DNA of 64,000 bases, taken from the IMG/VR virus record IMGVR_UViG_3300021978_000001, positions 373,491 to 437,490 of that record; one strand, given 5' to 3'. Below, piece after piece: positions 1-64,000 of this stretch. The notes under the pieces were generated by a model. The model saw nothing but the letters and a program-made list of their open reading frames with translations. It had not been told where the DNA came from and made no database searches. The position numbers and the translations under genes are program-made. Every line of letters begins with the position of its first letter. Within the stretch, counting starts at the first letter, position 1. The stretch comes from a virus (lineage: Duplodnaviria; Caudoviricetes).

Positions 1-6
1 CCCCTG

Positions 7-636
7 TTGAATGACTTCATGAAACCACGTCTCGACGCGGAGCGGGATGAACATCTCAAGGCGCTTACAAGTGTGTGTTCGGCCCGCGTCAAGAAGCTCG
101 AAAAATACCTCCTCGCGACGTATCCTGTCGCAGAACGTGTAGACGCTTCGCGCGCCGGACGCTTCATGCTCACGCGCTACACCCCCTTCGAGTGGTGGGC
201 GTGCTTTCTGGCGGCTCACCACTTACCCTCAATGATGCCCATGCCCCTGGCCGCGCAGCCGATGAATGTGACCATGCCGTACCAGATCATGTCCACAGGG
301 GAGGACCCCTACTCCTATCACTGGGTGACCGTGCCGACGCGTCTGGTGTGGCTACTGCGACCCGGGTGGTATTACGTCATCGAGTTGGACATGAGAGGAC
401 ACAGGCGCGCGCAGATCTGCAAGGATGCTTTCGATTGGTGGGATGAGGATTGGCGTGACCCGCATCCTTCGGACTGGAAGACGCGAAGGTATGCGCGCGT
501 ACCTCAGACGTTCGTGCGCCCAGGGGAGATCTCTTCCGAGAGTACCCTGGCACTCTTGAGGGCTTATCAAAAGGGGCATCATACCTTGATGAAACGCTTG
601 CTCGGAGACACGGTGGAGGTGTTGCTAGGGGTGTGA
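7..636 (+). CDS. hypothetical protein (Trp/Tyr-rich; start uncertain at window edge)
   Basis: Open frame in a co-oriented, tightly packed run; no family recognised. Confidence 0.6.
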   Translation: MNDFMKPRLDAERDEHLKALTSVCSARVKKLEKYLLATYPVAERVDASRAGRFMLTRYTPFEWWACFLAAHHLPSMMPMPLAAQPMNVTMPYQIMSTGEDPYSYHWVTVPTRLVWLLRPGWYYVIELDMRGHRRAQICKDAFDWWDEDWRDPHPSDWKTRRYARVPQTFVRPGEISSESTLALLRAYQKGHHTLMKRLLGDTVEVLLGV

Positions 637-648
637 TCCTGTGTTACC

Positions 649-1374
649 ATGGATTTGGTAGATGTGTACCATTTTCCCAGGTATGTCATGTTGATCAATT
701 ATTGCAAACGCATCGAACAGGCGACCACCGAGGAGCGCGCGATCCTGGATCGCAGAGACGCGCGCTTCGGGATGGCCCGAGCTGAGATCACAAACGCGCC
801 CATACTCCCGGCGCTGTTGCCCCCCGAACGAGTACCGCACGAGCGAAGAGATCGGGCGGTTTACTTCTATTGGTGGTTTGTGCCCGAGGACTTCCCGGAA
901 GAGGAATCCCTCTGGGAGCCTTCAGGATATGCGGAAGCGAACTTCCTGGGCACGGTGGGGCGTCGGGTCGAGTGCCTGGAATATCATGGGACTGTGAGTT
1001 GGAAAGCACATCTTTTGCACATGCTGCATACGTTGTGCCCGAAGCTCGCTTACGCTCCTTCTCCTCTTGCCATCGACCTGAATATACCCCATGTGTTCGA
1101 TGCACGCACCGAGATCATGTTGACCTGGCAAGCAGACGCGAGTAGCACGCATGTGATCTTGACGCGTGAGGGAGGCTCCTGTCAGTGGGAGGTGACTTAC
1201 ATCGACCCAGATCACAGACTGGAGACCTTGTTCACGTCGCGGTTGCACCCCTGGAACCTCCAGATCACAGATCAGCCTCGATTCCAGTACAGCACACACT
1301 TTAACCGGGCACGTCTCGCTTATATGGCCTTCTATGACCGAGGCCCGCGTTCTCTGCAACTTCCCGGAGCTTGA
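649..1374 (+). CDS. hypothetical protein
   Basis: ATG start 12 nt after previous stop; 241 aa. Confidence 0.65.
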   Translation: MDLVDVYHFPRYVMLINYCKRIEQATTEERAILDRRDARFGMARAEITNAPILPALLPPERVPHERRDRAVYFYWWFVPEDFPEEESLWEPSGYAEANFLGTVGRRVECLEYHGTVSWKAHLLHMLHTLCPKLAYAPSPLAIDLNIPHVFDARTEIMLTWQADASSTHVILTREGGSCQWEVTYIDPDHRLETLFTSRLHPWNLQITDQPRFQYSTHFNRARLAYMAFYDRGPRSLQLPGA

Positions 1375-1375
1375 G

Positions 1376-1810
1376 ATGCTTTACAACGCCTTGTGCGCGT
1401 GGCGGGACATGACCCCACAAGAACGTGAGCAGCTCTCCGCGCATGTTGGAGAGGACACGAAGAACCGTTGGGGGTTGTTTCCCTTGTGCGTGGCTCACTA
1501 CTGTGACTACAGCAGGGATTATAGCACCGTGATGGTGTATGCCTGGGCAGTTTGGGTTGGCCCGACCTTCAACGCGGCGGAGTGCTTGCTGTGTGTCCAG
1601 TCGCTTCATATCCCCATGAGTCGAGGATATGAAGGGGTGAGATGTTCGCCTTCCTGGTACAAGGAGAAAGCACAAGAGCCTGAACGCATGATCGACACTC
1701 TTCGCCGCGAGTGGAGGGTAAAGCTCAACTATCCAGCGGCTTCGATGTCCAGTGCTTTACGCTTGTGGTCTATTGACTACGATCGTCTAAGAGGCTTCCG
1801 AGAGACTTGA
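1376..1810 (+). CDS. hypothetical protein
   Basis: ATG at 1376 directly after upstream stop (1374); same frame as track ORF 1334..1810. Confidence 0.6.
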   Translation: MLYNALCAWRDMTPQEREQLSAHVGEDTKNRWGLFPLCVAHYCDYSRDYSTVMVYAWAVWVGPTFNAAECLLCVQSLHIPMSRGYEGVRCSPSWYKEKAQEPERMIDTLRREWRVKLNYPAASMSSALRLWSIDYDRLRGFRET

Positions 1811-1863
1811 CGTGCCTTGGTTGATTGGGGTAGTCTTTGGTTCGCCCTGAAACGGAGTAGCGC

Positions 1864-2181
1864 GTGATGTTGTTGAATCCTTTGTGCCATGATAAGTTGC
1901 ATTTGCCCCTCGAACGATGGTGTACAGAAGGCTGTGTCTTCACCTGTGAACACGAATGGAAGTTGTACTACAAGCACAAGAAGCCACACCACTTGATGCG
2001 CGAGTCCTGGGTACGTTGGTATATCTATCGAGCAGACGGCACGCTTGTTACAAAGGGGCGTCTGCTGGTGCAACCTGCGCATCGTGTGCAGAGCGGGTAT
2101 GACATGCAAGGCACCTATTACAGTGCCTCAGAAGAATCAAGCATTTCGAGCCATCCCAGCGTTCGTGGAGGTGGGGCATGA
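1864..2181 (+). CDS. hypothetical protein
   Basis: ORF in operon-like run; ATGA overlap with next gene. Confidence 0.55.
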   Translation: MMLLNPLCHDKLHLPLERWCTEGCVFTCEHEWKLYYKHKKPHHLMRESWVRWYIYRADGTLVTKGRLLVQPAHRVQSGYDMQGTYYSASEESSISSHPSVRGGGA

Positions 2182-2804
2182 GCGTATCTAATGCCTTGTG
2201 CAAGTGGGGGAATCTCGTGGCCTTTTTGGAGGGAATCGAGGCGCAGCTCTCCCCGTGGTGGCGCTTCGATTACAACAGCGCCGAAAAGCAGGATAACATC
2301 ACGACCGCGACGATCGTCCACACGATCCTACCCTTGAAAGCGCGCTTCAAGTACACGACCAGCCTTTACACCCCATTGCGTAGCAAGAGGGCCTACCTCA
2401 ATGACACGTATATGGCTTCTCTGGGGGTTCTCAAGGCGGTCGGGGAGGTCATGGCGCAGGCGCATTGGTCTGTGATGTATCTCTGGCCTGATGCCGATCT
2501 GAGGATGCGTTCGCTCGCGCACAGTTACGCTGCCAAGTCCTTCCAGGCTTGGCATCCTGATGGTGAGAACCCCGAGAACCGCCACGAGGTCTTTGATATG
2601 CTGGGTCAGCGTCTCATCACGATCCTCGCGCAAATGCAGAAAGACAACGCGGTTTACCCCATCACGCTTCACACATGGGAAGTACCCCCCGAGGGGTTCC
2701 CTGATTTCCTGAAGTCCGGTGCATCTTTACAGGAACGCCTGGACTGGCACCCCTATCACACGCTCCAGTTGCAACCCGTGCCCTGGGGCTTCTCTTACCA
2801 GTAG
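2178..2804 (+). CDS. hypothetical protein
   Basis: GGAGG RBS, ATGA overlap with upstream gene. Confidence 0.7.
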   Translation: MSVSNALCKWGNLVAFLEGIEAQLSPWWRFDYNSAEKQDNITTATIVHTILPLKARFKYTTSLYTPLRSKRAYLNDTYMASLGVLKAVGEVMAQAHWSVMYLWPDADLRMRSLAHSYAAKSFQAWHPDGENPENRHEVFDMLGQRLITILAQMQKDNAVYPITLHTWEVPPEGFPDFLKSGASLQERLDWHPYHTLQLQPVPWGFSYQ

Positions 2805-2812
2805 AGTCGCGC

Positions 2813-3112
2813 ATGCAAGACCTCGATCTTATCACGGATACCCCGATCACACCTGGCAACCGATACGTGTACCTGCGTAACCTGCTCTCGCTCGGGGTGC
2901 GCCACCCAACCCGAGCATGGACTTATCTGTCGCTCAAGCGTCGGAGTGGTTTCACATCCCCCGAGAGCTTCTGGCGCCTCTTGTGCACCAAGATGGGCAG
3001 CAATGACGTCTTGCTTGACGCGATGGAAGCTGTAGATTACAGGGACCCGGAGGCGGTGATGGCACAGATCACAGATGTCCACGCAGCCTCGACCACGCCC
3101 TGGCTTACTTGA
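2813..3112 (+). CDS. hypothetical protein
   Basis: ATG 8 nt after previous stop; 99 aa. Confidence 0.6.
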   Translation: MQDLDLITDTPITPGNRYVYLRNLLSLGVRHPTRAWTYLSLKRRSGFTSPESFWRLLCTKMGSNDVLLDAMEAVDYRDPEAVMAQITDVHAASTTPWLT

Positions 3113-3156
3113 ATTGGCTTACTTGAATTGGCTTACTTGACCACGTTTACTTGAAG
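3101..3156 (+). repeat. 14-bp tandem repeat (TGGCTTACTTGAAT x2, TGGCTTACTTGACC, ACGTTTACTTGAAG) upstream of thyA
   Basis: TTACTTGA core at exact 14-bp period, four copies, ending at the thyA RBS. Confidence 0.9.
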
Positions 3157-3165
3157 GATACCCCC

Positions 3166-4128
3166 ATGCAAGCCTACCTCGACCTCGTACAACATGTCCT
3201 CGATCACGGAGAGCGTAAGATCAACCGCACAGGTGTGGATACACTCTCTTGTTTTAGTCAGCACTACACCGTGGACATCTCCGAGAGCTTCCCGCTCTTG
3301 ACCACCAAGGATATGTCTGGAGGGGTGTGGAACTCCCTGATCTATGAACTGCTCTGGTACCTGAGCGGTGAGCACCACATCCGCGAGTTCGAGAAGCACT
3401 CCAAGATCTGGTCTTCCTGGGCAGATGAGAACCGAAACCTCCAGACCGCTTACGGGCGCTTCTGGCGCCGCTTCCCTTTGCCTGAGTTGTCGGACCGCTT
3501 GCCTGGAGAGGCGTGGCCTGATTACAACGCCATGCAGAAGTATGTCCGCGAGGAAGAGCGCGCCGATTTGCGCTTCACGCTGAATTTCGATCAGATCGCG
3601 TACATCTGTGACCTGCTCTTGAATCAACCCGAGTCCAGGCGCATGATCTTGAGCGCGTGGCATCCGGCAAACGCAGCGGTCTCTCTCTTGCCGCCCTGTC
3701 ATGCGTTCGTGGTGTTCAATGTCACAGGGCTCGACGAAGAGACGGGCAAGGGCAAGCTCAACTGCCACCTCACGCAGCGGTCAGGGGACATCGGGCTCGG
3801 TATCCCGTTCAACATCGCGAGCTACTCTGCTTTGACCTACATCCTCGCTCGTGCGACCGGGCATGCGCCTGGCAGTTTCTCACACACCATCGTCGATGCA
3901 CACATCTACTGTGGTGAGAACGAGGATGACCCCTTCTCTCACGTCAAGCCCTTGCGCGAGCAGCTTACACGCGAACCGCGTGCTCTCCCGACGCTCCAGT
4001 TGCACGGAGCCCCCAAAGAGTTGACGCTTGAGGGTGCATTGGCATACATCGACGGATTAACCTTTGACAGCTTCAAACTGATGGGGTATGATCCTCATCC
4101 AAGGCTGCGTATGAAGGTGGCCGTGTAA
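3166..4128 (+). CDS. thyA: thymidylate synthase
   Basis: NRTGVDT, FPLLTTK, catalytic LPPCH, QRSGDIGLGIPFNIASY, DAHIY, Y.PHP...M.VAV terminus; GAAGGA RBS before ATG 3166. Confidence 0.97.
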   Translation: MQAYLDLVQHVLDHGERKINRTGVDTLSCFSQHYTVDISESFPLLTTKDMSGGVWNSLIYELLWYLSGEHHIREFEKHSKIWSSWADENRNLQTAYGRFWRRFPLPELSDRLPGEAWPDYNAMQKYVREEERADLRFTLNFDQIAYICDLLLNQPESRRMILSAWHPANAAVSLLPPCHAFVVFNVTGLDEETGKGKLNCHLTQRSGDIGLGIPFNIASYSALTYILARATGHAPGSFSHTIVDAHIYCGENEDDPFSHVKPLREQLTREPRALPTLQLHGAPKELTLEGALAYIDGLTFDSFKLMGYDPHPRLRMKVAV

Positions 4129-4153
4129 CACCACATTGAAGAAGAGTGTGTAA

Positions 4154-4660
4154 ATGGCAGATGAATCGCAGACCCCCGAAGAGACCCTCGAAGAGATCGC
4201 AGAGCGCGAAGGTGTCGTGCTCGGTGCCTGGGGCTATCGTTTGATGCGTCACATGGCGATGGATTACGGCGAGCTTGATGCTTTCTACGGGGTCGTCGAG
4301 GTGTACTACCGCAAGGACCGCTCGATTTACATGTGGGAGGAGCCTGCGGACACGCGCCACCTGCGCTTCCTGAAATCCCCTGAAGAACTCCAGAAGACCC
4401 TGGATCGCATGCGCGCTGCATACCTCTTGCCCCCCTTGATGTTGGTCGATGACGAGACGGAAGGGAAGGAAGGTGAGAAGATTGCCGTGGAGGTCCCCCC
4501 CGAACTGCTCGCCAAGGACGCCACGCCCTGGTATGAGGCGCGCTACGCAGGTATGACTACCGAAGAGGTGGAGGCGGCCCTCGACGCGGAAGACGCGCGC
4601 ATGGATGAGGAAGACGCGCGCCTCGATGCAGAGGACGCAGAAGGCTCGGAGGAAGAATGA
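4154..4660 (+). CDS. hypothetical phage protein (YR-x-EVY family; acidic tail)
   Basis: WGYRLMR...VEVYYR...SPEEL...MR...PPLM; paralogous to next gene. Confidence 0.75.
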   Translation: MADESQTPEETLEEIAEREGVVLGAWGYRLMRHMAMDYGELDAFYGVVEVYYRKDRSIYMWEEPADTRHLRFLKSPEELQKTLDRMRAAYLLPPLMLVDDETEGKEGEKIAVEVPPELLAKDATPWYEARYAGMTTEEVEAALDAEDARMDEEDARLDAEDAEGSEEE

Positions 4661-5037
4661 GAGAGAACCCCGAGGATAAAATCTGGATGGACTACCGCAT
4701 TGTTCGGTACATCCATGAGATCCCCATCGAAGGGTACCCCGATCAGGTGTTCTACCAGCTCTGCGAGGTCTACTTTCGTAACGGCATCCCGGTTTCCTGG
4801 TTGAACGATAAGAACCCTGTGATCTTTGCGGAGACCCCCGAAATCCTCGTGCAATGTGTCGAGGATATGCGAGAGGGTGCCAAGCATCCCCCCTTGATGT
4901 GGGATGATGCACAACGCAGGTTGATCGAGGTGCCCAAAGAGGTGATCGAAGCTGATCGCGCGGCTGATGTGGCGCGGACCGAGGAAGCCTGGACCCGTTG
5001 GAAAGAAGCGAACAGTGGTCAATCCGAAGAGGAATGA
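4657..5037 (+). CDS. hypothetical phage protein, paralog of 4154..4660
   Basis: MDYRIVR...CEVYFR...TPEIL...MR...PPLM; ATGA overlap. Confidence 0.75.
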   Translation: MRENPEDKIWMDYRIVRYIHEIPIEGYPDQVFYQLCEVYFRNGIPVSWLNDKNPVIFAETPEILVQCVEDMREGAKHPPLMWDDAQRRLIEVPKEVIEADRAADVARTEEAWTRWKEANSGQSEEE

Positions 5038-5077
5038 CACTCATACTCTGACACGCTCGAAGAAAAAAGGAAGTCTC

Positions 5078-5695
5078 ATGAACATGTACGGCACACATCA
5101 CAAGCTCATCCACATCGTCGCGATGGACAGCGCGGGCGTGATCGGGGTCAATGGTAACATCCCCTTTCGCTTGAAGGGAGATCTCGCGCGCTTCAAGACG
5201 CTGACGCTCAATACCCCTGTGATCATGGGACGCAAGACCTACGAGAGCCTCCCCACGCCGGGCCTCAAACACCGCATCAACATCATCCTCACGAGGCAAA
5301 GCGAGATCGAGATTCCTACGGGTGACGGCCAGGGAGGGAGCGCTCTCTTGCATGTTGGGCCAGGTCAGGTCGCGACGAACCATGATGAGACCACCGAGCG
5401 CTACTACGTGGCGACGATGGAAGACGCGCTCTCGCTCGTACCGAGGGCGCATGATGTCTACATCATCGGCGGCGGGGAGATTTACAACATGACCCTCGAC
5501 GCGGTGCATGAGGTGCGCGCGACCTTCGCCATGAAGTCCGTCGAGACGAAGGACACCGATGAGGTCGTGCGCTATCCGATTCGTCGCCTCGATGATGGGT
5601 TCGTCAAGGGCTACGAGCATGCTGTATACGGGGATGACGGCAGCCCAACGCACGTCTACCAGGATTGGACGAGGTTTCGAGGAGACATGCGATGA
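5078..5695 (+). CDS. folA: dihydrofolate reductase
   Basis: IVAMD..GVIG.NG.IPF.LKGDLARFKTLT..PVIMGRKTYESLP..GL..R.NIILTR, YIIGGGEIY; start trimmed to ATG 5078 with AGGA RBS. Confidence 0.95.
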   Translation: MNMYGTHHKLIHIVAMDSAGVIGVNGNIPFRLKGDLARFKTLTLNTPVIMGRKTYESLPTPGLKHRINIILTRQSEIEIPTGDGQGGSALLHVGPGQVATNHDETTERYYVATMEDALSLVPRAHDVYIIGGGEIYNMTLDAVHEVRATFAMKSVETKDTDEVVRYPIRRLDDGFVKGYEHAVYGDDGSPTHVYQDWTRFRGDMR

Positions 5696-6528
5696 GCTTT
5701 CGTGTCTTATTTCGAGTAGACCGTGATAACGAGGACGAGTATCGCGCGGCGGTCAAGGTCCTCGGGGGCTCTTGCGTGACGATGTTCCGTACCTCGATCA
5801 ACGAGGGGGATGTTGTGATGGGGCGTTATAGCGTCTTGCCCTGGTTCAAGGATCTGGAAAACGAACTCCAGTACAATGGCGCGAGTCTTATTAACAGCTA
5901 CACGGATCACTGCTACATCGCAGAGATGCAATGGTACGAGGACATCCGACACCTCACACCCGCGACCCATACCAACATGGGGTGGGCAAACGTGCCGGAC
6001 GCGCCGCACGGGTGGGTCGTCAAGGGGGCCACGAACTCGCGCAAGCAGAAGTGGTCTACGCACATGCGCGCGCCAACACGAGAGAAACTCAAGGATGTGA
6101 TGGGCCTGCTCTACGATGACCCGCTGCTCGGTGAGCAAGGTCTGGTCATTCGCGAGTACGTTCCGCTTCGCACCTACGAGATCGGCGTGCGCGGGATGCC
6201 CATGACCAATGAGTGGCGTTGCTTCTTTGACGGCACAGACCTCCTGGGAGCAGGCTACTACTGGTCGCAAGCTGAACACGCTGACCAGCGTGGTGCTATC
6301 CCCGAGGAAGCGCTCGCCGTGGCACAGGAAGCGGCCAACATCCTGGCAGAGCATGTTCGTTTCTTTGTGGTAGATGTGGGCGAGGTGGTCAAAGCGCCTT
6401 ATGGTCAGCCTGGACATGAGGAGCACGATTACTGGACGGTGATCGAAGTGAACTCGGGCCAGATGGCCGGGTTGTCGATGATCGACCCACACGACTTCTA
6501 CACACGAATCAAGGAGAACTTTACATGA
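5692..6528 (+). CDS. ATP-grasp domain protein (R2K/DUF4343-like)
   Basis: WVVKG..NSRK..W, VIREYVPL, NEWRCFF, FFVVDVG, W.VIEVNSGQMAGL. Confidence 0.8.
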   Translation: MSFRVLFRVDRDNEDEYRAAVKVLGGSCVTMFRTSINEGDVVMGRYSVLPWFKDLENELQYNGASLINSYTDHCYIAEMQWYEDIRHLTPATHTNMGWANVPDAPHGWVVKGATNSRKQKWSTHMRAPTREKLKDVMGLLYDDPLLGEQGLVIREYVPLRTYEIGVRGMPMTNEWRCFFDGTDLLGAGYYWSQAEHADQRGAIPEEALAVAQEAANILAEHVRFFVVDVGEVVKAPYGQPGHEEHDYWTVIEVNSGQMAGLSMIDPHDFYTRIKENFT

Positions 6529-6869
6529 GCGAAGATACTCGACATGACGCTGAAAAAGAGCCAGAACAAGAGGGCTCGGAGGATGGCTCGACCGAGACCC
6601 TGAGTTGGCCACGCGCTAGAAAGGAGTTGGACCGCCTGATCGGGTGGGTCGTATATCTTCTGGGGTTGACTTTCGTGCTCATGATGCTCGGGTTCATGTT
6701 CGAGGGTTGCACGATAACCACTTCGACACATGAGTACAGCGTGGGTATCCTTGGTAAGGGCGGTCCTCACATGACTGCCCGCCCCTTGAGTGAGACCTTG
6801 AGTGAGAAGAGCGAGAAGCAGGACGCAAAGCAAGAAGGCTCGAAGCAAGAAGCGAAAACAACCCCTTGA
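6525..6869 (+). CDS. membrane protein
   Basis: ATGA overlap; one hydrophobic segment LIGWVVYLLGLTFVLMMLGFMF. Confidence 0.65.
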   Translation: MSEDTRHDAEKEPEQEGSEDGSTETLSWPRARKELDRLIGWVVYLLGLTFVLMMLGFMFEGCTITTSTHEYSVGILGKGGPHMTARPLSETLSEKSEKQDAKQEGSKQEAKTTP

Positions 6870-6910
6870 ACGCAGCAGATCAAGGGTAACACAAGAGAAA
6901 GGAGAACATC

Positions 6911-7279
6911 ATGGGTGAACATCAAAGTGTATCGGTAAGTGGTGGGGGGTGCTTCGGTTGCCTGGGAACCATCGCCTTTTTTATGGTCGTGTGGGCCTTG
7001 ATCTTCGGTGTAACGATCGGGGGTGTGCATCACTCACTCTCGTGCAGCAAGGACAAGGGCGTGGCGATCCGACAGGAGGTGGAGGAGAACGCGAAAGCGC
7101 CAACGCAATCCGACATGTCCCCCAATGCAACCGACTTCGAGTCAAGCGGACCTGGTGACATCGCGCCGGGGGATACGGTGATCTATGAGAAGGCCCCCGC
7201 GCGCTACGAGCATGTGCCCGAGACGAGCAGTGAGTCCATGACACCTGTCGCATCTCCAGGTGTCCTTGTGACGCCTTGA
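6911..7279 (+). CDS. membrane protein
   Basis: AAGGAG RBS; GGGCFGCLGTIAFFMVVWALIFG hydrophobic stretch. Confidence 0.7.
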   Translation: MGEHQSVSVSGGGCFGCLGTIAFFMVVWALIFGVTIGGVHHSLSCSKDKGVAIRQEVEENAKAPTQSDMSPNATDFESSGPGDIAPGDTVIYEKAPARYEHVPETSSESMTPVASPGVLVTP

Positions 7280-7330
7280 GCCTTATGAGGTTCTCGGATC
7301 ACATGACTACACGAGACGAAGGAACCACAC

Positions 7331-8062
7331 ATGAGCCTCGAAGACGAAATCCATGAGGTGCTTCGGCGCAGGAAGAGCCTCGCAGACTTTATCACCGCGA
7401 AGGTAGGGCACCAGGAATGGGAAGCTCGGTTGTTGGGCATCTTCAATCGGCATGATCGCTATTCCACGTCTAGCAAAGCGACCAAGAGACGCGAGGAGTA
7501 TGTGCGCACGCTCGCAGACGAGATCCGCCGCGTGACAGCGGACACGATCTCTTATGCGGAGGTGCGCTCAGTGTTGCAAGGGCACCCCCAGACGCGCACG
7601 GGCTTCAAGACTGTGCTCTATCACTTGCGTGATCTGGACAAGAAGTACAAGCAGGGCTCGCATGATCCGCCTATCGAGGTCGTGTGGCATTGCATCACGC
7701 GGGAACTTTCGCGGTGGGAAGAGAAGGCGAGGTGGGTGGACATCGTGGTTCCTGACCCCCTGTTGAAGATAGGTCTCGGTGGTGTGCTGCGTACCAAGTA
7801 CATGGCGGAGTGTTTCGAGGCGGGGAAGCTGCAACACTTCACACGGTTGGAGATCGAGCGTCCTGGCTTTCGACGCTTGCAACTCTACAAGAAGAGCATC
7901 CCGGAGCACCCCAACATCACTCGACTCGTGATCGAGGGGAAGCCTTCTCGATTAGACGCGGAGATGTACCTTCGGGATACCTTCCAGGAGATTTGCCCGA
8001 ACGCAGAAGTGTCCTTCAAGAAGCCTTCCCTGTACAAGAGTTACACGAAGTGGAACCGCTAA
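7331..8062 (+). CDS. hypothetical protein
   Basis: AAGGA RBS; 243 aa. Confidence 0.7.
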   Translation: MSLEDEIHEVLRRRKSLADFITAKVGHQEWEARLLGIFNRHDRYSTSSKATKRREEYVRTLADEIRRVTADTISYAEVRSVLQGHPQTRTGFKTVLYHLRDLDKKYKQGSHDPPIEVVWHCITRELSRWEEKARWVDIVVPDPLLKIGLGGVLRTKYMAECFEAGKLQHFTRLEIERPGFRRLQLYKKSIPEHPNITRLVIEGKPSRLDAEMYLRDTFQEICPNAEVSFKKPSLYKSYTKWNR

Positions 8063-8073
8063 GAGAGAGCCAC

Positions 8074-8310
8074 ATGACCTTGCCTGAACCTCTTACTCGT
8101 GACCATGTGACGCTTTGCTTCGCGATAAGCGCGTGGAAGGTGTCAGATGCGACGTGCCGTGAGCGCTTGAGCGTGGAAGAGCAGGAGCATTTGAACACCC
8201 TGTACAGGCATTGCTATGTACATGTCCGGGATGAGAACGTCGTGGTCTTGACGCACAAGGGAAAGGACCTCTTGTTGAAAGCCTCTGATATGATGTCTGC
8301 ACATCGCTGA
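8074..8310 (+). CDS. hypothetical protein
   Basis: ATG at 8074 after GAGAG; frame of track ORF 7810..8310. Confidence 0.5.
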   Translation: MTLPEPLTRDHVTLCFAISAWKVSDATCRERLSVEEQEHLNTLYRHCYVHVRDENVVVLTHKGKDLLLKASDMMSAHR

Positions 8311-8333
8311 TAACCAGAACAAGAGAGGAAGAG

Positions 8334-8789
8334 ATGGGAACACGCGCAGATTTTTACGTGGGCAAGGGGAAGGACGCCGAATGGCTCGGGTCCATTGCCT
8401 ATGATGGGTACCCGGACGGGAACACCGCTGAACATGATGTGAACATCGCGAGCACCGAAGAGGAGTACCGTGAGCGCGTTCTCGCGATGATCGAAGCGCT
8501 GGATCACGGCACCAAGCCCGAGCAAGGCTGGCCATGGCCCTGGGAGGATAGTTCGACCTCGGATTATGCTTACACCTGGTGTAGCGAGAACGAACGCGTC
8601 GAGGTCACGGATTCAGCTTTCCCCTGGTGGCCCGCGCAGGATCTCCATGATCACGGGGGCGGGGAGTATGAATACGGCAAAGCCTACAAGGAAGGGTTGG
8701 TGGTCTTTCCCGACATGACCGAGCGCAAGAACGTGACATTGGGACGGCGGTCAGGAATGCTGGTCTTCGGCTTCCAACCCCCGGAGTAG
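8334..8789 (+). CDS. hypothetical phage protein (MGTRA... N-terminus)
   Basis: GAGGAAGAG RBS; MGTRADFYVG...YDGYP pattern recalled from phage proteins. Confidence 0.7.
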   Translation: MGTRADFYVGKGKDAEWLGSIAYDGYPDGNTAEHDVNIASTEEEYRERVLAMIEALDHGTKPEQGWPWPWEDSSTSDYAYTWCSENERVEVTDSAFPWWPAQDLHDHGGGEYEYGKAYKEGLVVFPDMTERKNVTLGRRSGMLVFGFQPPE

Positions 8790-9032
8790 GCGCGGGTCGT
8801 GCTCGGTTTCCTGTTGCCAGGTCATACATGCGTCACGTAACGGTGCCCATGCAGGCAGCTTTTCCCGAACTACAAAAGAGGCGCGCAGGCATCCTATTTT
8901 GAGCCTCCATTTTTCGGGCTGTTCGGATACGTCGAGCAAAATCTGATTCATGCGTGCCCAGTCTCGTGCTTGACCAGCGCGGTGAATCTGCCCGAACCAG
9001 TGCTCCATTTCCTCTCGGAACGAGTGCTCCAT
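8751..9032 (-). CDS. hypothetical protein
   Basis: AGGAGG RBS upstream of ATG on minus strand. Confidence 0.6.
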   Translation of the reverse strand: MEHSFREEMEHWFGQIHRAGQARDWARMNQILLDVSEQPEKWRLKIGCLRASFVVREKLPAWAPLRDACMTWQQETEHDPRLLRGLEAEDQHS

Positions 9033-9068
9033 TTCAACCTCCTTCGTTTACAGGTAGAACGCTCTCCA

Positions 9069-9109
9069 ATCAAAGAAGCCCCTGGGAATGACCCAGGGGC
9101 TTCTTTGAT
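9069..9109. terminator. intrinsic terminator-like hairpin (18-bp perfect stem)
   Basis: ATCAAAGAAGCCCCTGGG-AATGA-CCCAGGGGCTTCTTTGAT just downstream of the 9138 stop. Confidence 0.85.
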
Positions 9110-9137
9110 CCATCATATAGCAACACAACATATCACG

Positions 9138-9917
9138 TCAAGGGTTGGTCGGCACGTAGCAGATCCAGATGTCGTATGCATCTTCGAGGCGGTAGCAAGC
9201 GACGCCATCACGCGCGAGGCCCTGTGCATCGAACGGAGGCATGGCGGTGATGATCGCGGGGCGTCCCCAACGCGTGTGCGTGGCATCGTAGCTTTTGATC
9301 ACAGCACGGCTCAGGAGGGTGGTGTTGTTCCCGGACTTCAGGCGCTTCATGAAGTCACCATAGGTGGCATCGAAGTCCTGGAGGTAGCCCTTGGGGTTAG
9401 CTGGGAACCAGCTCTTTCCGCCCTTCTGCTTGCCTTCCTCGGGGAAGTCCCCCGCGAACTGATCACTCTGTTCTTTCCAGCGCTCAATCTTGTTGGGCTG
9501 CGCGACCATCAAGTCTTTCCAATCACGCACCAAGGGACGAGAGGCTTGCTTCTCGGTTCCTGCTTCAACGGCCCCCTCAGAAGCATCTTCAGAGACGAAG
9601 GCATACTTCTCGATCAGGGGCATGAGCACCGAACGGTGTTCAGGCTGCTCGAACGCGATGCGGATGAGTTGATCACGAATATCTTGTGCGGCTTTTCGGT
9701 ATTTCATGTCGCTGTGGCTGTAGAAGCTGGGGTCATCGGTGGTCTTACCCTTGAGCGCTCCCTCATCGACAAGCTCATCGAAGGCTTCATACATCGCGAG
9801 GTCGTCGGGATCACTCTTGTCCATGTACACGTCTTGCATGCTGAATTGCTTGCCACCAGGGGCAAACTTATCCATGATCAGGCTCTTGATGCGTTCGATG
9901 TCACGGCGCGTGGGCAT
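9138..9917 (-). CDS. hypothetical protein, possible internal virion protein
   Basis: ATG 9917; RKAA / LIRIA...P.L motifs resembling other R/K-x-A proteins in the window. Confidence 0.6.
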   Translation of the reverse strand: MPTRRDIERIKSLIMDKFAPGGKQFSMQDVYMDKSDPDDLAMYEAFDELVDEGALKGKTTDDPSFYSHSDMKYRKAAQDIRDQLIRIAFEQPEHRSVLMPLIEKYAFVSEDASEGAVEAGTEKQASRPLVRDWKDLMVAQPNKIERWKEQSDQFAGDFPEEGKQKGGKSWFPANPKGYLQDFDATYGDFMKRLKSGNNTTLLSRAVIKSYDATHTRWGRPAIITAMPPFDAQGLARDGVACYRLEDAYDIWICYVPTNP

Positions 9918-10059
9918 GTTTGTCTCTCGAAGGGCGAGCAAGGAGGCTTGACGCCTTGCTTGTTCTGTGTTATCATCCAGAGTCTTGCATACAGCAGTCT
10001 CGGTGTGAATCATCATGCTGTGATTACAAACACAATACCAACGTAAAGAGGACCCCTAC

Positions 10060-12351
10060 ATGGCGGACATGTCGGCTCAGATCCAGGACCTTTACCTCGA
10101 ATACGCTGTCGCGGTCGTAACGGGACGCGCGCTTCCCGATGCTCGCGATGGCTTGAAACCCGTGCAACGTCGCATCCTTTATGCAATGGCCAGGGACCTC
10201 AAGCTCTCGCCAGGTGCCAAACATCGCAAGAGCGCGGCTATTGTGGGGCGCGTGCTCGGGGCGTATCACCCGCACGGCGATCAGTCAGTGTATGACGCCA
10301 TGGTGCGCATGGCACAGGACTTTTCGATGCGTTATCCGCTCGTGGACCCACAAGGTAACTTCGGGTCGATTGACGGGGATAACGCTGCATCGATGCGCTA
10401 CACCGAAGCGCGCCTCGCGCCCATGGCAGAGCGTCTGCTCGGGGAACTAGGGCAAGACACCGTGGACCATGACGAGAACTACGATGCCACCACACAGGAG
10501 CCCGTGGTGCTGCCTGCGGAGATCCCCAACCTGCTCATGAATGGTGCCCAGGGGATCGCTGTGGGGATGGCTACCAATATCCCACCCCACAATGCTACCG
10601 AACTGCTCGACGCGCTTATCGACCTGTGCAATCACCCAGAGCGCAGGGTATCGACGCTCATCAAGAATCACATCAACGGCCCTGATTTTCCATCGGGAGG
10701 TGTGATTGTCGAGGGTGAAGACGCGATCATCAAGGTCTATGAGGAGGGCACAGGCTCCCTGACGATGCGGGGTCAGTGGGAACTCGAAGACATGGGGCGT
10801 GGGCGCCAACGTCTGGTCTTTACTGAACTGCCCTATCAGGTGAACAAGGCAGACCTCTTCGAGAAGTGCGCGCAAGCGGTGTATGATGGGGAGATTCCCC
10901 AGGTCTCCGAGGTGCGAGATGAATCGACCGATGACATTCGCCTCGTGTTTGACCTCAAGAAAGGGGAGGACGTCGAGGTCGTGCTCGCGTACCTGTTCAA
11001 GCACACGGCATTGGAGACCAAGTTCCATTACAACTTGACCGCGCTCATTCCGCTCGCGGTGCACGAAGGGGAAGACCCGAGTGACCCGGACACCGAGTTG
11101 ACGCTCGTGCCTTTGCAAAGCGACCTCGTGACGTTGCTCAAGGCGTTCCTTCAACATCGCGTGCGCACGGTCACGCGCCGCACGCGTCACGCGCTCAAGC
11201 TCTTGCAACGCCGCATTCATATCCTGGAGGGCTTCGAGGCCGCGTTCGCAGATGTGGACCGCCTCGTGGCGCTCGTGCGTCAAGCGTCCTCCAAATCAGA
11301 TGCGCGAGAGAACGTCCAGGAAGCCTTTGGTCTCGACCATGATCAAGCTGAAGCGGTCGTGGCGATGGCCTTGCACCGTCTCGCGAGCACCGAGGTCGCT
11401 GATGTCCTCGCGGAACTCGCGGACAAGCGCGCGCAAGCAGAGAAGCTCAAGACCTTACTCGGAGATGCGACCAGCGTGCGAAGTCTCGTGCGCGAGGAGT
11501 TCATTCAGGTCAAGCAGACGCTCTCGGATGCGCGCAAGACACGTATCGAAGCGGCACCCGCGCGAAGCTACGAGTACGAAGAGGAAGCCTACATCCAATC
11601 GCAAGATGTGCATGTCATCTTGACACGTGAGGGTTGGGTGCGCGCGCAGAAGTCTTACTCGGACCTTTCGGCCTTGCGATGCAGGGACGGGGATGAGGTC
11701 GGTTGGGCGCTCGCATGCAACACTCGGGATGTCCTGGTTGTGTTCACTTCGCGAGGCAAAGCCTACAGCGTGCGCGTCGATGAGCTGGAGCTGACGACGG
11801 GGTATGGTTCCCCTGTGCAGACCTTCCTCTCTTTCGAGGATGGCGAACGCGTGGTCGCGGCGCATGTATGTTTGTACGAGCAAACACCGACCGAGGAGAT
11901 GATCAGCGTGACCAGTGATGGTCAGGTGGTTCGTTTCGCCCTGGAGGGGTATCATATCCCATCCAAGGTGACGGGACGTCTCTATCAGCGCATCAAGGCA
12001 GGGGCGCGCGTCCTCAACGTCGAGTGCTACCACCAGGGCCAGGAGGATCGCGTGGTGCTCGCGACGCGCGATGGTAAGGGGATCAGCTTTGACCCGGAAG
12101 AGTGCCGGGTCTTTTCGGGCGCGGGGTATGGCTTGACCGCCATCAACCTCGGGAAAAAGGATGAGGTCCTGGCTTACATGCTGCTCGGTCCTTCGCGCGA
12201 TGATAACATGTACCTGGAGACCAACCGAGGCGCAGAACGCATGCTTACCCACCAGACGTACAAGTCACAGCGTCGCGGGGGCAAGGGCTTCACCATCATC
12301 AAGCGAGGTCACCTCGTGGTCTGGAGACGTCCTGTGGTGCAACAGCTCTAA
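10060..12351 (+). CDS. type IIA topoisomerase subunit A (GyrA/ParC-like)
   Basis: [33 protein letters not shown], catalytic [32 protein letters not shown]-terminal pinwheel blades; gyrase versus topo IV not resolved. Confidence 0.95.
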
Positions 12352-12410
12352 CTTCTATATACCAACAAAGATATAAATCATAAAAAGGGGCCTTTTCTTT
12401 CGGCGCAGGC

Positions 12411-12440
12411 TTTACGCTCCTGCTATCTTGTGGTAAATAT
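12411..12440 (+). promoter_or_regulatory. recurrent phage promoter class I
   Basis: TTTACG-N17(...CTTGTGG)-TAAATAT in intergenic region. Confidence 0.7.
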
Positions 12441-12494
12441 TCTAACGTGACGACATCGAAGCAATGCTCTATCATGAAAGAAGAGGAGGTCTGT

Positions 12495-13397
12495 ATGAAG
12501 GTCGAGACGACACCCTGGTTATTATCCAGTCACTTGCACACCAAGATCGGTGTCCCTACGGGTTCGATGCATGCCCTCGAAAGAGATAAGAAGCTCTGGA
12601 GAGGGTGGCTCATTCAACGGCGCCCTGCGTCCGCGCTCGAACGGACGTACATCACGCAGGATTGGCTCTGGCGTGGTGTGAGGCTCGGGGAGTACCAGGA
12701 GGCGACAGGTATCACCGTTATCGAGGTGCCTCTCGCGTGGTTCGGGGAACTTTCCAGGCTTCGGCAAGGCAAGTGCGATCTCAAGGTTGTGAGAGAACTC
12801 GAAGACGACCTTGACACCTTGCGGACAGACAAGGGTATGATCCGTTCTCTGGAGTATGAACGAGCCACAGCGCTCACCCAGATTCAACGTGCTGTGCAAG
12901 CGATCTGGTCACACCCGAGAGCCAAGGATATGCCGCTCGGGTCCACGGATGAGTTGCTCAATCTCTTTCGTGACGTGACCCTGATACCGATGCTCGAAGA
13001 CACGTCGGAAGCGGTGACCGAGGAGATCCTTGTACCTGCAAAGAAAGGCGTGTGCGCGAGCATGGCCCGAGCCCTGATCGTGGGAGGAGACCCGAGAGCC
13101 CATGTCGAGCGCAAGGTCAAGAAAGAGCTGGGGTTCGATGATGTGGAGTGGTGGGCCACGAATGAGAGGACCAACCTGAGTGTGCACAGCGGGAAGATCA
13201 GTCAGGTGGCCCACGGGCAGTATGACATCGTGTTTTGCTTGCTTCGTTTTTGCAGACATCGTATGTTCTATGCCTTCAGGGACGCATGCAAGGCTTCGGG
13301 CACGCCTTATGGGGTCTTGCAGCGGGGCTACGGGATCAGTCAGTTCGAGCAAGCTGCTCGTGATGCCCTGGGCAAAGACGTTTATGTGCACGGGTAA
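12495..13397 (+). CDS. DUF2325-like domain protein
   Basis: GAGGAGG RBS before ATG 12495; C-terminal LIVGG...DIVFCLLRFCRH.M...RDACK..G.PY...GYG. Confidence 0.65.
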   Translation: MKVETTPWLLSSHLHTKIGVPTGSMHALERDKKLWRGWLIQRRPASALERTYITQDWLWRGVRLGEYQEATGITVIEVPLAWFGELSRLRQGKCDLKVVRELEDDLDTLRTDKGMIRSLEYERATALTQIQRAVQAIWSHPRAKDMPLGSTDELLNLFRDVTLIPMLEDTSEAVTEEILVPAKKGVCASMARALIVGGDPRAHVERKVKKELGFDDVEWWATNERTNLSVHSGKISQVAHGQYDIVFCLLRFCRHRMFYAFRDACKASGTPYGVLQRGYGISQFEQAARDALGKDVYVHG

Positions 13398-13444
13398 CAA
13401 ACCTCTTCGAGCTGTAGAACAAAAGCTGTAGAAAGACAGGAGCA

Positions 13445-13675
13445 GTGATGATCAGTCCTTATCAGGTAGCTCACCCTCACTACCGCCTCGTGGAAGCCAC
13501 CATTGATGGTTTCTTGCGCGCGCATGAATGGTCCCAACATCGGGGGTGTATCATTCACGTTCAGCGTGCATGGCACCCTGATGTGCTGGAGAACCTGCTC
13601 GCGAACTACCGTCGCACGGGGTGGTTTATCTACTACTATACCGCAGAAGAGATCGAGGCGAAGTCTCTCCAATGA
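13445..13675 (+). CDS. hypothetical protein
   Basis: AGGAG RBS; 76 aa. Confidence 0.55.
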   Translation: MMISPYQVAHPHYRLVEATIDGFLRAHEWSQHRGCIIHVQRAWHPDVLENLLANYRRTGWFIYYYTAEEIEAKSLQ

Positions 13676-13823
13676 AATGGAGAGCTTCACAGAGCTTTAT
13701 GGGGAGCTGCCGGAGACCTACGATACGATGTATGGGTTTGTGCTCGACGCTTCCCTGGTGTCGTAATCTCTTCTCACATTGGCCAAACACCCAGGCAACA
13801 CACCAAGGTCACACGAGGTTCCT

Positions 13824-14282
13824 ATGTTTCTCGACACCCAGGCTCCGACCACACTCGAAGAGATCACCACCTACCACGAGCTATGTGCTTACCTCGCGCT
13901 CATGTCCACCCACACCGCGCGTAATGCAGGGGTGCTGCATCATAGCGGAGATGAGTGGCACGCGCGCGCCCCTGGGGTCTTGTTATCCGAGGCAGGAAAC
14001 GCGGGATGTACCTTGCTGGTTGCCAACCTCAAGACGTGCTTCGCGCTCTCCCGGGCTTTCCCGCAGATGATCGAGGTCGAGCACGCTGATCTGGAGCACG
14101 GGTACCGCGCTAAGGTGCACGGTTTGCCTGCGCTGTTTCACGGGCAGTTCCCCGAAGATGTCATGCTCCTGCTCGCGAGCAGGGGAGAGGGGAAGCTCGC
14201 GCGTGGTTCGTTCTGCACGAACACCATGCGTTGCATCGAGGAAAGCTATCTCTTCGATGCGTTGATGCAGCCTTCTACTTGA
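13824..14282 (+). CDS. hypothetical protein
   Basis: GAGG RBS before ATG 13824. Confidence 0.6.
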   Translation: MFLDTQAPTTLEEITTYHELCAYLALMSTHTARNAGVLHHSGDEWHARAPGVLLSEAGNAGCTLLVANLKTCFALSRAFPQMIEVEHADLEHGYRAKVHGLPALFHGQFPEDVMLLLASRGEGKLARGSFCTNTMRCIEESYLFDALMQPST

Positions 14283-14320
14283 GGGCAGGTGGTGGGACCT
14301 TGTGGAGCCTCGAAAAGTGC

Positions 14321-14349
14321 TTTACAGGTTTTAGGTCTTGCGGTAAGAT
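14321..14349 (+). promoter_or_regulatory. recurrent phage promoter class I
   Basis: TTTACA-N17(...CTTGCGG)-TAAGAT. Confidence 0.75.
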
Positions 14350-14411
14350 GCGTTGTGGTAACAAGGAAAGGACACATCTAACACAGACACGAAACCAGAG
14401 AGGAGCATGCC

Positions 14412-14717
14412 ATGTTGCTGAATAAATACTACCTGAGCTTGCCGCTCGGAACGAACGGTGAGTGGGTAGCCGCGAGCACCCCGGAAGAGGCGATTCGCCA
14501 GCTCTTGCCCGAGGAAGACATCAAGGTTGTGGACACGGCGCGCGCCAAACCGCAACAGAAGAGCCCTCGTTGGGTGGTTTACGAAGTCGGTCGTGACCTC
14601 GCCCCGTGCTGGCCACGGGAGAACATCGACAACATGCCCGGTTCTGGGGGTCGTCGCGTGGACGTGGAGTATCGCGGTCAAATCCATGTCGCGTACAACG
14701 GAGACAAGAACACATGA
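14412..14717 (+). CDS. hypothetical protein
   Basis: GAGGAG RBS; first gene after promoter. Confidence 0.7.
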   Translation: MLLNKYYLSLPLGTNGEWVAASTPEEAIRQLLPEEDIKVVDTARAKPQQKSPRWVVYEVGRDLAPCWPRENIDNMPGSGGRRVDVEYRGQIHVAYNGDKNT

Positions 14718-15226
14718 AAGAGATCTCATCTTATGCCCTCACGTGGCTCCGCAGTGAGCCGGTGATTGACCTCGACGCAGACGGCGCTGTGAGCGTTGCA
14801 GAGCTGCTCGAAGCGTTCGAGCAGTACACACCCCTGGAGTTGGACCTCGACGTCCTCATGAAGGCGCTCAAGCGTTCTTCTGCGGTCGAGCTTCTCGATG
14901 GGCAGCAGCGTGTACGCGCTCGCTCGGGACATCTCCAGGACGTGGTGGTTTACCCACGCGCTGCACCTCCTCATCCTTTGTACATGGCTTGTACGCGAAG
15001 CCAGTGGGCTTACCTTCAGGATCAGGGGATCGAGGAAGGTCCCGGATACTTCGAGGTGTATGAAAGCAGTGAGGACGCGCTCAAGGCCAAGCGTGCCAAG
15101 GGCGCGCATGTCTTCCGCCTCGACGCACATGAGGGAGATCCCGAGTGCTTTTTCTTCGCAGGGCGCTGGTACATCACGTCATGCACGCCGGATGCGATGG
15201 TGCATTTGGGTTTCATGACCCGATAA
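14714..15226 (+). CDS. Tpt1/KptA (RNA 2'-phosphotransferase)-like protein, degenerate
   Basis: WLRS.P.I.LDADGAVSVAELL and RVRARSGH resemble KptA LRH...LD.DGW and RIRA.QGH; ATGA overlap. Confidence 0.65.
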   Translation: MKEISSYALTWLRSEPVIDLDADGAVSVAELLEAFEQYTPLELDLDVLMKALKRSSAVELLDGQQRVRARSGHLQDVVVYPRAAPPHPLYMACTRSQWAYLQDQGIEEGPGYFEVYESSEDALKAKRAKGAHVFRLDAHEGDPECFFFAGRWYITSCTPDAMVHLGFMTR

Positions 15227-15280
15227 AGTCTTGTTGGCCCCTGTCCTATAGACACTCTCTCGCGTCGAGAGATACCCTGT

Positions 15281-15646
15281 ATGGATGAGGCTGACGTGAA
15301 CTTCCGCATTTATGTGTATGAGTTTGAATGCAACGTGTGTGGGCATAACTGGCGCTCACACTCTACCGACGCTGATCACGAATGCGATTGCGTGCATTGT
15401 GATGGCAGCGAGGACGTGGACCGTGATCTTGTCGAGGTGGTAACCGATGAACGGGCTGCCCTGGCGTTGGTGGACGAGGAAGAGGCTTCGGCGTTGCCTG
15501 AAACCTGGGAGGAATCCTGGACAGGCATCTCGGAGCCTTTTTATCGTGGTCCACGTTTCGAGGATGACGAGAATCCCGAGGACATCCTCGCGAGACAACG
15601 TGACCCGAGACCCAATCCCGATGAATGGGAAGATGAGGAGTGGTGA
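15281..15646 (+). CDS. Zn-ribbon protein with acidic tail
   Basis: ECNVCGH...CVHCDG Cys pairs; D/E-rich C-terminus. Confidence 0.65.
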   Translation: MDEADVNFRIYVYEFECNVCGHNWRSHSTDADHECDCVHCDGSEDVDRDLVEVVTDERAALALVDEEEASALPETWEESWTGISEPFYRGPRFEDDENPEDILARQRDPRPNPDEWEDEEW

Positions 15647-15900
15647 TGCGAGCTGAAATCGAAGACGCTTTTCTGGAGTGGCAATGTGGCATCTCCCCCG
15701 ACAACCTTCAAGACTGGGTGGAGTTTGATTCTTACGATGAGAGCCTCATGTGTGTCTTTGTATGGCGTCACCAGGACTTCGATCGAATCTTGATTGCAGC
15801 TTTGGAGAATTTCCTGCAAAATGAAGTACACCCGGACCTTCGGGTTTCGACCCTCATGTGGAGGGAAGCGAAGAGGCAGCAGGGAGAAGACTCGGCATGA
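15646..15900 (+). CDS. hypothetical protein
   Basis: TGATG overlap with upstream gene. Confidence 0.6.
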   Translation: MRAEIEDAFLEWQCGISPDNLQDWVEFDSYDESLMCVFVWRHQDFDRILIAALENFLQNEVHPDLRVSTLMWREAKRQQGEDSA

Positions 15901-15927
15901 GATTTCTCGGGTCACTGGTGCTTTCTT

Positions 15928-15956
15928 TTTACACCTCAACGAGGTTATGGTATATA
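15928..15956 (+). promoter_or_regulatory. recurrent phage promoter class I
   Basis: TTTACA-N17(...TATGG)-TATATA. Confidence 0.7.
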
Positions 15957-16030
15957 GGTTATGTAGAACGCCGCTCGGGGTCCCGAACCCGTAGTAACCC
16001 GTCTCACCCCGTCAAGGAACAGGAGACATC

Positions 16031-16219
16031 ATGTTGGACAAGCTCCCGCCCGATCATATCATCGAAGAATGGCTCAAGCGCGAGAAGCAAGAGCGCGAGA
16101 GACCACGAATTGATCTACCTCTCTATCCTCCGCAGGCGCCACCTACGGAGCGAGCATCGGAGAGCCCTGTTGACCCAGATGCGCCACAGCGGGGAGTAGA
16201 TACGTTTCAGATGTGGTAG
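16031..16219 (+). CDS. small hypothetical protein (IIEE...ERPRIDLP...RGV motif)
   Basis: AGGAG RBS; 62 aa; pattern resembles a small conserved protein I recall from myxobacteria (unverified). Confidence 0.65.
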   Translation: MLDKLPPDHIIEEWLKREKQERERPRIDLPLYPPQAPPTERASESPVDPDAPQRGVDTFQMW

Positions 16220-16249
16220 CGTCCTCCTCCCCCATTATGGAAGTTGAAT

Positions 16250-16789
16250 ATGCAAGCACAGAGACAGACACGATTCTCGACCCCCTGGACCTTGCAGCTA
16301 CGATCGCTGCTCGATCATATCCAGGATGGGTTCATTCAGATGCCGGAGCACGAGGTCCCCACGGCTCCACCCCCCGGCTTCGATCAATACGTGCGTCTGA
16401 TCCTCCAGGGTTCCTTTGCGGGGACCTTCCATGTCGAAAATCTCTTCGAGGACGATAACGTGGTGAATCGGTTGGTCGATTACAAGCTCAACCACCTCCA
16501 GGCATTGATTCACGCTCTCGATGACACCATGCCTTACGAGCTTGATCTACGTGAGTACAACGCGACGATCGCAGCGTACCCGGAAGACCAACCGACCACG
16601 GTACTCTTGAGCGTCTTTAGCAATCGTTCGTTGATCTTCGAGGCGGGACGTGAGATGGGGGAGCAAGTCCAATTCGTGTTGGAAGCGTATCTGGACAGGT
16701 TCTATGAGGCGACGGTGACACGCGTGGATTGGTGTGAGGACCCTTCGCCTTACCTGGATATGACGCAGCGCGAAGGGCTCCCGTTCTGA
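16250..16789 (+). CDS. hypothetical protein
   Basis: Open frame 179 aa, converges on the tmk-like gene. Confidence 0.65.
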   Translation: MQAQRQTRFSTPWTLQLRSLLDHIQDGFIQMPEHEVPTAPPPGFDQYVRLILQGSFAGTFHVENLFEDDNVVNRLVDYKLNHLQALIHALDDTMPYELDLREYNATIAAYPEDQPTTVLLSVFSNRSLIFEAGREMGEQVQFVLEAYLDRFYEATVTRVDWCEDPSPYLDMTQREGLPF

Positions 16790-16792
16790 GCG

Positions 16793-17488
16793 TTACAGGA
16801 GAGCTACCTGACCATCGACCAGCTCGGACAGGATGTTGTGACCGACCTCGAAGACCTCTTCGGGGTTTTTTTCTGTCGTGTCGATGGTCCAAAAGTTGAA
16901 CTTCACGTCAGGGTAGTAGGAGGGCAAGGTCGAGACCAGATCACCCCGGATGATCTCGTAGCGTGTCTGGAGGCGCCGAAGATGAGAGACCCGGCGAAAC
17001 TTGGTCATGGCTTCGACCTCATCCGGGCGCGTCCCCTGTTGCATCTCGGCTGCCAGACGCGCTTCCACGCGGTCACTCGCCTTGTTGGGGTCGCAAGTAA
17101 GCTGGACAATAGAGCATTCCATACGCGTGCTCTTGACCGTACCGAGGCGCGTGATCCCGAAGAACGCTTCTGCCCCGAGCTTGTAAATAGCGTCGTAGCG
17201 CATCGCGTCCTTGAGGCACCCCTTGCCAAAACCCTGGTATGCCAGGGTGGTGATGAAGGAACGGTCAAAGATCAACACGCCCGGGTGACCGAGGCGTTGA
17301 GACACCTCGCGCTGGAAGTCTTGCAGGTGGTAGAGCGAGCGCGCGGTGAGGTCTGCCTTCTGCTCGCCTTGAGGGAGCCTTGTGGGGAAGTTGTGCGACT
17401 TGATGTCGGGTTGCTTTTGTGTGAGGTGCTTGACCAGCGTGCTTTTGCCGGTGCCGTCGATCCCGTCGATAATCATCATCTTGATCAT
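16793..17488 (-). CDS. thymidylate/dNMP kinase-like protein
   Basis: P-loop IIDGIDGTGKST, LIFDRSFITTLAYQG. Confidence 0.85.
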   Translation of the reverse strand: MIKMMIIDGIDGTGKSTLVKHLTQKQPDIKSHNFPTRLPQGEQKADLTARSLYHLQDFQREVSQRLGHPGVLIFDRSFITTLAYQGFGKGCLKDAMRYDAIYKLGAEAFFGITRLGTVKSTRMECSIVQLTCDPNKASDRVEARLAAEMQQGTRPDEVEAMTKFRRVSHLRRLQTRYEIIRGDLVSTLPSYYPDVKFNFWTIDTTEKNPEEVFEVGHNILSELVDGQVALL

Positions 17489-18045
17489 GTGTCTTCTCCT
17501 GTGTTGTGTGTAAGCTCCGCATCGAGCGCGTCGAGGTCAAAGATTGCGTATTCGCCCTTGTCCCTGTCCTTGTTATCGTGAATGAACATGGGGTGTTCGT
17601 TACTGCGTGGGTGAGGCATGTTGTTGATAGGAATCCCCCAGAAGCCTTGCGTCTGGGAATGTCTCCAACCTCTAACATCCCCCAAAGGGACCTCATCCAT
17701 GCGCAACCCCAACCAGGTCTTGATCAGGGTGGTCTCGTAACCTTGGGATAAGGTGAGTTCGACGACTTGATTGTGCAAGAGCGCAAAGCCGTAACCCTTC
17801 TCTTTCTGTTCATCGGTCAAGCTCATGTTGACCCATTCGATTTGCAGCTCGCGGGGACGTTGGTGTCTCACTTGCCGGGGTTTCCAGTTCAAGCTCTTGG
17901 CGTAGGTGGTCGCTTCATGCCAATCTTCCCAGATCCAGTTGTCCAACAAGGCATCGACTCGCTCCGCGTCCCAGTTGGAGAGCGCACTGCGCAGGTCGCC
18001 CCATACCGAGTCGGGAGCCTTGAGTGATTGCTTTTCTTCGGACAT
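17485..18045 (-). CDS. hypothetical protein (WGDLRSAL N-terminus)
   Basis: AGGAGG RBS; ATG 18045. Confidence 0.7.
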   Translation of the reverse strand: MSEEKQSLKAPDSVWGDLRSALSNWDAERVDALLDNWIWEDWHEATTYAKSLNWKPRQVRHQRPRELQIEWVNMSLTDEQKEKGYGFALLHNQVVELTLSQGYETTLIKTWLGLRMDEVPLGDVRGWRHSQTQGFWGIPINNMPHPRSNEHPMFIHDNKDRDKGEYAIFDLDALDAELTHNTGEDT

Positions 18046-18046
18046 G

Positions 18047-18077
18047 AAAAAACCTCCTGTGTAGGTCACAGGAGGTT
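18047..18077 (-). terminator. intrinsic terminator whose 3' arm is the RBS of the next gene
   Basis: Minus strand: AACCTCCTGT-GACCTAC-ACAGGAGGTT-TTTT-C-ATG. Confidence 0.75.
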
Positions 18078-18112
18078 CTCATAAAAGCGGGGCGCCGTCA
18101 AGAGAAACGGCC

Positions 18113-19093
18113 TTAGCCGTAGTATTTCGCGCCCCAACAGAAGGTGCCGTCATACTGCATGTAGATGGGGTGGAGTTGTGTGACACACTCGCTCACGACC
18201 TCGCCCTGGTCGTCCGTGATCTCGGGGCGCTGATAGACCACACAGAAGCCGTTTTGCCAGTTGGGGTTGAACATGTACTCGCACTGCGCGAGATCGTACA
18301 GGCCGCCGTTCTCCAGTGCTTGTTTGTTACGGCGGCGATCCTTGTGGTGGTACCATCCCATGCGGTGCGTGTGGCCCGTGATCAGGAAGTCGGAGCCCGC
18401 CTTGTCCAGTTCGCCACGAGCCGAGTACGCACTCATGCCGCGCGTCACGGTGCCGTGGTAGACGTCGAGGTTGCCGATGGTCAGCATGACGCCATAGTCG
18501 TAGTAATGAATCCCGAGACGCTCGAACTCCAGCAGGCTTTCGAGCGAGAAGGAACGCAGGCCATAGAGACCGTGCTCGCGCTTGATGAGGCGGCGCAGGC
18601 GCTCTTCGTGGTTGCCTTCGGTGAAGTGGAGGACGGCGGTGGGGCAGGAGCGGCGGAGACGTTCGAGGATTTCGAGGCCCTCATCGAGTTCCTCTTGCAG
18701 GGTGGGGAACCCGACATCCTTGGGGAAGGTCGAGATGGAGTGGCAGTCGAGGAAGTCCCCGTTGATCACGATGATCTCGGGTTGGATGTCCCTGCACAGC
18801 TCCAGCCACCCTTCGACCGCCTGTTTGTTGTGGAAGGGTACGTGTACATCGTTGACCACGACAATGGTGCGCCATCCCTCGGGTGCGCCTCCAAGACGCC
18901 GCCGCGCTGCTTCCTCTTCCGAGGAGGCCAGGTAGAAGGTAGGCGCCTCCAACCCGTTTCGGGTAAACGCACCGGCGAGTGCGTTCGAGGTCTCCCCGAT
19001 CTTCTCCAGCGCTTCCTCGTAGTTGGTGGTGTGCAACAGCGTGTCGAGCGCTTCACGGATGAAATCGGGTGTCCACTTCTTACTCGTGCTCAT
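18113..19093 (-). CDS. calcineurin-like metallophosphoesterase
   Basis: NDVHVP, INGDFLD, EGNHEER, VYHG, ITGHTHR motifs; start trimmed to ATG 19093. Confidence 0.9.
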   Translation of the reverse strand: MSTSKKWTPDFIREALDTLLHTTNYEEALEKIGETSNALAGAFTRNGLEAPTFYLASSEEEAARRRLGGAPEGWRTIVVVNDVHVPFHNKQAVEGWLELCRDIQPEIIVINGDFLDCHSISTFPKDVGFPTLQEELDEGLEILERLRRSCPTAVLHFTEGNHEERLRRLIKREHGLYGLRSFSLESLLEFERLGIHYYDYGVMLTIGNLDVYHGTVTRGMSAYSARGELDKAGSDFLITGHTHRMGWYHHKDRRRNKQALENGGLYDLAQCEYMFNPNWQNGFCVVYQRPEITDDQGEVVSECVTQLHPIYMQYDGTFCWGAKYYG

Positions 19094-19299
19094 GTTTACC
19101 TCTGCAACGGGTGAAATCCCTTCAAGTCCCTCGAAGATTGTTTTTTCTTCTCGGTTGGGGTGTGGTACCGTGAGAGCGCCGTCCCCAACGCACCAGACCT
19201 GACTTACAAAACGAATGTTGAAGTCATTGATCGGATGAATGGGAAAAAGATGCCTCGGGGCCACAGTTCTTGATTGAAATCCCTTGAAAGGATCGCATT

Positions 19300-20190
19300 A
19301 TGCCGGATAACACGCCCTCTCCTGAGTCTTCTCAGCTTCCTACGTTGCAAGACCGTCGTATTCGTATTGTTCCGCACCTCAAAGGACACAAGGAGGGGGT
19401 GATCTGTTTCGAGACTGGATGTTCGCGTGACGAGGTTTGTGATCTGCATCACTTCGTCTTCGATCATCACGGTTCCGAACACCATCCCTTGTTTTCTCCG
19501 TCTGCGTTGAGGCTGTTTCATGAGCGTTTGATGCTTGGCCAGGCCATGCCTTCTGTCTTGCTGTTGACCCGATGGTATCGCATCGACCAGATCATGGCGT
19601 CTGCGATGTTCATCGAACCCGGTCTCCTCTTGCTTCAAGGCTTTACTAGCCTGGTGCAATCGGTCGATCAGGTCGAGCGGCTGGGTCCTCTCGCCCTGGC
19701 GCATATCCCCTGGGAACACAAGGAATTGATCCGCCTACTCCGTCACGTTACCCGATTGTACAGATCACGTCAAGCACATCAGGAGTCTCTTTCGACACAA
19801 GACCATGAAAACGCATTGACTTTACTCGTGCAATGCACCCAATACATCGCGACCTATCTTATGGAAGGCACCTTGCCTCTCGAACCTGAAACCCCTCCTG
19901 AGCTGGACGTGCTCGCCGCAGGAGAGGGGTTTATCGCGTTTACATGTGAGGAGTGGCCCTGGGATGTGGCGTGGTCGAGTGGCGCGGTGTGGGGTGTGTG
20001 GTTTGGTCCAAGACAAACCGAGGTGCGCGCGAAGTCCACCTTGATCGGGTTGGAGACGCGCGTGGTCACAGAGCGACTCGGGGAGATGTTCACCTATCAG
20101 GATGACATCTCCCCGGGTTGGGTGTCTTCGTCTGTGTTCGAGGACCGGGAAGCTCAGGAAGAGCTGTTGGAAAGGCTACTGGGCTCTTGA
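19300..20190 (+). CDS. hypothetical protein
   Basis: AAGGA RBS; 296 aa; divergent from phosphoesterase. Confidence 0.65.
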   Translation: MPDNTPSPESSQLPTLQDRRIRIVPHLKGHKEGVICFETGCSRDEVCDLHHFVFDHHGSEHHPLFSPSALRLFHERLMLGQAMPSVLLLTRWYRIDQIMASAMFIEPGLLLLQGFTSLVQSVDQVERLGPLALAHIPWEHKELIRLLRHVTRLYRSRQAHQESLSTQDHENALTLLVQCTQYIATYLMEGTLPLEPETPPELDVLAAGEGFIAFTCEEWPWDVAWSSGAVWGVWFGPRQTEVRAKSTLIGLETRVVTERLGEMFTYQDDISPGWVSSSVFEDREAQEELLERLLGS

Positions 20191-20224
20191 AGACGGGCTC
20201 GTGAAGGCAGGTCCTTGACCGCGC

Positions 20225-20356
20225 TCAAATGACTTCGAGGTACTTGAGCCCTGCCATAATCGCGATGATGACCAGGACCAGGAACACCATGACGAGAACC
20301 AGAATCACGATGAAGATCAGAAGTTCGATCAGCGTGAAGCCCTGACGTTGCTTCAT
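20225..20356 (-). CDS. mini-prepilin (type IV pilin N-terminal cleavage/methylation motif only)
   Basis: MKQRQG^FTLIELLIFIVILVLVMVFLVLVIIAIMAGLKYLEVI; 43 aa. Confidence 0.6.
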   Translation of the reverse strand: MKQRQGFTLIELLIFIVILVLVMVFLVLVIIAIMAGLKYLEVI

Positions 20357-20523
20357 CGAGGCAGATAAAGCCTCACGCAATGCGCCAGGCAGCGCGTGAA
20401 GCCTTGCGTACCGTGAATGCGCGGAGAGATGCGCGGAGAGATAAGCGAAGATAGCCAACATGTGTGCTCCTATGAGAGGTGTAAAGGACTCCACCTCCAG
20501 GGTAGCTCGACACATCTTGCTCG

Positions 20524-21321
20524 TCAAGCTCCCTCGAACGCGCGCTTTGCCTGGTTGTAGCCCGACTCGATCAGGGCTTCTGCTTCCTCGCGGTTCATGT
20601 TGAAGTTCAAGCTCCCGGAGCCCGCCTTCAACCCTACCATGCGCGCGTGCACCGCGTCTTCGATGTGCTCTCTCGCGATTGCCCCCATCATGATGTCCAC
20701 GACGCTCATGGCGTAATCCTTGAGCGTCTCGGGTGGTTGTGGCGCTGCGAGGGGCCTGATCTGGAAGCCAAAGACCCCCTCACCCAGCCCATAGATGTCA
20801 AGCGGGAAGTTCGATGCGACGCCGCCGTCAATGTGACGCTCACCCTTGATGCGCGCGGGCCGGAACACGAACGGGATCGAGATCGAGGCGCGCACGGCGT
20901 CTGCCATGTTTACATGGGGTGTGCCCTCAGTGGAGTAGACCATGTGGTTGGGGCCATAGTTGCCCGCGCCATCGAGGTTGACTGTTCCGATGTTGCACGG
21001 GATGTAGGCGTCCCCGAGGGTCGCGACAAACACCTGCTGCATCGCGTGCTTGATGCGGTCCCCTTTGATGAGCCCCCAGTCACACCAGGGCTTCCAGGAC
21101 CAATCCACGAGCTTTTTGGGACCGGGGAGCATGTCGAGCAGCATATCGTTAAGCTGCGGTCCCGGGCTGTATCCCGAGGCAACAGCGGCGGCGATGATGG
21201 CGCCTCCCGAGACACCTGTGATATGCTCGATCTGGTAACCTTGGTCGGCCAAATACCAGAGCGCGCCTGCGTGGAGAGGGTACAGGAGCCCTGCACCTGA
21301 GAGTACGATCTTGAGTTTCAT
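20524..21321 (-). CDS. patatin-like phospholipase
   Basis: VLSGAG, nucleophile GVSGG, AVRASISIPFVF.P, IDGG..SNFP. Confidence 0.9.
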   Translation of the reverse strand: MKLKIVLSGAGLLYPLHAGALWYLADQGYQIEHITGVSGGAIIAAAVASGYSPGPQLNDMLLDMLPGPKKLVDWSWKPWCDWGLIKGDRIKHAMQQVFVATLGDAYIPCNIGTVNLDGAGNYGPNHMVYSTEGTPHVNMADAVRASISIPFVFRPARIKGERHIDGGVASNFPLDIYGLGEGVFGFQIRPLAAPQPPETLKDYAMSVVDIMMGAIAREHIEDAVHARMVGLKAGSGSLNFNMNREEAEALIESGYNQAKRAFEGA

Positions 21322-21322
21322 G

Positions 21323-21757
21323 TCACTCCTCCTCGGTGAGTGTGGCGAGGTCCACATCGACCATGCTGTCTTCCGGGCGGAGTGCAGGGGCAGGGAGTCT
21401 CGCGTTGCTATCCAACTTCCAGGGGTTGCCCTCGCCTTCCTTTTTTATCACGGGGAGCTTGCGCGTCTCTCGAAGCTCCTGCTGACGCGCCTGGGGGAGC
21501 TGTTGGGTCACCTTGAGGGTGTCGCTCAGGCTTTCGCTGTCCAGGCTCGCAGGGGTCTTGTGCTCGTGCCGCTCGAAGGCTTCGCGCCCGCGTTTTTCTC
21601 GCAGGGCCGCACGCCATTCACTCCAGTCCACGAGTTGGTCCTGCTCATCATACCCTATGGTGCGAGAGCTTTCTGCTTGTCGTCTACGTTCACGCAAGGC
21701 GCGCTTTTGCCAGGGCGCAGGCTTGATGATTTGACACAACGGTGCTTTCTTTTTCAT
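21323..21757 (-). CDS. hypothetical protein
   Basis: ATGA overlap with upstream stop (21754). Confidence 0.6.
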   Translation of the reverse strand: MKKKAPLCQIIKPAPWQKRALRERRRQAESSRTIGYDEQDQLVDWSEWRAALREKRGREAFERHEHKTPASLDSESLSDTLKVTQQLPQARQQELRETRKLPVIKKEGEGNPWKLDSNARLPAPALRPEDSMVDVDLATLTEEE

Positions 21758-22881
21758 CCGTCCAGACCATCCTCGAAGCCATAAAAGCTCGCCGTGCAAA
21801 ACGTCCCATCAAACGGCGTGTCGGTATCCAGCTTGACCTTGATGCGGAGACCCTGATCCGCGCGCAAGCGCACGACCGCCTGGTAGTCCCAGGGGAACGT
21901 CAGCACAGGAGAGGTCGAATCTCGCCAGGTCGGGTTCGCGTTGGTGGTGTACGGGATCGTGGCGTAAGCTCCGTTTGCTTCGTTGCAGTAGTCGTAGAAG
22001 CTCTTGTAGGTCGCAGGTGCTCCGAGTTCCACACGATCTGTGGGCTGCAATAGCCCTTGCTCGACGGCATCGGGCGCGAACACAGCGGCATACCCTTCGA
22101 TGAAGAAATGGATCGTGTCACGAATCGAGGTGTCCTGGGTGAATTGAACCTCGACACGGCTCAGGTCGATCTGGCGCCCCTCTTCGGGTTGGATGTAGAA
22201 ATCGGAGGTGGTCGCATGGTAGTAATCAATAGTGACAGCTTGTCCTGCGGTCAGCGCCTCGTGGAAGTGGACGACCCCTGCGGCGTAGTCGATGGTGTAA
22301 TCTCTCTTGAAAGACGGGTCCTGGTTCTCGCCGTATTGCGCGAGCGTTTCTGTCTTGAGATCACCGTCAACGTACACGCGGGGTTGATACGAGGTTCCTT
22401 CTGGAGAGAGGATGCTGTCCTCTTTCCACTGCTTGCCGTGAGTCATGTCGATGAGGTTGACCTGGCTGACGTTGTACGTCTTGTAATCGCCTGCATGCCC
22501 CAGGGCTTCTCCCTCCACCAAAGCCGCGCAGGTGTACCAGGTGGTCGGGTCCGTCCAACGATGGGATACCTTGTTAAAGCGATCGACGCGTGGGGGGTAA
22601 GTCGAAACCGTGATCGAGGGTTGCTTTTTTACAGGCAAGTTACTTGTAGGGGTCAGCGGTTCGCCTGAATGATTGGCAATGATCTCGTCGAGTGCCGCTT
22701 TTTGGGCAGGTTCAAGCTCGACCTTGAAGTGGATGAGGATCGTCGAGCCTTCGAGCTGGATGCCGAGAGGATCGAGCGCGATCGTGATGTCTGGGCTCGC
22801 CTGGATTTCTTTTTCGAGACGTCCCGGATTAGCTTTGTTGTTCGGGGTCGCGTCGAGGTTATAGGTGTAGGTCGTGGCCAT
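21754..22881 (-). CDS. putative virion structural protein
   Basis: TGATG overlap; N-terminal domain shared with 22881..23660. Confidence 0.7.
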   Translation of the reverse strand: MATTYTYNLDATPNNKANPGRLEKEIQASPDITIALDPLGIQLEGSTILIHFKVELEPAQKAALDEIIANHSGEPLTPTSNLPVKKQPSITVSTYPPRVDRFNKVSHRWTDPTTWYTCAALVEGEALGHAGDYKTYNVSQVNLIDMTHGKQWKEDSILSPEGTSYQPRVYVDGDLKTETLAQYGENQDPSFKRDYTIDYAAGVVHFHEALTAGQAVTIDYYHATTSDFYIQPEEGRQIDLSRVEVQFTQDTSIRDTIHFFIEGYAAVFAPDAVEQGLLQPTDRVELGAPATYKSFYDYCNEANGAYATIPYTTNANPTWRDSTSPVLTFPWDYQAVVRLRADQGLRIKVKLDTDTPFDGTFCTASFYGFEDGLDG

Positions 22882-23660
22882 CAGCTTATCCTTTGGATGA
22901 AGAGACGCGCATTTTGGATATAAGCCGTACCGAGAAGCCCCGAGTCCCGGCGCCATTGGATCGCGATTTGATTGACACCGGATAACGTCGCGACCTTGAT
23001 GCCTCCATTGCTTGTCCGCACAGAACGGTAGACTTTCAAGAGGCTCAGGATAAACGTCACGTCGAGCAGGAAAGCGCTCGTTGCCGTGTTCCCATAGGTC
23101 TCACTCGTGGTCAAGTTTCGGAGCCGCGCTTGTGCGATACGGTTGGGGCCTGCGTCTCCACGAAGCTCACAGCTCCAGTAAATCAAGTATGTACCTGCCT
23201 CGAAGTCCTGCATGATACTTGCACGGGTGGCAAAAGTCTCACTCGTGGTTCCTGTTTCCGCATTCACTTCGGTATGCCAATGCTGAGACGTGATGTTGAT
23301 TTGAGCGATAAGCGCGTTGACATTCTCGCCGTTGAGGTCGCCCACGTTGTAGAGGTTGTTATTCTGGAGGTCGAGGTCTTCATCCCATGCTGCGGCCTCT
23401 TCGCTTGCTGTAGTTTCGGGATCTGAAGCGGTATGCGCAGCGATAATGCCATCCAGTTCGGTGACTTCTCCACCTGTCAATGCGGGGTCTGTCCAGACTT
23501 CGATTGAAGTTGGAGGGTTTGACATGTTATCTTCATGCTTCACGTACTCCAGCTTCGCGGCGAAGGTCGAGGCTTCGATCTCTCCACGGAGCTTGGAGAG
23601 GCTGGCGGTACCATCCAACGTATCTGTCGCAATCGTATATGTGTATACGGTAAAACTCAT
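22881..23660 (-). CDS. putative virion fibre/decoration protein
   Basis: T/S/A-rich; DLDLQNNNLYNVG fibre-like motif; beta-rich C-terminus. Confidence 0.65.
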   Translation of the reverse strand: MSFTVYTYTIATDTLDGTASLSKLRGEIEASTFAAKLEYVKHEDNMSNPPTSIEVWTDPALTGGEVTELDGIIAAHTASDPETTASEEAAAWDEDLDLQNNNLYNVGDLNGENVNALIAQINITSQHWHTEVNAETGTTSETFATRASIMQDFEAGTYLIYWSCELRGDAGPNRIAQARLRNLTTSETYGNTATSAFLLDVTFILSLLKVYRSVRTSNGGIKVATLSGVNQIAIQWRRDSGLLGTAYIQNARLFIQRIS

Positions 23661-24493
23661 GCTGATACCCTGTAGAACATGAAATAGCTACGGTCTACGA
23701 AACTATTCGTGCCGTTGGACCCCCCAAACGAGAACGTGATGTTGTATGTCCCGGCGCTCAGGTTAAGAAGGCGGAATCCCGCCGCAAGGAAGCGTTGGTT
23801 GGACCCGAAACCATCCAGGAGACCTCCCGCGTCTTGAGGCTCTTGTCTATGGAAGCTGATCTCCGTGTTGTCGAGAGAGATGCGTGCGATGAAATCCGAG
23901 TTGGTAGAGTTGTAGGCCCATGTGTAGCTGAAGTCCAGCCTGTAAAGACCGTCAACGCTGGCAGTTACACTGAAGCTGTCTCGATCAAACAAACCATCAT
24001 TTGGCGGGGGGTTACCGTTGAAGGGGGCGGATACTCCTTGCTCGGTGGTATTCGTCACCGTGGTTAGGTCGTTGAAACGACCAAGCTCTGCATTCAAGGC
24101 TTCGATCGCACTTTGAACATCGGTCACCCCCAACAGGGTCAAGGCATCATCGTAGTCGATCTCGGCTGCAAGCAGGCCCGGGTCTGCGTTTGCATCACGA
24201 ATGACTAGAGCGTATGGGCCACTATCCGGGAAGGGTACGGTCTGGAGGAAGGACTCGACATCGGCTTGTGCGACATCGGTTGTACCGTCGTTGAGGATAA
24301 GCGTGGAAGAGCCCGCACCAAAGGCGTCATCTTGCGTGAGCACCAGGAGGTTTCGGCTCTCGGAGATCTCTTGCAAGGCGTCCTGGTTGGTGAACGTGAC
24401 CGAACCCCCCGAACCCGGGATAAGGACTCCCAGGTCACTGATAAGGACATCGGTGACCTGGGAGACGTTGGTTTTGATGATCAGGGTGGCCAT
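23657..24493 (-). CDS. putative virion fibre/decoration protein
   Basis: N-terminal ~85 aa paralogous to 24503..25933; L..TDVQSAIEAL fibre motif. Confidence 0.7.
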   Translation of the reverse strand: MATLIIKTNVSQVTDVLISDLGVLIPGSGGSVTFTNQDALQEISESRNLLVLTQDDAFGAGSSTLILNDGTTDVAQADVESFLQTVPFPDSGPYALVIRDANADPGLLAAEIDYDDALTLLGVTDVQSAIEALNAELGRFNDLTTVTNTTEQGVSAPFNGNPPPNDGLFDRDSFSVTASVDGLYRLDFSYTWAYNSTNSDFIARISLDNTEISFHRQEPQDAGGLLDGFGSNQRFLAAGFRLLNLSAGTYNITFSFGGSNGTNSFVDRSYFMFYRVSA

Positions 24494-24502
24494 TCAAGCC
24501 TC

Positions 24503-25933
24503 TTACACGATGGCGAGCACTTCATTCACTTCGACCAGCGCCACCACATTGTCGAACGCGGAACCGAGCGCGATACCTCCCACGCGCTCCATACTCAAGC
24601 TCAACTCGTCTCCTGCGTTGTAAGACACGTTCAAGGCTGTGGAGGCAGCCGTGTCGTTTCCGTTAGGCAAAGACAGGGAGGCCACTTCAGTGCCGTTGAT
24701 CTTGATCGAGAGCTTATAGTTGTTCGAGGTTGGCGCCGTGTCTACTTGCAAGGTCGCAGCAGTGATCACGCCGTTGCGTGGGAGATACAACCCTGCGGCA
24801 CTGGTCGCGACATTGCCTGCGCTCTTCAGGAACCGCACACCGCCCAAGGGTACGCTCAAGTTGGAGCCGAAGGTGATCCACTTTCCAACGTATCGGGAGT
24901 CCTGGAGCGCGGGATTGTTAGCACCCGAGTTTTGCCAAACCCCTGCGTCTGCGTCCCACACGTAAATCGTGTCTTCGTCCCTGGTAACGTGGGTTTCCGA
25001 AGGTTGGAGGGTTGCAGTTGCACGTCCAAAACCAAACGTCTTGACCGCTGGGTCGGCTCCAGGCAACTGAGCGCTCACCGAAGAGGTGTAATCCAGGAGA
25101 CCCTCGAAGCTCACGTACTGCACGTCTGCGGGAGTCGTGAACGTACCGTAGATGCGATCGTCGTAAGAATCTTGAGCCGAGTTGTCGGTACGGTAAATTG
25201 CCACCACACGGGCGTTCAACTGGTCGAGGGCGTCTTCGGTGACGGCGCTCCAGAGCGTCGAGTCTGTGTTGATGGTTGTGGTCAGGTTGTCCATCGTCTC
25301 CAAGGCGTCCGCGCCGATCTCTACATCGAACGCGACCGCTGGAGTTGCAGTGAACGTGAACGTCTCGGTGGTCGTGCCATCCGTGATCACGAGCGTGTCC
25401 CCTTCGGCTGCATTATTGTCCAACCAGAATGGAATCGCTTGAGAGATCGCATCATTGACGGAATCGAGCTGCTCGGTGACGAGGATCAGCTCTTTCCAGG
25501 TGCGGAACCCGCTCGTGCGGTCATCCACGTATTGCTTGTTTGCGGCATCAGACGCATTGACAGGGGTAGGCAGTCCCGTGATCGTCGCGGTGCCGTCGAA
25601 TGTGACGTTATCATCGACTTCACCATCAGCGTTGTTCTTGACTACGCCGAAGTCATTGCTCGCGTCGGGGAGGATGAGCGTGTCGAGGAAGTTCTCGGCA
25701 TCCGCCTGGTCGATGTCTGCGGTGCCGTCATTGAGGATGAGTGTCGAGGAGCCCGCGCCGAAGGCGTCGTCTGTCAAGAGCGTGCGCAGGTTGCGCGACT
25801 CCTGAAGCTCGACAAGCTCATCATTGGATGTGAAGGTGTCTTGACCCCCACCGAGGGGGATGAAGATGCCAACGTCTGCGATCAGGACGTCAGCGCCGGT
25901 ACCTGCATTTGATTTGATAACAAGAGTGGCCAT
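24503..25933 (-). CDS. putative virion fibre protein
   Basis: ITGLPTPVNASDAANKQYVD fibre repeat motif; AAGGAG RBS. Confidence 0.75.
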   Translation of the reverse strand: MATLVIKSNAGTGADVLIADVGIFIPLGGGQDTFTSNDELVELQESRNLRTLLTDDAFGAGSSTLILNDGTADIDQADAENFLDTLILPDASNDFGVVKNNADGEVDDNVTFDGTATITGLPTPVNASDAANKQYVDDRTSGFRTWKELILVTEQLDSVNDAISQAIPFWLDNNAAEGDTLVITDGTTTETFTFTATPAVAFDVEIGADALETMDNLTTTINTDSTLWSAVTEDALDQLNARVVAIYRTDNSAQDSYDDRIYGTFTTPADVQYVSFEGLLDYTSSVSAQLPGADPAVKTFGFGRATATLQPSETHVTRDEDTIYVWDADAGVWQNSGANNPALQDSRYVGKWITFGSNLSVPLGGVRFLKSAGNVATSAAGLYLPRNGVITAATLQVDTAPTSNNYKLSIKINGTEVASLSLPNGNDTAASTALNVSYNAGDELSLSMERVGGIALGSAFDNVVALVEVNEVLAIV

Positions 25934-25954
25934 GGGTGGCTCCTTTTTTGGAAG

Positions 25955-26941
25955 TCAGGCGGCGGTCATCTGAACCGTCACCACGATGTTTTCAAATAGA
26001 CTCTTGCTACTTCCAGACGTGCGTCTTACCTGCACTTGAACACGTTGTCCCGTGATCAGGGGAATCATGACGGCTTGGGTGAGGCTCTGGACCCCTGCTG
26101 GAATGGGCACGCTCGTCATCAAGACCTGGTTCACAAATAGATCAACGGTGTAATCCTGTGTGTCTGTAGCATCGAGAGAGACTCCCACAGCCGAGAACGT
26201 CCCCGCTGCGGGTGCGACCCAGGGCGCGCTCGATGTCACGACCGTTCCTGCTTTCAGATACAAACGCCCGGCTCCCGCAGGGACCGCGATGTCCGAGGTC
26301 AACGTGAGGACGCTGAGTTCCTGGCCACCGCCCGCAGCGGCGGCGTTGGTCAACACCCACCAGTTTCCGAGACCATCTGCTTGCAAGGTCACCGCACCGA
26401 GCGCATCACTCAAAGCATAGGTGCCTGGGACGCCTTCGATGGTGTTCCCCACAGGCGCCGTGATCAGGACGCTGTTGCCATCGAGAGATGTCTTCTTGAT
26501 GGTGATGCGTGTGCCTTCTGGGGTACGCTCCTGGGGGAAGGGTTCGGAGAAGATGTCCGGGAGGTTCACGAGGACATCCCCGCCATCCGTGCTCACCGTG
26601 AGCAAGGTATCATCGGCCTGGACATCATAGGCGGGCACGAATTGCTCGATGCCCTCATCGACTTCGATGTTCTGGAGGATAAAGGCTTCGAGCAAGCCTC
26701 CATCAAGGAAACCCCGGATGCTGCCTTGCTGGTAACTGGTCAGGGTTCGATCGGTCAGGAGGATGTCCACGGTCTCTCGGAAAGGGACGTAGACCGGGAT
26801 CTTTTCATTGTCGCGTTTGTTCTCAGGGGTGTCCAGGTCACTCAGGAAGAGACTACCGCCCGAGACGCCTGTGTGCCGCAAGCGAATGAACTTCGCTCCC
26901 TTGCGGATGGGGTAGGTGTGTGCGTTGATCAGGCCAGGCAT
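25955..26941 (-). CDS. putative virion fibre/head-associated protein
   Basis: V.LP...GTRITIKKT....V.I...GNTIEG fibre module; C-terminal domain similar to 24503..25933. Confidence 0.7.
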   Translation of the reverse strand: MPGLINAHTYPIRKGAKFIRLRHTGVSGGSLFLSDLDTPENKRDNEKIPVYVPFRETVDILLTDRTLTSYQQGSIRGFLDGGLLEAFILQNIEVDEGIEQFVPAYDVQADDTLLTVSTDGGDVLVNLPDIFSEPFPQERTPEGTRITIKKTSLDGNSVLITAPVGNTIEGVPGTYALSDALGAVTLQADGLGNWWVLTNAAAAGGGQELSVLTLTSDIAVPAGAGRLYLKAGTVVTSSAPWVAPAAGTFSAVGVSLDATDTQDYTVDLFVNQVLMTSVPIPAGVQSLTQAVMIPLITGQRVQVQVRRTSGSSKSLFENIVVTVQMTAA

Positions 26942-27079
26942 GGGAGCGTCTATCCTGTGTAGAGTCCAGGTCCTCCGTAGATGGGCGGGAGGTCACACCA
27001 AGGCACTATTACAAGAGGATTAGACGATCCTGTACAGGATTCTTTTGACACTGTAATTATACTGTGGAACTGTATAAAG

Positions 27080-27577
27080 TCACCAAAGACTGGCCAGGGA
27101 TTTCGGGTACCTCTCGCCATAGGCGCCGGGGTAGTAGTAGATACGGATGGGATTCAATCCCGCGTCCATATCAAAACCGAAGCTCTCTGCGGTCCCTCGG
27201 GCGAGATCCATCACCCCTCTCCACTTGCCAGGCTGCCGTCTTCTGAACTTCACAATCCATTCGCCTTCGTGAATCGCACCATAGGGTCCCCGATCATTGA
27301 CGCGGCACCAGGTTCGTGTACCCGTGCGCACATCTTCCACGAGCACGACCGTGTTCAAGGGGATCGAACGCGAGGCACATGTGCGCTTGCTCGGGTCAAA
27401 GTCTTCACCCGTCGCGGTGATTTTCCCGTGCAGACCGCCATCTCCGGTACCCCCTCCATACCAGGACGCCATGCCCCTTTGCTGCAAGGGCATGGGGTCG
27501 ATCTCGGGGACGTCTACTCCCCCTGTTTGCAGCGTGGTGTACATCGCGAACATCACACCGAACTTCACCAGACTCAT
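27080..27577 (-). CDS. RlpA-like (DPBB) lytic transglycosylase
   Basis: GMASWYG...GKITATGE.FD...TCASRSIPLNTVVLVE......CRVNDRGPY; N-terminal hydrophobic segment. Confidence 0.9.
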   Translation of the reverse strand: MSLVKFGVMFAMYTTLQTGGVDVPEIDPMPLQQRGMASWYGGGTGDGGLHGKITATGEDFDPSKRTCASRSIPLNTVVLVEDVRTGTRTWCRVNDRGPYGAIHEGEWIVKFRRRQPGKWRGVMDLARGTAESFGFDMDAGLNPIRIYYYPGAYGERYPKSLASLW

Positions 27578-27739
27578 GACTCTCTCACCTGTTGGGGCAC
27601 CCTTTAAGGTGCGTGTTGTGGCTGTGGTCCCAAATCCCGCGCGGGATAAATGCCCAACCATTCTCGGAACCTAGCCCAACATCAGGTCGAAGTCAAACTT
27701 TTTGGTTCCCAGAAAGCGCATTTGTGCCACGAAAGTTCC

Positions 27740-27768
27740 TTGACCGTCAAGGTCCTGTGGGGTACTAT
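27740..27768 (+). promoter_or_regulatory. sigma70-like promoter with inverted repeat over -35
   Basis: TTGACC-N17-TACTAT; CCTTGAC-C-GTCAAGG palindrome. Confidence 0.6.
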
Positions 27769-27852
27769 AGTGCACCAGCTTGGGCATGAGTCCCTATGGG
27801 GTGCTCAAGTGGTTTTGCCGGACCAAGAAGGAAGAGGGGAGAACATGACAAC

Positions 27853-28464
27853 ATGGCAGGAAAGGTAACTGAGAACGCGAAGAAGTATATCCGAGAGTTG
27901 GTCCTCGCAGGAGAGACCTATGCCGATGTGGCCTCCAAGTTGGAGACTCACTACGACATCAGCATCTCGAAGCAAGCGGTGAGCTACTATGTGGGCAAGA
28001 TGAACTTGCGCGACAAGGCAGCTCAGGTGCGGGAGCAACAGCGACAGGAGCAAGAGCAGCAGTGGCGAGAAGCCCTTATGACCTGGGTCCAGACGGTCCC
28101 CGACAATGAAGTCACGTTGCGCGCAGCCTCGGATCAGGTGGGCGCACCGATTGACTGGACGCGGGACGTGTTGATCGAGATCGGCGCGTATGATGATACG
28201 ACGTTTCGTGAGCGCATTGATGTGGGAGACCTCATGACCCAGTACGTGGTCGATGATCTCTCGCTCTCCGAGCTGCACGAGCGTTACTACGCGGATGTGT
28301 GCATTTCTACCTTGACGCAGACGGTGCGCAAGTTGATGTACGAGTATGGTGTGGAGCCGCGCCCGAAGTCTTGCGCCAACAACGAGGAGCTGCGCTCTTC
28401 ATGGCGTCAGGAAACTCTGGCCAAGCTCGAAGCCAGCGGATGGCAACTTGAGCAGGTTGATTGA
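27853..28464 (+). CDS. putative HTH DNA-binding protein
   Basis: G.TYADVASKL...ISISKQAVSYY helix-turn-helix pattern; further HTH-like segments. Confidence 0.55.
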   Translation: MAGKVTENAKKYIRELVLAGETYADVASKLETHYDISISKQAVSYYVGKMNLRDKAAQVREQQRQEQEQQWREALMTWVQTVPDNEVTLRAASDQVGAPIDWTRDVLIEIGAYDDTTFRERIDVGDLMTQYVVDDLSLSELHERYYADVCISTLTQTVRKLMYEYGVEPRPKSCANNEELRSSWRQETLAKLEASGWQLEQVD

Positions 28465-28484
28465 CATCAGGTCGATTGACATCA
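28455..28484 (+). repeat. 15-bp tandem direct repeat GGT(T/C)GATTGACATCA x2
   Basis: Read directly at the 3' end of the HTH gene. Confidence 0.8.
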
Positions 28485-28589
28485 CAGCACACAGGAAGAC
28501 CACCCCTCCCCTAAGTATATCAGGTCTTACGAATACACGGGCTCTACACCGGGAAACGGCGTAACCCTCGACGACTCTGCCTGAACGTG

Positions 28590-28634
28590 ACCCGCTCTCA
28601 TGGTGTAAACAGCCCTGGAGCGGGTTTTCTTTTT
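28590..28634 (+). terminator. intrinsic terminator-like hairpin
   Basis: ACCCGCTC...GAGCGGGT followed by TTTCTTTTT. Confidence 0.6.
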
Positions 28635-28735
28635 GTATTCTGTTTGTGGGCATAGTCAGTGTCCTCCTCAGATCAGCAAGAGGGGGTTGATGAGCTTTGA
28701 CCAGGTTATCCTATTCCGATAAAGGAGAATCCCCC

Positions 28736-30724
28736 ATGAACGAATTGACTCGTATCGCGCGCTGGGTCGAGCGCTTGGAGCAGGACCTTGATAGCCTGCA
28801 ACAACGCAAGGCCCACACTGAGGGGCGCATCGCAAAGAAGATCCGCACACTCGTCAAGATGGCCAACGAAGGTGGTGTCGTGGACCGTGAAGCCTTGCTT
28901 GCCTCGCTCGCAGCGCTGGAGGCGAAGATCGCCAACGCAGAGATGACGCACAAGACCCTCGAAGAGGTCGAGCAGGAAGTGGACCGCATCTACGGTGATC
29001 AGTCCAAGAACGAGACGTACTACTTCTCGCGCCGTAACAAGGGCGCCTCCGAGCGCGTTGCTGCAACCTTCAAGAACCTCAATGACCTCGGGGATTGGAT
29101 TAACCGCCAGCTCCGTGAAGCCGAGCGCAACGCAGGGGATGTCGAGCGCAACCTCGACCACTTCCTCGCCATGAGCATGCAGCTTCGTCGTGATGAGCTT
29201 GTCAACCAGGCTCACCTCGACACGTTCTTCAAGCGCATGGAGAAGCGCCTCTCGCGCTTGCCGAGTGATCGCTTCGAGCTGGAGATGGTCTACAGCGATG
29301 TCCTGGACGAGTTTGCCGGGATGGTCAAGCGCATCAAGGCGATGCGTGGTGGCCGCTTCGATCGTCAGAGCGCCTCGAAGATCTCAAATGCGTTTTGGAG
29401 CGCTTCGTATGTGCCTTCTGACTTGAATGACTTTCGGATGTATCTCAAGTACGAGGTCGATGAACTCTACCGAGAGGCTCAGGAGTATAGTCTTCCGGTA
29501 GTTCACGAGGCTATCGGCTCTTTCCGGGATGATATGCAGAAAATCTCTCGCCTGCCTTGGGTTCAAGGGACAGAAGCGGAGATCGTTCTAAAGAAACTCC
29601 TGGGTATGCTCAGGGCGTTGCCTGGCCCGAACGACGAGGATGGTATCTCCAGGATGTTGCGAAGTCTTTCTAGCGTGGTCAATGCTTTCATCAAGCGCAC
29701 ACGCAATGCAGGCTCCAAGGTCGCCGTCAATGGGCTCAATCCCATCGGCAACACCATCCTCGAACAGATGGGCGGGCGTCGCCTCTCTGCCATGCTCGGG
29801 GTCCAGCAATACTACGACATCCGCAATGGTGTCGGGTTCAAGTGGCCGAACCGTCAGCGCTCCAAGGGGAACTACGTCGAGATCGTCCTCAATGGCAAGG
29901 ATCTCTATGACATGACGTTCTTCAACGTCTCGCGCTCCGGCAAGAAGCGCGTCGCGCAGTTCAACGATCTCTTCGCAGAGAGCCTCGTGCGCGTCTTCGA
30001 GGATCACACGGGGTGGTACCTTCGTCTGGCCTCGGTCAACGCGTCTGAGGAGAGCACAGACAGCTCCTCGGGGTACAAGCCACGTGATCTCGAAGATGTC
30101 CAGGATGACTACGATAACACGTATGGCGACCAGGGCAAGAACGACACGTACTACGACATGCCTGCATCCGAGTACAAGACCGAGCTGTACAAGGACCTCG
30201 AAGCGCTCACGACGTATGTCTACGGCGAGGAGCACGAGAGCGAGTGGGATGGAAAGATGGATCAGGGCTTCGACTCGATGAAGAACGCCTCTCCCGATTG
30301 GCTGCGTGATGCAGGCGACTGGTGGCGTGACGCCCTGGAAGAGGATGGCCTCGTGATCGACCCTGCGGACCAGCTCGACCTCGGTCAGCCTGGCCCCTAC
30401 GATTACAACGCGCCCGAGCCTCTGGACGAGAACCACCCGCTCGGGATGCATGACTGGAATGGTCATGACCCCATGGATGGCTTGCTCGGACGCCAGAGCA
30501 AGGTTCAGGAAGCCGCGCGCAAGTTGATGGCGACCTTGCATAGTGATCACGATCTTCGTGACGTGGCCGCGCGTAAGGAGGTCCTGCACCGCCTCGCCTC
30601 GCGTTACCAGATCACGCGTGCGCAGGCAGCACGTATCGCCAAGACGCTCGAAGCGCATCCTGTGACGTTGAACACGCCTGCTGCTTGTGGGCGCGTCGCA
30701 TCAGCGTTGATGAACGTGCTCTGA
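28736..30724 (+). CDS. large multi-domain protein, putative internal head/ejected protein
   Basis: AAGGAG RBS; coiled coil; NTILEQMGG.R...DLYDMTF...FEDHTG domain; many R/K-x-A motifs. Confidence 0.65.
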   Translation: MNELTRIARWVERLEQDLDSLQQRKAHTEGRIAKKIRTLVKMANEGGVVDREALLASLAALEAKIANAEMTHKTLEEVEQEVDRIYGDQSKNETYYFSRRNKGASERVAATFKNLNDLGDWINRQLREAERNAGDVERNLDHFLAMSMQLRRDELVNQAHLDTFFKRMEKRLSRLPSDRFELEMVYSDVLDEFAGMVKRIKAMRGGRFDRQSASKISNAFWSASYVPSDLNDFRMYLKYEVDELYREAQEYSLPVVHEAIGSFRDDMQKISRLPWVQGTEAEIVLKKLLGMLRALPGPNDEDGISRMLRSLSSVVNAFIKRTRNAGSKVAVNGLNPIGNTILEQMGGRRLSAMLGVQQYYDIRNGVGFKWPNRQRSKGNYVEIVLNGKDLYDMTFFNVSRSGKKRVAQFNDLFAESLVRVFEDHTGWYLRLASVNASEESTDSSSGYKPRDLEDVQDDYDNTYGDQGKNDTYYDMPASEYKTELYKDLEALTTYVYGEEHESEWDGKMDQGFDSMKNASPDWLRDAGDWWRDALEEDGLVIDPADQLDLGQPGPYDYNAPEPLDENHPLGMHDWNGHDPMDGLLGRQSKVQEAARKLMATLHSDHDLRDVAARKEVLHRLASRYQITRAQAARIAKTLEAHPVTLNTPAACGRVASALMNVL

Positions 30725-30785
30725 ATGAACGGAAGTGGTGTCGGGAGTATATAGCTTTACGAACACTCGATAAGGAGAAGTCCAC

Positions 30786-31427
30786 ATGAGGGACAACGAC
30801 AGCTACATCTATCGCAAAGGCACCACGCCCAACACGCGTATCGCGATCAGCCAGAAGAACAAGCTCTACTCGGTGGCGCGCGGCCAGACTGCGTTTAGCC
30901 AGGTCGGGCTCGTGTCGAGCTTCGGGTTGAGCGAATCGCGCGCTGTGGACGAGGTGCGTGGGATGGGTTACGGTGATCAGATCGCAGAACTCGTGCCCGG
31001 AGTCACCGGCGCCATGAGCATCTCGGTCAGCCGCACCTTGCTCTATCTCGCAAACATCTACCAGGCCATGGGATACGCTGCGGGCATTGACGGCCTCGTG
31101 CGAAGCCTCAAGCACCACCAGTGGCCCTTTGACCTCAAGCAAGAGCTGGTGTTCTCGCGCATCGCCACCAACTCGCAGAACAACCCCAAGCTCACGGTCC
31201 CCTCTTCGGATGGGGTCAACGAGGCACTCCTCGTGTTCTTCGAGGCTTGCTGGATGGAGTCCTACTCCGCCAACTACGCTTCGGACGCGGCGATGATCTC
31301 GGAAGACGTGGGCATCAAGGCTACCGACGTGATCGACGGTACCTCGACCTACGGCGAGCTTGCTTCCGATGCAGAGTCCACGGGTAACAACCCGTTCTCC
31401 GAGATCGGTTCGCTTCGCTACGGCTAA
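30786..31427 (+). CDS. putative tail tube protein
   Basis: VG.VSSFGLSESRAVDEVRGMGYGDQIAELVPG...SISVSRT...FEACWMESYS.NY; size and pattern of myovirus tube proteins. Confidence 0.65.
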   Translation: MRDNDSYIYRKGTTPNTRIAISQKNKLYSVARGQTAFSQVGLVSSFGLSESRAVDEVRGMGYGDQIAELVPGVTGAMSISVSRTLLYLANIYQAMGYAAGIDGLVRSLKHHQWPFDLKQELVFSRIATNSQNNPKLTVPSSDGVNEALLVFFEACWMESYSANYASDAAMISEDVGIKATDVIDGTSTYGELASDAESTGNNPFSEIGSLRYG

Positions 31428-31443
31428 TCCGTCGCTTTGACGT

Positions 31444-31487
31444 AAAAAAGCCCGCTCTCCTACAAAGAGAGCGGGCTTTTCTTTTTT
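31444..31487. terminator. bidirectional intrinsic terminator
   Basis: AAAAAAGCCCGCTCTC-CTACAAA-GAGAGCGGGCTTTTCTTTTTT between tube gene (+) and solitary CRISPR repeat (-). Confidence 0.9.
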
Positions 31488-31512
31488 CGGGGATGTTTGC
31501 GTGGTAACGAAT

Positions 31513-31541
31513 CGGACCATCCCCGCGCATGCGGGGAAACC
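31513..31541 (-). CRISPR. solitary type I-E CRISPR repeat (cassette 1)
   Basis: Minus strand GGTTTCCCCGCATGCGCGGGGATGGTCCG; CCCCGC/GCGGGG hairpin; no second repeat within one period. Confidence 0.9.
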
Positions 31542-31584
31542 TTTGATACAACCTGTCACACCTTACAACACCGAACTTCGCGTT

Positions 31585-31640
31585 CCTGTACCGAGTCAAA
31601 GGGTACCTCGACTTGACACTACCTGTCAAGTGTTATTCGA
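31585..31640 (-). promoter_or_regulatory. CRISPR cassette promoter copy 1 with 8-bp inverted repeat
   Basis: TTGACA(31629-24)-N18-TACCCT(31605-00); ACTTGACA-N5-TGTCAAGT; 49/56 identical to 32398..32453. Confidence 0.8.
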
Positions 31641-31844
31641 GGCTCTTCTCCTCACTATCATCTCTTTCCCTGAGATCAAGCGCAAGACCGAATCTGCGAC
31701 GGTGCGGCGACGGCCATCATCGAAGCAGACATGCGCGCCGTTGTCATCATCCCCGAGAAGTGTTCCCATGCCGTACTCGGGGTGAAGTACGCGATCTCCG
31801 CGAAACCACCAAGTTCTTTGTACGAGCGTCGTGTCTTTTGTCAT
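31626..31844 (-). CDS. small SH3-like protein (DUF3553-like)
   Basis: AAGGA RBS; GDRVLHPEYGMGTLLG...VCFDDG.RR; stop lies inside the -35 of promoter copy 1. Confidence 0.65.
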   Translation of the reverse strand: MTKDTTLVQRTWWFRGDRVLHPEYGMGTLLGDDDNGAHVCFDDGRRRTVADSVLRLISGKEMIVRRRASNNT

Positions 31845-31855
31845 GGCGCTTCCTT

Positions 31856-32113
31856 TTATGCTGGTCGAAAGTTCCCTACCGCCCACCGTAGCAGGCGTCC
31901 CATTGCCTGAACACTCTCATCTGAGCTTGCGAGCAACCTCGTAGCGGCTTCAGTAGCGCGCTGCTCTGCATCCCCCGAGGTGCCCTCGAAGGCATCCCTC
32001 ACAGCGCGCTTGACGCTTTCTGGGACGTCATTGGCGCGCTCCACAAGGTCGAGACCTTGCGTAGGATTTGCAGCCAACGCGTCGGCGTAAAATACCATCG
32101 TTGTTCGTGCCAT
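31856..32113 (-). CDS. 85-aa helical hypothetical protein directly downstream of array 2
   Basis: ATG 2 nt after terminal repeat; GAGGA SD lies inside the repeat. Confidence 0.7.
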   Translation of the reverse strand: MARTTMVFYADALAANPTQGLDLVERANDVPESVKRAVRDAFEGTSGDAEQRATEAATRLLASSDESVQAMGRLLRWAVGNFRPA

Positions 32114-32115
32114 TT

Positions 32116-32327
32116 TATCCTCGCCCCGCACACGCGGGGAACACTGGTCAATGTCTGAGCGCACGATCTCAGTGATCGGACCATCCCCGCGCACGCGGGG
32201 AACACGGTGAGGGCTGGAGCCGTCACGAGGTGGACATCGGACCATCCCCGCACGCGCGGGGAACACATCTGGTCCCAGGTCTCGGGTGTCCAGTTCACCG
32301 GACCATCCCCGCGCACGCGGGGAACAC
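32116..32327 (-). CRISPR. type I-E CRISPR array 2: 4 repeats, 3 spacers of 32 nt
   Basis: Repeats at 32299-32327, 32238-32266, 32177-32205 and degenerate 32116-32144; 61-bp period. Confidence 0.97.
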
Positions 32328-32453
32328 TCTTCAAATGTCCAGTTCCGTAAGTCCTCGGATTCTTTACAGAATCCTCGAACCCTCGCGAACCCGCTTCCCT
32401 GTACCGACTCGAAAGGTACCTCGACTTGACAGGTCGTGTCAAGTGTTATTCGA
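32328..32453 (-). promoter_or_regulatory. CRISPR leader plus promoter copy 2
   Basis: Leader ends TTTGAAGA before GTGTTCCCC; GGATTCT-N4-AGAATCC inverted repeat; TTGACA-N18-TACCTT; ACTTGACA-N5-TGTCAAGT. Confidence 0.85.
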
Positions 32454-32697
32454 CGACTTTTCCATCACTCGCAGGGATGAACACCCCCGGCCCGCGTTCG
32501 AGCACGGCGAAAAACCCCTGCTCGCCATTATGGACCCCCCTGTGCGCGGGATGGTTACGGAAAGCGACGCGTCGGCCTTTCGAGCCATCCACGGTCACGT
32601 CGATGCGGCATTTGGTGCCAGGTCCGATTTGGGCCATGTACGTGTCGGGGTCGATGATTTTGTGGCCGTAGGTGTTCGTGCCGTCTTCGTTCGTCAT
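32446..32697 (-). CDS. hypothetical protein
   Basis: GAGGA RBS; own class I promoter; stop abuts promoter copy 2. Confidence 0.65.
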   Translation of the reverse strand: MTNEDGTNTYGHKIIDPDTYMAQIGPGTKCRIDVTVDGSKGRRVAFRNHPAHRGVHNGEQGFFAVLERGPGVFIPASDGKVVE

Positions 32698-32735
32698 AGC
32701 ATTCCTCTCTTGATGGTGAGTTCACGTTACGCTTT

Positions 32736-32765
32736 ATCTATACCACAAGAGGGACAGGCCGTAAA
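32736..32765 (-). promoter_or_regulatory. recurrent phage promoter class I
   Basis: TTTACG-N17(...CTTGTGG)-TATAGAT. Confidence 0.75.
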
Positions 32766-32768
32766 GAA

Positions 32769-33257
32769 TCAATCTCCAGGCAAGAGGGAGTGACTCGGCA
32801 CATCCTTGACACCGAGCAAGGAAGGGAGGAAGGCGAGCGCTTCTTCGATCGTGGGGAAGATGAGGTCTGCGGCTTCACGGATGAACGCGTGATCCATGCA
32901 ATGCCCATCCGTCAGCCCCGCGATCACGACCAGCGTGTGCTCTTGACGCGAGGCCCACGCGATCTCGAAGGTGGTCCCGAGCGAGCGCGAGGTGGCGCCG
33001 GTGAGATCCGCGAGCAGGACATCGGCTTGCGCGACCATCCAGGAGTCCCGCCCGAAGATGGCGCGGTCATTGGAGATGGGGTCTTTGTAGCCCTTGGCCT
33101 TGGCTTCCCCTTGCCCGAGCAAGTGCTCCTTACCGAGCATCGGATGCAGGACATGGAAACCCATCGCCTTGAGGACGGTCCCGCGCTCGTGGAAGTGGTT
33201 GTAAGCGTCGTCGAGGTCGAGGCCCGTGATCGGTCCGGCTGCGTAAATGGTGGTCAT
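32769..33257 (-). CDS. nucleoside 2-deoxyribosyltransferase / NMP hydrolase-like protein
   Basis: IYAAGPITG, VLHP, D...V.QADVLLA, S.GT.FEIAWA. Confidence 0.8.
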   Translation of the reverse strand: MTTIYAAGPITGLDLDDAYNHFHERGTVLKAMGFHVLHPMLGKEHLLGQGEAKAKGYKDPISNDRAIFGRDSWMVAQADVLLADLTGATSRSLGTTFEIAWASRQEHTLVVIAGLTDGHCMDHAFIREAADLIFPTIEEALAFLPSLLGVKDVPSHSLLPGD

Positions 33258-33380
33258 GGTGTGCTACCTGTTGGTGACCCTGGGGAGGGTATCTCTCTTG
33301 TACCTCGAATGCTCCGGCCTGTCCAGTAAGCTGTGATATTTCCCTTGTAATGTGGGCTCTTTGACCCATGAGGAGGCGCC

Positions 33381-33755
33381 ATGGCTTCGGTTCGAGAAAT
33401 CCTGCACACGTATCTTGGGATGAACGTCTCGGGGAAACTCCGTGATGCCTTGATCGACATGTTGAGCTACAAGTCCCTCCCTTCCTGGGAGGATTGGCAA
33501 ACATGGTACCTCAATACAGTCGTGGAACACCTGGTTATCTTGTTGCCGGGTGCCACAGGGGACGGTCACGAAATCACGTTCACGCACTCTGAACACGGCT
33601 GGGTTCACCTGGCCTTTTCGTTTCGCACGGGTACCCAGACGCTTTGCGTGTCGATCCGAACCTCGAATCACCATGTGTGTTTGTATGAGGAAGACCCAAA
33701 CCTGTTGAGTCTTCTGGTCGTGCGCATTCACGAGACCCTGAGAGATCTATCATGA
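33381..33755 (+). CDS. hypothetical protein
   Basis: GAGGAGG RBS. Confidence 0.65.
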   Translation: MASVREILHTYLGMNVSGKLRDALIDMLSYKSLPSWEDWQTWYLNTVVEHLVILLPGATGDGHEITFTHSEHGWVHLAFSFRTGTQTLCVSIRTSNHHVCLYEEDPNLLSLLVVRIHETLRDLS

Positions 33756-34363
33756 CACTCGACGAACTCAAGACCACCTTGCTCGCCATGGGTGTTCAAC
33801 ACCCCGAAGTCAAGCTCCAGTTGCGCGCGGTGATGGATACGCTCTCGACAGGTGTCTTCGATCCCTCCCGTATCGCACGCACGAGGCGTGTGGCCGCGAT
33901 CCCCAAGAAGTACGAGCATCTCGACTTCACGCCACCCAAGGACGTGCAGGAGGCCGCAGGGCAGGGTCTCGAACTGCGTCAGGAGCAAGAGGGCGATAAG
34001 GCGGGGTTGACCAATGAAGAGGCGAGCGATCAGGGCATCGGGTCTGGTGTGCAGCGCGCGGTCAACCTCAAGAACGGGACCAAGCTCGAACCTGACACCA
34101 TCCGGCAGATGGATCGGTTCTTCAAGCGCTTCGCGTCTCTTATCGAGAAGGCGCGTCGTCTCACCAAGAAAGAGGAGATCCTCAAGTCCAATATGCATAT
34201 CAGTGATCTGCTCTGGGGAGGCGCGCCCGGTGAGAAGTGGGTCACCAAGATGATCCGCGAGATGGATAAGGCGGATGAGGCAGAGAAGAAAAAGGAGAGC
34301 GCCCTCGCACGTCGCGTCGCTTCTGTTTACCTTATGGCGCGAGGCGTGGCTCAGGGTCATTGA
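33752..34363 (+). CDS. phage head-associated domain protein
   Basis: FTPPKDVQEAA..GLELR...GVQRA.NL.NG....DTIRQM.RFF.R...LLWGG..G..W pattern seen in phage head/protease fusions; ends ARRVASVYL. Confidence 0.65.
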   Translation: MTLDELKTTLLAMGVQHPEVKLQLRAVMDTLSTGVFDPSRIARTRRVAAIPKKYEHLDFTPPKDVQEAAGQGLELRQEQEGDKAGLTNEEASDQGIGSGVQRAVNLKNGTKLEPDTIRQMDRFFKRFASLIEKARRLTKKEEILKSNMHISDLLWGGAPGEKWVTKMIREMDKADEAEKKKESALARRVASVYLMARGVAQGH

Positions 34364-34703
34364 GCGGTCGCACGCGCTCCAGCTTCACGTCATCCTGGTG
34401 CACGAGTACGCGCTGTCCTTCCTGGCGTTGGATCTCCCAGCACGCCCATTGCACATCCTTGTAGATGGATTCACACAGGTTCTTGACCTGGTTATAGGCT
34501 TCCTTGCCCTCCTGATACCAGAGACGGTCCATCGAATCCGAATCGAAGAGAAGATAGGTACGCCTCTCTTCGGGCTGAAACCCGTGCGCCTTGTATGCTG
34601 CGTCCGGCGTATCATGCTCGGTTAGATGAATCGTGAGCTTGGTTTGTGCCAGCCCATCCTCCTGTTGCTTTATCGTACCCATTTTCACACTGAGCCATGT
34701 CAT
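34332..34703 (-). CDS. 123-aa hypothetical protein directly downstream of array 3
   Basis: AGAAGGA SD begins immediately after terminal repeat; ATG 14 nt downstream. Confidence 0.7.
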   Translation of the reverse strand: MTWLSVKMGTIKQQEDGLAQTKLTIHLTEHDTPDAAYKAHGFQPEERRTYLLFDSDSMDRLWYQEGKEAYNQVKNLCESIYKDVQWACWEIQRQEGQRVLVHQDDVKLERVRPLNDPEPRLAP

Positions 34704-34717
34704 GGTTGTTTCCTTCT

Positions 34718-35162
34718 GGGGCTATCCCCGCGCATGCGGGGAATGTCGTTTCGCGCGTAAACAGGGCATCGAGCCATCCCCACAGATGTGGGGAACATAG
34801 GAGGCGAGCGCCAACATGAGACCAGATCCTCGGACCATCCCCGCACATGCGGGGAAAACATGTCCATATTCTCACCAATGAGTGAGGGCGAGCCATCCCC
34901 GCATGCGCGGGGAACACGGGTATACCCGGTATAGGAGGTATTCCTGGAATAGGGCCATCCCCGCATGCGCGGGGAACACAAAGAGTGGTGCGTGCGCGGT
35001 TCCAGACCCACCGGACCATCCCCGCACGCGCGGGGAACACGACAGCAGCGCCCACACGGGCATCACACGCCCCGGACCATCCCCGCGCATGCGGGGAACA
35101 CTCCGTCAATGAGGTCAGCATCCGCCCATATTGCGGACCATCCCCGCGCATGCGGGGAACAC
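34718..35162 (-). CRISPR. type I-E CRISPR array 3: 8 repeats, 7 spacers (32,32,32,33,29,32,23 nt from leader)
   Basis: Repeats at 35134, 35073, 35012, 34951, 34889, 34831, 34770, 34718 (29 nt each); degeneracy increases away from leader. Confidence 0.97.
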
Positions 35163-35278
35163 TCTTCAAATGTTCAGTTCCGTAAGTCCTCGGATTCCTT
35201 AAAGAATCCTCAGACCCTTCCGAACCCGGTTCTCTGTACCGACTCGAAAGGTACCTCAACAGGCCAAACCCTGTCAAG
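35163..35278 (-). promoter_or_regulatory. CRISPR leader plus promoter copy 3
   Basis: 86/95 nt identical to leader 2; TTGACA(35277-72)-N18-TACCTT(35253-48). Confidence 0.85.
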
Positions 35279-35355
35279 TATGTTTTTTCTCCAGTGGTAT
35301 TCTTCTTGTGGCGTGAGCTTTACAGGAATGACTGTCTCTCACGCGAGTTATCATC

Positions 35356-37044
35356 ATGCTACCAAAGATCACCCCCAACCTCGAACAGCGCCTCAAGCAC
35401 GAGGTGTGCGAGGTCGCGCGCCAGGGCTTGATGCAAGTCCCTTCCAAATCCCCCAACCGCATGCTTTCCAAGCTCGCAAAGCACCTTGTCGGCAAGGTCG
35501 ATCTCCCTGCGGGCGCGTTGAGCCAACAGGAAGCGTACCGCTTCGCCATGGAGCTGCTCGGGCAATGCCGCGTCGCCTTGACCGCACATGATGTCAAGAG
35601 CGCGGTCAAGGAAGTCACCGGGGACGAAAACCCCCTCGTGGATACCTCGACCGTCCAGCGTATCGCTGCGGCACTCCAGAAAGGATGCGAAGGCATGCGT
35701 GATGACGCGGAACGTGGTGCTCAGGGCGCCTTGCGTACCGTGACCAAGCTGCTTGTCCGCGATATGGCGCTCGAAGAATGGTCCGCCATGCAAGTCAGCG
35801 ATGCCATGGTCCGTGATATGCTGATCACGCTCCCGATGGCATCCGATCAGATCGCAGGATTCCTTTCGACCTATGTGTCCCGCGCCGCGAGCATTCGGCT
35901 CGTGCAAGCGCGTAAGGTCGCGCGCGCCTTCGCCATGAAGGCTGCTTGCGTGAGCTTGACAGAAAGGACTGCATGCGAGGGCGGGAACTGTGCTTGCTCG
36001 GGCGCCTGCGCTTGCGCATGTGAGGGCTACGCGAATCAGGATGCTTGTGCGTGTGCCTCGGTGACGTCGGGCATCACGATCGCCAATGCAGAAGACTTCC
36101 CAAAGAGCACCCAGGTCGCGATGAAGCGTCTCAAGAAGATCAATGAAGATCTCGAAATGCTCTCGACCAAGATCGAAAAGCTCGAAGATCAGGGCGTGGA
36201 TGCCTCCAAGCTGCATGGGAAGCGCAATGACCTCCAGGGAGAGTACGACCGCACGGTGCGTCTCTTGGAAGGCTTCGGCGTCAAGGTCGCAAAGAACTAT
36301 CCACCCGAAGTCGAACGCTACGTCGAGGAGCACAAGGCGCAAGGCATGCCTGTCGGTAAGGCATGGGCCATCGCCTGGTCGCGCTATTGCAAGTACAAGA
36401 ACCCAGGCAGCGAGCATTGCAAGGGGAAGGATTACTTCCCGGGGCGACGCTCCGCGCAGCTCCCGCGCCGTCAACCTCGTGAAGCGGGAAAGGACGACGC
36501 CAGGATGTTCAACATGGACCCCACGCGCTACACCCGTGAAGAGCGGCGTGAGATCTTGAGGGAGCGCCCCTGGCTGCATCCCCGCAACCCGAGCGCGCTC
36601 GACTATGCCATGGATGCCTTGCGCAAGCCTCTGGCGAACTGGCAAGAGGGCGGTTCCGGGAAAGGCGCGGTATTCGCGGCATACAATGCGTTGCATGAGG
36701 ACCAGAAGAAAGCGCTGGCCATGGCAAACGCCAAGGTGATGCCTTCGAGTACAGTGGCGTTCCGCTCCAGCATGAACGGTAAGACGTTCCCCTCGTCGAT
36801 GAAGGGGCAATCGTTGCATGTCGAGATCGAACCTGGCATGGCGCGGCTCGGACCCAACCATGTCCGCGCTTACCAGGTCACGCCACGCGAGGTGATGATT
36901 CACCCGGACATCCCCGGGTCTCCGCTCGGCAAGGGTGTGTGGAAGTGGGAGCGCGAGATGATCCTGATGCCGGACGCGAACCCCAAGCGTCTTTCCGATG
37001 CACAGACCGCAAAACTTCTCGATTCGATCGCCAGGAGAGGCTGA
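35356..37044 (+). CDS. multi-domain putative internal virion protein with C-terminal ART-like domain
   Basis: R/K-x-A motifs, Cys-rich linker, AWAIAWS module, C-terminal FR...GQSL...WEREMIL. Confidence 0.6.
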   Translation: MLPKITPNLEQRLKHEVCEVARQGLMQVPSKSPNRMLSKLAKHLVGKVDLPAGALSQQEAYRFAMELLGQCRVALTAHDVKSAVKEVTGDENPLVDTSTVQRIAAALQKGCEGMRDDAERGAQGALRTVTKLLVRDMALEEWSAMQVSDAMVRDMLITLPMASDQIAGFLSTYVSRAASIRLVQARKVARAFAMKAACVSLTERTACEGGNCACSGACACACEGYANQDACACASVTSGITIANAEDFPKSTQVAMKRLKKINEDLEMLSTKIEKLEDQGVDASKLHGKRNDLQGEYDRTVRLLEGFGVKVAKNYPPEVERYVEEHKAQGMPVGKAWAIAWSRYCKYKNPGSEHCKGKDYFPGRRSAQLPRRQPREAGKDDARMFNMDPTRYTREERREILRERPWLHPRNPSALDYAMDALRKPLANWQEGGSGKGAVFAAYNALHEDQKKALAMANAKVMPSSTVAFRSSMNGKTFPSSMKGQSLHVEIEPGMARLGPNHVRAYQVTPREVMIHPDIPGSPLGKGVWKWEREMILMPDANPKRLSDAQTAKLLDSIARRG

Positions 37045-37046
37045 CC

Positions 37047-37790
37047 ATGAACCGAATGATTCGACGTATTGCTCGCCTCTACCTCGCGGGCATCCCTGAG
37101 TACGAGAAGCTGCTACGCATGCACCGTTCTGAATACGGCGAGCGCCCCTGGTCGCTCCAGATCGAGCGCTTGCATGGTGCCTGTATGGATGCGCATGCCG
37201 ACATGAACATCCGTGAAGCCCGGGAAGCTCTCGGTGCGATCTTGCGCGACATGGAAGCCCTGAGCAAATTGCTCACGCTCGAACCAGATCTCGCGAACAT
37301 CGAGGATGTGGTCAAGGTCCAGACCCTCGTGCGTATCGCTTTCCGTATGGAGCAGCCGACCGAGGGTGATCTGTTGGTGATCATCGCGAACGCGCTCGAA
37401 GCGCTCGTAACTCCCGGGCTTGGTGATTGGGCATACTCGCTCGACATCACCACACGTGAAGCAAGCAAAGCGCAGCGTGTGGCAAAGATGACTCCGACCG
37501 ATCTCGAAAACACCGTTCGCCGTCTGGAGAACCAACTCTTGCGTGTCAAGAAGACGATGGCGGGGGGCGCGCACAAGCGCGTGGTCCAGGTCGAGCTTCG
37601 TGAACTTTCTCGTGATCTTCGAGACTTCTACTTCAACGCAGGGGTCATGCATCTCGATGAGCTTCCGGGATCGACGGCCAGGCGCATGAAGGTCATCGAG
37701 CTGGAGAAGGAAGAGCTTGAGGCCATGACAAAGACCAAGGATCAGGACACGCTCGAAGTCTTCTTGCGAGACCTCGCGAAGCGTTTCTGA
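37047..37790 (+). CDS. hypothetical protein, possible internal virion protein
   Basis: GAGG RBS; MNRMIRRIARLYLA N-terminus. Confidence 0.65.
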   Translation: MNRMIRRIARLYLAGIPEYEKLLRMHRSEYGERPWSLQIERLHGACMDAHADMNIREAREALGAILRDMEALSKLLTLEPDLANIEDVVKVQTLVRIAFRMEQPTEGDLLVIIANALEALVTPGLGDWAYSLDITTREASKAQRVAKMTPTDLENTVRRLENQLLRVKKTMAGGAHKRVVQVELRELSRDLRDFYFNAGVMHLDELPGSTARRMKVIELEKEELEAMTKTKDQDTLEVFLRDLAKRF

Positions 37791-37814
37791 ACAAGCACAT
37801 AAGGGAGAAGAGCC

Positions 37815-38462
37815 ATGGTAAGAGGATTGTTGGAAGCAGGGACATACAAGCCGCGTGATCTCGAAGTCCACGAGCAGAAGAGAAAGAACGCGTTTCGCAA
37901 CATGTGCCTGATGTACGCCTTCTGTGTCGCGGCGCTCCTGGCGATTGCCTTTGCATGGTTCGCAGCACATGATGTGACCGGAACGATCGTGGCCATTGGC
38001 TTTTTCCTGGTGAGCTGCGGCGTCGCAGCCTGGGGAACGCGTGGGTACTACAAGAAGGCTCGCTACGGCTACGACATCGTGGATGGTGCAGTGCGGATCG
38101 AGTTTGACAGCCTCGATTACTACGTCCCACCAAACCTGATGGAACCCTTCCTCAAGGGCATCTTGCATACGTTCCGTGAGGAGTTTCAACGCGTTTACGG
38201 CAAGGAACCCAAGGACGTGATCCAGGTGCTCATGGTGGTCAAGAAAGAACGCCCCGAGGACCCCTTGAAGCGTGTCTCCGCCGATCGCGTCGTGGGGCTC
38301 ACCTATCATGGTCAACGCGTGAGCTATGTCTATGGCCCCTACGCCTTGAGTGATGGCGGGCTCGGGTATGAGTTTCGGCTCCAGTTGTGTCACAAGATCG
38401 TCCCGGAGATGTCTGAGCCCGAGAAGATCGAGTGGATGGCAGAGAAGGGTCTCTATCCTTGA
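37815..38462 (+). CDS. membrane protein (2 TM)
   Basis: GGAG RBS; two hydrophobic helices. Confidence 0.7.
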   Translation: MVRGLLEAGTYKPRDLEVHEQKRKNAFRNMCLMYAFCVAALLAIAFAWFAAHDVTGTIVAIGFFLVSCGVAAWGTRGYYKKARYGYDIVDGAVRIEFDSLDYYVPPNLMEPFLKGILHTFREEFQRVYGKEPKDVIQVLMVVKKERPEDPLKRVSADRVVGLTYHGQRVSYVYGPYALSDGGLGYEFRLQLCHKIVPEMSEPEKIEWMAEKGLYP

Positions 38463-38484
38463 TCGACTCGATCGTTTGAAACCC

Positions 38485-38949
38485 TCAGTACCCGAAGTCG
38501 AACCCATACCTGTAGACCACGCCCTCCACGGCCAACTCCTCCTCATAAGCGCCAACCCCGCCTCCCCTCTTGATGCGTTCGTAGACGCGTTCCATCAAGG
38601 GGTCTCCTATTTTGGCGACACGGGACGAGCTACAACAGCCCCGCGAGGCTTTTTCCGTGAGAAGGCGCGCCTTGATCTGCTCGACCGCTGGTGCAGGCAA
38701 GAGGTGCTTCCAGTACATCATGTCCCCCATCAATTCGTAGAAGGCGAGACACTCTTCACACCACACCTCATCGGGCACCTTGGGGTACCTGTCATCTCGA
38801 AAGATGTGGTCTACAGCAGATGTCCCGCAACAGTTGCAGCGGGCATCGTCAGGAGGCTCGACGGTGGTCTTGTGTCTGCGCTCCTGGAAGGCCACCGTGA
38901 TGCCCCGGTCGATCAACCAGTCCTTTTCCTTCGTGTACGTGTTCGTCAT
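38485..38949 (-). CDS. hypothetical Zn-finger-like protein
   Basis: AGGAG RBS; CNCC...WCEEC; preceded by class I promoter. Confidence 0.65.
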   Translation of the reverse strand: MTNTYTKEKDWLIDRGITVAFQERRHKTTVEPPDDARCNCCGTSAVDHIFRDDRYPKVPDEVWCEECLAFYELMGDMMYWKHLLPAPAVEQIKARLLTEKASRGCCSSSRVAKIGDPLMERVYERIKRGGGVGAYEEELAVEGVVYRYGFDFGY

Positions 38950-38984
38950 GGCCTTTGATTCTCCTGTGATGGTGTATTCCTCCC

Positions 38985-39013
38985 TTCGTACCATGACAAG
39001 TGCATCCTGTAAA
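38985..39013 (-). promoter_or_regulatory. recurrent phage promoter class I
   Basis: TTTACA-N17(...CATGG)-TACGAA. Confidence 0.6.
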
Positions 39014-39067
39014 GGCGTAATCATCTTATAACACAGGTGAAAGACAACACCTGCAAAGGGAGTAGAT

Positions 39068-40081
39068 ATGCAGATGAATACATTGAGTTTCGAGCGTGTC
39101 CAGGCGGGCATGAAGGCCATGCGTGAGTTTGGCGTCGAGCGTGATGCTTTCGAGGTACGTGGTATCGCGGTCAAGCTGCGAACGCTCGTAGGAGATGAGC
39201 ACCGCAAGGTCAACACGTATGTCACGGCATATATGGAAGAGTACCAGGACGTGGACGAGAGCGCGTTCAACTTCGACGCGACCCTGGATTTCTTCCTCGT
39301 GCGCAAGATCGAGGTTCTCGCCTACAGCATCGAGCTGATGGGCACCTTCGACTTCGACGGCATCGAGTATGTGGAGACGGGGGAGATGAATGACCAGGGC
39401 ATGCCGGTCAAGATCCCGAAGGCTGTCTTCGTGCGCCAGATGCTCCACCAGGTGGATCAGACCATCGTGGATGTGCTCTATCGCAAGTACGCAGATCTCG
39501 TCGAGGTCGCGGAAGAGAAAGCCTATGCGGGCATCGAGTTTCGCGACCCCGAGGATGAACTCGCCAAGGCGCGCGCAAAAGTCGAGCGTCTCGAACAGGA
39601 ACTCGGGATCACGCGCGAGCCCGAGCTGACCGAAAACTCCGAGCAAGAGATCGAGGACAGCGACATCCTCACGGAAGAGGCCATTCACGACATGGCCTTC
39701 CAGGTGATCCCCGAGGAAGACCGAGAGATCCTCTTGACCGAGCGCGCCGATCCGATCCCCGAGCCTCCCAAGAAGGCGCCACCACAGAGTCGTATGAATG
39801 TAGGTGGTCAAGAGTTTGTCAAGCTCGACGAGCCCGAGGAACTCACCGAGGAAGAGGCCGCTTACTTCGACGCGCAAGAAGAGCTGTATCAACAGCGGTA
39901 CGGAGAGGACGCCACGCTGCCTCCACGAAAGCCCCTGAACACTCAGGTGCCGCAGTTCCAGGCGGGCTCGCTCCCGTCTCAGGGAGCGCAGCGTCGCGTC
40001 GTGCGTCAAAGCATGCAGGCGCCTCCCGGGATCGAAGTCGCAGAAGGCATCCATGGCCCCGAGACGCTCACCAAGAAGTGA
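39068..40081 (+). CDS. putative tail assembly chaperone
   Basis: Position two genes before tape measure; KLRTL...E; KIEVLAYSI; LYRKY.DL pattern. Confidence 0.55.
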   Translation: MQMNTLSFERVQAGMKAMREFGVERDAFEVRGIAVKLRTLVGDEHRKVNTYVTAYMEEYQDVDESAFNFDATLDFFLVRKIEVLAYSIELMGTFDFDGIEYVETGEMNDQGMPVKIPKAVFVRQMLHQVDQTIVDVLYRKYADLVEVAEEKAYAGIEFRDPEDELAKARAKVERLEQELGITREPELTENSEQEIEDSDILTEEAIHDMAFQVIPEEDREILLTERADPIPEPPKKAPPQSRMNVGGQEFVKLDEPEELTEEEAAYFDAQEELYQQRYGEDATLPPRKPLNTQVPQFQAGSLPSQGAQRRVVRQSMQAPPGIEVAEGIHGPETLTKK

Positions 40082-40108
40082 TCGGGTTACTGTGCGGGAA
40101 GGAGAGTC

Positions 40109-41281
40109 ATGGGCAGGTATGATGACGTCGAAGCGCTCTTGCATCGAGGTTTCTTGAGCGCGAGGTGTGATATGTTCAATATCCCCGTCGTGTTCAAGAC
40201 CTTGACACAGGTGGAGTTTGACCTGGTGTTGATGCAGGGCGAAGACCTGGCCCGGGATTGGCGCGTTCATACAGGGTACTACCTCGCGTACTCCACGCTC
40301 TTCTTTAACCGTCAGCTTCTCTTGCCTGTTCGTCAGTTCTGGGTGACCGAGCTTGCCGAGCTGTACGCCTCCCTCCCGGATCGCATTTTGGTGGTGCTCC
40401 TCCTGATGGTCAACCGGATCAACCAGCGCTCCCGGGAAGCGCTCGAACAGGTCCAGGCATACAGCTATGGCGCCGCGTCGAGAGAACGCTGGGCTTCGGT
40501 CAAGGGACTCCCCCTGTGCGATTCCAGGGTGACGGGGATCGAGGGTACGGAGAAGGTGGGCCTGACCTATCACCAGCGATTGTGGTCTTACCTCAACCGC
40601 GCCGAAGACGAGCAAGAGCACTTCCTTCGCATGTACGGGCTCGCCAAGTTTATCACCTCTCCGCATGCGCCCAAGGAGATCCAGAAGATGGATCGCAAGG
40701 ACGCCAAGAAGATCAAGGAGATGAACAAGGTCCGGCGCAAACTCTTCGAGGGACGCGCCGCGCGTCTGGGGGAGGATGATCGTGAGGTGCGTGTGAGCGC
40801 GGAGAGTGCGGAAGAGTTGCTCGAACAAATGGAGCGCACCCTGCGTGGGGAGAAGGACTACCACGACCTCGTGATCGAAGCGCACCAGAAGAAAGTCCGT
40901 CAAGCCTACATCGCGCGCGAGGAAGAGCGTCAACGCCTGGCGAAGATGAACGCGGCGCGTCGCGAGCAGGCGCTCATGCAAGAGGCGAGCGCGCTGGCGT
41001 TTAAGGGGCTGACGCGGCAAGAGGTCGAGCATCTCATCCGTAAACAGCGCCAGGAGAGCGCGCAGATGCGACAGGAGAAGACCTGGATCGACCCGGATGC
41101 TCTCGCGGCGCAAGAGCAAAACCTCTTGCGATGGGGCTTCCTCGATGTCGAGGACATCCCGAGCAACCGACGTGAATGGTATAATCCGGCAAAGCACACC
41201 GTGACACGTCCGGGGGAGGACGACGAGAATCCATTGATGGATTCTCATTATGAGCGTGTTCACCCTGAACGTGAAGACTGA
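40109..41281 (+). CDS. putative tail assembly chaperone / pre-tape-measure protein
   Basis: Immediately upstream of tape measure; G..GTE.+GL.YHQR.W...N..ED. Confidence 0.5.
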   Translation: MGRYDDVEALLHRGFLSARCDMFNIPVVFKTLTQVEFDLVLMQGEDLARDWRVHTGYYLAYSTLFFNRQLLLPVRQFWVTELAELYASLPDRILVVLLLMVNRINQRSREALEQVQAYSYGAASRERWASVKGLPLCDSRVTGIEGTEKVGLTYHQRLWSYLNRAEDEQEHFLRMYGLAKFITSPHAPKEIQKMDRKDAKKIKEMNKVRRKLFEGRAARLGEDDREVRVSAESAEELLEQMERTLRGEKDYHDLVIEAHQKKVRQAYIAREEERQRLAKMNAARREQALMQEASALAFKGLTRQEVEHLIRKQRQESAQMRQEKTWIDPDALAAQEQNLLRWGFLDVEDIPSNRREWYNPAKHTVTRPGEDDENPLMDSHYERVHPERED

Positions 41282-41296
41282 TTTCCGAGGCGAGCC

Positions 41297-44200
41297 ATGG
41301 CAGAGGACATTCAAAAGCTGATCATTTCAGTCGGGCAACGTGGCCTGGCTGATGTCGAGCGCAGCTTCAAGAACCTCGATGGTGTGGTCTCCACGGCTTT
41401 CGACAAGCTCGGGAAGTACAACAAGAACCTTGGTGAAGATAGCGCGGATGCTGCCAAGCGTCTGCAAGCCGTCAGCGGCGCGCTTACCAGCATCGAACGG
41501 AACATCCAGAGCGCGGGAAAGGGCCTCTCGACGACCTTCGATGGTAAGAAGATCCAGAACTTCGACACGCGCGTCCGCAAACTCCAGCGCTCCCTGCTCG
41601 ACGCGGTGGATGATTTTCGTACCGCCGAAGACCAGGCAACCAAGGCGAGCGCCAAGAAGCGCATCCAATCCATTCAGAGCGTGATCGACAAGGAAGTGGC
41701 GAGCTTTGGCAAGCTGTACGCGAAGCACCGGGAGCAGTTCCAGGAGCTTTCCGAGATGCAGCGCAAGACAGGCATGCAAAACTTCGCCTCGGGCGCGCGT
41801 GGTACCGCGCAGCTCATCAATCAGCTCCGATCCGGTGATGTGGGAGGCGCTGCGAACACCCTCGGGAGCGGTGGGCAGCAACTCTTCAAGGGCGCGCAAA
41901 AGCGTTCGTTCGATTCTGCGATGAAGGGGAGCAAGGGCGCCGCTGGTGTCACACGCGCGCTCGGTGCCCTGGCCAAGGTCGCGGGTCCCATGGCGGCGGT
42001 GGCCATGGTTCTGGGCAGCGTGGTCAAGGCGTTCCTCGACCTCGACGCCAGGGTCAAGGACATCAACAAGTCGATGCTCAAGAACGTCCCGCTCACCTCG
42101 CTCGCGGCAGATCAGTTCGGTGACCTCGCGGGCCAGGTCGCAGATGGTGAGCAGGCGCTACGTGAGATCCGCAACACGATCTTGACCGATGCCGACTTGC
42201 GCATGCTCGGAATGACTCCCGAGATGATGAGCCAGACGATGCTCGCCATCGAACAGCAAGCGGGGGGTTTGAGCAACCTCAGATCACAAGGCGTGAGCGC
42301 GCGTGATGCGCTCGAAGCGGCACAGGTCGCGGCGCTTAACCTCGGTGTCGATGCCAACGAGACCATGGGCTTGATCGGGTCGCTCATCGACGTGACAGGC
42401 GCGAGCTTTAACGAGGCGGTCGATTCGCTCTCGATGGTTATCTCCAGCGCGCAGGATGCCGGGGTCTCCACGCAGAAGTTCTTCAACATCGTGCAGTCTG
42501 TTGTGGGCGAGATGGGGATGTACAACTACCGCCTCGAAGAGACGGCGGCGTTGTTCAGCAAGCTCACCAACGTCATGGACTCCAAGAGCGCGGAAGACTA
42601 CCTGCGTAACGTCGAGGGCGCGTTCAAGGGGATGAGCGCGACCGATCGCATGCAAGAGGCATTGATCCTTGGAGGGGGTGAGATGAGTGCGATGGGCGCG
42701 CGCGCACGTGAAAACGCCATCGCACAGGTAGACCCCAAGGAGCTGGCGGCACAAATGAAGGCCGCAGGTCTTGGCAGCAAGTTTATCGCAGATGACATCG
42801 GCAAAACACTTCGTAGTCTGACGGGCACCGAGCTGGCCATGGTCACGTCGGCCATGGATCGTGACCAGAAAACGCGCGTGCGCACCGCTGCGCGTCTTGA
42901 ACGGAACACGCGAGGTGGTGTGATGCGCCAGCAGGGGTCGATGCAGGACTTCACGATCGGAGACCGTATGATGGCTCCGATTATGAACCTGGAGAAGCTC
43001 CTCGGTCGCGACATCATGAACATTGATAGTGTGTTGGCATCCACGCGCGGGATCGATGAAACCCAGCTTCGCCAGATGCAGGATTTCGTGATGGAGATGC
43101 GCGGAGATTTCGCGCGCCTCGAACGCAGCGCCAAGACCATGGGGCCAGAGGAGTTTGCCAAGTTTGCCAAGGACATCGGCTACGAGGTCAGCGTCAACCA
43201 GGAAGGGCAGATTGTCGGGCGCAACGGAAAGGTGGTGCAAGGTTTCCGTGATCTCTTCACGAGCATGGGTACCGAAAAGAGTGCAGAACTCCAAAAGGAC
43301 CAAAAGACGCTCGCCCAAAAGCAAGCAGACATGCAGCGTACCATGCTCGACACGATCCGCTTCAAGCTGCTCGGGCTCGTCGAGGGTATCTACCGTTCCA
43401 TTCTCGACATCTATGACACCATGCAACGCATTCCCGGGCTCGGGAAGGATGAGCGCGCGAAGGCGACCGGAGCGTCCGCGCGTAAAGAGTTCGAGCTGCA
43501 TGGGCAACGCTCCAAGCTCGCGGACAAGCTCGTGGGTGCCTCTCCTGAAGAGCGCAAGAAGCTCGAAGCCCAGATCGCGGCCATCGACAGTCAGATCGCA
43601 GAGGAGCGTGGCTTCCGAGATGTGGTCGCCAAGGGGGGCACCTCGACGCGCACGGCGCGAAGTATGGCGCGCACTGGAAAGGCCACCGAGAATGAACTAC
43701 GGGATTATGAAGCGCGTGGGCGCGCGGTAGGTTCCATGGTGGGTGCGGATGTCGGCGCCAAGTTCTACTATGATTCAGGCATGGAGTCCGAGAAGTTCCA
43801 GGGGCGTCAAGGCGACCTCGGGACGCTCACAAAGATCTTGACCGGGAGCGGAAAGCTCTTGACCAAGCAGGAGGACATCGACAAGTACCTCGAAAAGCAG
43901 GGCGCGCTCGGGGAAGGCTATGATGTGGTCGGTAAGGTGATCGCCAAGCAGCTCGAAGAAAGCGGTGAGTTGTTCCCGGAAGACGCCAAGAAGTTGACCG
44001 AAAAGACCAACCAGATCCTCGGTGAACAGGGCATCAACCTCTCTCCAAAAGCGGTCAACAAACTTGTTCAGGCGCAGCTCCAGGCTCAAATCGATCAGCA
44101 GGTGATCCAGGATATTATGAAGATGACCGGGCGCGACATGGCGAGCGCTCAGTATGTCCTTGGAGGTTATCGGCGCGGAGATAAGGCCGCAGTGGATCAG

Positions 44201-44566
44201 TTCGCCAATGAAGAGACGCTCGCGGGCATCGCGAATTACTACGGCATCAACCCGGGCAACATTCAGCCCATGAACGTGCAGTCGGCGCAGGACGCACGTA
44301 TGGTCACCGGGGGGATGCCCTTGCTCAATCTCAAGCCTGGTGACATCATCGTGGACCAGGCCATGCTCGCGCAGACCTTGGTGGGTGGTGCGGGACAGTT
44401 TGTCCCTGACCTTCTCCGTGGTTCTGTAGCCCGCAATAGCACGTCATCGAACAGCACGAACACCTTGAACGCGAACATCGTGATCAACGGAAACAACCCC
44501 GGCGAGATGCGTACAGAGATGATGCGCATCTTGCAAGAGTGGGAAGATCTCTCGACCACGAGGTGA
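41297..44566 (+). CDS. tail tape measure protein
   Basis: 1089 aa, helical Ala/Gly/Lys-rich; C-terminal NIVING..; followed by baseplate-type genes. Confidence 0.85.
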   Translation: MAEDIQKLIISVGQRGLADVERSFKNLDGVVSTAFDKLGKYNKNLGEDSADAAKRLQAVSGALTSIERNIQSAGKGLSTTFDGKKIQNFDTRVRKLQRSLLDAVDDFRTAEDQATKASAKKRIQSIQSVIDKEVASFGKLYAKHREQFQELSEMQRKTGMQNFASGARGTAQLINQLRSGDVGGAANTLGSGGQQLFKGAQKRSFDSAMKGSKGAAGVTRALGALAKVAGPMAAVAMVLGSVVKAFLDLDARVKDINKSMLKNVPLTSLAADQFGDLAGQVADGEQALREIRNTILTDADLRMLGMTPEMMSQTMLAIEQQAGGLSNLRSQGVSARDALEAAQVAALNLGVDANETMGLIGSLIDVTGASFNEAVDSLSMVISSAQDAGVSTQKFFNIVQSVVGEMGMYNYRLEETAALFSKLTNVMDSKSAEDYLRNVEGAFKGMSATDRMQEALILGGGEMSAMGARARENAIAQVDPKELAAQMKAAGLGSKFIADDIGKTLRSLTGTELAMVTSAMDRDQKTRVRTAARLERNTRGGVMRQQGSMQDFTIGDRMMAPIMNLEKLLGRDIMNIDSVLASTRGIDETQLRQMQDFVMEMRGDFARLERSAKTMGPEEFAKFAKDIGYEVSVNQEGQIVGRNGKVVQGFRDLFTSMGTEKSAELQKDQKTLAQKQADMQRTMLDTIRFKLLGLVEGIYRSILDIYDTMQRIPGLGKDERAKATGASARKEFELHGQRSKLADKLVGASPEERKKLEAQIAAIDSQIAEERGFRDVVAKGGTSTRTARSMARTGKATENELRDYEARGRAVGSMVGADVGAKFYYDSGMESEKFQGRQGDLGTLTKILTGSGKLLTKQEDIDKYLEKQGALGEGYDVVGKVIAKQLEESGELFPEDAKKLTEKTNQILGEQGINLSPKAVNKLVQAQLQAQIDQQVIQDIMKMTGRDMASAQYVLGGYRRGDKAAVDQFANEETLAGIANYYGINPGNIQPMNVQSAQDARMVTGGMPLLNLKPGDIIVDQAMLAQTLVGGAGQFVPDLLRGSVARNSTSSNSTNTLNANIVINGNNPGEMRTEMMRILQEWEDLSTTR

Positions 44567-44569
44567 CCC

Positions 44570-45118
44570 ATGGCGTCCGATTTCCCCCGTCGTAGCATCC
44601 CTTCGGCCTTTTCTGGTCCTGCGGATACCACCAGGCTCCCGGTGCTCTTTCAGGTGCTCTCGCCGGACAGGTCCACCCTCCTGCTCCCCGAGGCCATGTT
44701 TCTGCACGTCAACCCCTCGACCATGACGTTCAACTACGCCAAGGTCAAGGAGATGATCCAGACGCGCGGGGGCTTCCAGGAGCAACACTTTGGCGAGCAG
44801 CTCGTGGAGGTGTCGTGTTCGGTTGCTTCGGGCGCGTTTATTCATGTGGACACGGGGCTCGCGGTGCGCTCCAGGATCGACACGATCGCTTACGAGAAGT
44901 TCTTTCACCTCGTCGATCTCTTTCACAACAATGGTCTGGTCTATGATCAGCGCGGCGTGGTGCAGTTTCGTGGGTTGATTCGGATGACGTTTGATGGGGG
45001 TGTGTATGACGGAGCCTTCCGCTCGATCACGATCAACGAAGCGGCGGACAGTCCGTTTATGTTGACGTGTGACTTCACCTTCCGAGTCGAGCGTGAGGCG
45101 CGCTCAGTGCTCGTGTAA
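44570..45118 (+). CDS. putative baseplate/tail tube initiator protein
   Basis: LHVNPSTM...K...QTRGGF.EQHFGE..V.VSC....GAF. Confidence 0.6.
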   Translation: MASDFPRRSIPSAFSGPADTTRLPVLFQVLSPDRSTLLLPEAMFLHVNPSTMTFNYAKVKEMIQTRGGFQEQHFGEQLVEVSCSVASGAFIHVDTGLAVRSRIDTIAYEKFFHLVDLFHNNGLVYDQRGVVQFRGLIRMTFDGGVYDGAFRSITINEAADSPFMLTCDFTFRVEREARSVLV

Positions 45119-45142
45119 GCCCTTCCATCATGGAGACCTGGT

Positions 45143-46354
45143 ATGCCCTCTATCCTCGACGATCTCGCGGTCCTGACGCGCTCTGAGGCGCTGGAACAAC
45201 AAGCCACAGGCAACCTGACCAACAAGCAGCTTCAACGCCTCGATAAGAACACGCGCCAAACGCTGTTCAACTCGTGGCGTCGCGTGCGTTCTGACATCAC
45301 CCGCTACGCTGAACTGGTCAGCGATCAGGGGTACTCGTTTAACAGCATCGCGAGCCCGGTGGACCCGGTAGCGCATGCCAAGACACCCTTGCTCCCCCTG
45401 TTCATCCAGATCATCCCGCCCGCGCTCTATCCCACAGGGCAGACGCGGACCGTGGAGATTCCCTCGCCTCAGACAAGCACCACCTCACTCACGGGGTTTC
45501 AGGAGCGCATTCGCCAGCGGAGCTTTAGCCAGGACCCCCTGAACCCAAACTTCACGGGACAGGTCAATACAGTCGATCGTATTGTCGCGGTCACGCCCGA
45601 GGTCAACATCACCGTCGAGGTGCCGGAGCTGACGCCGGACGATGAGGTGAGCCAGATCCAACGTAGCCAGGCGTTCTTGCAGAACACGCAGCAGCGCTAC
45701 CTGGACTTCCAGACCAACCGGCAAGCCTCACAGCGCGCGCTCGAAGACCAACAACCCGTGCGCCTCGATAAGCCCGAGGTCGAGGATACGGTAGGGAAAA
45801 ACGAGGATGTCAAGCGCGCCCGTAAGGAGCGCATCGCGCCGGACCTCGACTCGTTGCGTCAACAGGCCCTCCAGCTTCTTGATTTGCCTCCCTTGCTGAT
45901 GTATGTCAACCCTTCGACCTTCTCCAACACCAAGGAGTTCGTGGTCTCGGATGGGAACCGAACGCGCAATGGTTACTCTGTCGAGTTCTGGGGAGAGACC
46001 ATGCCAAAGCTCTCCATGTCGGGAACCGTTGGCGCGTTCTGGGTAGACACCGAACGCGATGGTGGGGGTGGGCTCGCGGTCCGTGATCGTCTCGGGTCTT
46101 TTGCGTACCAGAACTTCATGCAGCTTTACCAGACGTATCGCAACAACGGATACCTTTACACGCGCCGAAACAACGAAGACGCGATCCGCATCGCAACGGT
46201 GGGTTCGGTCAATCTCTTCTACGACAACACCATCTACACCGGGAGCTTCGATCAGCTCTCGATCACACATTCGGAGGATGCCCCGTTTACTCTGAGTTAT
46301 CAGTTTCAGTTTACCGTGAGATACACACAGCGTTTTCGAGACACAGCCCCATAG
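45143..46354 (+). CDS. putative baseplate/tail tube initiator protein (paralogous C-terminus)
   Basis: MYVNPSTF...RTRNGY.VEFWGE...LSMSGTVGAF...YTGSFDQLSITHSEDAPF. Confidence 0.6.
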   Translation: MPSILDDLAVLTRSEALEQQATGNLTNKQLQRLDKNTRQTLFNSWRRVRSDITRYAELVSDQGYSFNSIASPVDPVAHAKTPLLPLFIQIIPPALYPTGQTRTVEIPSPQTSTTSLTGFQERIRQRSFSQDPLNPNFTGQVNTVDRIVAVTPEVNITVEVPELTPDDEVSQIQRSQAFLQNTQQRYLDFQTNRQASQRALEDQQPVRLDKPEVEDTVGKNEDVKRARKERIAPDLDSLRQQALQLLDLPPLLMYVNPSTFSNTKEFVVSDGNRTRNGYSVEFWGETMPKLSMSGTVGAFWVDTERDGGGGLAVRDRLGSFAYQNFMQLYQTYRNNGYLYTRRNNEDAIRIATVGSVNLFYDNTIYTGSFDQLSITHSEDAPFTLSYQFQFTVRYTQRFRDTAP

Positions 46355-46380
46355 ATTTCCTGTCACCGAGAGGAGCGACC

Positions 46381-46872
46381 ATGCCCCTGTATATTTCGCA
46401 GTCACGCCCTTACGAGCGTGGAGATGTTGTTGTGGTGATTATCCCGGACATGTATGATGAGGATTGGGATGACGTAACGCTCTACCCCTACTGCCGTGTG
46501 TGCATCGGCCAGGTCGAGGGGAGGGAGAACGGACAGGACTTGTACGGGCTCGAAGAGGACTATGATGACCCGTTCATGATCTACAGCTTGAATGAATGGA
46601 TGGTCTTTCACGTGCACCCGGGTTCGTATGGAGGTGAACTGGCTGAATATCACCCCGGGGGAGACCCCTACTCGAATTACGTCACCGAGGAGGATGTCCT
46701 GGGGCGTGTCCCCGAGAGCTTCAAGTCGCGTGATCGAGATGCAATGCACAGCTACTTGAGAGAGATCATCAAGACGCATCGAGACCTCATCGCAGAGTTG
46801 ACCGTCTGGTTGCTCGAAGCGGGACGGGAGAGTCAGGCATACGCCAACGAGCTGGTCAAGGATTACGAGTAA
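46381..46872 (+). CDS. MPx paralog family member 1
   Basis: MPLY start; GAGGAG RBS; aromatic-rich. Confidence 0.65.
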   Translation: MPLYISQSRPYERGDVVVVIIPDMYDEDWDDVTLYPYCRVCIGQVEGRENGQDLYGLEEDYDDPFMIYSLNEWMVFHVHPGSYGGELAEYHPGGDPYSNYVTEEDVLGRVPESFKSRDRDAMHSYLREIIKTHRDLIAELTVWLLEAGRESQAYANELVKDYE

Positions 46873-46892
46873 GCGCACCACGAGATGCAGTC

Positions 46893-47327
46893 ATGAGAGT
46901 TCATACCCACAAGCACACCGACCCTCCCGGGACAACCATGCTCGCGCTCCGCCATGGGGTGCGCATCTACCAGGGCGGGCGCGAGGTGTGGTCCTACACG
47001 TTTATGCTCGGGAGATACTTGCGAACATCGGGTATCACGACCTACCTCGACGTGACATGGCGTGTGTCGCTTTGTGTGTATGGTCCTCATGTGGGGCTGC
47101 CTCAGATGCGACCGTGGCCCGGCGAGGACTATTACTGGCACGATGGCAAGCACTTGAGCCTTGTGTATCCTGGGGACATCGACCTCACCGATCGTATCGG
47201 CGCGCGGCGGCTCGTGAAAGATGCCTTGCCCTTGCTCGAACCTTACCTTATCATGTGTCGAGATAGCTACCTCCAACGCTTGAGTAATTGTGAGGACGAG
47301 GACATGATACCGGATGTGATCGGTTGA
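46893..47327 (+). CDS. MPx paralog family member 2 (start uncertain)
   Basis: C-terminal D....R..V...LP..PY pattern. Confidence 0.55.
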   Translation: MRVHTHKHTDPPGTTMLALRHGVRIYQGGREVWSYTFMLGRYLRTSGITTYLDVTWRVSLCVYGPHVGLPQMRPWPGEDYYWHDGKHLSLVYPGDIDLTDRIGARRLVKDALPLLEPYLIMCRDSYLQRLSNCEDEDMIPDVIG

Positions 47328-47359
47328 TTTACTCTTCTCGATGAATATGTGAGTTGAAT

Positions 47360-47845
47360 ATGCCTCTCCTCGCCAATCTACGCCCCGATAAATTGACCAA
47401 GGGAGACCTGTGCCTGGTCTGGACAGGGATTCGAGAGTATGTCAGCCCGGGGTTCGAGTTGGGGTCACATCCGTCCAATAAGCCATGGGATATGGCTTTG
47501 GCGGTCGGTTCTTTTCAGGACCTCTATGAGTCCCCGTCGGGTATCGCGGGCACCTATCACTTGCATTGCTGCTGGTTCTACACTTACGAAGCAGGGCGTT
47601 GGGGTCCGCTCACGTTTGATACATACTACGAGAGGCTCACGCCCATGACGCGTCGGTTCTTTTACACGACGCGTCATGGTGACATCTGTCACGGGGGCCA
47701 AATACGGGGAGAGCTTGATTGTGATGACCGCTATGCCATGACGCAGTACGTCAAGCAGTGTCTTCCAGTGCTCACGCCCGTGCTCGAAGACAACCTGCGC
47801 TGGCGTTGGGATCTCGGACAAGATCCTGCGGCCTGGAGGTGGTGA
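47360..47845 (+). CDS. MPx paralog family member 3
   Basis: MPLL...KGDLCLV; DDRYAM.QYV.QCLP. Confidence 0.65.
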   Translation: MPLLANLRPDKLTKGDLCLVWTGIREYVSPGFELGSHPSNKPWDMALAVGSFQDLYESPSGIAGTYHLHCCWFYTYEAGRWGPLTFDTYYERLTPMTRRFFYTTRHGDICHGGQIRGELDCDDRYAMTQYVKQCLPVLTPVLEDNLRWRWDLGQDPAAWRW

Positions 47846-47846
47846 T

Positions 47847-48263
47847 ATGCCTCTGTTTTTAAAGCCCACGCCTTCTTATCTCAACACAGACACGTGCCTT
47901 GTGCAGTTCTCTTATGTCCAGGCGACGCGAGATTGGAGTCTGGCTTCGACGTGGTGGGCTTCGTGCGTCATGGGATTTCTCGCGGATTACAAGAGTTGCC
48001 ACGGCGAGCCGATCATCCACGCACGCGCGGAGATCAAATGGCATCTCCACGGGCGCGATTATCCCGGTATCCCCAAGATCGTTTGGTGGTCAGGCTATTC
48101 GGGGGTGGGGCTCGACGCGGAGCGTGCGCAGGCTTGCGTGCTCAACCTGCAACCCGAAGAGATCACGCCCTATGTTCTGAAGCAAATCGCGCCAAAGGTG
48201 GTGGAGCGCTTCCACGAGCTTGCCTGGGAGACACGATACCAGATTAACGCGAGGGTCTACTGA
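47847..48263 (+). CDS. MPx paralog family member 4
   Basis: MPLF; LNLQPEE..PY.LKQ. Confidence 0.65.
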   Translation: MPLFLKPTPSYLNTDTCLVQFSYVQATRDWSLASTWWASCVMGFLADYKSCHGEPIIHARAEIKWHLHGRDYPGIPKIVWWSGYSGVGLDAERAQACVLNLQPEEITPYVLKQIAPKVVERFHELAWETRYQINARVY

Positions 48264-48640
48264 TGCCGTTGTTCAAGACCGTACATAGCAGGGACCACTT
48301 ACGCGAGGGTGACCCCCTGATCCTGTGCAAGTTGAGTTGGACGTGGGATGCGGAGCGCGTTGGGGTGAAGTGCTATGGCTTTTTATTTGCAGGCCACAGG
48401 GCCGGGTCCGAGTTGCGAACCCGGCACACGTTTATTTGGGATCTCGAATCCGAGCGTTGTACTCCCACAACTTCGTATGACCAATCCCTCTTCTCTTTCC
48501 ACCTGTCTGGGTGGCACGTGTACCTGACGGACGCAGAATGGGAGGATGAATACGCGGTCAGACAAGTCTGTCAACAACTCGTACCTTACTGCCAGGAAAG
48601 GATTATCGAACATTACTGGCGATACGCGGGAAGAGACTGA
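48263..48640 (+). CDS. MPx paralog family member 5
   Basis: MPLF...LREGDPLIL; HVYLTDAEWEDEYAVRQVCQQLVPYCQE. Confidence 0.7.
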   Translation: MPLFKTVHSRDHLREGDPLILCKLSWTWDAERVGVKCYGFLFAGHRAGSELRTRHTFIWDLESERCTPTTSYDQSLFSFHLSGWHVYLTDAEWEDEYAVRQVCQQLVPYCQERIIEHYWRYAGRD

Positions 48641-49080
48641 TGCCACTACTTACACGCATACGTGAGCATGACCGCTTGCGTGGGGGTGAGCGAATCATCA
48701 CTTGCCGTTTCTATTGGTCTGCGGGTAAGGTACCTGGAGGGGCCTTTTTTGTGGGCACGCACAAGGCCCCTTTCAAGACCAGCGCTTCTGTGACAGGGAG
48801 ATCTTTAGCCCGGGTGGCCACAGAGCATAAATTCACATGGGATCTTTGCTCGGACAGATGTAAGCCTTCCGCGCCCTCTCCTGGCACCCAAACACCCACG
48901 CAGTTCACGGGAAAGGATGAAGCGATCTTTGGCAGTCAGTTGATCTGGCGCGTTCATGTAACCCCGACAGAGTGGGAAGACCCTTACACCATGCGGCAAA
49001 TATGCCAAAAGCTCGTGCCCTATTGTCAGGAGGTCGTGGTGGATTACTACTATCTCTACAACCTCTTGTCGAGGGACTGA
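48640..49080 (+). CDS. MPx paralog family member 6
   Basis: MPLL...LRGGERII; VHVTPTEWEDPYTMRQICQKLVPYCQE. Confidence 0.7.
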   Translation: MPLLTRIREHDRLRGGERIITCRFYWSAGKVPGGAFFVGTHKAPFKTSASVTGRSLARVATEHKFTWDLCSDRCKPSAPSPGTQTPTQFTGKDEAIFGSQLIWRVHVTPTEWEDPYTMRQICQKLVPYCQEVVVDYYYLYNLLSRD

Positions 49081-49511
49081 TGCCCAAAGCCTACGCCATA
49101 CGCCGTTGCCCCTTCGAGGGTGACGTGATCTTGAAGTTCAACAAGACCACGCAGTTCAAGGGTGATCCAGGGTCGCGCGCGAGCATGTGGCATGAACCCG
49201 AAGGCGCGCTGTCCTATTGGGGGGAGTTTGACCTCGGGTATGTCAAGGACGGTGAGGTCAACTGGGATTACGTCGTGTATCGTTCCGTAAATGGTATCGG
49301 CTTGCGCGTGTTTTCTACCTGGCCCTACACGTCTCACGCGCACAAGCTCGACCCCGCATGTTGTTTCTTGCTCCCTGTGCCTTTCACGTTATTCCAGGAT
49401 CACGTCGCGGGGAGAGAATACCTACGCCCTGTGGTGGATGTTTTTCTTGAGGACATGCGCACATCGTGGTATCACCTCGCGGGTACAGGATACTACACCA
49501 ACCAGGAGTGA
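49080..49511 (+). CDS. MPx paralog family member 7
   Basis: TGATG overlap; MPKA...EGDVIL. Confidence 0.6.
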   Translation: MPKAYAIRRCPFEGDVILKFNKTTQFKGDPGSRASMWHEPEGALSYWGEFDLGYVKDGEVNWDYVVYRSVNGIGLRVFSTWPYTSHAHKLDPACCFLLPVPFTLFQDHVAGREYLRPVVDVFLEDMRTSWYHLAGTGYYTNQE

Positions 49512-49513
49512 GC

Positions 49514-49927
49514 ATGCCTGTGTTTCAAGGCATACAGGACGCGTGTAAGATGCGTGTGGGGGACACGGTGATCTACCTGGATGACTTCTGGCCCCCGGAC
49601 ACCGTTGCAGGCAGCAACGGGCACTACCTCGTGTGCCTGGAGGTCGCCAAGATAAAGCCCGGGCGCCACAGGGGGATCTGGCACCTCGTGGAGCCTTTGG
49701 CGCGCGTGACCTATTACATCGGACGCTACGATGTGAACCACATGAGCTTTCAAGGGCAGGAACACGAATATGCTCAGGTCATGGTGGTCGGCCACGCGCG
49801 CGAGGTCCTCAAGGTTCACCTCACACCAGAAGAGATATGGGATCGCGCGAGCTTCATGCCGTTCTTTCGGCAATGTCAGCCCTACTTCGATGACCTCGGT
49901 ATGACATGGTGGCTTGAGAATTACTAA
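49514..49927 (+). CDS. MPx paralog family member 8
   Basis: MPVF...MRVGDTVIY; KVHLTPEEIWD...QPYF. Confidence 0.65.
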   Translation: MPVFQGIQDACKMRVGDTVIYLDDFWPPDTVAGSNGHYLVCLEVAKIKPGRHRGIWHLVEPLARVTYYIGRYDVNHMSFQGQEHEYAQVMVVGHAREVLKVHLTPEEIWDRASFMPFFRQCQPYFDDLGMTWWLENY

Positions 49928-49942
49928 GGGCAGGAAGACGAG

Positions 49943-50383
49943 ATGCCGTTGATCAGTGGAGTCAAGAGTTACAAGCCCCTGGAGGTGGGAGGCGTCTACC
50001 TGCGTCTCGATGAGTTGTTTGGACCTGTACCCTGGGAAGGTTTCTCTTACAAGAAGCCTGAGTTTGATGGTTACCTCATCCGTTTGTTCATCGTCGAGAT
50101 CCTCCCCGGGACAAGAGACGGATACCAACGCTGCCGGAACCTCTGTTGGGTGTACAACTATCTCGGTTCCTATGAACTCCAGTACACATGCTTTCACACC
50201 CCAGAGACCTACCAGGAGTACGAGGACACCTTCATGGTGTGGGATCACAAGCAAGTGCTCAGGCTTCACATCACTCCCGAAGAGGCGCTCGACGAGACCT
50301 TCTGTAAGCAATGCGTGCGCCACACTCTGCCCTACTTCGAGGAGTTCGCGTTGCTCTGGCGCTACCTTTACGATAAAGAATAA
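49943..50383 (+). CDS. MPx paralog family member 9
   Basis: MPLI...LEVGGVYL; RLHITPEEALD...LPYFEE. Confidence 0.65.
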   Translation: MPLISGVKSYKPLEVGGVYLRLDELFGPVPWEGFSYKKPEFDGYLIRLFIVEILPGTRDGYQRCRNLCWVYNYLGSYELQYTCFHTPETYQEYEDTFMVWDHKQVLRLHITPEEALDETFCKQCVRHTLPYFEEFALLWRYLYDKE

Positions 50384-50384
50384 C

Positions 50385-50413
50385 TTGACCGCTTGCCGGG
50401 TTTGCTATACCCT
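50385..50413 (+). promoter_or_regulatory. sigma70-like promoter
   Basis: TTGACC-N17-TACCCT, same -10 as CRISPR promoter copy 1. Confidence 0.6.
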
Positions 50414-50448
50414 GGCGTATCCCAAGCGACACAGACAAGACGGAGAAG

Positions 50449-50916
50449 ATGATGTCCACCGCCCGCAAGCCTCAAGCAAAGCCTACACCCTGGTGCCTCT
50501 ACCTCGATGACGAGCGCTTCCCCAAGACTGATCGTGATTGGGTTATCGTGCGCAACTACGAGCAGTTTGTGGCAGCGGTGGAGGAACGTGGATTCCCTGC
50601 GGTCGTGAGCTTCGACCATGACCTCGGAGAAGATGAGCGAGGTTCGGAGACGCCTTCGGGGAACACCTGCGCGAAGTGGTTGACGGCGCTCGGTCGAAAG
50701 CTCGGTATCAACCCGCATGATGTCGAATGGAACGTGCATTCCGCGAACATGTCGGGCCAGAGGAACATCCGCGACGAGATGATCGGGTGGGAGCAGGATT
50801 GGGATCTCCCCGAGGACCGTGTGAAGTTCGAGGGCTCGCTCGAAGACTACTTCGCGTCTTTGGACGAGAACCAGGACGAGAACCGGGACGAGGACCACGG
50901 AAGCGAAGAGGAGTGA
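50449..50916 (+). CDS. cyclic-phosphate-processing receiver-domain protein
   Basis: LYLDDER.P, VSFDHDLG, VHSAN..G motifs. Confidence 0.8.
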   Translation: MMSTARKPQAKPTPWCLYLDDERFPKTDRDWVIVRNYEQFVAAVEERGFPAVVSFDHDLGEDERGSETPSGNTCAKWLTALGRKLGINPHDVEWNVHSANMSGQRNIRDEMIGWEQDWDLPEDRVKFEGSLEDYFASLDENQDENRDEDHGSEEE

Positions 50917-50918
50917 AC

Positions 50919-51098
50919 GTGTTGGCTGCGCTTTGGTCGGGCGTGGTCGCGCGTCCCTTCAGTTCCCTGATCCTCGTGCTGTTCCTTTGCAACGTGCTCT
51001 GGCATGCCGGTCAGGGCAAACACGGAAGCGCGCTGTACTGGTTGTGCAGCGCGCTTCTTATTATCGCCGTCGAGTGGGTCATTCCTCGTTATGGCTAG
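50919..51098 (+). CDS. small 2-TM membrane protein
   Basis: GAGGAG RBS, GTG start; two hydrophobic segments. Confidence 0.5.
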   Translation: MLAALWSGVVARPFSSLILVLFLCNVLWHAGQGKHGSALYWLCSALLIIAVEWVIPRYG

Positions 51099-51102
51099 GC
51101 GA

Positions 51103-52074
51103 TCAGGCAGCGTACTTGTACCTCCAGGCATCACGAACCTTTCGGACCTTGCCTAGATAGATCAAGCGGTGCAGGTGAGGTATCGACCCCGCTTCCTTGA
51201 TGAGGGTCGCCGCGATATACTTGGCTTTCTCCATTTTCTTGACCAGCTCGACTTGCTCTTCGAGATAAGCCTTTACACGTGCCACCCCTCCACGCATTCC
51301 ATACACCCGTGAGCCTTCACTGGTGTAATGGCTATCGTAGATCTTTGCACACGCCGCCACGACTCCGCTCGGGTGATAGATCGCTTCGCTATCGGTGTAG
51401 GCGCTGTTCTGCTTACGATACTTCCCTGTCGGGTCATTAAAGATCTTGACATAGTTGGACCCCAGCCTGTCTTCCTCGAACGAGATGCGTAGGCTCTTGT
51501 CCAGGTGAATCGAGGTGTAGATCGAGTCGATCACATCATAGGGCTCGGGGAAGCACTGGCGGGGGTATTGATCGCGCACGGACGGGATAATATCGAGCGC
51601 CTTCAACGCATCGAAGAGCGCCTCTATCCGTTGGAGTTGTTGCACGTCAGAGGGATACATGGGCTCCCAAAAGGAGGTAGCCTCCAGCTTCTCACGCAAG
51701 GCCGCTTCGACTTCCGGGTGCCACTTGTGGGGAATCAGCGAGGGCTTCGTGTAGCTGACTTTGATTTCAACCAGAAACGCCAAACTGGGGGACTCGACGG
51801 ACGCACGTTGACGATGAAACTCAACCTGTGGCCCTCGCTCGGGGTGGTCTCCTATCCCCTCGAACGCTTCCCTGAACATGGGCTCAATGATCTCAAGGAG
51901 CTTGTCAGGAAGCAGAGGTTGGTATCCGTGCTCGTGCGCTTCTCGGGGTGGCGCCAACAGCACGAGGTATTTGTACGTCTGCGAGTAGTCCCTCTTGTCT
52001 TCTCGGGGGTGACGAATGTCCTTGGTGTGAGTGGACGCGCGCTTGAGTGATGTGGTCGGAAACAGAATAGGCAT
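51103..52074 (-). CDS. hypothetical protein, paralog of 53137..54084
   Basis: AAGGA RBS; KRDYS and HP.R motifs shared. Confidence 0.65.
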   Translation of the reverse strand: MPILFPTTSLKRASTHTKDIRHPREDKRDYSQTYKYLVLLAPPREAHEHGYQPLLPDKLLEIIEPMFREAFEGIGDHPERGPQVEFHRQRASVESPSLAFLVEIKVSYTKPSLIPHKWHPEVEAALREKLEATSFWEPMYPSDVQQLQRIEALFDALKALDIIPSVRDQYPRQCFPEPYDVIDSIYTSIHLDKSLRISFEEDRLGSNYVKIFNDPTGKYRKQNSAYTDSEAIYHPSGVVAACAKIYDSHYTSEGSRVYGMRGGVARVKAYLEEQVELVKKMEKAKYIAATLIKEAGSIPHLHRLIYLGKVRKVRDAWRYKYAA

Positions 52075-52125
52075 GAGTATCCTTGAGGCAAAAGTCCTAA
52101 ACACCCTGGAGTATACCCCATCCTC

Positions 52126-53133
52126 CTACTCGGTGTCTATTCTCTCTTCGCCATAAGCACGTAACTTTTCCTGATACTCTTGACGCGTCCCCGTAAAGTA
52201 ATAAGGGCAGATGGTTTCGAGCGCCATGGCCATCCAATAGTCCCAGAGGGTGTCCTGAACCTTCTGCAACCTCCTCGCTATGGGGAAGTCCTCGGGCATC
52301 GTGTGTGTGAGCGCGACCGAGATGCTCGCGATAAGATTGGGCATGGGAAAGGCAATCAACGGGTGTAGCGAGGGCTTGTAGAGCCCCTGGAGGTGGAACA
52401 ACAGTTGGAACCCCACGTGATGCGCGTGTTCATCGAGGAAGTAATGCTCGGGCTCACGAGGAGGCAAGGGAACAGCGTTGTACTCCTCATGCCATTCGGG
52501 CGACATGGCGGTCGCGCGCTTGCCTAAAGAGACACGCTCTTCTCTATAATCGGTATCTGTAGCGCGAGGCTGTAAGCGTTGATAATGGAAGATCAACGCT
52601 GTGCGCTCGACTTGGGTGAGCGAAACCTGACCCTGTTCGAGAAGCTGTAAACCCTTCCTCCCTATGCGTTGCCCGTGCGGGTAGTATTCGTGCGCGACAC
52701 GTTCCATGTGCTCAAAGAAGGGCCTGGCTTGCCACTTGAGGAACGCCATATCCACATCGTACAGGAGCGCGCGTCCAACACGTGCAGTATAGCTCTGGTC
52801 TTCGGGGTCTCCGCTGGCAGACCAGAAGGCTTCACCATCCATGAGCCATTCCATCGGCGCTTCGACATGCCCGGAGGAACGATTGGTGTTGTTATAGCGC
52901 GTGGCCCAACCATTCGCGTTCCCGGGATAGTGCAGTTGTCCCCGTCTCCAGTAGACATAGGGTGCCCAGGTGTAGGGGTCCTTGAGGAGCGGGATCTTTT
53001 GCTGCGCATAGTCACGCATGGCCTCGAACGCGTCCAGGGACCGCGCGAGCACCAGGAAACGCATGACCTGATGCACATCACCGCGTTCCGTGCTCGCGCG
53101 AAGGTTGCCCCACATCTTGGAGGGATCTTTCAT
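52126..53133 (-). CDS. hypothetical protein (WGNLRAS N-terminus)
   Basis: 335-aa ORF packed between neighbours. Confidence 0.65.
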   Translation of the reverse strand: MKDPSKMWGNLRASTERGDVHQVMRFLVLARSLDAFEAMRDYAQQKIPLLKDPYTWAPYVYWRRGQLHYPGNANGWATRYNNTNRSSGHVEAPMEWLMDGEAFWSASGDPEDQSYTARVGRALLYDVDMAFLKWQARPFFEHMERVAHEYYPHGQRIGRKGLQLLEQGQVSLTQVERTALIFHYQRLQPRATDTDYREERVSLGKRATAMSPEWHEEYNAVPLPPREPEHYFLDEHAHHVGFQLLFHLQGLYKPSLHPLIAFPMPNLIASISVALTHTMPEDFPIARRLQKVQDTLWDYWMAMALETICPYYFTGTRQEYQEKLRAYGEERIDTE

Positions 53134-53136
53134 GGG

Positions 53137-54084
53137 TTATTCTGCCACGTTGACGTCACTGGAGTGGATTTCGTAGGACTTGATGGCGAGCTGGCGCCAC
53201 CGGAACCCGAGCATACTGTAGAGCTGGGAGAGCGTCAAGCCTTCTGCCTTCGCGATGCGCGCGATACGCTCCAGGCGCCTTTGTGCTTCGGCCAGCGTCT
53301 TGAGGTAACGGCTCATGCGCTCATGCTTCCTTTGGTGGTGTTGGATGGTCACATGAGACGAAGATGTAGACGCGGACACGTAGCTCTCGAAGTAAGCGCC
53401 CTCATCGAGCTTGGTGGTGTGTTCGTTCATCTCGCGGATGCCGTAATCATCCGGGGTCTCTCGGAGCGTGAGCTTCGCGTACAGCTCCCTGTGCCATTCC
53501 CCATCGAGGTTGAACTGATAGGTCAGTTCGAGCTTCTTCGTGTCCCAACTGCGGCTCAGAGACGCCCCGAGCATGCCATATGCAGGATGAAGCGCGCCGA
53601 TGTTCGGAGAGGTGTCGAGCGCGTCTCTAACCTCGGGGTCGTGCGGCATCGTGGCGATCTCGCTCAACATGGCTTCCACGCCTTCCACAGCGCTTTTGTA
53701 GGCGTCGCCCGAGGTCCAGGTCACGCTCTCTCGAAGTTCCGCTTCTACGCCTTCGAGCGAGACGTCTTCGAGGATGTCACTCGGTTTCGCGAAGGGAATC
53801 ACCACTTGCACGGCCACCTCATAGCCTTCCCGGTGGAACAAACGCGAAGGGTCGTGTGTGGAGACCTTCACGCTGCGGTCAGGGTGTGTCGCGAGCGGCT
53901 CGAAGACCTTGTAAACGGCATCGGCCACCTCGTCACGCATCCAGTCGAGGAACAGGATGAAATGGTTGCCAGGGGCCTCGTGCGTGACCTTGAACCGCAC
54001 GGTCGTGGAGTAGTCGCGCTTCTCGGGGTCCCTGGCGCGGTAGTTCTTCGTTTCGGTGTTCGTCGTTTCGATGGAGAGGGTCAT
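53137..54084 (-). CDS. hypothetical protein, paralog of 51103..52074
   Basis: AGGA RBS; KRDYS and HP.R motifs. Confidence 0.65.
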   Translation of the reverse strand: MTLSIETTNTETKNYRARDPEKRDYSTTVRFKVTHEAPGNHFILFLDWMRDEVADAVYKVFEPLATHPDRSVKVSTHDPSRLFHREGYEVAVQVVIPFAKPSDILEDVSLEGVEAELRESVTWTSGDAYKSAVEGVEAMLSEIATMPHDPEVRDALDTSPNIGALHPAYGMLGASLSRSWDTKKLELTYQFNLDGEWHRELYAKLTLRETPDDYGIREMNEHTTKLDEGAYFESYVSASTSSSHVTIQHHQRKHERMSRYLKTLAEAQRRLERIARIAKAEGLTLSQLYSMLGFRWRQLAIKSYEIHSSDVNVAE

Positions 54085-54168
54085 GGTACTTCCTATACGC
54101 TTGATGTGCTTTATGTCGTGAAGGGGAGCCCCCATCGAAGGAGGCTCCCCTTGTGTGTGAAGAGAGGT

Positions 54169-54597
54169 TCAGAACTCGCGAGAGAGTTGGCTCTCGAACC
54201 AGCACTCTTGTGGCACGAACCATTCGATGTAGACGCCTTCGCGGGTCGCGGAGAAGGCTGGGTGCACGAAGTCGATGTCCTCGTGCTTTTCCTCGGGATG
54301 GAACAGGCTGCGCCCGATGCTCTCCAGGTGTGCCTGGACTTGCTTGAAGCGCTTGATGGTGGCCTGTACCTGTGGCAGCTCCAGCATGACCGCTTCGAGC
54401 TTGGCGCGCATCTCCTCATCGAGTTCGACGTCGATGGGGAAGATCTCCTCGTTTTGCCACCAGTCGGGAGCGGTCTTGATGCTCTCGGGGAGACCGACCG
54501 TTTCCGGTGCGATGACGACAAACTGTGCCGTCCCTTCCTGTCCCGTGATGTGGCTCTGAACGTTGACCGTACCTTGCTTGATGATTTGCGTCGTCAT
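54169..54597 (-). CDS. hypothetical protein
   Basis: AAGGA RBS; first gene after class I promoter. Confidence 0.7.
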   Translation of the reverse strand: MTTQIIKQGTVNVQSHITGQEGTAQFVVIAPETVGLPESIKTAPDWWQNEEIFPIDVELDEEMRAKLEAVMLELPQVQATIKRFKQVQAHLESIGRSLFHPEEKHEDIDFVHPAFSATREGVYIEWFVPQECWFESQLSREF

Positions 54598-54653
54598 GGT
54601 GTCACTTCCTTATCTCTTGTCCGTTGTGTTGTCGTCTTTCGCTCCGTACACCT

Positions 54654-54683
54654 ACTGATACCACAAGGCATAAGGGGCGTAAA
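54654..54683 (-). promoter_or_regulatory. recurrent phage promoter class I
   Basis: TTTACG-N17(...CCTTGTGG)-TATCAGT. Confidence 0.8.
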
Positions 54684-54742
54684 AGATAAAGTTCTTGTTT
54701 TTTGTAAGTCCTTGAGAAAGGGCCAGGAGAGAGGAGAGGCGA

Positions 54743-57700
54743 GTGTATAAGGGTACCTACCAACCAAATCGAAAGCCGGTCATCTCGACCGCGCCAGATT
54801 GCCTGGTGTTCATCAACGGCGAGACCTCTCTGCCGTCAGGTGCCAACCCGAACAGGCGTGTCCCCGTGCAGCCGTTGATCACGGCGGTCAATGTCAATGT
54901 GGGGGTCAACTCGGTGCCTGGGAGTGCGTCGATCAACATGCACATCCCCAATCACTACCTCGATGACCTGTACATTGGTGATCAGCTCACGCTCACCACC
55001 ATGATGGAAGTGCAGGTGTACGCCAAGGGGCACTTCACGGTTGGCGGGGCGCCGCGTTACTACCCACTCTTCTGGGGCGTGATCACGAGCCTGGATGAAG
55101 GCTATGCCGCAGGGGAACAAACGGTCAGCCTCTCTTGCGCGGACATCCTGTACTGGTGGCAAGTCTCCCAGATCAACATCAACCCCTCTTACCTCGCAAC
55201 CCAGGTGGACCAAACGCAGCAGCTCGCCTTGCGTGGTCACACATTCACGGGCATGAACGCGTTCGACATCATCTACAGCCTGTCGCGCTACGTGTATGGG
55301 GACTCGATGAACGTGAGGAACCAGGCGGTCGATAACCGGCAGTTCCGCTCCGAGCCTATCTCGGGGGCAGAGCGCAAGCGCATGATGGCCTACTGGACCC
55401 TGAAGTGGGGTCGGATCACCCAGAACCTCAAGATGTTTGGCCCGAGCGGTCAGGTCTTGCAAGGGGGACAGCTCGCGGGTGTCTTGACGGGGGAGAACCG
55501 GGACTTCTTCCTGCGACAGCGTGCAGGCTCCTCGAAGCGAACCAAGCTCAAGGACTTCGAGCCTTTCAAGCAGGATTTCTTTGACCCCGCGTCGATCTCC
55601 CCCTTCACGCAGTCCTTGAGCCAGCTCGGGTCGATCGAGATCGAGAACAGTGAGTTTGAAACGAAGCTCAACCTCGCGCTCCAAGCCAAGGAAGCGATCG
55701 GGTATGAGTTTTACATGGATGTCACAGGGGAGATTATCTTCAAGCCGCCGTTCTATAACATGGACGTGCGCCCGAACTTCCCTGTATCCTGGATTCGGGA
55801 TGTCGATGTGATCAACTGGAACTTCGCGGAGAACCCCCCGGAAGCCACGTACATCGAAGCCACGGGTCGCTACACGCAGAACGTCGAGTTGGCCTTGAAC
55901 TCGCTCGTGCAGACCAAGGCGACCTACGTGGATTATCGCCTGGTGCAGAAGTTTGGCTGGCGCCCCGGTTCATTCTCGTCCGAGTTTATCGGTTCCGAGG
56001 AAAACGGCGGCCCCAAGGCGCTCTTCTATCACCTCGTGGATGTCCTCGATCGGCAAAACGCACGCGTCAACGCGGGGACTGTCGTAATTCCGTTCCGGCC
56101 CGAGCTGCGCCTCGGGTATCCTGTGTACCTTGAAGGGAAGGATGCCTATTACTACATCGAAGGTATCTCGCACTCGTTCTCGTATGGTTCGCGTTGCACC
56201 ACGACCCTGACCTTGATGGCGCGTCGCAACAAGTTTCGTGGTGCTTTCGAGCGCTGGCGCCAGGAGCAAGCCGAACCCAAGCCAGGAGACATCGCGCTTC
56301 CAGGAGATTTTACACGAGACATCTCCGCGCGCCCCCGCGATGTCCAGGGACGCCCTCTCGGAGACCGCAACGTGATCATGACCTACATCCCCGAGCAGGA
56401 CTTCTCACGCTTCGCGGGGGTGGTCCCCACGTTCAAGGATGATGCTACCGATGCAGATCGTCGCTTGCGCAACCTGGTCGATTTGCGGAGTCAGTTCGGG
56501 AACGTCACCGATAACCGTTACGTGTATGCCATCGACCCCAACCGTGATCAGGCATATGCTGCGACCGAAGAGAACAACCGTCAACGTGGTCCGATCACGC
56601 ATATCGAAGCGGACCCGAAGATCCAGCTCGCAGCGGTTGGGGTCAATGAAGACGGTAGCGAGCAGACCGAAACGGTCAATGTCAACGCGGTCGTGTTTCC
56701 CATCTCCGATGAGGCAGGCTATGAGGTCGTGGGGTCCTATGAGTATGGGCGTCGTGTCGCGGCGACCACCACGGGGTACCGCTTTGACCGCACACAGGAT
56801 GATGTGGCAGTCGAGCTTCTCTTGAACCTCGCGCCCGAGAGCAACAATCACGCGGGCCAGGAGAGCCCGAACATCAACGCGCGTAACGGCAACGCCAACG
56901 TGGCGTCCGCTTACGAGGCAGATCTCGCAGATAAGACCTTGCAGCTCGACCCGAACAACTATGGGCGTCGTCTCTCCGAGATCGCCCCTCCTGATGTTTC
57001 CAGTGATCCCACGTTCCTCGCGCGCGTCCAGGGAGAGACTGTCAACATCCAGGGCGCCTCTGCGTCCACGCCCGCGACCGCCGCGCCTGACCCCACGTCC
57101 ACCAACAGTGAGACCACCGACCGAGGAGTCGTGCGCAAATCTGCGGGTGGTAAGACGTTCAAGTACAACAGCAACGTCGCCAGGTGGCGCCCCACCATCC
57201 GCCAGGTTCGAGAAGAGCTGGGCTTGAGTGAGGGGGTCTATTCGGATGAGGCCATCCTCGCCGTGATTCATGTGGAATCACGCGGGAACCCCAACGCGAG
57301 GCGCACCAACAAGGATGGCGAGCTGAGTCAGTTTGTGGGCTTGATGCAGATCGGAGAAGCCAACGCCAAGGAGAGCTTCCGGGGGGTCGATACCACGGGT
57401 ACTACCAACGTCAGCTTCCAGGGAGACGGTGAGGCCAGCATCCGTCACTTCTTGCGCTATGCGGACAAGTTCAAGGCGCTTCATGATAACGACCCTGAGA
57501 AGGTCGCCATCCTGTGGAAAGGGGGGCCGGGGACCCTGGAGCGCTACAACACCTTCCTCGCGACCAATCCGACCGCGCAGGAGCAGCAAGAGTGGCTCGA
57601 TGAGTACCCCAGGCAATACAAGCCTGACAAGGCTCCATGGCGCCTCGGTGAGTATGTGTCGAGGGAGGAGGCCGCGCGTGAGGTGTGGGTATCGGCGCTC

Positions 57701-58480
57701 GATCCGGTAGGCCCTACGGACATGCTCGACGATGGAAACCCTGCGGTGAAGGAAGAGGCCGTGCTCGGGGGTGATGAGGCCAATGACCCGGCGATGCGAG
57801 ACCAGATCAACGAGGTGGGTATCCCGGACTTCATCCTGGACCCCGACCCAGGACGCGTCCAGCGCTTTGCAGAGATCCTGGAAGCCAACAGCGGCGCCAG
57901 GAGCTTGCCTGCTGGCGTGACCCCTCCACGTGATCCTGGTGTGACCGAGGCGCTCAACAAGTTCTTGTTGCGTATCTATGCACAGGATTTCCAGACAGGG
58001 CGCGCGCGGGAACGTCGCTTGCGGGGGGAGGACCGTGTGGTCCAACCGCCACCTCCTGTGACCCCTGTCTTTGGAGCCGAGACCCCTGTGGTGCTCCCCA
58101 TCGAAGCGACAACACAAGGGTCCCTCGCTCGTGATGAGATCACGGACCGCCTGGCCAATGGGGAAACACTCGGGCAAATTCTCGGGACCGAGATTCGTAC
58201 CGCGACCGAGGATGAGCGCTTGCGCCTCGATCGCGCACAGCGTGACCTGGATGATGCGCTCGCGCGTGTCTCGGGTCGCGAGCCTGAAGTCAATGATGCG
58301 AGGCTCGGGCGGGGAGAGAACCTCTCTGCGCTCACAGGGGAGAGCGTGACCGAAAGCGTGACCACGGCAACAGGGCTCACAGAGGAAGACCAGACGCGCA
58401 TCGCTCAAGGCGAAGGTGACCTCGATGAGACCACGAGCTTGCTCGATGAGCTTCGTACCCTGCTGTCCCTGGATGAGTAA
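54743..58480 (+). CDS. baseplate hub / tail protein with lytic transglycosylase (SLT) domain
   Basis: N-terminal hub-like regions (PELRLGYPVY, YYIEGISHSF...CTTTLTL); AVIHVESRGNPNA...GLMQI SLT motif near 57250-57360. Confidence 0.8.
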   Translation: MYKGTYQPNRKPVISTAPDCLVFINGETSLPSGANPNRRVPVQPLITAVNVNVGVNSVPGSASINMHIPNHYLDDLYIGDQLTLTTMMEVQVYAKGHFTVGGAPRYYPLFWGVITSLDEGYAAGEQTVSLSCADILYWWQVSQININPSYLATQVDQTQQLALRGHTFTGMNAFDIIYSLSRYVYGDSMNVRNQAVDNRQFRSEPISGAERKRMMAYWTLKWGRITQNLKMFGPSGQVLQGGQLAGVLTGENRDFFLRQRAGSSKRTKLKDFEPFKQDFFDPASISPFTQSLSQLGSIEIENSEFETKLNLALQAKEAIGYEFYMDVTGEIIFKPPFYNMDVRPNFPVSWIRDVDVINWNFAENPPEATYIEATGRYTQNVELALNSLVQTKATYVDYRLVQKFGWRPGSFSSEFIGSEENGGPKALFYHLVDVLDRQNARVNAGTVVIPFRPELRLGYPVYLEGKDAYYYIEGISHSFSYGSRCTTTLTLMARRNKFRGAFERWRQEQAEPKPGDIALPGDFTRDISARPRDVQGRPLGDRNVIMTYIPEQDFSRFAGVVPTFKDDATDADRRLRNLVDLRSQFGNVTDNRYVYAIDPNRDQAYAATEENNRQRGPITHIEADPKIQLAAVGVNEDGSEQTETVNVNAVVFPISDEAGYEVVGSYEYGRRVAATTTGYRFDRTQDDVAVELLLNLAPESNNHAGQESPNINARNGNANVASAYEADLADKTLQLDPNNYGRRLSEIAPPDVSSDPTFLARVQGETVNIQGASASTPATAAPDPTSTNSETTDRGVVRKSAGGKTFKYNSNVARWRPTIRQVREELGLSEGVYSDEAILAVIHVESRGNPNARRTNKDGELSQFVGLMQIGEANAKESFRGVDTTGTTNVSFQGDGEASIRHFLRYADKFKALHDNDPEKVAILWKGGPGTLERYNTFLATNPTAQEQQEWLDEYPRQYKPDKAPWRLGEYVSREEAAREVWVSALDPVGPTDMLDDGNPAVKEEAVLGGDEANDPAMRDQINEVGIPDFILDPDPGRVQRFAEILEANSGARSLPAGVTPPRDPGVTEALNKFLLRIYAQDFQTGRARERRLRGEDRVVQPPPPVTPVFGAETPVVLPIEATTQGSLARDEITDRLANGETLGQILGTEIRTATEDERLRLDRAQRDLDDALARVSGREPEVNDARLGRGENLSALTGESVTESVTTATGLTEEDQTRIAQGEGDLDETTSLLDELRTLLSLDE

Positions 58481-58484
58481 AGTC

Positions 58485-58514
58485 TTTACGGGTAGGCTTC
58501 CTTGTGGTAGCAGT
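58485..58514 (+). promoter_or_regulatory. recurrent phage promoter class I
   Basis: TTTACG-N17(...CCTTGTGG)-TAGCAGT. Confidence 0.8.
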
Positions 58515-58550
58515 GGGTGTACGATAAACCAAACCACAAGGAGAACGACC

Positions 58551-58940
58551 ATGACGACGCAAATCACACCAGGCATCTACAAGCTCACGCAAGACATCAA
58601 GAACCCAAACAGAGACCGCCGCCTGAAGTACGATTGGAACAAGGGCGAGTTCAAGGAAGGCATGCTGTTCAAGGTCACTGAGGAAAGGGTTGGGACGTTG
58701 CGTTTCCTTCGCATCATGAGGGCGGACACGTACCATGACGTGCCCTTCGAGTGGAATCACCCTCTCCGAGGCTACCTCGAACCCATCACCGACCCATCAT
58801 GGGCTGCTGTGCTTTACGCGCGACACGTCGGACTCTTGGCGTGTTGTGGGGAGGTCATCGACCTTCTCATCGAGCGCGGTGTCCTGACGAGTGAGCAATT
58901 TATCAGCGCCTATGAAGAGGTGTTGAACCGCGATTGCTAA
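58551..58940 (+). CDS. hypothetical protein
   Basis: AAGGAG RBS before ATG 58551. Confidence 0.7.
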   Translation: MTTQITPGIYKLTQDIKNPNRDRRLKYDWNKGEFKEGMLFKVTEERVGTLRFLRIMRADTYHDVPFEWNHPLRGYLEPITDPSWAAVLYARHVGLLACCGEVIDLLIERGVLTSEQFISAYEEVLNRDC

Positions 58941-58968
58941 TCTCTGGCTCGACATGCTACTTTGTAGG

Positions 58969-58995
58969 AGACCATAAGAAAAGCTCTTATGGTCT
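58969..58995. terminator. 11-bp hairpin, possible terminator/operator
   Basis: AGACCATAAGA-AAAGC-TCTTATGGTCT, intergenic. Confidence 0.5.
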
Positions 58996-59025
58996 TCCTT
59001 ATGTGGTACGTTCGAGAGGTATACA

Positions 59026-59268
59026 ATGTCATCGGAAAACCTGAATGAGTGGTACTTTCATTATCTGAGCGGCAACAAGATGTGGAGTTGTATCGGGTAC
59101 TTCGGGATGCTTCTCATGTTCTTGCTGGTGGATGAGTACGTCACCCAGTTGCAATGGGCGGTGGACATCACGGAGCTTGTCTCGCTGTACAGGGTATCTT
59201 TTTTTGTGCTCGGTATGGTCGGAGCCCTCGTGCTCTGGCATCTCTTGTTCACGTATGCCGAGGAGTAA
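59026..59268 (+). CDS. small 2-TM membrane protein
   Basis: GAGG RBS; two hydrophobic segments. Confidence 0.6.
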   Translation: MSSENLNEWYFHYLSGNKMWSCIGYFGMLLMFLLVDEYVTQLQWAVDITELVSLYRVSFFVLGMVGALVLWHLLFTYAEE

Positions 59269-59287
59269 TGACCTTTAGGAGTATGTT

Positions 59288-61453
59288 ATGGCGAAGCGAT
59301 ACGGACCAGTAAGACCGATGGGGGAGAAGCCCTTGCGCGCGGGGATGCCCGGGCACAAGGGACCCTTGCGTTTTTCCTTGCGTGTGGGTGAGATAAAGCG
59401 CGTGGATAACGAGAGCATGGTGTGTGACATCGCGTGGCTTCAGGGGCGCTTCCCTGACTCGCTCGAAGTCCCCCTGACCTCACCCTACTGGTCCCCGCGA
59501 GGCTTCATGGGCGTCATGCCCGAAGAGGGCGCCCTCGTGATCTGTGGCTTCTCTGCGGTGCACGGGACACAGGGATCACGCCCCTACATCCTGTCTTTCT
59601 TGCCGAGCGGTTATCGCACCGCGCTGGGTTTCCAACCCTTCGGGCTCGCAGAACGTAACGCACCCGAACTCAACGCACCGCTCGAAGACGTCCAGCGCGA
59701 GCTTGACGGGCAGTATGGCCCCACCCGCTTCAAGTACCGTAAGCTCTACTCGGGGGATGCGTATATCAGCTCGCCTCATGGGGGAGAACTGATCGTCAAT
59801 CGAGATGTGCATGCGTTCGATGCATCGGGAGGGGAGCTGTGGCTTCGCGGGGAAGACAGCTCCCTGACCATGACCACGCTCGACCATTACTTGACCACAG
59901 GCGCGGGGCGCACGAGGCACGGAAGGATCACGCGCTCTGCCCTGACTCTTCCCGCCGATGTGACGATCGGAGAGAATGGACGCATCCCTCTCGACAGCCC
60001 CTTGTTCAAGTTGTTCCTCGATGCGGGCGTGGTGTTCGCAGATGGTTCGCTCGCACCCGACATCAACGCGCTCCCCTTCCTGACCCTGGAGAGTGGCGAG
60101 CGTCTCTCTCTGATCACCGAGAATGGCCTCGATCCTGCGCGCCCGGATGCGCGAGTGTATACAGAGAGCCGTCAAGAGATCCAGGAGTTCTCCGACCAGA
60201 TGCTCGGACAGCCGGATCATTATGGTCTCGATACCGACCTCCTCTCTCCCGAGACCAGGTTCACGCCCTTTATCGAGAGCGTCAAGGGAACGCTTGTGGG
60301 TAACGACCCCTACACTCTGAGAGGGCGCCGTCAGTATGGGCAGCTCTTGCGCCCCAAGGTGTTCGACTCCCCCACGGCCACGACAGGCAACCCGGGGCTC
60401 TCGCTCGTGGATAACGACGCCGAAGAGACCGAGCAATCCCTTGTGGGGGCGGGGTTGTATCGCATGCGTCGTCCCGATGGTCTGGGAGAGCTGTTTGTGG
60501 CACACGACAAGGAAGGGCATGTGTTCCTTTCTATCCCGGGGTCGTCCTCGAAGCCCTCGAACCTCGGGGGCAACCGTAGCGTCGAGGCAGACCTCAAGGG
60601 TTCACTCAAGGTGGTGCTCGGGGCAAACACCAATGATACACAATCCATGGATCTCTTCGCGCGTGGCGGTTTCTTGTGGTCGCTCGGTACGCTGGCATCA
60701 TCGCGTCGCTCCCTGGACATGCGCATGCAAGGCGGTGTGCACCTCAAGGTCCAGCGTCCCGATGTCAACGGGTACGCATACAAGGCAGTGCTTGTAGGGG
60801 ATATGGGACATGCGATTGATGGTTCTCTTGGCTTGACGATCACAGGAGATCGGCTCGAAGAGACGCAAGGCTTGCACGAGATGAACGCGGAAGCTGTCAG
60901 CTCGAACATCGGCGCGGGCGGAAAGACCGAGACCGTTCAGGGAGACAGGCAGTCGGTGATCACAGGGAGCGAGCAGCTCAAAATCAACCAGGGGCGCGAC
61001 GTCACGATCACGTCTCCCGGACCGACAAGTCCACACGCGGACAGGCTTGAGATCCTGACGGGAACACGCCTGCAAACCTTCGCGGCACCCACCACAGACA
61101 CCATCCGTTATCAATCCGCAGCTACACGGCGCATCCAGGCGACGGGCGCATTGAGCGCGTCCTGGTCCTCGGGCGGTGTGGGGTCGTACAGCTTTTCAGC
61201 CACAGCGGGGACCTTCTCGGTGAACATGGGGACCGGCGCCATCTCGATGAATACGTCGGGTGCGGTCTCGATCACCGCTGGCGCCGCGATCTCCTTGACA
61301 GCAGCGACCATCAACCTTACGGGAAGTGTGGGCCTCGGTGCGGGCGCCGCAGCTCCGAACGCGGTCGTGGGTGGTGTGCCTGGCCCGAGTCCCTATATCG
61401 ACCCTATTTCGGGTATTCCCGCGACAGGGAACCCGCTCGTGAGGACTGTGTAA
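59288..61453 (+). CDS. baseplate central spike (gp5/VgrG-like)
   Basis: OB-fold-like N-terminus (RVGEIKRVD...EVPL...MPEEG..VICGF); C-terminal beta-strand repeats (ETVQGDRQSVITGSEQLKINQGRDVTI). Confidence 0.75.
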   Translation: MAKRYGPVRPMGEKPLRAGMPGHKGPLRFSLRVGEIKRVDNESMVCDIAWLQGRFPDSLEVPLTSPYWSPRGFMGVMPEEGALVICGFSAVHGTQGSRPYILSFLPSGYRTALGFQPFGLAERNAPELNAPLEDVQRELDGQYGPTRFKYRKLYSGDAYISSPHGGELIVNRDVHAFDASGGELWLRGEDSSLTMTTLDHYLTTGAGRTRHGRITRSALTLPADVTIGENGRIPLDSPLFKLFLDAGVVFADGSLAPDINALPFLTLESGERLSLITENGLDPARPDARVYTESRQEIQEFSDQMLGQPDHYGLDTDLLSPETRFTPFIESVKGTLVGNDPYTLRGRRQYGQLLRPKVFDSPTATTGNPGLSLVDNDAEETEQSLVGAGLYRMRRPDGLGELFVAHDKEGHVFLSIPGSSSKPSNLGGNRSVEADLKGSLKVVLGANTNDTQSMDLFARGGFLWSLGTLASSRRSLDMRMQGGVHLKVQRPDVNGYAYKAVLVGDMGHAIDGSLGLTITGDRLEETQGLHEMNAEAVSSNIGAGGKTETVQGDRQSVITGSEQLKINQGRDVTITSPGPTSPHADRLEILTGTRLQTFAAPTTDTIRYQSAATRRIQATGALSASWSSGGVGSYSFSATAGTFSVNMGTGAISMNTSGAVSITAGAAISLTAATINLTGSVGLGAGAAAPNAVVGGVPGPSPYIDPISGIPATGNPLVRTV

Positions 61454-62040
61454 TGCCTGTGACTGTTGTCAACCTCACCCCAGCCTTGATCAGCGCGCTC
61501 ACGGGAGCAGGAGTAAAGGGGACGCGCGCGCCCGCGCTCGCAGCAGGAATCGCGCAGGCTATCCCGAGCGCACTACGTGTTGCGCGCGTGCAGACGGTCG
61601 CCACAGGTGTTACAGGTGTAGGTATCGGTACTGGTAAGATCACGCTCGACCCTGTAGCGGGAACCGCGCTGCTTTCTGCGGCATTGACCGCGAATGGACT
61701 GGTGGGGTTCTTGACGCCGCGTCTTGCTTCTGGTATCATTCAGGGACTTGCGAGCGTGCTCAACACACAGGCGCTCGTGAGCACCACAGTCGCGGGGATC
61801 GGAGCTGGTACGGAAAAAGGACGTCTGTTTGCAGTGACACCCGCGACCTTGACACCTCTGTTTCTATCTGGGTTGACGGGCGTGGGTTTCCTCGGTGCCC
61901 GCGCACCCGCGCTCGCAGCAGCCCTGGGTCAAGGGATCTCGACCTGGCTCGGGACTGGCATCATCACGACCGCGATTGTCGGTACGCCTACCGTGCCTCC
62001 CGTGGCCGGGGCTGGCCCCGGAGTCGGTATTATTTTTTGA
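61453..62040 (+). CDS. putative spike-associated baseplate protein (Gly/Ala/Thr-rich)
   Basis: TAATG overlap with spike gene; GVGIGTG repeats. Confidence 0.55.
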   Translation: MPVTVVNLTPALISALTGAGVKGTRAPALAAGIAQAIPSALRVARVQTVATGVTGVGIGTGKITLDPVAGTALLSAALTANGLVGFLTPRLASGIIQGLASVLNTQALVSTTVAGIGAGTEKGRLFAVTPATLTPLFLSGLTGVGFLGARAPALAAALGQGISTWLGTGIITTAIVGTPTVPPVAGAGPGVGIIF

Positions 62041-62047
62041 GAAAGTT

Positions 62048-62077
62048 TTTACACTATACAACCCTTGTGGTATCAGC
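62048..62077 (+). promoter_or_regulatory. recurrent phage promoter class I
   Basis: TTTACA-N17(...CCTTGTGG)-TATCAGC. Confidence 0.8.
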
Positions 62078-62138
62078 ACGTGTACGGAACGAGAGACGAA
62101 CACAGACTGACAAGACGCTGACGAAGATGAGGGATGAC

Positions 62139-62636
62139 ATGACCAAGCAACTCAAAATGAAGCTCACTCCAGCACAGTCCGACTTCCTGACCGATGTGGT
62201 CAACCTTCACCTCGATGGTGAGGCCAAGGCAGCGCTGACCGTCAAGAAGAGTGTCCTGGTCCTCTCCGCAGACTGCGACCAGTACGCGGTCCTCAAGCAA
62301 CTCTCTCGGCAAATGCTCGACTGGTACGAGTACCTGAGCTTCGAGTATGACAACCCTGAAAGCGACCACAACGAAGCGCAGCGTGCCTTCGCGGTGCGTA
62401 GCCTGGAGAAGAGCGCAGACGCGATGTTCGCCAAGCTCGAAGCGTTGGAGATGCAAACCGAGCAGGGCATGGACAACGTGGTCAAGAGCTTGACCGCTTT
62501 CGCGAGCGCCGCACAGCTCGAAGCAGCCTGTGAGCACTACACCCCAACCCTGCGTGTGAATGAGGAGAACGCTCGCCACATGCATCACCTCCACGCCTGG
62601 ATGGATCGCAAAGAGCTTGCCTACTGCGCAGTGTAA
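62139..62636 (+). CDS. hypothetical protein
   Basis: GAGGG RBS; first gene after promoter. Confidence 0.65.
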   Translation: MTKQLKMKLTPAQSDFLTDVVNLHLDGEAKAALTVKKSVLVLSADCDQYAVLKQLSRQMLDWYEYLSFEYDNPESDHNEAQRAFAVRSLEKSADAMFAKLEALEMQTEQGMDNVVKSLTAFASAAQLEAACEHYTPTLRVNEENARHMHHLHAWMDRKELAYCAV

Positions 62637-62683
62637 AGCGCAGTGTGACGCGATCCATGAAGGGCTTTCCTTCGAGAGCAATC

Positions 62684-63364
62684 ATGTCTGACCTTGATTT
62701 CATCTATCCGTACAGCACGACCCCCGAGCTTCCTGATACGGTCGAACCTTACGACTCGCATCGAAAGGAAGGCCCCTGGGAGGTTCCTTTGACTCGGGAC
62801 CCCTGGGAGTACCAACCGTATACGCCGTACCAACCGTATATACCGCCGTGTACGGAGCCTTTGACGATCCCTTCAACGCCGCGCGAGTCTGCTCCCATGT
62901 ATTCACCGCTCTTTCCAACGCCTCGCGTCCCCTGGGATCACCCGGCGAAGATCTTCGAGCACACCCCAGAAGAGATCCTCGAAGCCTTCAAGCAGGCAGA
63001 AGCAGCGAAAGAAGCGGCCAAAGAGACTGCGAAAGAAGAGGCGAAGAAAGTGAGCGACTGCACCGACGAGGAACCGAGCGCGCTCGAACCGAACGGACCC
63101 CTGGACTGTCTGGTGTCCCTCTCGCGTCATGAGTACACGTGGGAAGGGGATAACCCGGGAGTTTTCTACTACCTTCGCTTCGAGTTTGCGCACGGAGAGG
63201 TCCGGTACTACCCCTTGCACAAGTTCAAGGGTGCGGTGATCGAAGGGGGTGATGATTGGGTCCGCGTGCGCTTCGCGACAGACATCGAAGACATCGACGC
63301 CCTGTTCGACAGTGCCAATAAAAACGAGCTTGGCGCTGACGGTCTCATGAAGCTGTTGTCATGA
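62684..63364 (+). CDS. hypothetical protein with Pro/Tyr-rich N-terminus
   Basis: YQPYTPYQPYIP 18-bp internal repeat at about 62809-62844. Confidence 0.6.
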   Translation: MSDLDFIYPYSTTPELPDTVEPYDSHRKEGPWEVPLTRDPWEYQPYTPYQPYIPPCTEPLTIPSTPRESAPMYSPLFPTPRVPWDHPAKIFEHTPEEILEAFKQAEAAKEAAKETAKEEAKKVSDCTDEEPSALEPNGPLDCLVSLSRHEYTWEGDNPGVFYYLRFEFAHGEVRYYPLHKFKGAVIEGGDDWVRVRFATDIEDIDALFDSANKNELGADGLMKLLS

Positions 63365-63861
63365 GCGACCTTACCCTGGGGGAGCTGTTCGCTCTCACGG
63401 AAGACGAACCTTCCGATGAGAAACGCGTCGAGGATCGCGAGCCGCCTACACGATTGGGTGTGGTGGGGTCGCGCGATTGGCCTGAGCCCGAGTTCGTGGC
63501 GCGTGAGGTCTTGAAGCTCTTTCAGCAGTTTCCCACACTCGACACCATCGTCTCGGGCGGCCAACCCAAAGGGGTGGATGGGATCGCCAAGCGCTTGGCA
63601 TTGCATTTCGGGTATGACTACATCGAACATGCCCCCGCGCACCAGCTCTCGCGTGATCACCCTCGATATGCTCCTTATCATGTGCGCAATTATCACGAGC
63701 GCAACGGTCTCATTGTCCGAGACTCGGATATGCTCGTGGCATTTCGATACCTGGGCTCGACAGGTACGACCTCGACGATCACGCAAGCGCGTCATGCCTT
63801 GCCTGATGCGTGGGTCTTCGTGCATGACTGGCCCTTACCTGGAACTACAGGAGAACCATGA
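63361..63861 (+). CDS. SLOG-family protein (DUF2493/YspA-like)
   Basis: LGVVGSRDW, IVSGG..KGVD.IA, RNGLIV..SD.LVAF....S.GT..TI..A. Confidence 0.85.
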   Translation: MSDLTLGELFALTEDEPSDEKRVEDREPPTRLGVVGSRDWPEPEFVAREVLKLFQQFPTLDTIVSGGQPKGVDGIAKRLALHFGYDYIEHAPAHQLSRDHPRYAPYHVRNYHERNGLIVRDSDMLVAFRYLGSTGTTSTITQARHALPDAWVFVHDWPLPGTTGEP

Positions 63862-64000
63862 AGCCCGCGATAAGCTACTATGGAGGAAAGCAGCGCCTCG
63901 CCTCAAGGTTGGTGAAACACATCCCACGCCATACGGTGTACGTCGAGCCTTTTGCAGGTGGAGCTGCGGTGTTTTTCAAGAAGCCCTGGCCCGCGATGCA
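63858..64000 (+). CDS. D12-class N6-adenine DNA methyltransferase (5' part only; runs off window)
   Basis: MKPAISYYGGKQRLA...IP.H.VYVEPFAGGAAVFF. Confidence 0.9.
   Translation, partial: MKPAISYYGGKQRLASRLVKHIPRHTVYVEPFAGGAAVFFKKPWPAM

Follow-up and report, generated by a model that had tools for sequence, protein, structure and literature searches.

A gene for a headless prepilin, termed here the mini-prepilin, has been identified in a 437,490-bp phage genome, where it very probably represents a real, translated gene. Its product is probably a 78-residue precursor in which a basic leader runs into the canonical class III (prepilin) signal KQRQG/FTLIELL, followed by a single long hydrophobic helix and a stop; the globular head of a pilin is missing. 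The product may interfere with type IV filament systems as a headless pilin stub matured by the host, a reading put forward tentatively and at slightly less than even confidence. The window analysed is the final 64 kb (64,000 nucleotides) of an IMG/VR phage record classed with direct terminal repeats, and coordinates refer to this window throughout, unless the genome is named.

Gene boundaries

The first-pass annotation had flagged a minus-strand ORF of 43 codons (P0001) and described a basic leader, Gly-1, Phe+1 and Glu+5, all of which are read from its translation. It had also taken the product to be 43 residues long with a weak ribosome-binding site, a description that is true of the internal ATG at 20356 only, for which a Shine-Dalgarno (SD) match is absent within 3–12 nt upstream; an SD-led start lies 105 nt further upstream. 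This start, ATG 20461, is in frame with the flagged ORF and has AGGAG at a spacing of 5 nt, where SD matches of at least 5 nt are found at ~7% of ATGs in a random sample from the phage genome and the spacing among its larger ORFs has its mode at 4–7 nt. Because ATG 20461 is SD-led at the modal spacing and ATG 20356 has no SD, the gene is probably longer than the 43-codon reading and its product is probably a 78-residue precursor (P0002), consisting of a 41-residue leader and a 37-residue mature part; the 78-residue form is also the protein on record for the phage contig. A third candidate start, TTG 20527, overlaps the stop codon of the upstream patatin gene, has GAGG only and would give a product of 100 residues, and is less likely than the SD-led ATG. 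The methionine encoded at 20356–20354 occupies the canonical -6 position, where a normal six-residue pilin leader would begin; it may be the ancestral pilin start, and a second, shorter isoform may be made from it.

Table 1. Features of the mini-prepilin locus and other features of the window (window coordinates)
Feature	Position	Strand	Basis
Mini-prepilin gene, whole: 78 codons and TGA stop (P0002)	20225..20461	minus	ORF list, SD analysis, sister conservation
Flagged ORF (P0001, 43 aa, TGA stop)	20225-20356	minus	translation
Shine-Dalgarno AGGAG, 5 nt upstream of ATG 20461-20459	20467..20471	minus	sequence
Leader, codons 1-41, basic (five Arg/Lys, one Glu, three His; charges +5/-1), ends MKQRQG	20339..20461	minus	sister alignment, AlphaFold2
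Two tandem copies of 12-nt unit CTCTCCGCGCAT, read LSAH	20417..20440	minus	sequence
Predicted prepilin-peptidase cleavage site, Gly41 (20341-20339) / Phe42 (20338-20336)	20336..20341	minus	N_methyl match
Predicted mature peptide, 37 residues: Phe1, Glu5, 31-residue hydrophobic helix, tail KYLEVI	20228..20338	minus	translation and AlphaFold2
TGA stop of mini-prepilin gene	20225-20227	minus	
Convergent downstream gene, 296 aa	19300..20190	plus	47% identical homologue, syntenic in L141/L143
Patatin-like phospholipase, GxSxG and DGG motifs	20524..21321	minus	Pfam PF01734, 99.5 bits
Basic ORF, 158 aa	21323-21799	minus	
Tail-fibre-like genes, tight run	21754-26941	minus	
Type I-E CRISPR repeat of phage, GGACCATCCCCGC-N4-GCGGGGAACAC	32114-35162		repeat pattern

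The prepilin signal and the mature peptide

The features of a class III signal, namely a basic leader up to Gly-1, Phe+1, Glu+5 and a hydrophobic stretch, are all present and are invariant in the four sequences available for the protein and its sisters. The Pfam N_methyl family (Pfam accession: PF07963) matches residues 1–26 of P0001 with 32.1 bits against a cut-off of 21.2 (E 7.6e-8), and TIGR02532 is passed marginally (16.6 against a cut-off of 16.3). Across all six frames of the 437,490-bp record the mini-prepilin is the one N_methyl match, and it is likewise the one match to a pattern that combines the motif with a hydrophobic helix; the same pattern found nothing in 40 genomes simulated with a second-order Markov model. 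As both tests return a single genomic match and the simulated genomes none, the prepilin signal is considered real and not a product of chance, and cleavage is predicted between Gly41 and Phe42.

The hydrophobic run described at first reading is there, although at 31 uninterrupted residues it is longer than the ~25 then estimated, and it is followed by the tail KYLEVI and the stop. AlphaFold2, supplied with a three-sequence alignment, models the mature part as one helix spanning residues 44–77, with block-mean pLDDT values mostly of 83–97 and of 71 over the last eight residues. Beyond residue 8 this helix is without the usual pilin signature, and Gly14 and Pro22 are not conserved. Among solved sequences, the N-termini of pilins match best (Geobacter PilA-N, MshA and PilA), with a top E value of 0.048 and a match over the motif only, and no pilin was among the matches at E<=0.001 when 1.84 billion representative proteins were searched exhaustively with phmmer. 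The mini-prepilin is set apart by its long conserved leader, its near-featureless hydrophobic helix and its invariant KYLEVI tail.

Leaders of type IVa or IVb prepilins are typically shorter than the 41 residues seen here. The leader is modelled at low confidence (AlphaFold2 pLDDT 52–60) as two helices, H2–22 and H26–39, separated by a Pro-Gly break, and the positions kept in the sister proteins on alignment are the start Met, AYL, LPG and MK.RQG. The copy number of an LSAH-type four-residue unit varies in the protein alignment, P0005 being four residues longer and P0003 and P0004 shorter, and at least one of these length differences appears to reflect a change in copy number of the 12-nt unit at 20417–20440. 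The leader was also considered as an instance of the helix-Pro-helix N-terminal tag shared by other proteins of the phage, and this was rejected: the tag family (LIRLGNANPELR type) was rebuilt from the genome as a cluster of 14 ORFs, and a profile made from 12 of these scores ~0 bits on P0002 to P0004, while BLAST of the leader against all ORFs of the phage gave no match. The tag itself, LIRLGNANPELR...KPVIAHL, is carried by 14 virion-region ORFs at ~216–325 kb of the genome.

Sister proteins and selective constraint

The exhaustive phmmer search of 1.84 billion representatives recovered only P0002 and a 72-residue protein, P0003, which is 77% identical to the 43-residue part of P0002; P0004 (72 residues) and P0005 (82 residues) came to light by cluster look-up and in a profile search. 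These three are sister-strain proteins from public run assemblies, on contigs of 13–75 kb. All four aligned proteins share the start Met, the cleavage motif, Glu5, the KYLEVI tail and the position of the stop; their lengths differ in the leader only, and the frame is open throughout. P0005 shows no change from P0002 in the 37 mature residues, with five substitutions and one four-residue insertion in its leader; of the 43 positions compared with P0002, 10 are changed in P0003, and every change falls in the stretch that separates the cleavage motif from the tail, without introducing a charged or polar residue or Pro. The leader thus appears, from these comparisons, to be the fast-evolving part of the protein, and the cleavage site, helix and tail the constrained part.

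Neutral drift was simulated to the divergence of P0003 in 5000 trials: intact stops together with a helix free of charged or polar residues and Pro arose in 7% of trials, untouched ends in 0.08%, and all conditions jointly in none of the 5000. Codon-usage and GC3 scoring gave the antisense frame of a hydrophobic ORF a score equal to that of its sense frame. The constrained substitution pattern, the restriction of length changes to the leader and the SD together make it likely that the mini-prepilin is a translated gene under selection. Only close sister strains carry the gene, and its conservation therefore spans little evolutionary time.

Searches elsewhere added no further sisters. None was found in IMG/VR by way of the patatin, the 296-residue neighbour, an exact 23-mer of the gene or protein alignment; the single match in JGI metagenomes is an ordinary 171-residue cellular pseudopilin within a T2SS/T4P locus; and tblastn of P0002 and the patatin against GenBank phages gave nothing usable, the low-complexity filter probably masking the helix.

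Downstream DNA and genomic neighbourhood

That the ORF might be a fragment of a frameshifted longer pilin had been raised by the first-pass annotation, and the check came out negative. The stop of the conserved convergent gene lies 34 nt from that of the mini-prepilin, and this gene fills the DNA where a pilin head would be encoded; the other frames hold no pilin-like sequence; translation past the TGA yields an antisense product rich in Pro, Arg and Thr, with no pilin head; and no longer relative was found by exhaustive phmmer or further search. The absence of a globular domain, noted at the outset, is borne out by the stop after 37 mature residues, so close to that of the convergent gene: the C-terminal globular alpha-beta head that a full pilin or pseudopilin subunit carries on alpha1-C is missing from the mini-prepilin.

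Upstream, on the same strand and 62 nt away, lies a patatin-like phospholipase gene, the nearest protein-atlas clusters of which are viral patatins and so offer no pointer to the host. Its start is placed at ATG 21321 (MKLKIVLSGAG), behind a GGAGGAG SD and 1 nt past the stop of the ORF at 21323–21799, and the start at 21357, which gives the longest ORF, is probably incorrect. A consensus scan of 19800–21000 returned no sigma-70-like promoter and no terminator, and a weak TTGACG-17-TACCCT was spotted by eye at 20527–20499. As these searches revealed no convincing dedicated promoter, the mini-prepilin is likely, on the simplest reading, to be co-transcribed with the upstream run of tail-fibre-like genes, small ORF and patatin. 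The position at the end of a tail-fibre run hints at late expression, which would be a poor fit to early superinfection exclusion.

The sole other relative of the phage in IMG/VR, a more distant one, is represented by loci L141/L143, with a GyrA 53% identical to that of the phage. The gene order is kept there through a Tpt1-like gene, thymidylate kinase, a metallophosphoesterase and the 296-residue gene, after which tail-fibre-like genes follow directly; patatin, N_methyl match and helix-only ORF are all missing from the syntenic slot. Because both are absent from this slot, the patatin and the mini-prepilin are regarded, on this comparison of sequences, as lineage-specific accessory genes.

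Dependence on the host

No Peptidase_A24 (prepilin peptidase) match is present in the phage genome, nor is there a real T2SSE-type pilus ATPase, the only candidate being a 14-bit P-loop match; judged by these two components, the genome lacks a dedicated pilus assembly machinery. With neither Peptidase_A24 nor a real T2SSE ATPase encoded by the phage, any processing enzyme (of PilD/GspO type) or target must be supplied by the host. Matches (genome loci L012–L050) to the pattern of the type I-E CRISPR repeat of the phage fall mostly in Actinomycetota, including Gordonia, Nonomuraea, Streptomonospora and Streptomyces, with a minority in one Burkholderiales MAG (39 copies) and one Desulfovibrionales MAG; these matches are ambiguous and point to no clear host. 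Pilins of the GFTLIE type are uncommon in Actinomycetota.

Comparison with known systems

Truncated PilA-like proteins of ~60 N-terminal residues ('P-PilA') have been described in six virulent Pseudomonas phages and are proposed to block pilus-dependent phages by entering the pilus or by inhibiting its assembly; P-FimU, a prophage protein of the same study, is a minor pilin of full size for which experimental proof exists (Cell Rep 2026, PMC12952977). P-PilA and the mini-prepilin are both phage-encoded, both combine the pilin N-terminal signal with a helix, and neither is accompanied by encoded pilus machinery; each recurs in related phages, and for this reason neither is a sequencing error. 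By analogy, the roles proposed for P-PilA are identical to those that the mini-prepilin may have. The two differ in that the mature part of the mini-prepilin is 37 residues long, nearly the membrane helix alone, is without detectable pilin similarity beyond the motif, and is preceded by a conserved 41-residue leader.

Geobacter PilA-N (Geopilin domain 1; PDB 7tgg and 9egp) is likewise a short pilin consisting mostly of the N-terminal helix, and the 7tgg chain, the best match among solved sequences (E 0.048), also has a long leader, the match beginning at chain residue 21. Geobacter PilA-N has 61 mature residues, is cellular and is paired with a separately encoded PilA-C head, whereas no PilA-C-like partner lies beside the mini-prepilin, the downstream gene being the unrelated convergent one. 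Tip and Aqs1 are small phage proteins that bind PilB and shut down type IV pili. Another small phage protein, Zip, targets PilZ (PMC12952977; bioRxiv 10.1101/2024.03.05.583538). The mini-prepilin resembles all three in being an accessory gene product with a proposed benefit of superinfection exclusion through pilus loss, but those proteins hit PilB or PilZ, whereas the mini-prepilin would be a membrane peptide imitating the pilin substrate. No relevant report of dominant-negative truncated pilins emerged from a search of the literature.

Other short prepilin ORFs in viral genomes

A motif scan of IMG/VR yielded 80 loci with a GFTLIELL-type motif, about one-third of which encode fewer than 60 residues past the cleavage site. 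Helix-only ORFs, with 40 or fewer such residues, are represented by five intact examples and one cut by the locus edge (L072, L120, L093, L051, L075 and L094). These six share the helix-only build of the mini-prepilin and its occurrence in very large phage genomes, and in two of them (L072 and L120) the ORF is likewise the last of a gene run, with a convergent gene opposite. They differ in having short leaders of 4–9 residues and helices that keep more of the pilin consensus, and they are unrelated to the mini-prepilin outside the motif. The neighbourhoods of the helix-only ORFs have no shared functional theme.

Several groups of short prepilins were observed in the same survey. L072, L120 and L093, on contigs of 312–314 kb, each encode a 34-codon helix-only prepilin with a leader ending in KSKG or KQKG, and their neighbours have no Pfam match. 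A separate viral mini-pilin family, with a short leader, a GFTLIELLI helix, a mature part of ~59 residues, two Cys and the end ...QLCTYN, was found on ~14 viral contigs of ~4.5–140 kb (L053, L070, L074, L076, L077, L079, L083, L106, L107, L108, L112, L121, L065 and L069), and resembles a conserved phage pilin whose head is tiny; a related form of 61–68 residues occurs at four more loci (L091, L110, L118 and L125). In L073 and L104 a short prepilin ORF has a helix that includes three tandem 11-residue units (ELLITLVIAAI), an internally repeated pilin stalk.

Proposed function and alternative explanations

Processing of the precursor by a host prepilin peptidase is judged reasonably probable, and interference of the matured, headless stub with type IV filament systems is the favoured reading and is given somewhat under an even chance. 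It is favoured because the parts that are conserved (Gly-1, Phe1, Glu5, the helix and the periplasmic tail) are those that matter in pilin biology. For the processing, the target and the benefit, we infer the following course of events. The gene would be co-transcribed with the upstream run and translated from the SD-led ATG 20461, and the precursor would enter the inner membrane as prepilins do, its leader remaining in the cytoplasm as expected from the positive-inside rule. A PilD/GspO-type peptidase of the host would cut after Gly41 and methylate Phe42, leaving a 37-residue stub that keeps Glu5 and an alpha1-N-like helix. This stub could then compete with the pilins or pseudopilins of the host for access to the peptidase and assembly platform, or enter the filament core; being without a head, it would be unable to support normal filament growth. 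Type IV pili, T2SS pseudopili or both would be lost or altered in the infected cell, to the benefit of the phage in that rivals needing pili might be excluded, progeny kept off doomed cells, or motility stopped.

A small membrane protein unrelated to pili is considered unlikely; it might be holin- or antiholin-like, a depolarising peptide, or a partner or regulator of the patatin, with the prepilin signal serving as a mere insertion or maturation device or persisting as an evolutionary leftover. The mature product is indeed essentially one transmembrane helix with a core that lacks typical pilin residues, and the gene directly follows that of the patatin, both being missing together from the slot of the relative. 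Conservation, however, is highest in the tail and in the cleavage motif together with its Phe1 and Glu5, and the only weak PHROG match is to a prepilin-like N-terminus of an unknown family. A holin in particular is disfavoured by the lack of any PHROG or Pfam holin match, by neighbours that are a patatin and the 296-residue gene with no adjoining endolysin, and by a KYLEVI tail of net charge 0, unlike the charged C-terminus usual in holins. A role purely as a peptidase decoy, in which the precursor saturates the host prepilin peptidase and leaves host pilins or pseudopilins unprocessed, is considered improbable, even though the substrate motif is perfect, the unusually long leader could slow release of the product and no peptidase is encoded by the phage: to titrate the enzyme, the precursor would have to be expressed very strongly or carry a site that cannot be cleaved, whereas Gly-1 is retained, and a substrate mimic would not need the conserved Glu5, whole helix and periplasmic tail. 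Glu5 is reportedly required for assembly and not for cleavage, as mutagenesis of Pseudomonas PilA by Strom and Lory in 1991 is said to have found.

The remaining alternatives deny the ORF a present function. It is improbable that it is a decaying remnant, that is, the 5' end of a captured host pilin gene that was cut on insertion and is still open for lack of time; such an origin would agree with its presence only in this phage and close sisters and its absence from the next relative, and with the Met at the canonical -6 position, which resembles an old pilin start, but the drift simulation marks the substitution pattern as non-random, the mature part of P0005 is identical while its leader has changed, the four sequences all agree in stop and tail, and a good SD precedes the conserved upstream start. 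There is very little likelihood that it is a chance ORF, and no gene, in the spacer between the patatin and the convergent gene: its shortness and the lack of a sigma-70-like promoter or terminator in the consensus scan are what such an ORF would show, whereas the failure of the motif to appear in 40 simulated genomes, the SD, and conservation with constrained ends are not.

A broader version of the interference reading is speculative and is held to be doubtful. Under it, large phages would have evolved helix-only prepilins repeatedly and independently as a weapon, matured by the host peptidase and jamming type IV filament machines; the conserved 41-residue leader would make the mini-prepilin a two-part pro-peptide, with a basic cytoplasmic peptide set free on cleavage to serve a separate function, and the mini-prepilin could act together with the neighbouring patatin.

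Implications

Among phage receptors and fitness factors, type IV pili and T2SS pseudopili rank as major ones. The mini-prepilin adds a well-delimited, conserved, long-leader example to a class of phage proteins already in print. If the interference with type IV filament systems proposed here is true, the 37-residue peptide would be close to the smallest anti-pilus factor known and would offer a simple genetic tool to switch off these systems, and a testable function would be available for the many very short prepilin ORFs of viral contigs.

Follow-up and report, generated by a model that had tools for sequence, protein, structure and literature searches.

CRISPR repeat units dispersed over a huge phage genome are probable crRNA sources for its own type I-E system

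Three promoter-leader-repeat units in the window

The window analyzed here is a 64-kb stretch that forms the end of a virus record of 437,490 bp, which was assembled as a circle and overlaps at its ends. As described in an initial annotation of this DNA, it contains three minus-strand units that each consist of a promoter, a leader, and repeats (located at 31513–31541, 32116–32327, and 34718–35162; table 1), with repeat sets of 1, 3 + 1, and 7 + 1. The promoter motif TTGACA-N18-TACCYT occurs three times in the window, always on the minus strand, and not once in 100 shuffles; in the 437-kb genome, it is found only seven times, all on the minus strand, in six CRISPR leaders and once in the tRNA region. 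The identical spacing that had been reported along with this motif holds only in part, because the distance from the −10 element to the repeat is 85 nt in units 2 and 3 but 58 nt in unit 1. Alignment reproduced the reported identities of leaders 2 and 3 (86/95, 90.5%) and of promoters 1 and 2 (49/56, 87.5%). Serial duplication is likewise upheld: by alignment, the promoter-leader units are paralogous copies, and a 123-nt leader is common to five arrays of the genome. The −35 element of P2 is situated within the palindrome ACTTGACA-N6-TGTCAAGT, and P1 is a partial copy of P2 that takes in 10 nt upstream of P2. P3 is located in a divergent intergenic region opposite a 562-aa plus-strand gene that starts at 35356.

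Table 1. Features of the locus, from P3 to the terminator beyond the solitary repeat
Feature	Coordinates	Strand	Basis or remark
Promoter P3, TTGACA-N18-TACCTT	35248..35277	-	motif search
Leader 3, class A, ends ...GAACATTTGAAGA at repeat 1	35163..35247	-	
Array 3, 7 canonical I-E repeats, 6 spacers (29–33 nt)	34770..35162	-	
Array 3 terminal degenerate repeat	34718..34746	-	hairpin kept, 3' handle lost
ORF G123, orphan	34332..34703	-	no family match
E124 and F203, convergent plus-strand genes	33381..34363	+	
ORF D162, nucleoside 2-deoxyribosyltransferase-like	32769..33257	-	PF05014, E=1e-08
ORF C83, orphan, stop codon just upstream of P2	32446..32697	-	
Promoter P2	32413..32442	-	motif search
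Leader 2, class A	32328..32412	-	leader alignment
Array 2, 3 canonical repeats and a degenerate terminal one, 3 spacers (32 nt each)	32116..32327	-	
ORF B85, orphan small helical protein	31856..32113	-	
ORF A72, possible Tudor / CarD-RID / DUF3553-like small protein	31626..31844	-	
Promoter P1, TTGACA-N18-TACCCT	31600..31629	-	motif search
Leader 1, mosaic, ends in class-B motif GTGACAGGTTGTATCAAA	31542..31599	-	
Solitary repeat, hairpin and ATGGTCCG handle both intact	31513..31541	-	
32-nt stretch from solitary repeat to terminator	31481..31512	-	strain comparison
Intrinsic terminator, bidirectional, 14-bp stem	31446..31480	.	terminator search

The 85-aa and 72-aa ORFs follow array 2, and the 123-aa ORF follows array 3; in agreement with the initial annotation, no minus-strand terminator-like sites were found between these arrays and their ORFs. 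The terminal repeat of array 3 is followed after 21 nt by the ATG of the 123-aa ORF with a ribosome-binding site (GAAGGAAA) between them, and that of array 2 (32116–32144) has the ribosome-binding site GAGGA in place of the handle, 9 nt before the ATG of B85. It is plausible that the arrays and the ORFs behind them are co-transcribed, given the absence of a terminator between them and the position of the ribosome-binding site right next to the terminal hairpin. The sole strong terminator is the bidirectional one past the solitary repeat, which is shared with a convergent 213-aa gene (30786–31427). The 32 nt that separate this repeat from the terminator start with ATTCGTTACCACGC, which is left over from a Cys-rich ORF of 114 aa; strains L083–L085 have this ORF in place of the whole unit. 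Unit 1 therefore looks like the product of a recent insertion or deletion.

Phage cas genes and genome-wide repeats

Although no cas gene is present within the window, the phage encodes Cas3, Cas7e, Cas6e, Cas5e, and a Cas8e-Cas11 fusion approximately 42–51 kb away across the assembly junction. Searches of the genome matched Cas7e (E=7.5e-51), Cas6e (E=2.7e-27), and the Cas3 HD domain (E=6.7e-32), and the sole matches to these map to genome positions 17–22 kb. NCBIfam and Pfam assign an 873-aa Cas3 with HD, helicase, and C-terminal domains as well as Cas7e, Cas6e, Cas5e, and a 725-aa Cse1+Cse2 fusion, and alignment to Escherichia coli CasE revealed that the phage Cas6e retains the catalytic His motif and the glycine-rich loop. 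Cas1 and Cas2 were not found in the phage genome. By these assignments, the phage has its own complete predicted I-E interference module with a matching repeat type. The initial annotation had considered the arrays to be Cas-less and to borrow host Cascade, which is true of the window only; the genome-wide cas search that it had suggested found cognate Cas3 and Cascade genes, an outcome it had itself listed, together with terminators between arrays and ORFs, as contrary to its view.

The genome contains approximately 18 repeat loci with approximately 75 repeats and 53 spacers, all on the minus strand. The repeat is I-E-like, 29 nt long with a 61-nt period, and has the minus-strand consensus GTGTTCCCCGCGCATGCGGGGATGGTCCG. 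Among 68 unique repeats, the seven stem pairs are intact in 94–100% of cases, the pair 10–17 is G-C in 50, A-T in 17, and T-A in 1, and the loop sequence is free to vary; judged by these counts, the stems covary. Spacers are 32 nt long in 39 of the 53 cases. No spacer, spacer seed, or trailing sequence matched the phage's own genome, and none of the spacers matched the related phage DNA that could be examined. The search for targets proposed in the initial annotation found no protospacers for the spacers of arrays 2 and 3 in INPHARED, for three spacer patterns in IMG/VR, or for one pattern in JGI metagenomes. Matching the repeat to a host, also proposed there, was similarly unproductive because this repeat type is found across many phyla and thus points to no particular host.

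Variation in related phages

Flanking sequences of strains L084 and L085 are 98.4% identical, and their arrays have zero spacers in common. Across the related strains, the flanks are conserved, and no spacer is common among them or with the phage studied here; the layout of array 2 is kept in L084 and L085 with different spacers. At the site homologous to the terminal repeat of array 3, strain L072 has a hairpin with a different stem sequence. More distant relatives have no repeats at the locus of the three units. The ORFs adjoining the arrays also differ between strains: E124 is missing from related strains, B85 is deleted in L083 where the array is retained, and an 88-aa ORF is inserted within an array in L072. 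Taken from these comparisons, the window units sit in a hypervariable, strain-variable accessory island.

The post-array ORFs have no similarity to one another, no paralogs in the genome, and no match to Acr or any other family; the possible Tudor / CarD-RID / DUF3553 likeness of A72, the C-terminus of which was remodelled through the insertion of unit 1, is a lead only. G123 has an 87% identical homolog (P0001) and a dN/dS of 0.14, which indicates purifying selection, and dN/dS is 0.05 for D162. The small downstream ORFs are, as far as close strains can be compared, unrelated accessory genes that are gained and lost independently of the arrays. A second huge phage (366-kb contig) has the conserved end of leader 3, dispersed arrays of 1–8 repeats followed by ORFs, and cas6e-cas5-cas8/11 at 27–42% amino-acid identity. 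The survey of relatives envisaged in the initial annotation found the same design in the 366-kb phage and no fixed pairing of arrays with ORFs among close strains.

Proposed function and alternatives

We consider it likely that the three loci serve as crRNA units for the type I-E system that the phage itself encodes and that is without adaptation genes; two would be mini-arrays and the third a one-repeat remnant or insertion. Given the phage's own Cas3 and Cascade together with approximately 18 small arrays, this would be an unusually scattered phage-borne CRISPR system and not a new guide-plus-protein system. Each unit would be transcribed from its dedicated sigma-70-like promoter, phage Cas6e would cleave the transcript at the 3' base of every repeat hairpin, and the resulting 61-nt crRNAs would enter phage Cascade (Cas8e-Cas11 fusion, Cas7e, Cas5e, and Cas6e), which would bring phage Cas3 to foreign DNA. 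Interference is proposed here from the genes and arrays; it would probably be directed at competing mobile elements or at host loci and not at the phage itself. The paralogous units would have spread, with other arrays, across the approximately 18 sites. The last repeat would keep the hairpin alone, which completion of the final crRNA requires, directly followed by the ribosome-binding site of the next gene. The downstream ORFs would simply be co-transcribed because the arrays occupy tight intergenic gaps. New spacers would probably come from host Cas1-Cas2 acting in trans or from recombination with other arrays. Two results speak against the crRNA-unit explanation: no protospacer turned up in the databases searched, and even trailer-end spacers are fully replaced between 98%-identical strains, contrary to what polarized acquisition would predict, in a phage that itself lacks an integrase. 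The sequence of the locus was absent from the sole metatranscriptome of the source sample, a tiny data set.

Huge phages with CRISPR systems that have compact arrays (median 6 repeats) and no Cas1, Cas2, or Cas4 have been described (PMC7162821; PMC11656645). The system described here resembles those of Al-Shayeb et al. 2020 (PMC7162821) in its genome of more than 200 kb, its effector genes with conserved catalytic motifs, the lack of Cas1, Cas2, and Cas4, and arrays of 1–8 repeats. In contrast to those systems, it is of subtype I-E with a Cas8e-Cas11 fusion, its repeat loci are scattered over the genome between cas genes, before unrelated ORFs, and within a tRNA cluster, and its spacers are completely replaced between near-identical strains. 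As outlined in PMC11656645, the type I-F system of the lytic Vibrio phage ICP1 (Seed et al. 2013) is used against other DNA and also combines a phage-carried type I interference complex with a Cas3-type nuclease, which in our case is read from genes; in that outline, ICP1 has Cas1 and Cas2-3, keeps its two conventional arrays together at a single locus, and targets PLE, whereas here there is no adaptation module and the arrays are many and dispersed. Small arrays or degenerate repeats between cas genes are also known as CreA, CreR, and crlRNA (Shmakov et al. 2023, bioRxiv 10.1101/2023.03.03.530964, PMC10120712), but those partially match the promoter that they repress, unlike the spacers and trailing sequences here, whose seeds match nothing in the phage genome.

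What is left as novel is the embedding of the arrays in operons with terminal hairpins that end 9–25 nt before start codons, a tight spacing that could reflect more than passive co-transcription. Possibly, although we consider it rather unlikely, the repeats double as operon punctuation, which would add to the crRNA-unit explanation and not replace it: a Cas6e cut at the terminal hairpin would release the mRNA behind it, now with a very short 5' UTR, and leave the upstream RNA with a Cas6e-bound 3' hairpin, coupling expression or stability of neighboring ORFs, cas genes, and tRNAs to Cas6e. Such processing sites are familiar from T7 early transcripts (RNase III sites) and from engineered Csy4 or tRNA-gRNA arrays, where hairpins or tRNAs divide the functional RNAs of a single transcript. 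The corresponding orders here are repeat hairpin, ribosome-binding site, ORF and repeat, spacer-length RNA, tRNA; a natural role of Cas6e in mRNA or tRNA-linked processing is only an inference. Consistent with punctuation, 8 of 10 terminal degenerate hairpins in the genome are followed by a ribosome-binding site and, within 9–25 nt, a start codon (in one case that of cas6e), and this arrangement is repeated in L072, L084, L085, and the second phage (L087, L089). Moreover, arrays begin just 36–60 nt past the stop codons of cas7, cas6e, and cas8/11 with no promoter motif, repeats in the tRNA cluster are followed by 32–35 nt and then tRNA-Met or tRNA-Val, and the hairpin before G123 still pairs despite its strain-specific stem. 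However, a 3'-degenerate terminal repeat is normal for CRISPR arrays, tight packing of phage genomes could create the spacing without selection, the array outlives B85 in L083, and gene conversion among repeats can mimic covariation.

It is improbable that unit 1 (P1, leader, repeat, 32 nt, and terminator) is itself a functional small RNA, be it an inhibitor of the Racr type, a crRNA-like regulator, or a single guide whose 3' end the terminator hairpin, and not a second repeat, would generate. Racrs, solitary repeat units reportedly found in viruses by Camara-Wilpert et al. 2023, are likewise single viral repeats under a promoter of their own. The dedicated promoter, the intact hairpin and handle, the exactly 32 nt to the terminator stem, and an ORF in the second phage (L089) that is immediately preceded by a leader with a solitary repeat fit this reading, but these 32 nt begin with the remnant of an ORF that is intact in related strains, they lack a seed match in the phage genome, and a decoy would be in competition with the crRNAs of the phage itself. 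Cas-less mini-arrays of viruses (Medvedeva et al. 2019, PMC6858448) share the very short array, but both they and Racrs depend on or inhibit host Cas proteins, whereas the phage here has cognate cas genes.

Very little speaks for the crRNA units being, as initially suggested, one amplified module of arrays or decoys that use host I-E Cascade together with Acr-like or Cascade-redirecting proteins. Viruses are known to carry mini-arrays and solitary repeats with which host systems are exploited or inhibited (PMC11656645), the units have promoters of their own with no terminator ahead of the ORFs in a window free of cas genes, and some reliance on a host I-E adaptation module is plausible because the phage has neither cas1 nor cas2. 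Nevertheless, the phage cas3-Cascade module already contradicts the Cas-less part, the repeat provides no host link, and the ORFs, unrelated and variably present, do not form a coherent guide-plus-ORF cassette; nothing tested favors a decoy RNA or Acr, and a decoy built on the repeat of the phage would interfere with the Cascade of the phage itself. Scarcely credible, finally, are decaying, non-functional relics: some repeats are degenerate, databases tested yielded no targets, and the adaptation module is absent, but the stems covary and remain paired, the cas genes are intact and have kept their catalytic motifs, the spacers of near-identical strains have been entirely exchanged, and a phage with Cas proteins of only 27–42% identity has retained the system.

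Three repeat units on the minus strand

The three promoter-leader-repeat units on the minus strand of the window (units 1–3) are best explained, judging from their sequence, as ordinary crRNA units of a type I-E CRISPR system that the phage itself encodes and that would operate without adaptation genes. The initial annotation had described the units accurately: the promoter pattern is present three times in the window and in none of 100 shuffles, leaders 2 and 3 share 90.5% identity across 95 nt, the promoters of units 1 and 2 (P1 and P2) share 87.5% identity across 56 nt, and a search for terminator-like sites on the minus strand between the arrays and ORFs of the window found none. An Rfam search of window 31000–36000 gave no match, and the locus was absent from the RNA runs searched, among which the metatranscriptome of the source sample is tiny. 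We infer that the units are transcribed, processed, and used in interference.

A perfect palindrome (ACTTGAC-N7/8-GTCAAGT) holds the −35 element of P1, P2, and one further array promoter (window 31600–31640 and 32413–32452; genome 23,356–23,375). In the related strain L072, the arms of the palindrome are conserved and the centre varies; it could be the operator for a dimeric regulator. G123, the ORF that follows unit 3, is convergent with the plus-strand 203-aa ORF F203; their 3′ ends overlap by 32 nt (window 34332–34363), and no terminator was detected between them.

Coordinates of the window units, the ORFs that follow them, and the cas genes of the phage
Feature	Frame	Coordinates	Strand	Description
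Unit 3 promoter	window	35277–35248	minus	TTGACA-N18-TACCTT, then 85-nt leader
Unit 3 array	window	35162–34770	minus	seven 29-nt repeats and six spacers, by sequence
Unit 3 terminal repeat	window	34746–34718	minus	eighth, degenerate repeat after a 23-nt stretch; hairpin kept, 3′ handle lost
G123	window	34703–34332	minus	123-aa ORF; starts at GAAGGAAACAACC-ATG just after unit 3 terminal repeat
Unit 2 promoter	window	32442–32413	minus	TTGACA-N18-TACCYT, motif as in unit 3
Array 2 (unit 2)	window		minus	three canonical repeats with as many 32-nt spacers, then terminal repeat
B85	window	32113–31856	minus	85-aa ORF; GAGGATAAA-ATG directly after hairpin of array 2 terminal repeat
A72	window	31844–31626	minus	72-aa ORF downstream of B85
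Unit 1 promoter	window	31629–31600	minus	TTGACA-N18-TACCCT, then 58-nt leader
Unit 1 repeat	window	31541–31513	minus	solitary, intact; 32 nt from terminator
Terminator	window	31480–31446		bidirectional, 14-bp stem; closes unit 1
Cas3	genome	19718–22339	minus	873 aa; full-length HD domain, DEAD helicase, Cas3 C-terminal domain
Cas7e	genome	18181–19671	minus
Cas6e	genome	17051–17776	minus
Cas5e	genome	15832–16605	minus
Cas8e-Cas11 fusion	genome	13651–15828	minus	725 aa; N-terminal part matches Cse1, C-terminus Cse2

Cas genes and dispersed repeats of the phage genome

The genome record, of which the window makes up bases 373,491–437,490, is 437,490 bp, has a terminal repeat (its ends overlap by 149 nt), and has a CheckV completeness of 100. 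The initial annotation regarded the units as Cas-less, proposed a search of the rest of the genome for cas genes, and listed a cognate cas operon elsewhere in the phage among the findings that would speak against its reading. Whole-genome searches overturned the Cas-less label, recovering cognate genes for Cas3, Cas7e, Cas6e, Cas5e, and Cas8e-Cas11 in the same phage, all on the minus strand and ~42–51 kb from array 3 on the circular map. The matches exceed curated cut-offs except for the NCBIfam "exception" model of Cas7e; with the Pfam Cas7e model, whose cut-off is 26 bits, the protein reaches 171 bits. Cas6e could be aligned to Escherichia coli CasE across the catalytic His motif (YaLHQ vs. 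YqLHQ) and the glycine-rich loop. Neither Cas1 (PF01867) nor I-E Cas2 (PF09707) was matched in the complete genome. No Cas7e relatives were found in the viral contig collection, and a Cas6e homolog search recovered only Cas6e itself. The cas locus (genome 13,164–22,339, equivalent to L012:2164–11339, minus strand) is scrambled, with the order cas3, cas7e, array (5 repeats), cas6e, array (6 repeats), cas5e, cas8e-cas11 fusion, array (8 repeats); these arrays begin 36–60 nt past the preceding stop codon and have no promoter motif.

The repeats of the genome were collected in two steps, first by fuzzy matching to the repeat consensus and then by a search for hairpins, and I-E arrays were defined by a ~29-nt repeat with a 7-bp stem, a 4-nt loop and an 8-nt 3′ handle, ~32-nt spacers, and a ~61-nt period. 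This resulted in ~75 repeat-derived hairpins at ~18 loci of the whole genome, every one on the minus strand. The arrays have a 29-nt repeat with the stem-loop and the 3′ handle ATGGTCCG, a period of ~61 nt, and spacers of ~32 nt (exactly 32 nt in 39 of 53). Each of the seven stem pairs is intact in 94–100% of the 68 unique repeats; pair 10–17 is G-C in 50 of them, A-T in 17, and T-A in one, double changes occur now and then in the remaining pairs, and the four loop positions vary freely. The loci form three groups: nine arrays at genome 13.1–31.2 kb, three of them wedged behind cas7, cas6e, and cas8/11; at 110–149 kb, one array and, amid tRNA genes, repeats that occur alone or in pairs; and the three loci of the window.

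Two leader classes precede these repeats. Class A, a 123-nt leader with the TTGACA-N18-TACCTT promoter and the end GAACATTTGAAGA, is common to five arrays including arrays 2 and 3 of the window, and a search for its core in other IMG/VR contigs gave no match. The class B leader end, GTGACAAGATGTCTCAGA, abuts repeat 1 at the intra-operon arrays and at two promoter-bearing arrays, and a slightly diverged version precedes the solitary repeat of the window. The genome has only seven copies of the promoter motif, six of them at CRISPR leaders and the seventh in the tRNA region. In that region (genome 120,213–127,757 and 148,854, in piece L013), single or paired I-E repeats lie amid 13 tRNA genes, and in two cases 32–35 nt separate a repeat from the tRNA-Met or tRNA-Val that directly follows; RNase P could generate the 3′ end of such a tRNA-linked guide. 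Among the tRNAs of the cluster, one has the anticodon CUA and is called tRNA-Pyl by ARAGORN.

Huge-phage CRISPR systems that have compact arrays and no Cas1, Cas2, or Cas4 are a known class (PMC7162821; PMC11656645), and this phage shares the genome of >200 kb, the compact arrays, and the absence of Cas1-Cas2. It goes beyond the published description in the extent of dispersal, in the placement of arrays inside the cas operon, ahead of ORFs, and beside tRNAs, and in the handle-less terminal hairpin that regularly lies 9–25 nt ahead of a start codon.

Related strains and a second phage

The source sample is a hydrothermal-vent metagenome, and contigs of related strains were fetched from marine and seawater runs by way of G123 and the neighbouring 213-aa gene. 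The 213-aa protein (window 30786–31427, plus strand) matches no Pfam family and has 643 homologs at E ≤ 1e−20, many on contigs of 350–456 kb; it is a conserved marker of a large huge-phage clade. In relatives with 77–92% identity in this protein, no repeats were found within 10 kb. In one of the more distant relatives (77%), the gene beside the 213-aa homolog holds an intein with a LAGLIDADG endonuclease (L079:10725–12932).

The closest strains keep the array positions and the order of terminal hairpin, ribosome-binding site, and ORF, and all their spacers differ, including those at the trailer end. The strains represented by L084 and L085 are 98.4% identical in the flanks over 3 kb, yet every spacer is different. 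The ORFs also come and go. In L083, the array directly abuts the final ~19 codons of B85, so that B85 is deleted, and in L072 and L073 an 88-aa ORF sits amid the repeats of array 3, with a handle-less hairpin and ribosome-binding site ahead of it and a repeat behind. Compared with the closest strains, this phage has an insertion, the 124-aa ORF E124 (window 33381–33755, plus strand); X5, L072, and L073 have ~41 nt in place of ~400 nt. At the site of P1, leader, and solitary repeat, L083, L084 (3418–3762, minus strand), and L085 have a 114-aa Cys-rich ORF with a weak 4Fe-4S dicluster-like match (E = 0.0065). The first 14 nt past the solitary repeat are a remnant of this ORF and the C-terminus of A72 is remodelled, indicating that unit 1 is a recent mosaic insertion; by all appearances it combines a partial P2 copy, including 10 nt upstream, with a class B leader end. 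The region as a whole presents itself as a strain-variable accessory island.

Contrary to the coupling proposed in the initial annotation, these gains and losses show that the ORFs are not fixed partners of the arrays. Low dN/dS values for G123 (0.14), the 162-aa ORF D162 (0.05), and F203 (0.07) indicate that the three are real genes. G123, B85, A72, and the 83-aa ORF C83 match no Pfam or PHROG family. In the ESM Atlas, G123 returned nothing, B85 a confident but uninformative helical model, and A72 a Tudor/CarD-RID/DUF3553-like fold (score 0.91, structural TM ~0.6), an assignment that we treat as a lead only. Nothing from Pfam, PHROG, or the ESM Atlas ties the ORFs to Cas proteins, leaving the proposed Acr-like or Cascade-redirecting role without support from these searches. 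A duplicated guide-plus-ORF module was rejected, as the array-following ORFs are mutually unrelated and a genome-wide search found no paralogs of them.

A second phage, on a 366-kb JGI contig, has the conserved leader end four times, with arrays of 2, 8, 1, and 2 repeats. Its cas6e, cas5, and cas8/11 products have 39%, 42%, and 27% amino acid identity to those studied here; the 8-repeat array follows these genes, and no array separates cas6e from cas5. An ORF begins 17–38 nt past the last repeat in two cases, and elsewhere an ORF is preceded by a complete leader and one handle-less repeat. The arrays of this contig adjoin homologs of other parts of the studied genome, which argues that the cassettes have moved. 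The dispersed-array design is, on this comparison, old and retained in the phage clade.

Spacers and the role of the units

Taken together, a hypervariable island would house crRNA units of the phage's own system, and the ORFs would be bystanders on common transcripts. With cognate cas genes in the phage and no fixed ORF partners, the undescribed Cas-less guide-plus-protein system of the initial annotation does not hold. In the genome, 8 of 10 terminal hairpins lie 9–25 nt before a start codon, and the pattern recurs in relatives. Cas6e cleavage at the terminal hairpin, completing the last crRNA and freeing the next mRNA, predicts just such a handle-less hairpin at this distance; a packed genome can, however, produce such spacing passively, and we consider the Cas6e explanation possible but rather unlikely. 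An extension of similar likelihood is that I-E repeats serve as general RNA punctuation and mobile promoter cassettes in a marine/vent phage clade of 366–437 kb: units would spread, arrays would be co-transcribed with cas genes, ORFs, and tRNAs, Cas6e (or RNase P at a tRNA) would finish the crRNA and free the neighbouring mRNA or tRNA, and spacers would be renewed wholesale without a phage integrase, by host Cas1-Cas2 at the leader end or by recombination. Conservation of the 14-nt leader end across phages with Cas proteins just 27–42% identical suggests a constrained leader-repeat junction, as integration by Cas1-Cas2 in trans needs. Recombination with other arrays could equally account for the spacer replacement.

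Like an RNA anti-CRISPR (Racr), unit 1 is a virus-borne single repeat that has a promoter and a terminator to itself; its repeat is the one used by the phage's system, and this speaks against inhibition as its role. One spacer is common to two paralogous arrays (28/32 identity). The phage's spacers have no match in its own genome, and among 71 spacers and trailing sequences there is no 14-of-16 seed match to it apart from the duplicated spacer pair, arguing against self-regulatory crRNA-like RNAs; a regulator of the CreA, CreR, or crlRNA type was rejected, as the seed search revealed no pseudo-spacer with partial complementarity to a promoter in the genome. A Cas-less viral mini-array using host Cas proteins was set aside given the cognate cas genes and the spacers, which have no match in the fetched loci of relatives, just as the relatives' spacers have none in this genome (limited relative DNA).

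Protospacers and host were also sought, as the initial annotation had proposed. A search of INPHARED yielded repeat matches only, two leader-proximal spacers (every sixth base free) had no match in IMG/VR, and the duplicated spacer had none in IMG/VR or JGI metagenomes; thus no protospacer emerged, with a handful of spacers scanned in the large collections. A scan of genome contigs with the repeat gave 57 loci over many phyla (Actinomycetota, Acidobacteriota, Chloroflexota, Gemmatimonadota, and others), which pinpoint no host, and no bacterial leaders resembled the phage leaders.

The phage is a well-documented huge-phage case of a complete I-E interference module with a Cas8e-Cas11 fusion and no integrase, whose ~18 small scattered arrays have their own promoters or lie inside operons and whose spacers all change between otherwise 98%-identical strains. 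It makes testable how phage CRISPR systems without Cas1-Cas2 are supplied with spacers, and whether Cas6 hairpins can naturally mark mRNAs and tRNA-linked guides for processing; the compact, diverged I-E Cascade may also interest tool developers. Separately, unannotated I-E-like repeat clusters matching the studied repeat at ~80% are present at ~34.2–35.5 kb in ~37-kb Streptomyces phages (Piccadilly, Ignacio, Vondra, Eastland, and others; INPHARED OL455886, MT451980, and others).

Follow-up and report, generated by a model that had tools for sequence, protein, structure and literature searches.

What does a phage do with a single CRISPR repeat that has been furnished with a promoter and a terminator of its own? 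The question is raised by a locus in the window, the 64,000-nucleotide stretch analysed here, which covers bases 373491-437490 of a 437,490-bp marine phage record (G000) with terminal repeats. The original prediction had read at this locus a promoter, a leader of about 50 nt, one repeat, 32 nt and a bidirectional terminator, and had proposed that the resulting RNA is either a decoy of the RNA anti-CRISPR (Racr) kind or a regulatory guide of the CreA/CreR kind. The layout is confirmed on the minus strand, and its elements and immediate neighbors, in coordinates of the window, are the following:

30786..31427, plus strand: convergent gene for a 213-aa protein, the anchor for finding relatives and sister strains
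31446..31480, both strands: strong bidirectional intrinsic terminator (hairpin and T run), shared with the convergent 213-aa gene
31512-31481, minus strand: 32-nt guide-like segment, a piece of an allele of a gene termed here gene X, by ungapped in-frame alignment
31541-31513, minus strand: solitary type I-E repeat of 29 nt, with its 6-bp hairpin CCCCGC/GCGGGG and 8-nt handle intact
Between the -10 box and the repeat, minus strand: leader of about 52 nt, read directly from the sequence
31605-31600, minus strand: predicted -10 box TACCCT, of the TANNNT type, 18 nt past the -35 box; six array leaders read TACCTT
31629-31624, minus strand: -35 box TTGACA, read directly from the sequence and overlapping the stop of the 73-aa ORF upstream
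31611..31631, minus strand: operator-like palindrome CTTGACA-N5-TGTCAAG, covering the -35 box
31542..31656, minus strand: inserted cassette of promoter and leader, with paralogues among the leaders of true arrays and missing in sister strains
31626..31847, minus strand: upstream 73-aa ORF, whose final ~10 codons come from the inserted cassette

The unit sequence is concordant in three assemblies of the source sample (the IMG record, the ENA scaffold L031 and the Logan contig X1), and misassembly is therefore ruled out. The TTGACA box recurs at identical spacing before the neighboring arrays B and C and four more arrays; a strict sigma-70 scan left the predicted promoter of the unit uncalled, its -10 box agreeing with TATAAT at only three of six positions. 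Palindromes similar to that over the -35 box are also seen elsewhere: the array B leader (32424-32444) has arms identical to those of the unit, several array promoters have a palindrome of the CTTGAC-N-GTCAAG type across their -35 box, and related ones are found in the leaders at genome positions 23280 and 110731. These palindromes may constitute an operator for a common regulator.

The repeat matches the consensus of the arrays of this genome in both hairpin and handle, departing from it at positions 2-3 (GGTTT versus GTGTT), and its handle, ATGGTCCG (31520-31513), is the commonest in the genome (20/54). The earlier claim that exactly 32 nt separate the repeat from the terminator stands only if four A-U pairs are counted as part of the stem, and the G+C stem begins at nt 37 in the unit and at nt 38 in canonical crRNAs; the linked claim that 32 nt is the spacer length of the other arrays is borne out as a modal value, 40 of the 54 spacers of this genome being of that length. 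There is no second repeat, or remnant of one, 3' of the 32 nt. The terminator, called on the plus strand by the scan, has a 14-18-bp hairpin that folds as 18 bp in the minus-strand RNA, and an Rfam search returned only sub-threshold terminator look-alikes. The anatomy is consistent with the predicted crRNA-shaped product of Cas6e, comprising the 8-nt handle, the 32 nt and the terminator hairpin, and in the predicted fold of this 3' product the guide segment is unstructured. In the minimum-free-energy fold the leader pairs with both handle and guide, a feature that was given little weight: the pairs are G-U-rich, and the same leader end is conserved before unrelated spacers.

The promoter and leader of the unit are akin to those of the true arrays of this phage. 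The segment 31579-31656 is 79% identical to 32392-32469, which comprises the promoter and first part of the leader of the four-repeat array B; a 22-nt leader motif around the -10 box has three copies in the window, against zero expected, and seven in the genome, six of which precede true arrays. Likewise, the final 20 nt before the solitary repeat correspond, with 2-3 mismatches, to the "short leader" end of four arrays. The junction of leader and repeat reads ATCAAA/GG in the unit versus CTCAGA/GT in functional arrays. Neither the leader motif nor relatives of Cas6e gave matches in scans of IMG/VR, phage GenBank records held no near or distant match to the unit, and a repeat-pattern search recovered only two small unrelated viral contigs. 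As a separate observation, an unrelated 20-kb viral contig (L030, 4566-4753) bears a four-repeat I-E mini-array with two spacers of about 20 nt and one of 32 nt, followed by a terminator-like hairpin.

Where this cassette came to rest is evident from comparison with other populations. Contigs sharing the identical 213-aa protein, which is found on at least five contigs, were used to obtain sister strains from four other marine metagenomes in Logan, and their flanks are ~90-99% identical to the window. In all four, window positions 31486-31656/31680 are swapped for ~384-400 other letters, which encode a different C-terminus of the 73-aa ORF and then gene X, a 114-aa Cys-rich protein whose gene stops at the shared terminator, itself identical in sequence. 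The order of the sister operon is the array B leader, array B, an 85-aa ORF, the 73-aa ORF and gene X. Along the alignment, the window tracks the sister strains to the end of the 73-aa ORF, enters the leader-like cassette and the repeat, re-enters gene X for 32 nt, and then skips to the last bases before the terminator. Identity to the nearest sister strain is 98.8% in one flank and 95% in the other; the left junction has little or no microhomology, and at the right junction AAAAG is common with the sister pre-terminator sequence. The 3' part of gene X is missing in the window, and no copy of gene X is present anywhere in the carrier genome. The cassette form was found in the source sample only, whereas gene X is kept in all four other populations. 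A cassette of promoter, leader and single repeat has therefore replaced gene X at this exact site.

More distant relatives in IMG/VR, in which the 213-aa neighbor is 51-88% identical and synteny holds on both sides, have at this site no repeat, no gene X and neither array B nor C. Thus, the suggestion that related phages might have a longer array here, simply deleted in the present one, falls away: the sister strains have gene X, and the distant relatives have neither that gene nor an array. One relative, G001, has I-E cas genes and many arrays elsewhere in its genome. On its plus strand (27752-27780) lies a long-type leader end with one repeat of degenerate handle, followed after about 40 nt by an ORF, and modules of a leader plus a single repeat therefore recur in this phage group.

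The 32 nt between the repeat and the terminator are a spacer-length, in-frame piece of a gene-X allele. They align without gaps and in frame to gene X from a codon boundary (offset 189), with an identity of 24/32 to the allele of L032, the first 14 nt being exact, and of 22/32 to those of L033 and L034; none of 5000 shuffles equalled this match. The last 18 nt by themselves are 10/18 identical in register, which was equalled by 33-107 of 5000 shuffles. The encoded peptide, IRYHANIPEK, compares with IRYHACMPDK and IRYHAHLPDK in the sister alleles and with ISYHAKLPRK and IRYHARLNYQ in distant marine homologues. Compared with the nearest allele, the 32-mer differs at nt 15, 21, 27 and 30, which are third codon positions, within a single hypervariable codon (16-17) and at the junction nucleotides 31-32. 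Derivation of the last 18 nt from the sister 3' UTR was also considered; it needs 4-5 gaps, and the ungapped in-frame alignment was preferred for its third-position differences and the distant allele L036. The 32-mer is, at 75% identity to the nearest allele, much more diverged than the flanks at 98.8% and 95%; its source, like that of a spacer, is therefore another allele and not simple decay in place.

Gene X itself (L032 5713-6057 and L034 3460-3804, both minus) codes for 114 aa with eight conserved Cys/His positions. The two sister alleles share 84% identity, and one of their two most variable parts is the stretch to which the guide corresponds. The family is tiny and known from marine contigs only: HMMER recovered three distant marine homologues on short contigs, a word-based protein search returned only the query itself, and no relatives were found in JGI metagenomes and IMG/VR. 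Pfam assigns it to no family, the only hit being a weak Fer4-like match (E = 0.0065) below the cut-off. A codon-degenerate pattern for the guide peptide recovered no allele in JGI metagenomes and IMG/VR, and the data searched held no gene-X allele matching the guide perfectly.

Given this origin of the 32-mer, we favor, with about an even chance of being right, the reading that the unit is a one-guide crRNA unit of the phage's own type I-E system, directed against gene X of related phages. Under this proposal, the leader promoter would drive an RNA of about 150 nt, which the phage Cas6e would cleave after the hairpin; the 3' product, predicted at 75-80 nt, with its 8-nt handle, 32-nt guide and a terminator hairpin replacing the usual repeat hairpin, would then be loaded into the phage Cascade. 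Together with Cas3, the complex would be aimed at relatives that co-infect and have a matching gene X; in the known alleles, the flank is AAC. The carrier would be spared by its own guide because gene X is absent from it and the repeat sits in the PAM position. Several features of the sequence speak for this proposal: the genome encodes the cas genes of its own system, the promoter and leader end of the cassette recur before true arrays, the hairpin is intact, and the handle and the 32-nt length are the modal ones. So does the comparison of strains, with gene X standing at the site in sister strains, the 32-mer coming in frame from another allele, and the carrier being devoid of gene X.

Other features weigh on the opposite side. 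The known alleles of gene X mismatch the guide at 8-10 of 32 positions, which, by the rules of the E. coli I-E system, would permit seed binding at best and not cleavage by Cas3. The trinucleotide immediately 5' of the matched segment is AAC in all known alleles; in E. coli, 17 of the 64 trinucleotides support interference by the I-E system (PMC6568314). That the solitary repeat ends in G while the known alleles have C at -1 argues against canonical acquisition from an AAC-flanked protospacer. Further, with a second repeat missing, the complex would go uncapped by Cas6e, and as the event is recent, the intact state of the elements is no evidence of selection.

These points bring in the principal rival, namely that the unit is an inert scar of a recombination or deletion between a CRISPR leader-repeat module and gene X, with an RNA devoid of role and a 32-nt length due to chance; the event may itself have resulted from a CRISPR attack or from an escape from self-targeting. 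We consider this possible, if on the whole unlikely. The state is derived, recent and strain-specific, only short microhomology is seen at the two junctions (AAAAG at the 3' one), modules of leader plus single repeat are mobile in this phage group (as at 27752 of G001, before an ORF), the repeat has two substitutions at its 5' end, and the guide is mismatched to every known allele, all of which accord with a scar. Against it, the borders of the gene-X piece are those of a spacer: it starts right after AA-N and is 32 nt long, and by a rough estimate each of these coincidences would arise by chance about once in 20-30 cases. Moreover, the piece comes from an allele other than that of the nearest sister strain, which a simple in-place deletion does not account for. 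Recombination between a spacer and its protospacer has reportedly been described by Varble et al. in 2019 (Nat Microbiol) for staphylococcal host arrays and phages. An event of that type would give a repeat directly abutting target-gene sequence, as is seen at the unit; here, in contrast, both partners would be phage DNA and the remainder of the target gene is missing. The loss of the 3' part of gene X means that a single spacer-protospacer crossover does not explain the origin of the unit.

The proposal of a one-guide unit presupposes a system to serve it, and the phage has one. Its genome encodes Cas3, Cas7, Cas6e, Cas5 and a Cse1-Cse2 fusion, about 45 kb from the unit when counted across the genome ends; a search for Cas1 and Cas2 in the phage genome found none. 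The Cse1-Cse2 fusion is a single 725-aa protein (genome 13651-15828, minus), cas6e lies at genome 17051-17776 on the minus strand, and CRISPR arrays stand between the cas genes. About 78 repeats of the same type are distributed over ~17 loci of the 437-kb genome, all on the minus strand. The stem occurs in the compensatory form CCCCAC/GTGGGG in 14 repeats, indicating at the sequence level that the hairpin of the phage's repeats is subject to selection. The last base of the repeat varies (G 28, C 18, T 8, A 0), which, by analogy with E. coli, may reflect position -1 of the PAM; no PAM could be derived from targets, as no spacer of this genome, of the sister strains or of G001 matched any genome compared. 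The repeat is equally uninformative as to the host, being present in many Actinobacteria and one Burkholderiales MAG.

This endowment bears directly on the earlier proposal of a Racr decoy, whereby a host type I-E system whose repeats are similar would have its Cas6e and Cas7 sequestered by the leader and hairpin. Like the solitary repeat units of Camara-Wilpert et al. 2023 (PMC10651486), the unit has one repeat downstream of a predicted promoter in a phage and is expected to yield a small non-coding RNA; its predicted promoter lies 52 nt upstream, where that definition allows up to 250 bp. The ~52 nt before the hairpin could also fit ~8-9 copies of Cas7, as in RacrIF1 (PMC10651486), and many bacteria have repeats of this type. 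Solitary repeat units, however, lack association with cas genes and inhibit the system of the host (PMC10651486), whereas this element is far from cas-less: its genome has matching I-E effector genes and some 16 further loci with the same repeat. A decoy would thus compete with the ~54 spacers of the phage's own effector, and the use of the same repeat by that effector therefore makes a self-poisoning decoy unlikely. Further, every true array already makes an identical leader-plus-hairpin by-product, and the decoy would leave the gene-X origin of the 32-mer unexplained; that the 32 nt downstream of the repeat are traceable to a protein gene is a further difference from the solitary repeat units. 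We accordingly regard the decoy as highly improbable.

The companion proposal was a CreA/CreR-like regulatory guide, by which Cascade with the unit RNA would repress a promoter through partial complementarity. The likeness lies in a degenerate mini-CRISPR yielding a single guide-like RNA for Cascade (CreTA; bioRxiv 10.1101/2024.01.05.574328), here a crRNA-shaped RNA with its own predicted promoter, and a possible sign that the unit itself is regulated is the operator-like palindrome spanning its -35 box. In contrast to CreA/CreR (bioRxiv 10.1101/2024.01.05.574328), no partially matching promoter was found in the genome. The 32-mer has no match better than chance in the 437-kb genome, the best over its full length having 11 mismatches, and a single 11/12 seed match, against about two expected by chance, is devoid of a PAM-like flank. 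The neighbors of the unit are the 73-aa ORF and the convergent 213-aa gene, with neither a toxin-like small ORF nor a cas operon or its promoter adjoining, and the unit is missing from the sister strains. The chance that it is such a regulator seems to us very slim.

A further rival takes the leader and one repeat for a minimal array, an empty acceptor awaiting spacers from Cas1-Cas2 of the host. Its main support comes from arrays B and C (window 32119-32327 and 34718-35162): the sister strains L032-L034 have arrays at both loci, with other spacers and other numbers of repeats, so that spacers are gained somewhere despite the want of cas1 and cas2 in the phage. These observations together imply spacer turnover by an outside route, such as host Cas1-Cas2 or recombination. 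The acceptor reading nevertheless does not explain the gene-X-derived 32-mer and its length, and the leader-repeat junction of the unit is unlike that of functional arrays; we give it very little credence. A different mode of array growth is suggested at genome 25917-25948 and 28873-28904, where one spacer occurs in two diverged copies within two arrays of similar leaders, a configuration that points to duplication of whole array cassettes.

Several repeats in other parts of the genome also depart from the canonical array. The terminal repeats at window 32116-32144 and 34703-34746, and at genome 17788, 23017, 25472, 30919 and 110408, have kept the hairpin and lost the handle, and they lead directly into the ribosome-binding site and ATG of the next minus-strand gene; thus, these arrays are 5' UTRs, and cleavage by Cas6e would make the 5' ends of mRNAs. 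At genome 120213-128072 and 148854, single or paired repeats stand among or within tRNA and tRNA-like genes: for example, at 127018-127079 one repeat is followed after 32 nt by a tRNA-Met, and the repeats at 128044 and 148854 interrupt tRNA-shaped sequences. A tRNA with a CUA anticodon (an amber suppressor, labelled Pyl by ARAGORN) lies at 120038-120110, with a promoter and a degenerate repeat about 100 nt upstream.

Returning to the one-guide unit that we favor, its closest counterparts are the mini-CRISPR arrays carried by the viruses SPV1 and SPV2 and involved in interviral conflicts (Medvedeva et al. 2019, PMC6858448). As in those, a virus genome carries a leader with a promoter and a single guide akin to a gene of close viral relatives, and the target is at or next to the position of the array while the orthologous locus of the carrier is deleted; more generally, such arrays are aimed at neighboring genes of sister viruses, genes that the carrier has itself lost or has in mutated form (PMC6858448). 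There are also differences: the virus-borne mini-arrays have one or two spacers flanked by repeats and borrow the effector of the host (PMC6858448), whereas the unit has one repeat and an intrinsic terminator for a 3' end, comes with the phage's own Cascade and Cas3, and, unlike them, sits exactly in the place of the target gene. Also, the spacer-protospacer pairs of SPV1 and SPV2 are 100% identical (PMC6858448), as against 22-24/32 for the unit and the known alleles of gene X.

Compared with a canonical type I-E crRNA, the unit has the 29-nt hairpin repeat, the 8-nt handle, a ~32-nt spacer and the matching Cas6e and Cascade genes, and differs in having a terminator hairpin where the canonical crRNA has a 3' repeat hairpin bound by Cas6e. 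Mini-arrays in phages have reportedly been noted by Faure et al. in 2019, as cited by Medvedeva et al. in 2019. With respect to the aberrant 3' end, an engineered I-E crRNA (Semenova et al. 2015, PMC4499155) provides a parallel, in that its 3' end is set by a hairpin and U-tract and not by a Cas6e cut in a second repeat, and crRNAs with such a terminator-made 3' end are functional in E. coli even without Cas6e (PMC4499155). In that construct, one hairpin acts as both terminator and repeat hairpin, and transcription starts at the 5' end of the crRNA (PMC4499155), whereas the unit is predicted to have a 5' end made by Cas6e and uses an unrelated, pre-existing gene terminator, with the stem GCCCGC versus CCCCGC.

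The exact replacement of the target by its guide allows a more specific, and in our view rather unlikely, elaboration of the one-guide reading: the unit might be a natural "homing guide", whereby Cascade-Cas3 would cut gene X of a sister phage in a mixed infection, and repair from the genome with the cassette would copy the cassette into the rival. The near-identity of the flanks on both sides would suit the cassette-bearing genome to the role of repair template. If true, this would amount to the logic of a CRISPR gene drive or of phage homing endonucleases, arisen naturally.

What sets the unit apart from the known mini-arrays and solitary repeat units is thus the combination of one repeat, a terminator 3' end, a phage-encoded effector and a location in the place of the target. 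Even as no more than a scar, it is a record of recombination between CRISPR modules and their targets within phage genomes. If the unit works, one repeat and a terminator would suffice for a natural type I-E guide, and huge phages with their own Cascade would be aiming it at strain-specific genes of their closest relatives. It would also provide a testable case of a guide that has replaced its own target, one that bears on the origin of solitary repeats in phages and on whether gene conversion between co-infecting phages can be driven by CRISPR.

Follow-up and report, generated by a model that had tools for sequence, protein, structure and literature searches.

Type I-E CRISPR–Cas systems, such as those of Escherichia coli K-12 and Thermus thermophilus, combine arrays of 29-nt repeats (in outline GTGTTCCCCGC, a loop of 4 nt, GCGGGG and a handle of 8 nt that has CCG at its end) and 32-nt spacers at a 61-nt period with the effector proteins Cas3, Cse1, Cse2, Cas7e, Cas5e and Cas6e, and their arrays usually end in a non-coding trailer. 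Cas6-family hairpins have also been placed immediately 5′ of a ribosome-binding site (RBS) in man-made constructs, the engineered Cas6/Csy4 sites, where cleavage sets the 5′ end of the mRNA and removes the RNA ahead of it, and expression is altered. By analogy, these constructs are the closest relatives in mechanism of the junction described here, which is natural and known from its sequence alone. For the Cas6e of Thermus (Cse3), it was found that the 21-nt hairpin of the repeat suffices as substrate, that the cut falls after G21 with altered 3′ sequence being tolerated, and that the nucleotide at +1 matters, A being cut fastest and C, G or U more slowly, with non-A substrates being poor at 37 °C (PMC3683919). 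The distal repeat of mini-arrays is often degenerate, according to Shmakov et al. (PMC10120712). Phage mini-arrays, solitary repeat units, RNA anti-CRISPRs (PMC10651486) and regulatory crRNA-like mini-arrays (PMC10120712) share with the present locus short arrays or single repeats in a viral genome, some of them in or next to cas genes, and mimicry of type I repeats. They are described as decoys for Cas proteins or as promoter-repressing guides (Camara-Wilpert et al. 2023, PMC10651486; Shmakov et al. 2023, PMC10120712), and the searched text of the two papers makes no mention of a coupling to translation. Translational repression based on Cas6f is described as relying on guide RNAs directed against target mRNAs and not on a bound hairpin (PMC13478208). 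The literature searched contained mini-arrays regulating transcription and RNA anti-CRISPRs, and no natural Cas6 site fused to an RBS.

The locus considered here lies in the window (the whole stretch of DNA analysed), which covers the final 64 kb of a virus record of 437,490 bp that has direct repeats at its termini. In this window a short array, array 2, runs into an open reading frame (ORF) of 85 codons. The reading favoured here, to which a probability of roughly 0.68 is assigned, is that this junction is the trailer end of a phage-borne type I-E mini-array embedded in an mRNA, in which the array would act as the 5′ UTR of a co-transcribed gene and Cas6e would release the mRNA. The repeat elements, spacer length, period and effector proteins listed above for the canonical systems are all found in this phage; the effector genes were recognized with Pfam (Table 1). 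Differences from the canonical systems concern the absence of Cas1, the fusion of Cse1 with Cse2, the scattering of about 11 arrays interleaved with genes, the variable loops and the fact that arrays run directly into coding genes. Cas1 (PF01867) gave no match across the complete 437-kb record, control genomes being recovered by the same search, and no adaptation module (Cas1–Cas2) is recognized, as judged from Cas1 alone.

The genome contains one Cas6e gene (genome 17776-17051). In its product, the motif YALHQ (His48) aligns with YQLHQ of E. coli CasE, the histidine of which we take to be the catalytic His20, and the glycine-rich C-terminal loop is kept (GLGRGKAFGAG versus GIGPAKSMGCG in E. 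coli). With the catalytic His conserved in this alignment, the phage Cas6e is catalytically plausible. The preliminary description had suggested that a host Cas6 does the cutting and that the 85-aa ORF could be a sensor of host CRISPR activity; since the phage brings its own cognate Cas6e, together with Cascade and Cas3, the need for a host enzyme falls away, and with it the sensor idea. The same gene content separates the locus from RNA anti-CRISPRs and solitary repeats, as does the fact that the repeat under study ends a four-repeat array with normal 32-nt spacers. When compared with the phage's own genome, the spacers, those of array 2 included, gave no significant match, only chance matches of 12–17 nt, so no self-targeting or autoregulatory guide was found. 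IMG/VR searched with the phage Cas6e gave no relatives, a word-indexed search returned its own cluster alone, IMG/VR searched with the exact repeat gave only two unrelated contigs, and the repeat matches in a genome collection (Gordonia, a Burkholderiales MAG, Streptomyces and others) are too scattered to name a host.

Table 1. Features of the array-2 locus, array–gene junctions and effector genes. Positions are those of the window unless marked as genome positions; SD, Shine–Dalgarno sequence.
Feature	Position	Strand	Description
Promoter-leader cassette of array 2	32328..32469	-	TTGACA 32442-32437, 18-nt gap, TACCTT 32418-32413
Array 2 without terminal repeat	32145..32327	-	Three full 29-nt type I-E repeats and three 32-nt spacers
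Terminal repeat, first 21 nt	32124..32144	-	5-nt tail and 6-bp GC stem, GTGT loop
SD leader	32114..32123	-	10 nt, hairpin base to ATG; CGAGGATA in the place of the handle, then AA
85-aa ORF	31856..32113	-	85 aa and stop; predicted five-helix protein
72-aa ORF	31626..31844	-	AAGGA 6 nt before ATG; ATG 11 nt past the stop of the 85-aa ORF
Third promoter-leader cassette with solitary repeat (31541-31513)	31513..31656	-	Lacking in relative L017
Terminator-like hairpin and T-run	31446..31480	-	A/T runs on both sides; could act on both strands
Array-2 junction	32144		Hairpin base to ATG 10 nt; SD inside former handle
Sister junction	34703..34746	-	Terminal repeat (34746-34718) of an 8-repeat array, handle ATAGCCCC, AG, AAGGA, 7 nt, ATG (34703), 123-aa ORF; hairpin base to ATG 22 nt
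Sister junction	genome 110436		Hairpin base to ATG 15 nt; SD inside former handle CTTAGGAG
Junction	genome 17816		Hairpin base to ATG 19 nt; precedes cas6e
Junction	genome 23045		Hairpin base to ATG 20 nt
Junction	genome 30947		Hairpin base to ATG 21 nt
Junction	genome 25500		Hairpin base to ATG 26 nt
Effector genes (Pfam)	genome 13.6-22.3 kb		Cas6e PF08798 (94 bits); Cas7e PF09344; Cas5e PF09704; Cse1 PF09481 and Cse2 PF09485 (fused); Cas3 PF18019 and PF22590

Array 2 follows a conserved leader and comprises four repeats, spaced with a period of 61 nt (32327-32116). Its three full repeats (32327-32299, 32266-32238 and 32205-32177) all carry the handle ATGGTCCG, which is the consensus, and the minus strand from 32144 to 32116 reads as the terminal type I-E repeat with a perfect 6-bp stem. 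The order of elements from 32144 to 32111 is GTGTT, CCCCGC, GTGT, GCGGGG, CGAGGATA, AA and ATG. The hairpin, with a predicted energy of -11.7 kcal/mol, lacks a T-run on its 3′ side. Within the first 21 nt, the sole difference from the neighbouring repeat (32205-32177) is loop position 15. The last 8 nt, in turn, mismatch the consensus handle at 7 of 8 positions and contain the SD sequence GAGGA (32122-32118), 1 nt from the hairpin base and 4 nt ahead of the ATG (32113-32111); the terminal copy thus agrees with a type I-E repeat in all parts but the handle. In these respects (intact hairpin, rewritten handle, placement of GAGGA) the preliminary description is correct at every base. Occurrences of the hairpin motif far exceed chance: the pattern CCCCGC-N4-GCGGGG matches 12 times in the window, where 0.35 matches are expected, and TTCCCCGC-N4-GCGGGG, which is stricter, 50 times in the genome, every one on the minus strand. 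The 4-nt spacing between SD and start codon is short yet in use in this phage, where about 11% of the AGGA sites ahead of crudely called gene starts show it. From its sequence, the terminal hairpin is expected to be the 3′ hairpin of the last crRNA and the site where Cas6e binds and cuts, after 32124.

A whole-genome repeat scan, in which repeats were grouped into 11 true arrays and solitary repeats, places this junction in a wider setting. The 6-bp stem is perfect in all 11 terminal repeats, in some through compensatory changes (CCCCAC/GTGGGG or TCCCAC/GTGGGA), while their handles match the consensus at 3.4 of 7 positions, compared with 6.5 of 7 for internal repeats (n = 57). This decay affects 10 of the 11 arrays, with or without an abutting gene; in this genome, then, terminal repeats as a rule lose the handle and keep the hairpin. 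The handle of a terminal repeat is free to vary because its 8 nt serve only a following spacer, and none follows; the hairpin is kept because the last crRNA needs it as its 3′ end and as docking site for Cas6e. As in the degenerate trailer-end repeats described elsewhere, the 3′ part of the leader-distal repeat departs from an otherwise uniform array; here, however, the decay stops exactly at the hairpin base. Moreover, the freed 8 nt do not belong to a non-coding trailer: a gene's RBS occupies them or comes directly after them. Of the 11 arrays, seven, among them the one before cas6e, end 10–26 nt ahead of an SD and ATG, and the four others have longer trailers of about 43 to 130 nt. At the five abutting junctions without an SD in the handle, AAGGA begins 8–14 nt past the hairpin base, which places it where the 8-nt handle ends or slightly farther on. 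The array-2 junction is thus one instance of a genome-wide design. Across the seven junctions, hairpin and SD are 2 to 14 nt apart, a spread that looks like tight packing and not like a tuned device. It had also been proposed that the rewritten handle serves to keep the mRNA out of Cascade; as a general design this is rejected, for elsewhere the handle of an abutting junction may still match at as many as 5 of 7 positions.

Several other features of the arrays were noted. The 4-nt loop varies from repeat to repeat inside single arrays (GTGC, GCGT, GTGT, GCAT, ATGC, CCTT and others), whereas the stems are preserved, in some cases through compensatory substitutions; ordinary arrays consist of near-identical repeats, and variable loops might limit recombination between repeats. 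In three arrays the last spacer is shortened to 20–23 nt instead of 32 (window 34747-34769; genome 110437-110457 and 23046-23065). The one at genome 110437 has a single change in a relative whose other spacers all differ, and a search of the phage's own genome with the short last spacers gave no target. Solitary repeats also occur directly before tRNA-like sequence outside the window (genome 148882, 127694 and 127079); the window itself contains no tRNAs, and none of its sequence matches an Rfam family at gathering thresholds.

Whether array and gene share a transcript depends on the leader and on what lies between the two. Leaders in this genome are of two kinds, long ones of about 115 nt with TTGACA-N18-TACCTT and short ones without a promoter element. 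The long type found at array 2 precedes five arrays, and the leaders of arrays 2 and 3 are 88% identical over 146 nt (family D4). From this conservation, which is its only basis, we infer a promoter in the array-2 leader; a strict sigma-70 scan of 31300-35400 called no promoter, the -10-like TACCTT failing the consensus. The short leader, devoid of TTGACA, is found at four arrays; three of these lie directly behind cas7, cas6e and cse1-cse2 and, given both features, look like parts of the cas transcript. No conserved promoter can sit inside array 2, since every spacer upstream of the 85-aa ORF differs in the relative L017. The only terminator-like site in 31300-35400 (31480-31446) lies about 630 nt downstream of the ATG, past the solitary repeat. 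Array 2, the 85-aa ORF and the 72-aa ORF are thus very probably co-transcribed, as far as their sequence can tell. No RNA sequencing run is listed as containing the phage stretch, and the one metatranscriptome of the source sample has next to none of its sequence words. Around the long cassettes, upstream gene, promoter, array and downstream gene abut without spare bases. The 5′ edge of the array-2 cassette overlaps the stop codon of an upstream 83-aa ORF (TAA, 32448-32446), and the long cassette supplies the preceding ORF with an in-frame ending of the form ...TCGAATAA, followed by three bases and the TTGACA -35 element (window 32436-32452 and 31623-31639).

The interpretation further requires that the 85-aa ORF be a gene, the alternative being that the juxtaposition is due to chance, the frame not being a gene and GAGGA and ATG arising by accident in an array trailer. 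This alternative could draw on the isolation of the protein, which has no match in Pfam or PHROG, gives nothing at E <= 0.001 in fold searches of PDB and BFVD and is rare, with only four matches among 1.8 billion cluster representatives. Its Atlas feature matches were all below 0.85, and IMG/VR gave no relatives of it. Against it stand the changes in a 96%-identical copy, which are mostly synonymous (five synonymous and three non-synonymous codon changes, dN/dS about 0.25), and the confident structure predictions (single-sequence AF2 pLDDT 81; ESM Atlas pLDDT 0.87). All four homologues begin at the same aligned Met, and an exhaustive profile search yielded two more distant ones, 48% and 59% identical and of the same length. 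On the strength of dN/dS, structure models and shared start, the 85-aa ORF is a real gene. The 72-aa ORF behind it is well coupled to it, as judged from its start signals (Table 1), and its first 62 codons differ from those of the relative by four synonymous and one non-synonymous changes. Chance juxtaposition is largely refuted and is considered scarcely credible.

Beyond the 72-aa ORF, the solitary repeat of the third cassette would give the transcript of the two ORFs a second Cas6e site at its 3′ side. This cassette is an insertion or replacement relative to the 96%-identical phage, in which an intact 110-aa ORF is found (L017:765-1094), and its absence there makes cassette turnover visible; the change at the break point extends into the 72-aa ORF, whose final 10 codons are replaced. 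The 32 nt past the solitary repeat in the window are homologous to the coding sequence of this 110-aa ORF, and this 'pseudo-spacer' is therefore a former gene sequence of the phage itself, which could guide Cascade against relatives keeping the gene. Other neighbours include, between arrays 3 and 2, an ORF of 162 aa (window 32769-33257, minus strand) with a match to nucleoside 2-deoxyribosyltransferase (PF05014, E 1e-8), and, farther away, a 763-aa homologue of gyrase/topoisomerase IV subunit A (window 10060-12351, plus strand; PF00521, E 3e-134). Comparison by blastn of the 4-kb region with a collection of phage GenBank entries gave no match.

Relatives inform on the persistence of the junction. 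The 96%-identical copy of the 85-aa protein is encoded on L017, a 1.1-kb marine contig with at least five repeats, all of its spacers being different; its junction has the same stem, ATTT instead of GTGT in the loop, and an identical 10-nt leader and ATG. Further contigs, from the runs X2 and X3 of a single marine study, agree with this: apart from the spacers, they depart from the window at loop positions 32131 and 32133 alone, the 10-nt leader (32114..32123) again being identical. Conservation of the array-2 junction is seen only at about 96% identity, where 30 unchanged bases are expected by chance about once in three cases, and is not significant alone. When L017 and the contigs of runs X2 and X3 are compared with 32145-32327, two phages about 96% identical prove to share no spacer in array 2 and to differ in repeat number; in a phage without Cas1, such spacer turnover must use a host adaptation module or recombination.

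Deeper comparison is possible at the sister junction at genome 110436, with two relatives whose proteins are 94% and 82% identical. In the more distant one (L019), whose ORF has 76.5% DNA identity, the junction shows no change at any of its 31 non-loop positions between 5′ tail and ATG, and each of the four loop positions differs. The chance of zero change over the 27 stem and leader positions is roughly 0.765^27, about 7e-4. Formation of the crRNA 3′ end together with an ordinary RBS would also explain this conservation. In the closer relative (L020), the terminal stem contains an A-C mismatch and the C at +1 is deleted, indicating that the terminal hairpin can erode and is not inviolable.

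The origin of the SD is illuminated by the 48%-identical homologue, encoded on contig L018 (8.9 kb), where the start is formed by GAGGAG-N6-ATG. The 6.25-kb locus around this gene is devoid of repeat hairpins, none lying within 3 kb; the gene family therefore exists without arrays and with the same SD core. The SD of the 85-aa ORF is probably the gene's own, it being understood that SD motifs are generic and that the GAGGA of this homologue weighs little as evidence. That the handle turned into an SD step by step through point changes is less likely, and is set aside here, as 7 of 8 positions differ and the distant homologue has the SD core without a repeat. The simplest history suggested by these sequences is that a leader-repeat cassette, or an array, came to abut the gene's own RBS, the repeat ending at the hairpin base. 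Replacement of the handle by an SD as an adaptation, as first proposed, finds no support, for terminal handles decay regardless of the gene and the SD is present without a repeat in L018; the same observations fit the null explanation already offered at that stage, a hairpin beside a pre-existing RBS.

Taken as a mechanism, the array as a 5′ UTR cut by the phage Cas6e would operate as follows. The leader promoter would produce a joint transcript of array, 85-aa ORF and 72-aa ORF, perhaps supplemented by transcripts that read through from upstream. Of the terminal repeat, the first 21 nt would have been retained because the last crRNA depends on them as a 3′ hairpin, both for processing by Cas6e and for assembly of Cascade, and in a tightly packed genome this hairpin would have ended up directly against the gene's own RBS. 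Cas6e would most likely cut after 32124, the last G of the stem, and split the last crRNA from the mRNA, and the freed mRNA would start at 32123 with a 5′-OH and a 10-nt leader, devoid of a Cascade handle. By analogy with the Thermus enzyme, cleavage at 32124 should occur, probably more slowly than in a canonical repeat as the nucleotide at +1 is C and not A. With this slower substrate, the hairpin could stay on part of the mRNA; an effect of the junction on translation or mRNA stability may follow.

An alternative takes poor cutting as its premise: the terminal hairpin would persist as a 5′-proximal stabilizer of the mRNA, or as an operator for repression by Cas6e, providing negative feedback at an excess of free enzyme. 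Cas6e is a single-turnover enzyme that remains on its hairpin, and three of the seven abutting junctions have C at +1, non-A nucleotides making poor Cse3 substrates at 37 °C. However, the other four, including the one before cas6e, have A, which gives the best substrate, and the last crRNA requires this very cut for its 3′ end. This alternative is held to be very improbable.

A second alternative is translation gated by the phage Cas6e, the hairpin or bound Cas6e hindering the 30S subunit and cleavage freeing the RBS, as a timing or feed-forward device for array-linked genes including cas6e itself. In its favour, a stable hairpin has its base 1 nt from GAGGA, seven of the 11 arrays share the layout, the one before cas6e among them, and stem and leader are invariant at junction 110436 against a 76.5%-identical ORF. 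Structured standby sites beside an SD are known to reduce initiation. To evaluate occlusion, the seven junctions were folded as precursor and as cleaved product, and the ViennaRNA unpaired probability of leader and AUG was compared. Little or no change on cleavage was seen, the value barely shifting at most of them. At the array-2 junction, the value from SD to AUG is 0.27 in the precursor and 0.27 in the cleaved form, as codons 7-10 of the ORF pair weakly with AUAAAAUG either way. The claim that the hairpin blocks the SD until cleavage is therefore not borne out at the level of base pairing, and any gate would have to be steric, possibly exerted by the -11.7 kcal/mol stem or by bound Cas6e 1-2 nt from the SD, an effect that standby sites and the engineered Cas6/Csy4 constructs make plausible. 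The variable hairpin-to-SD distance, which suggests packing and not tuning, the decay of terminal handles irrespective of an abutting gene, and the function of the gene family elsewhere with a plain RBS and no repeat all speak against a gate. In addition, if the cas genes are expressed as expected, each infection brings Cas6e and the gate would rarely be closed, and the C at +1 should slow the cleavage meant to open it. The indication for a regulatory gate thus reduces to geometry, and gated translation is considered unlikely.

A broader form of the favoured reading, in which the array is a 5′ UTR that Cas6e separates from the mRNA, is that the repeats, in arrays or singly, are built into polycistronic transcripts as general RNA-processing sites, Cas6e setting the 5′ ends (and, by way of the repeat that comes next, also the 3′ ends) of early-gene mRNAs including that of cas6e and so tying translation or stability to its own activity; this extension is possible, and is put forward as a doubtful one.

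If Cas6e does cut so that the mRNA begins at 32123, a natural CRISPR nuclease would shape a protein-coding mRNA besides guide RNAs, in a phage with a whole effector system. Should this not be true, the locus would still illustrate cleanly how selection can be limited to the first 21 nt in a terminal repeat. If true, CRISPR arrays can double as untranslated leaders in operons, with seven such junctions in this genome, and the repeats as processing sites would be the natural counterpart of synthetic Csy4/Cas6 insulators. Reading arrays as leaders would, if correct, also help in annotating the genomes of huge phages, where small genes directly behind arrays are easily missed.
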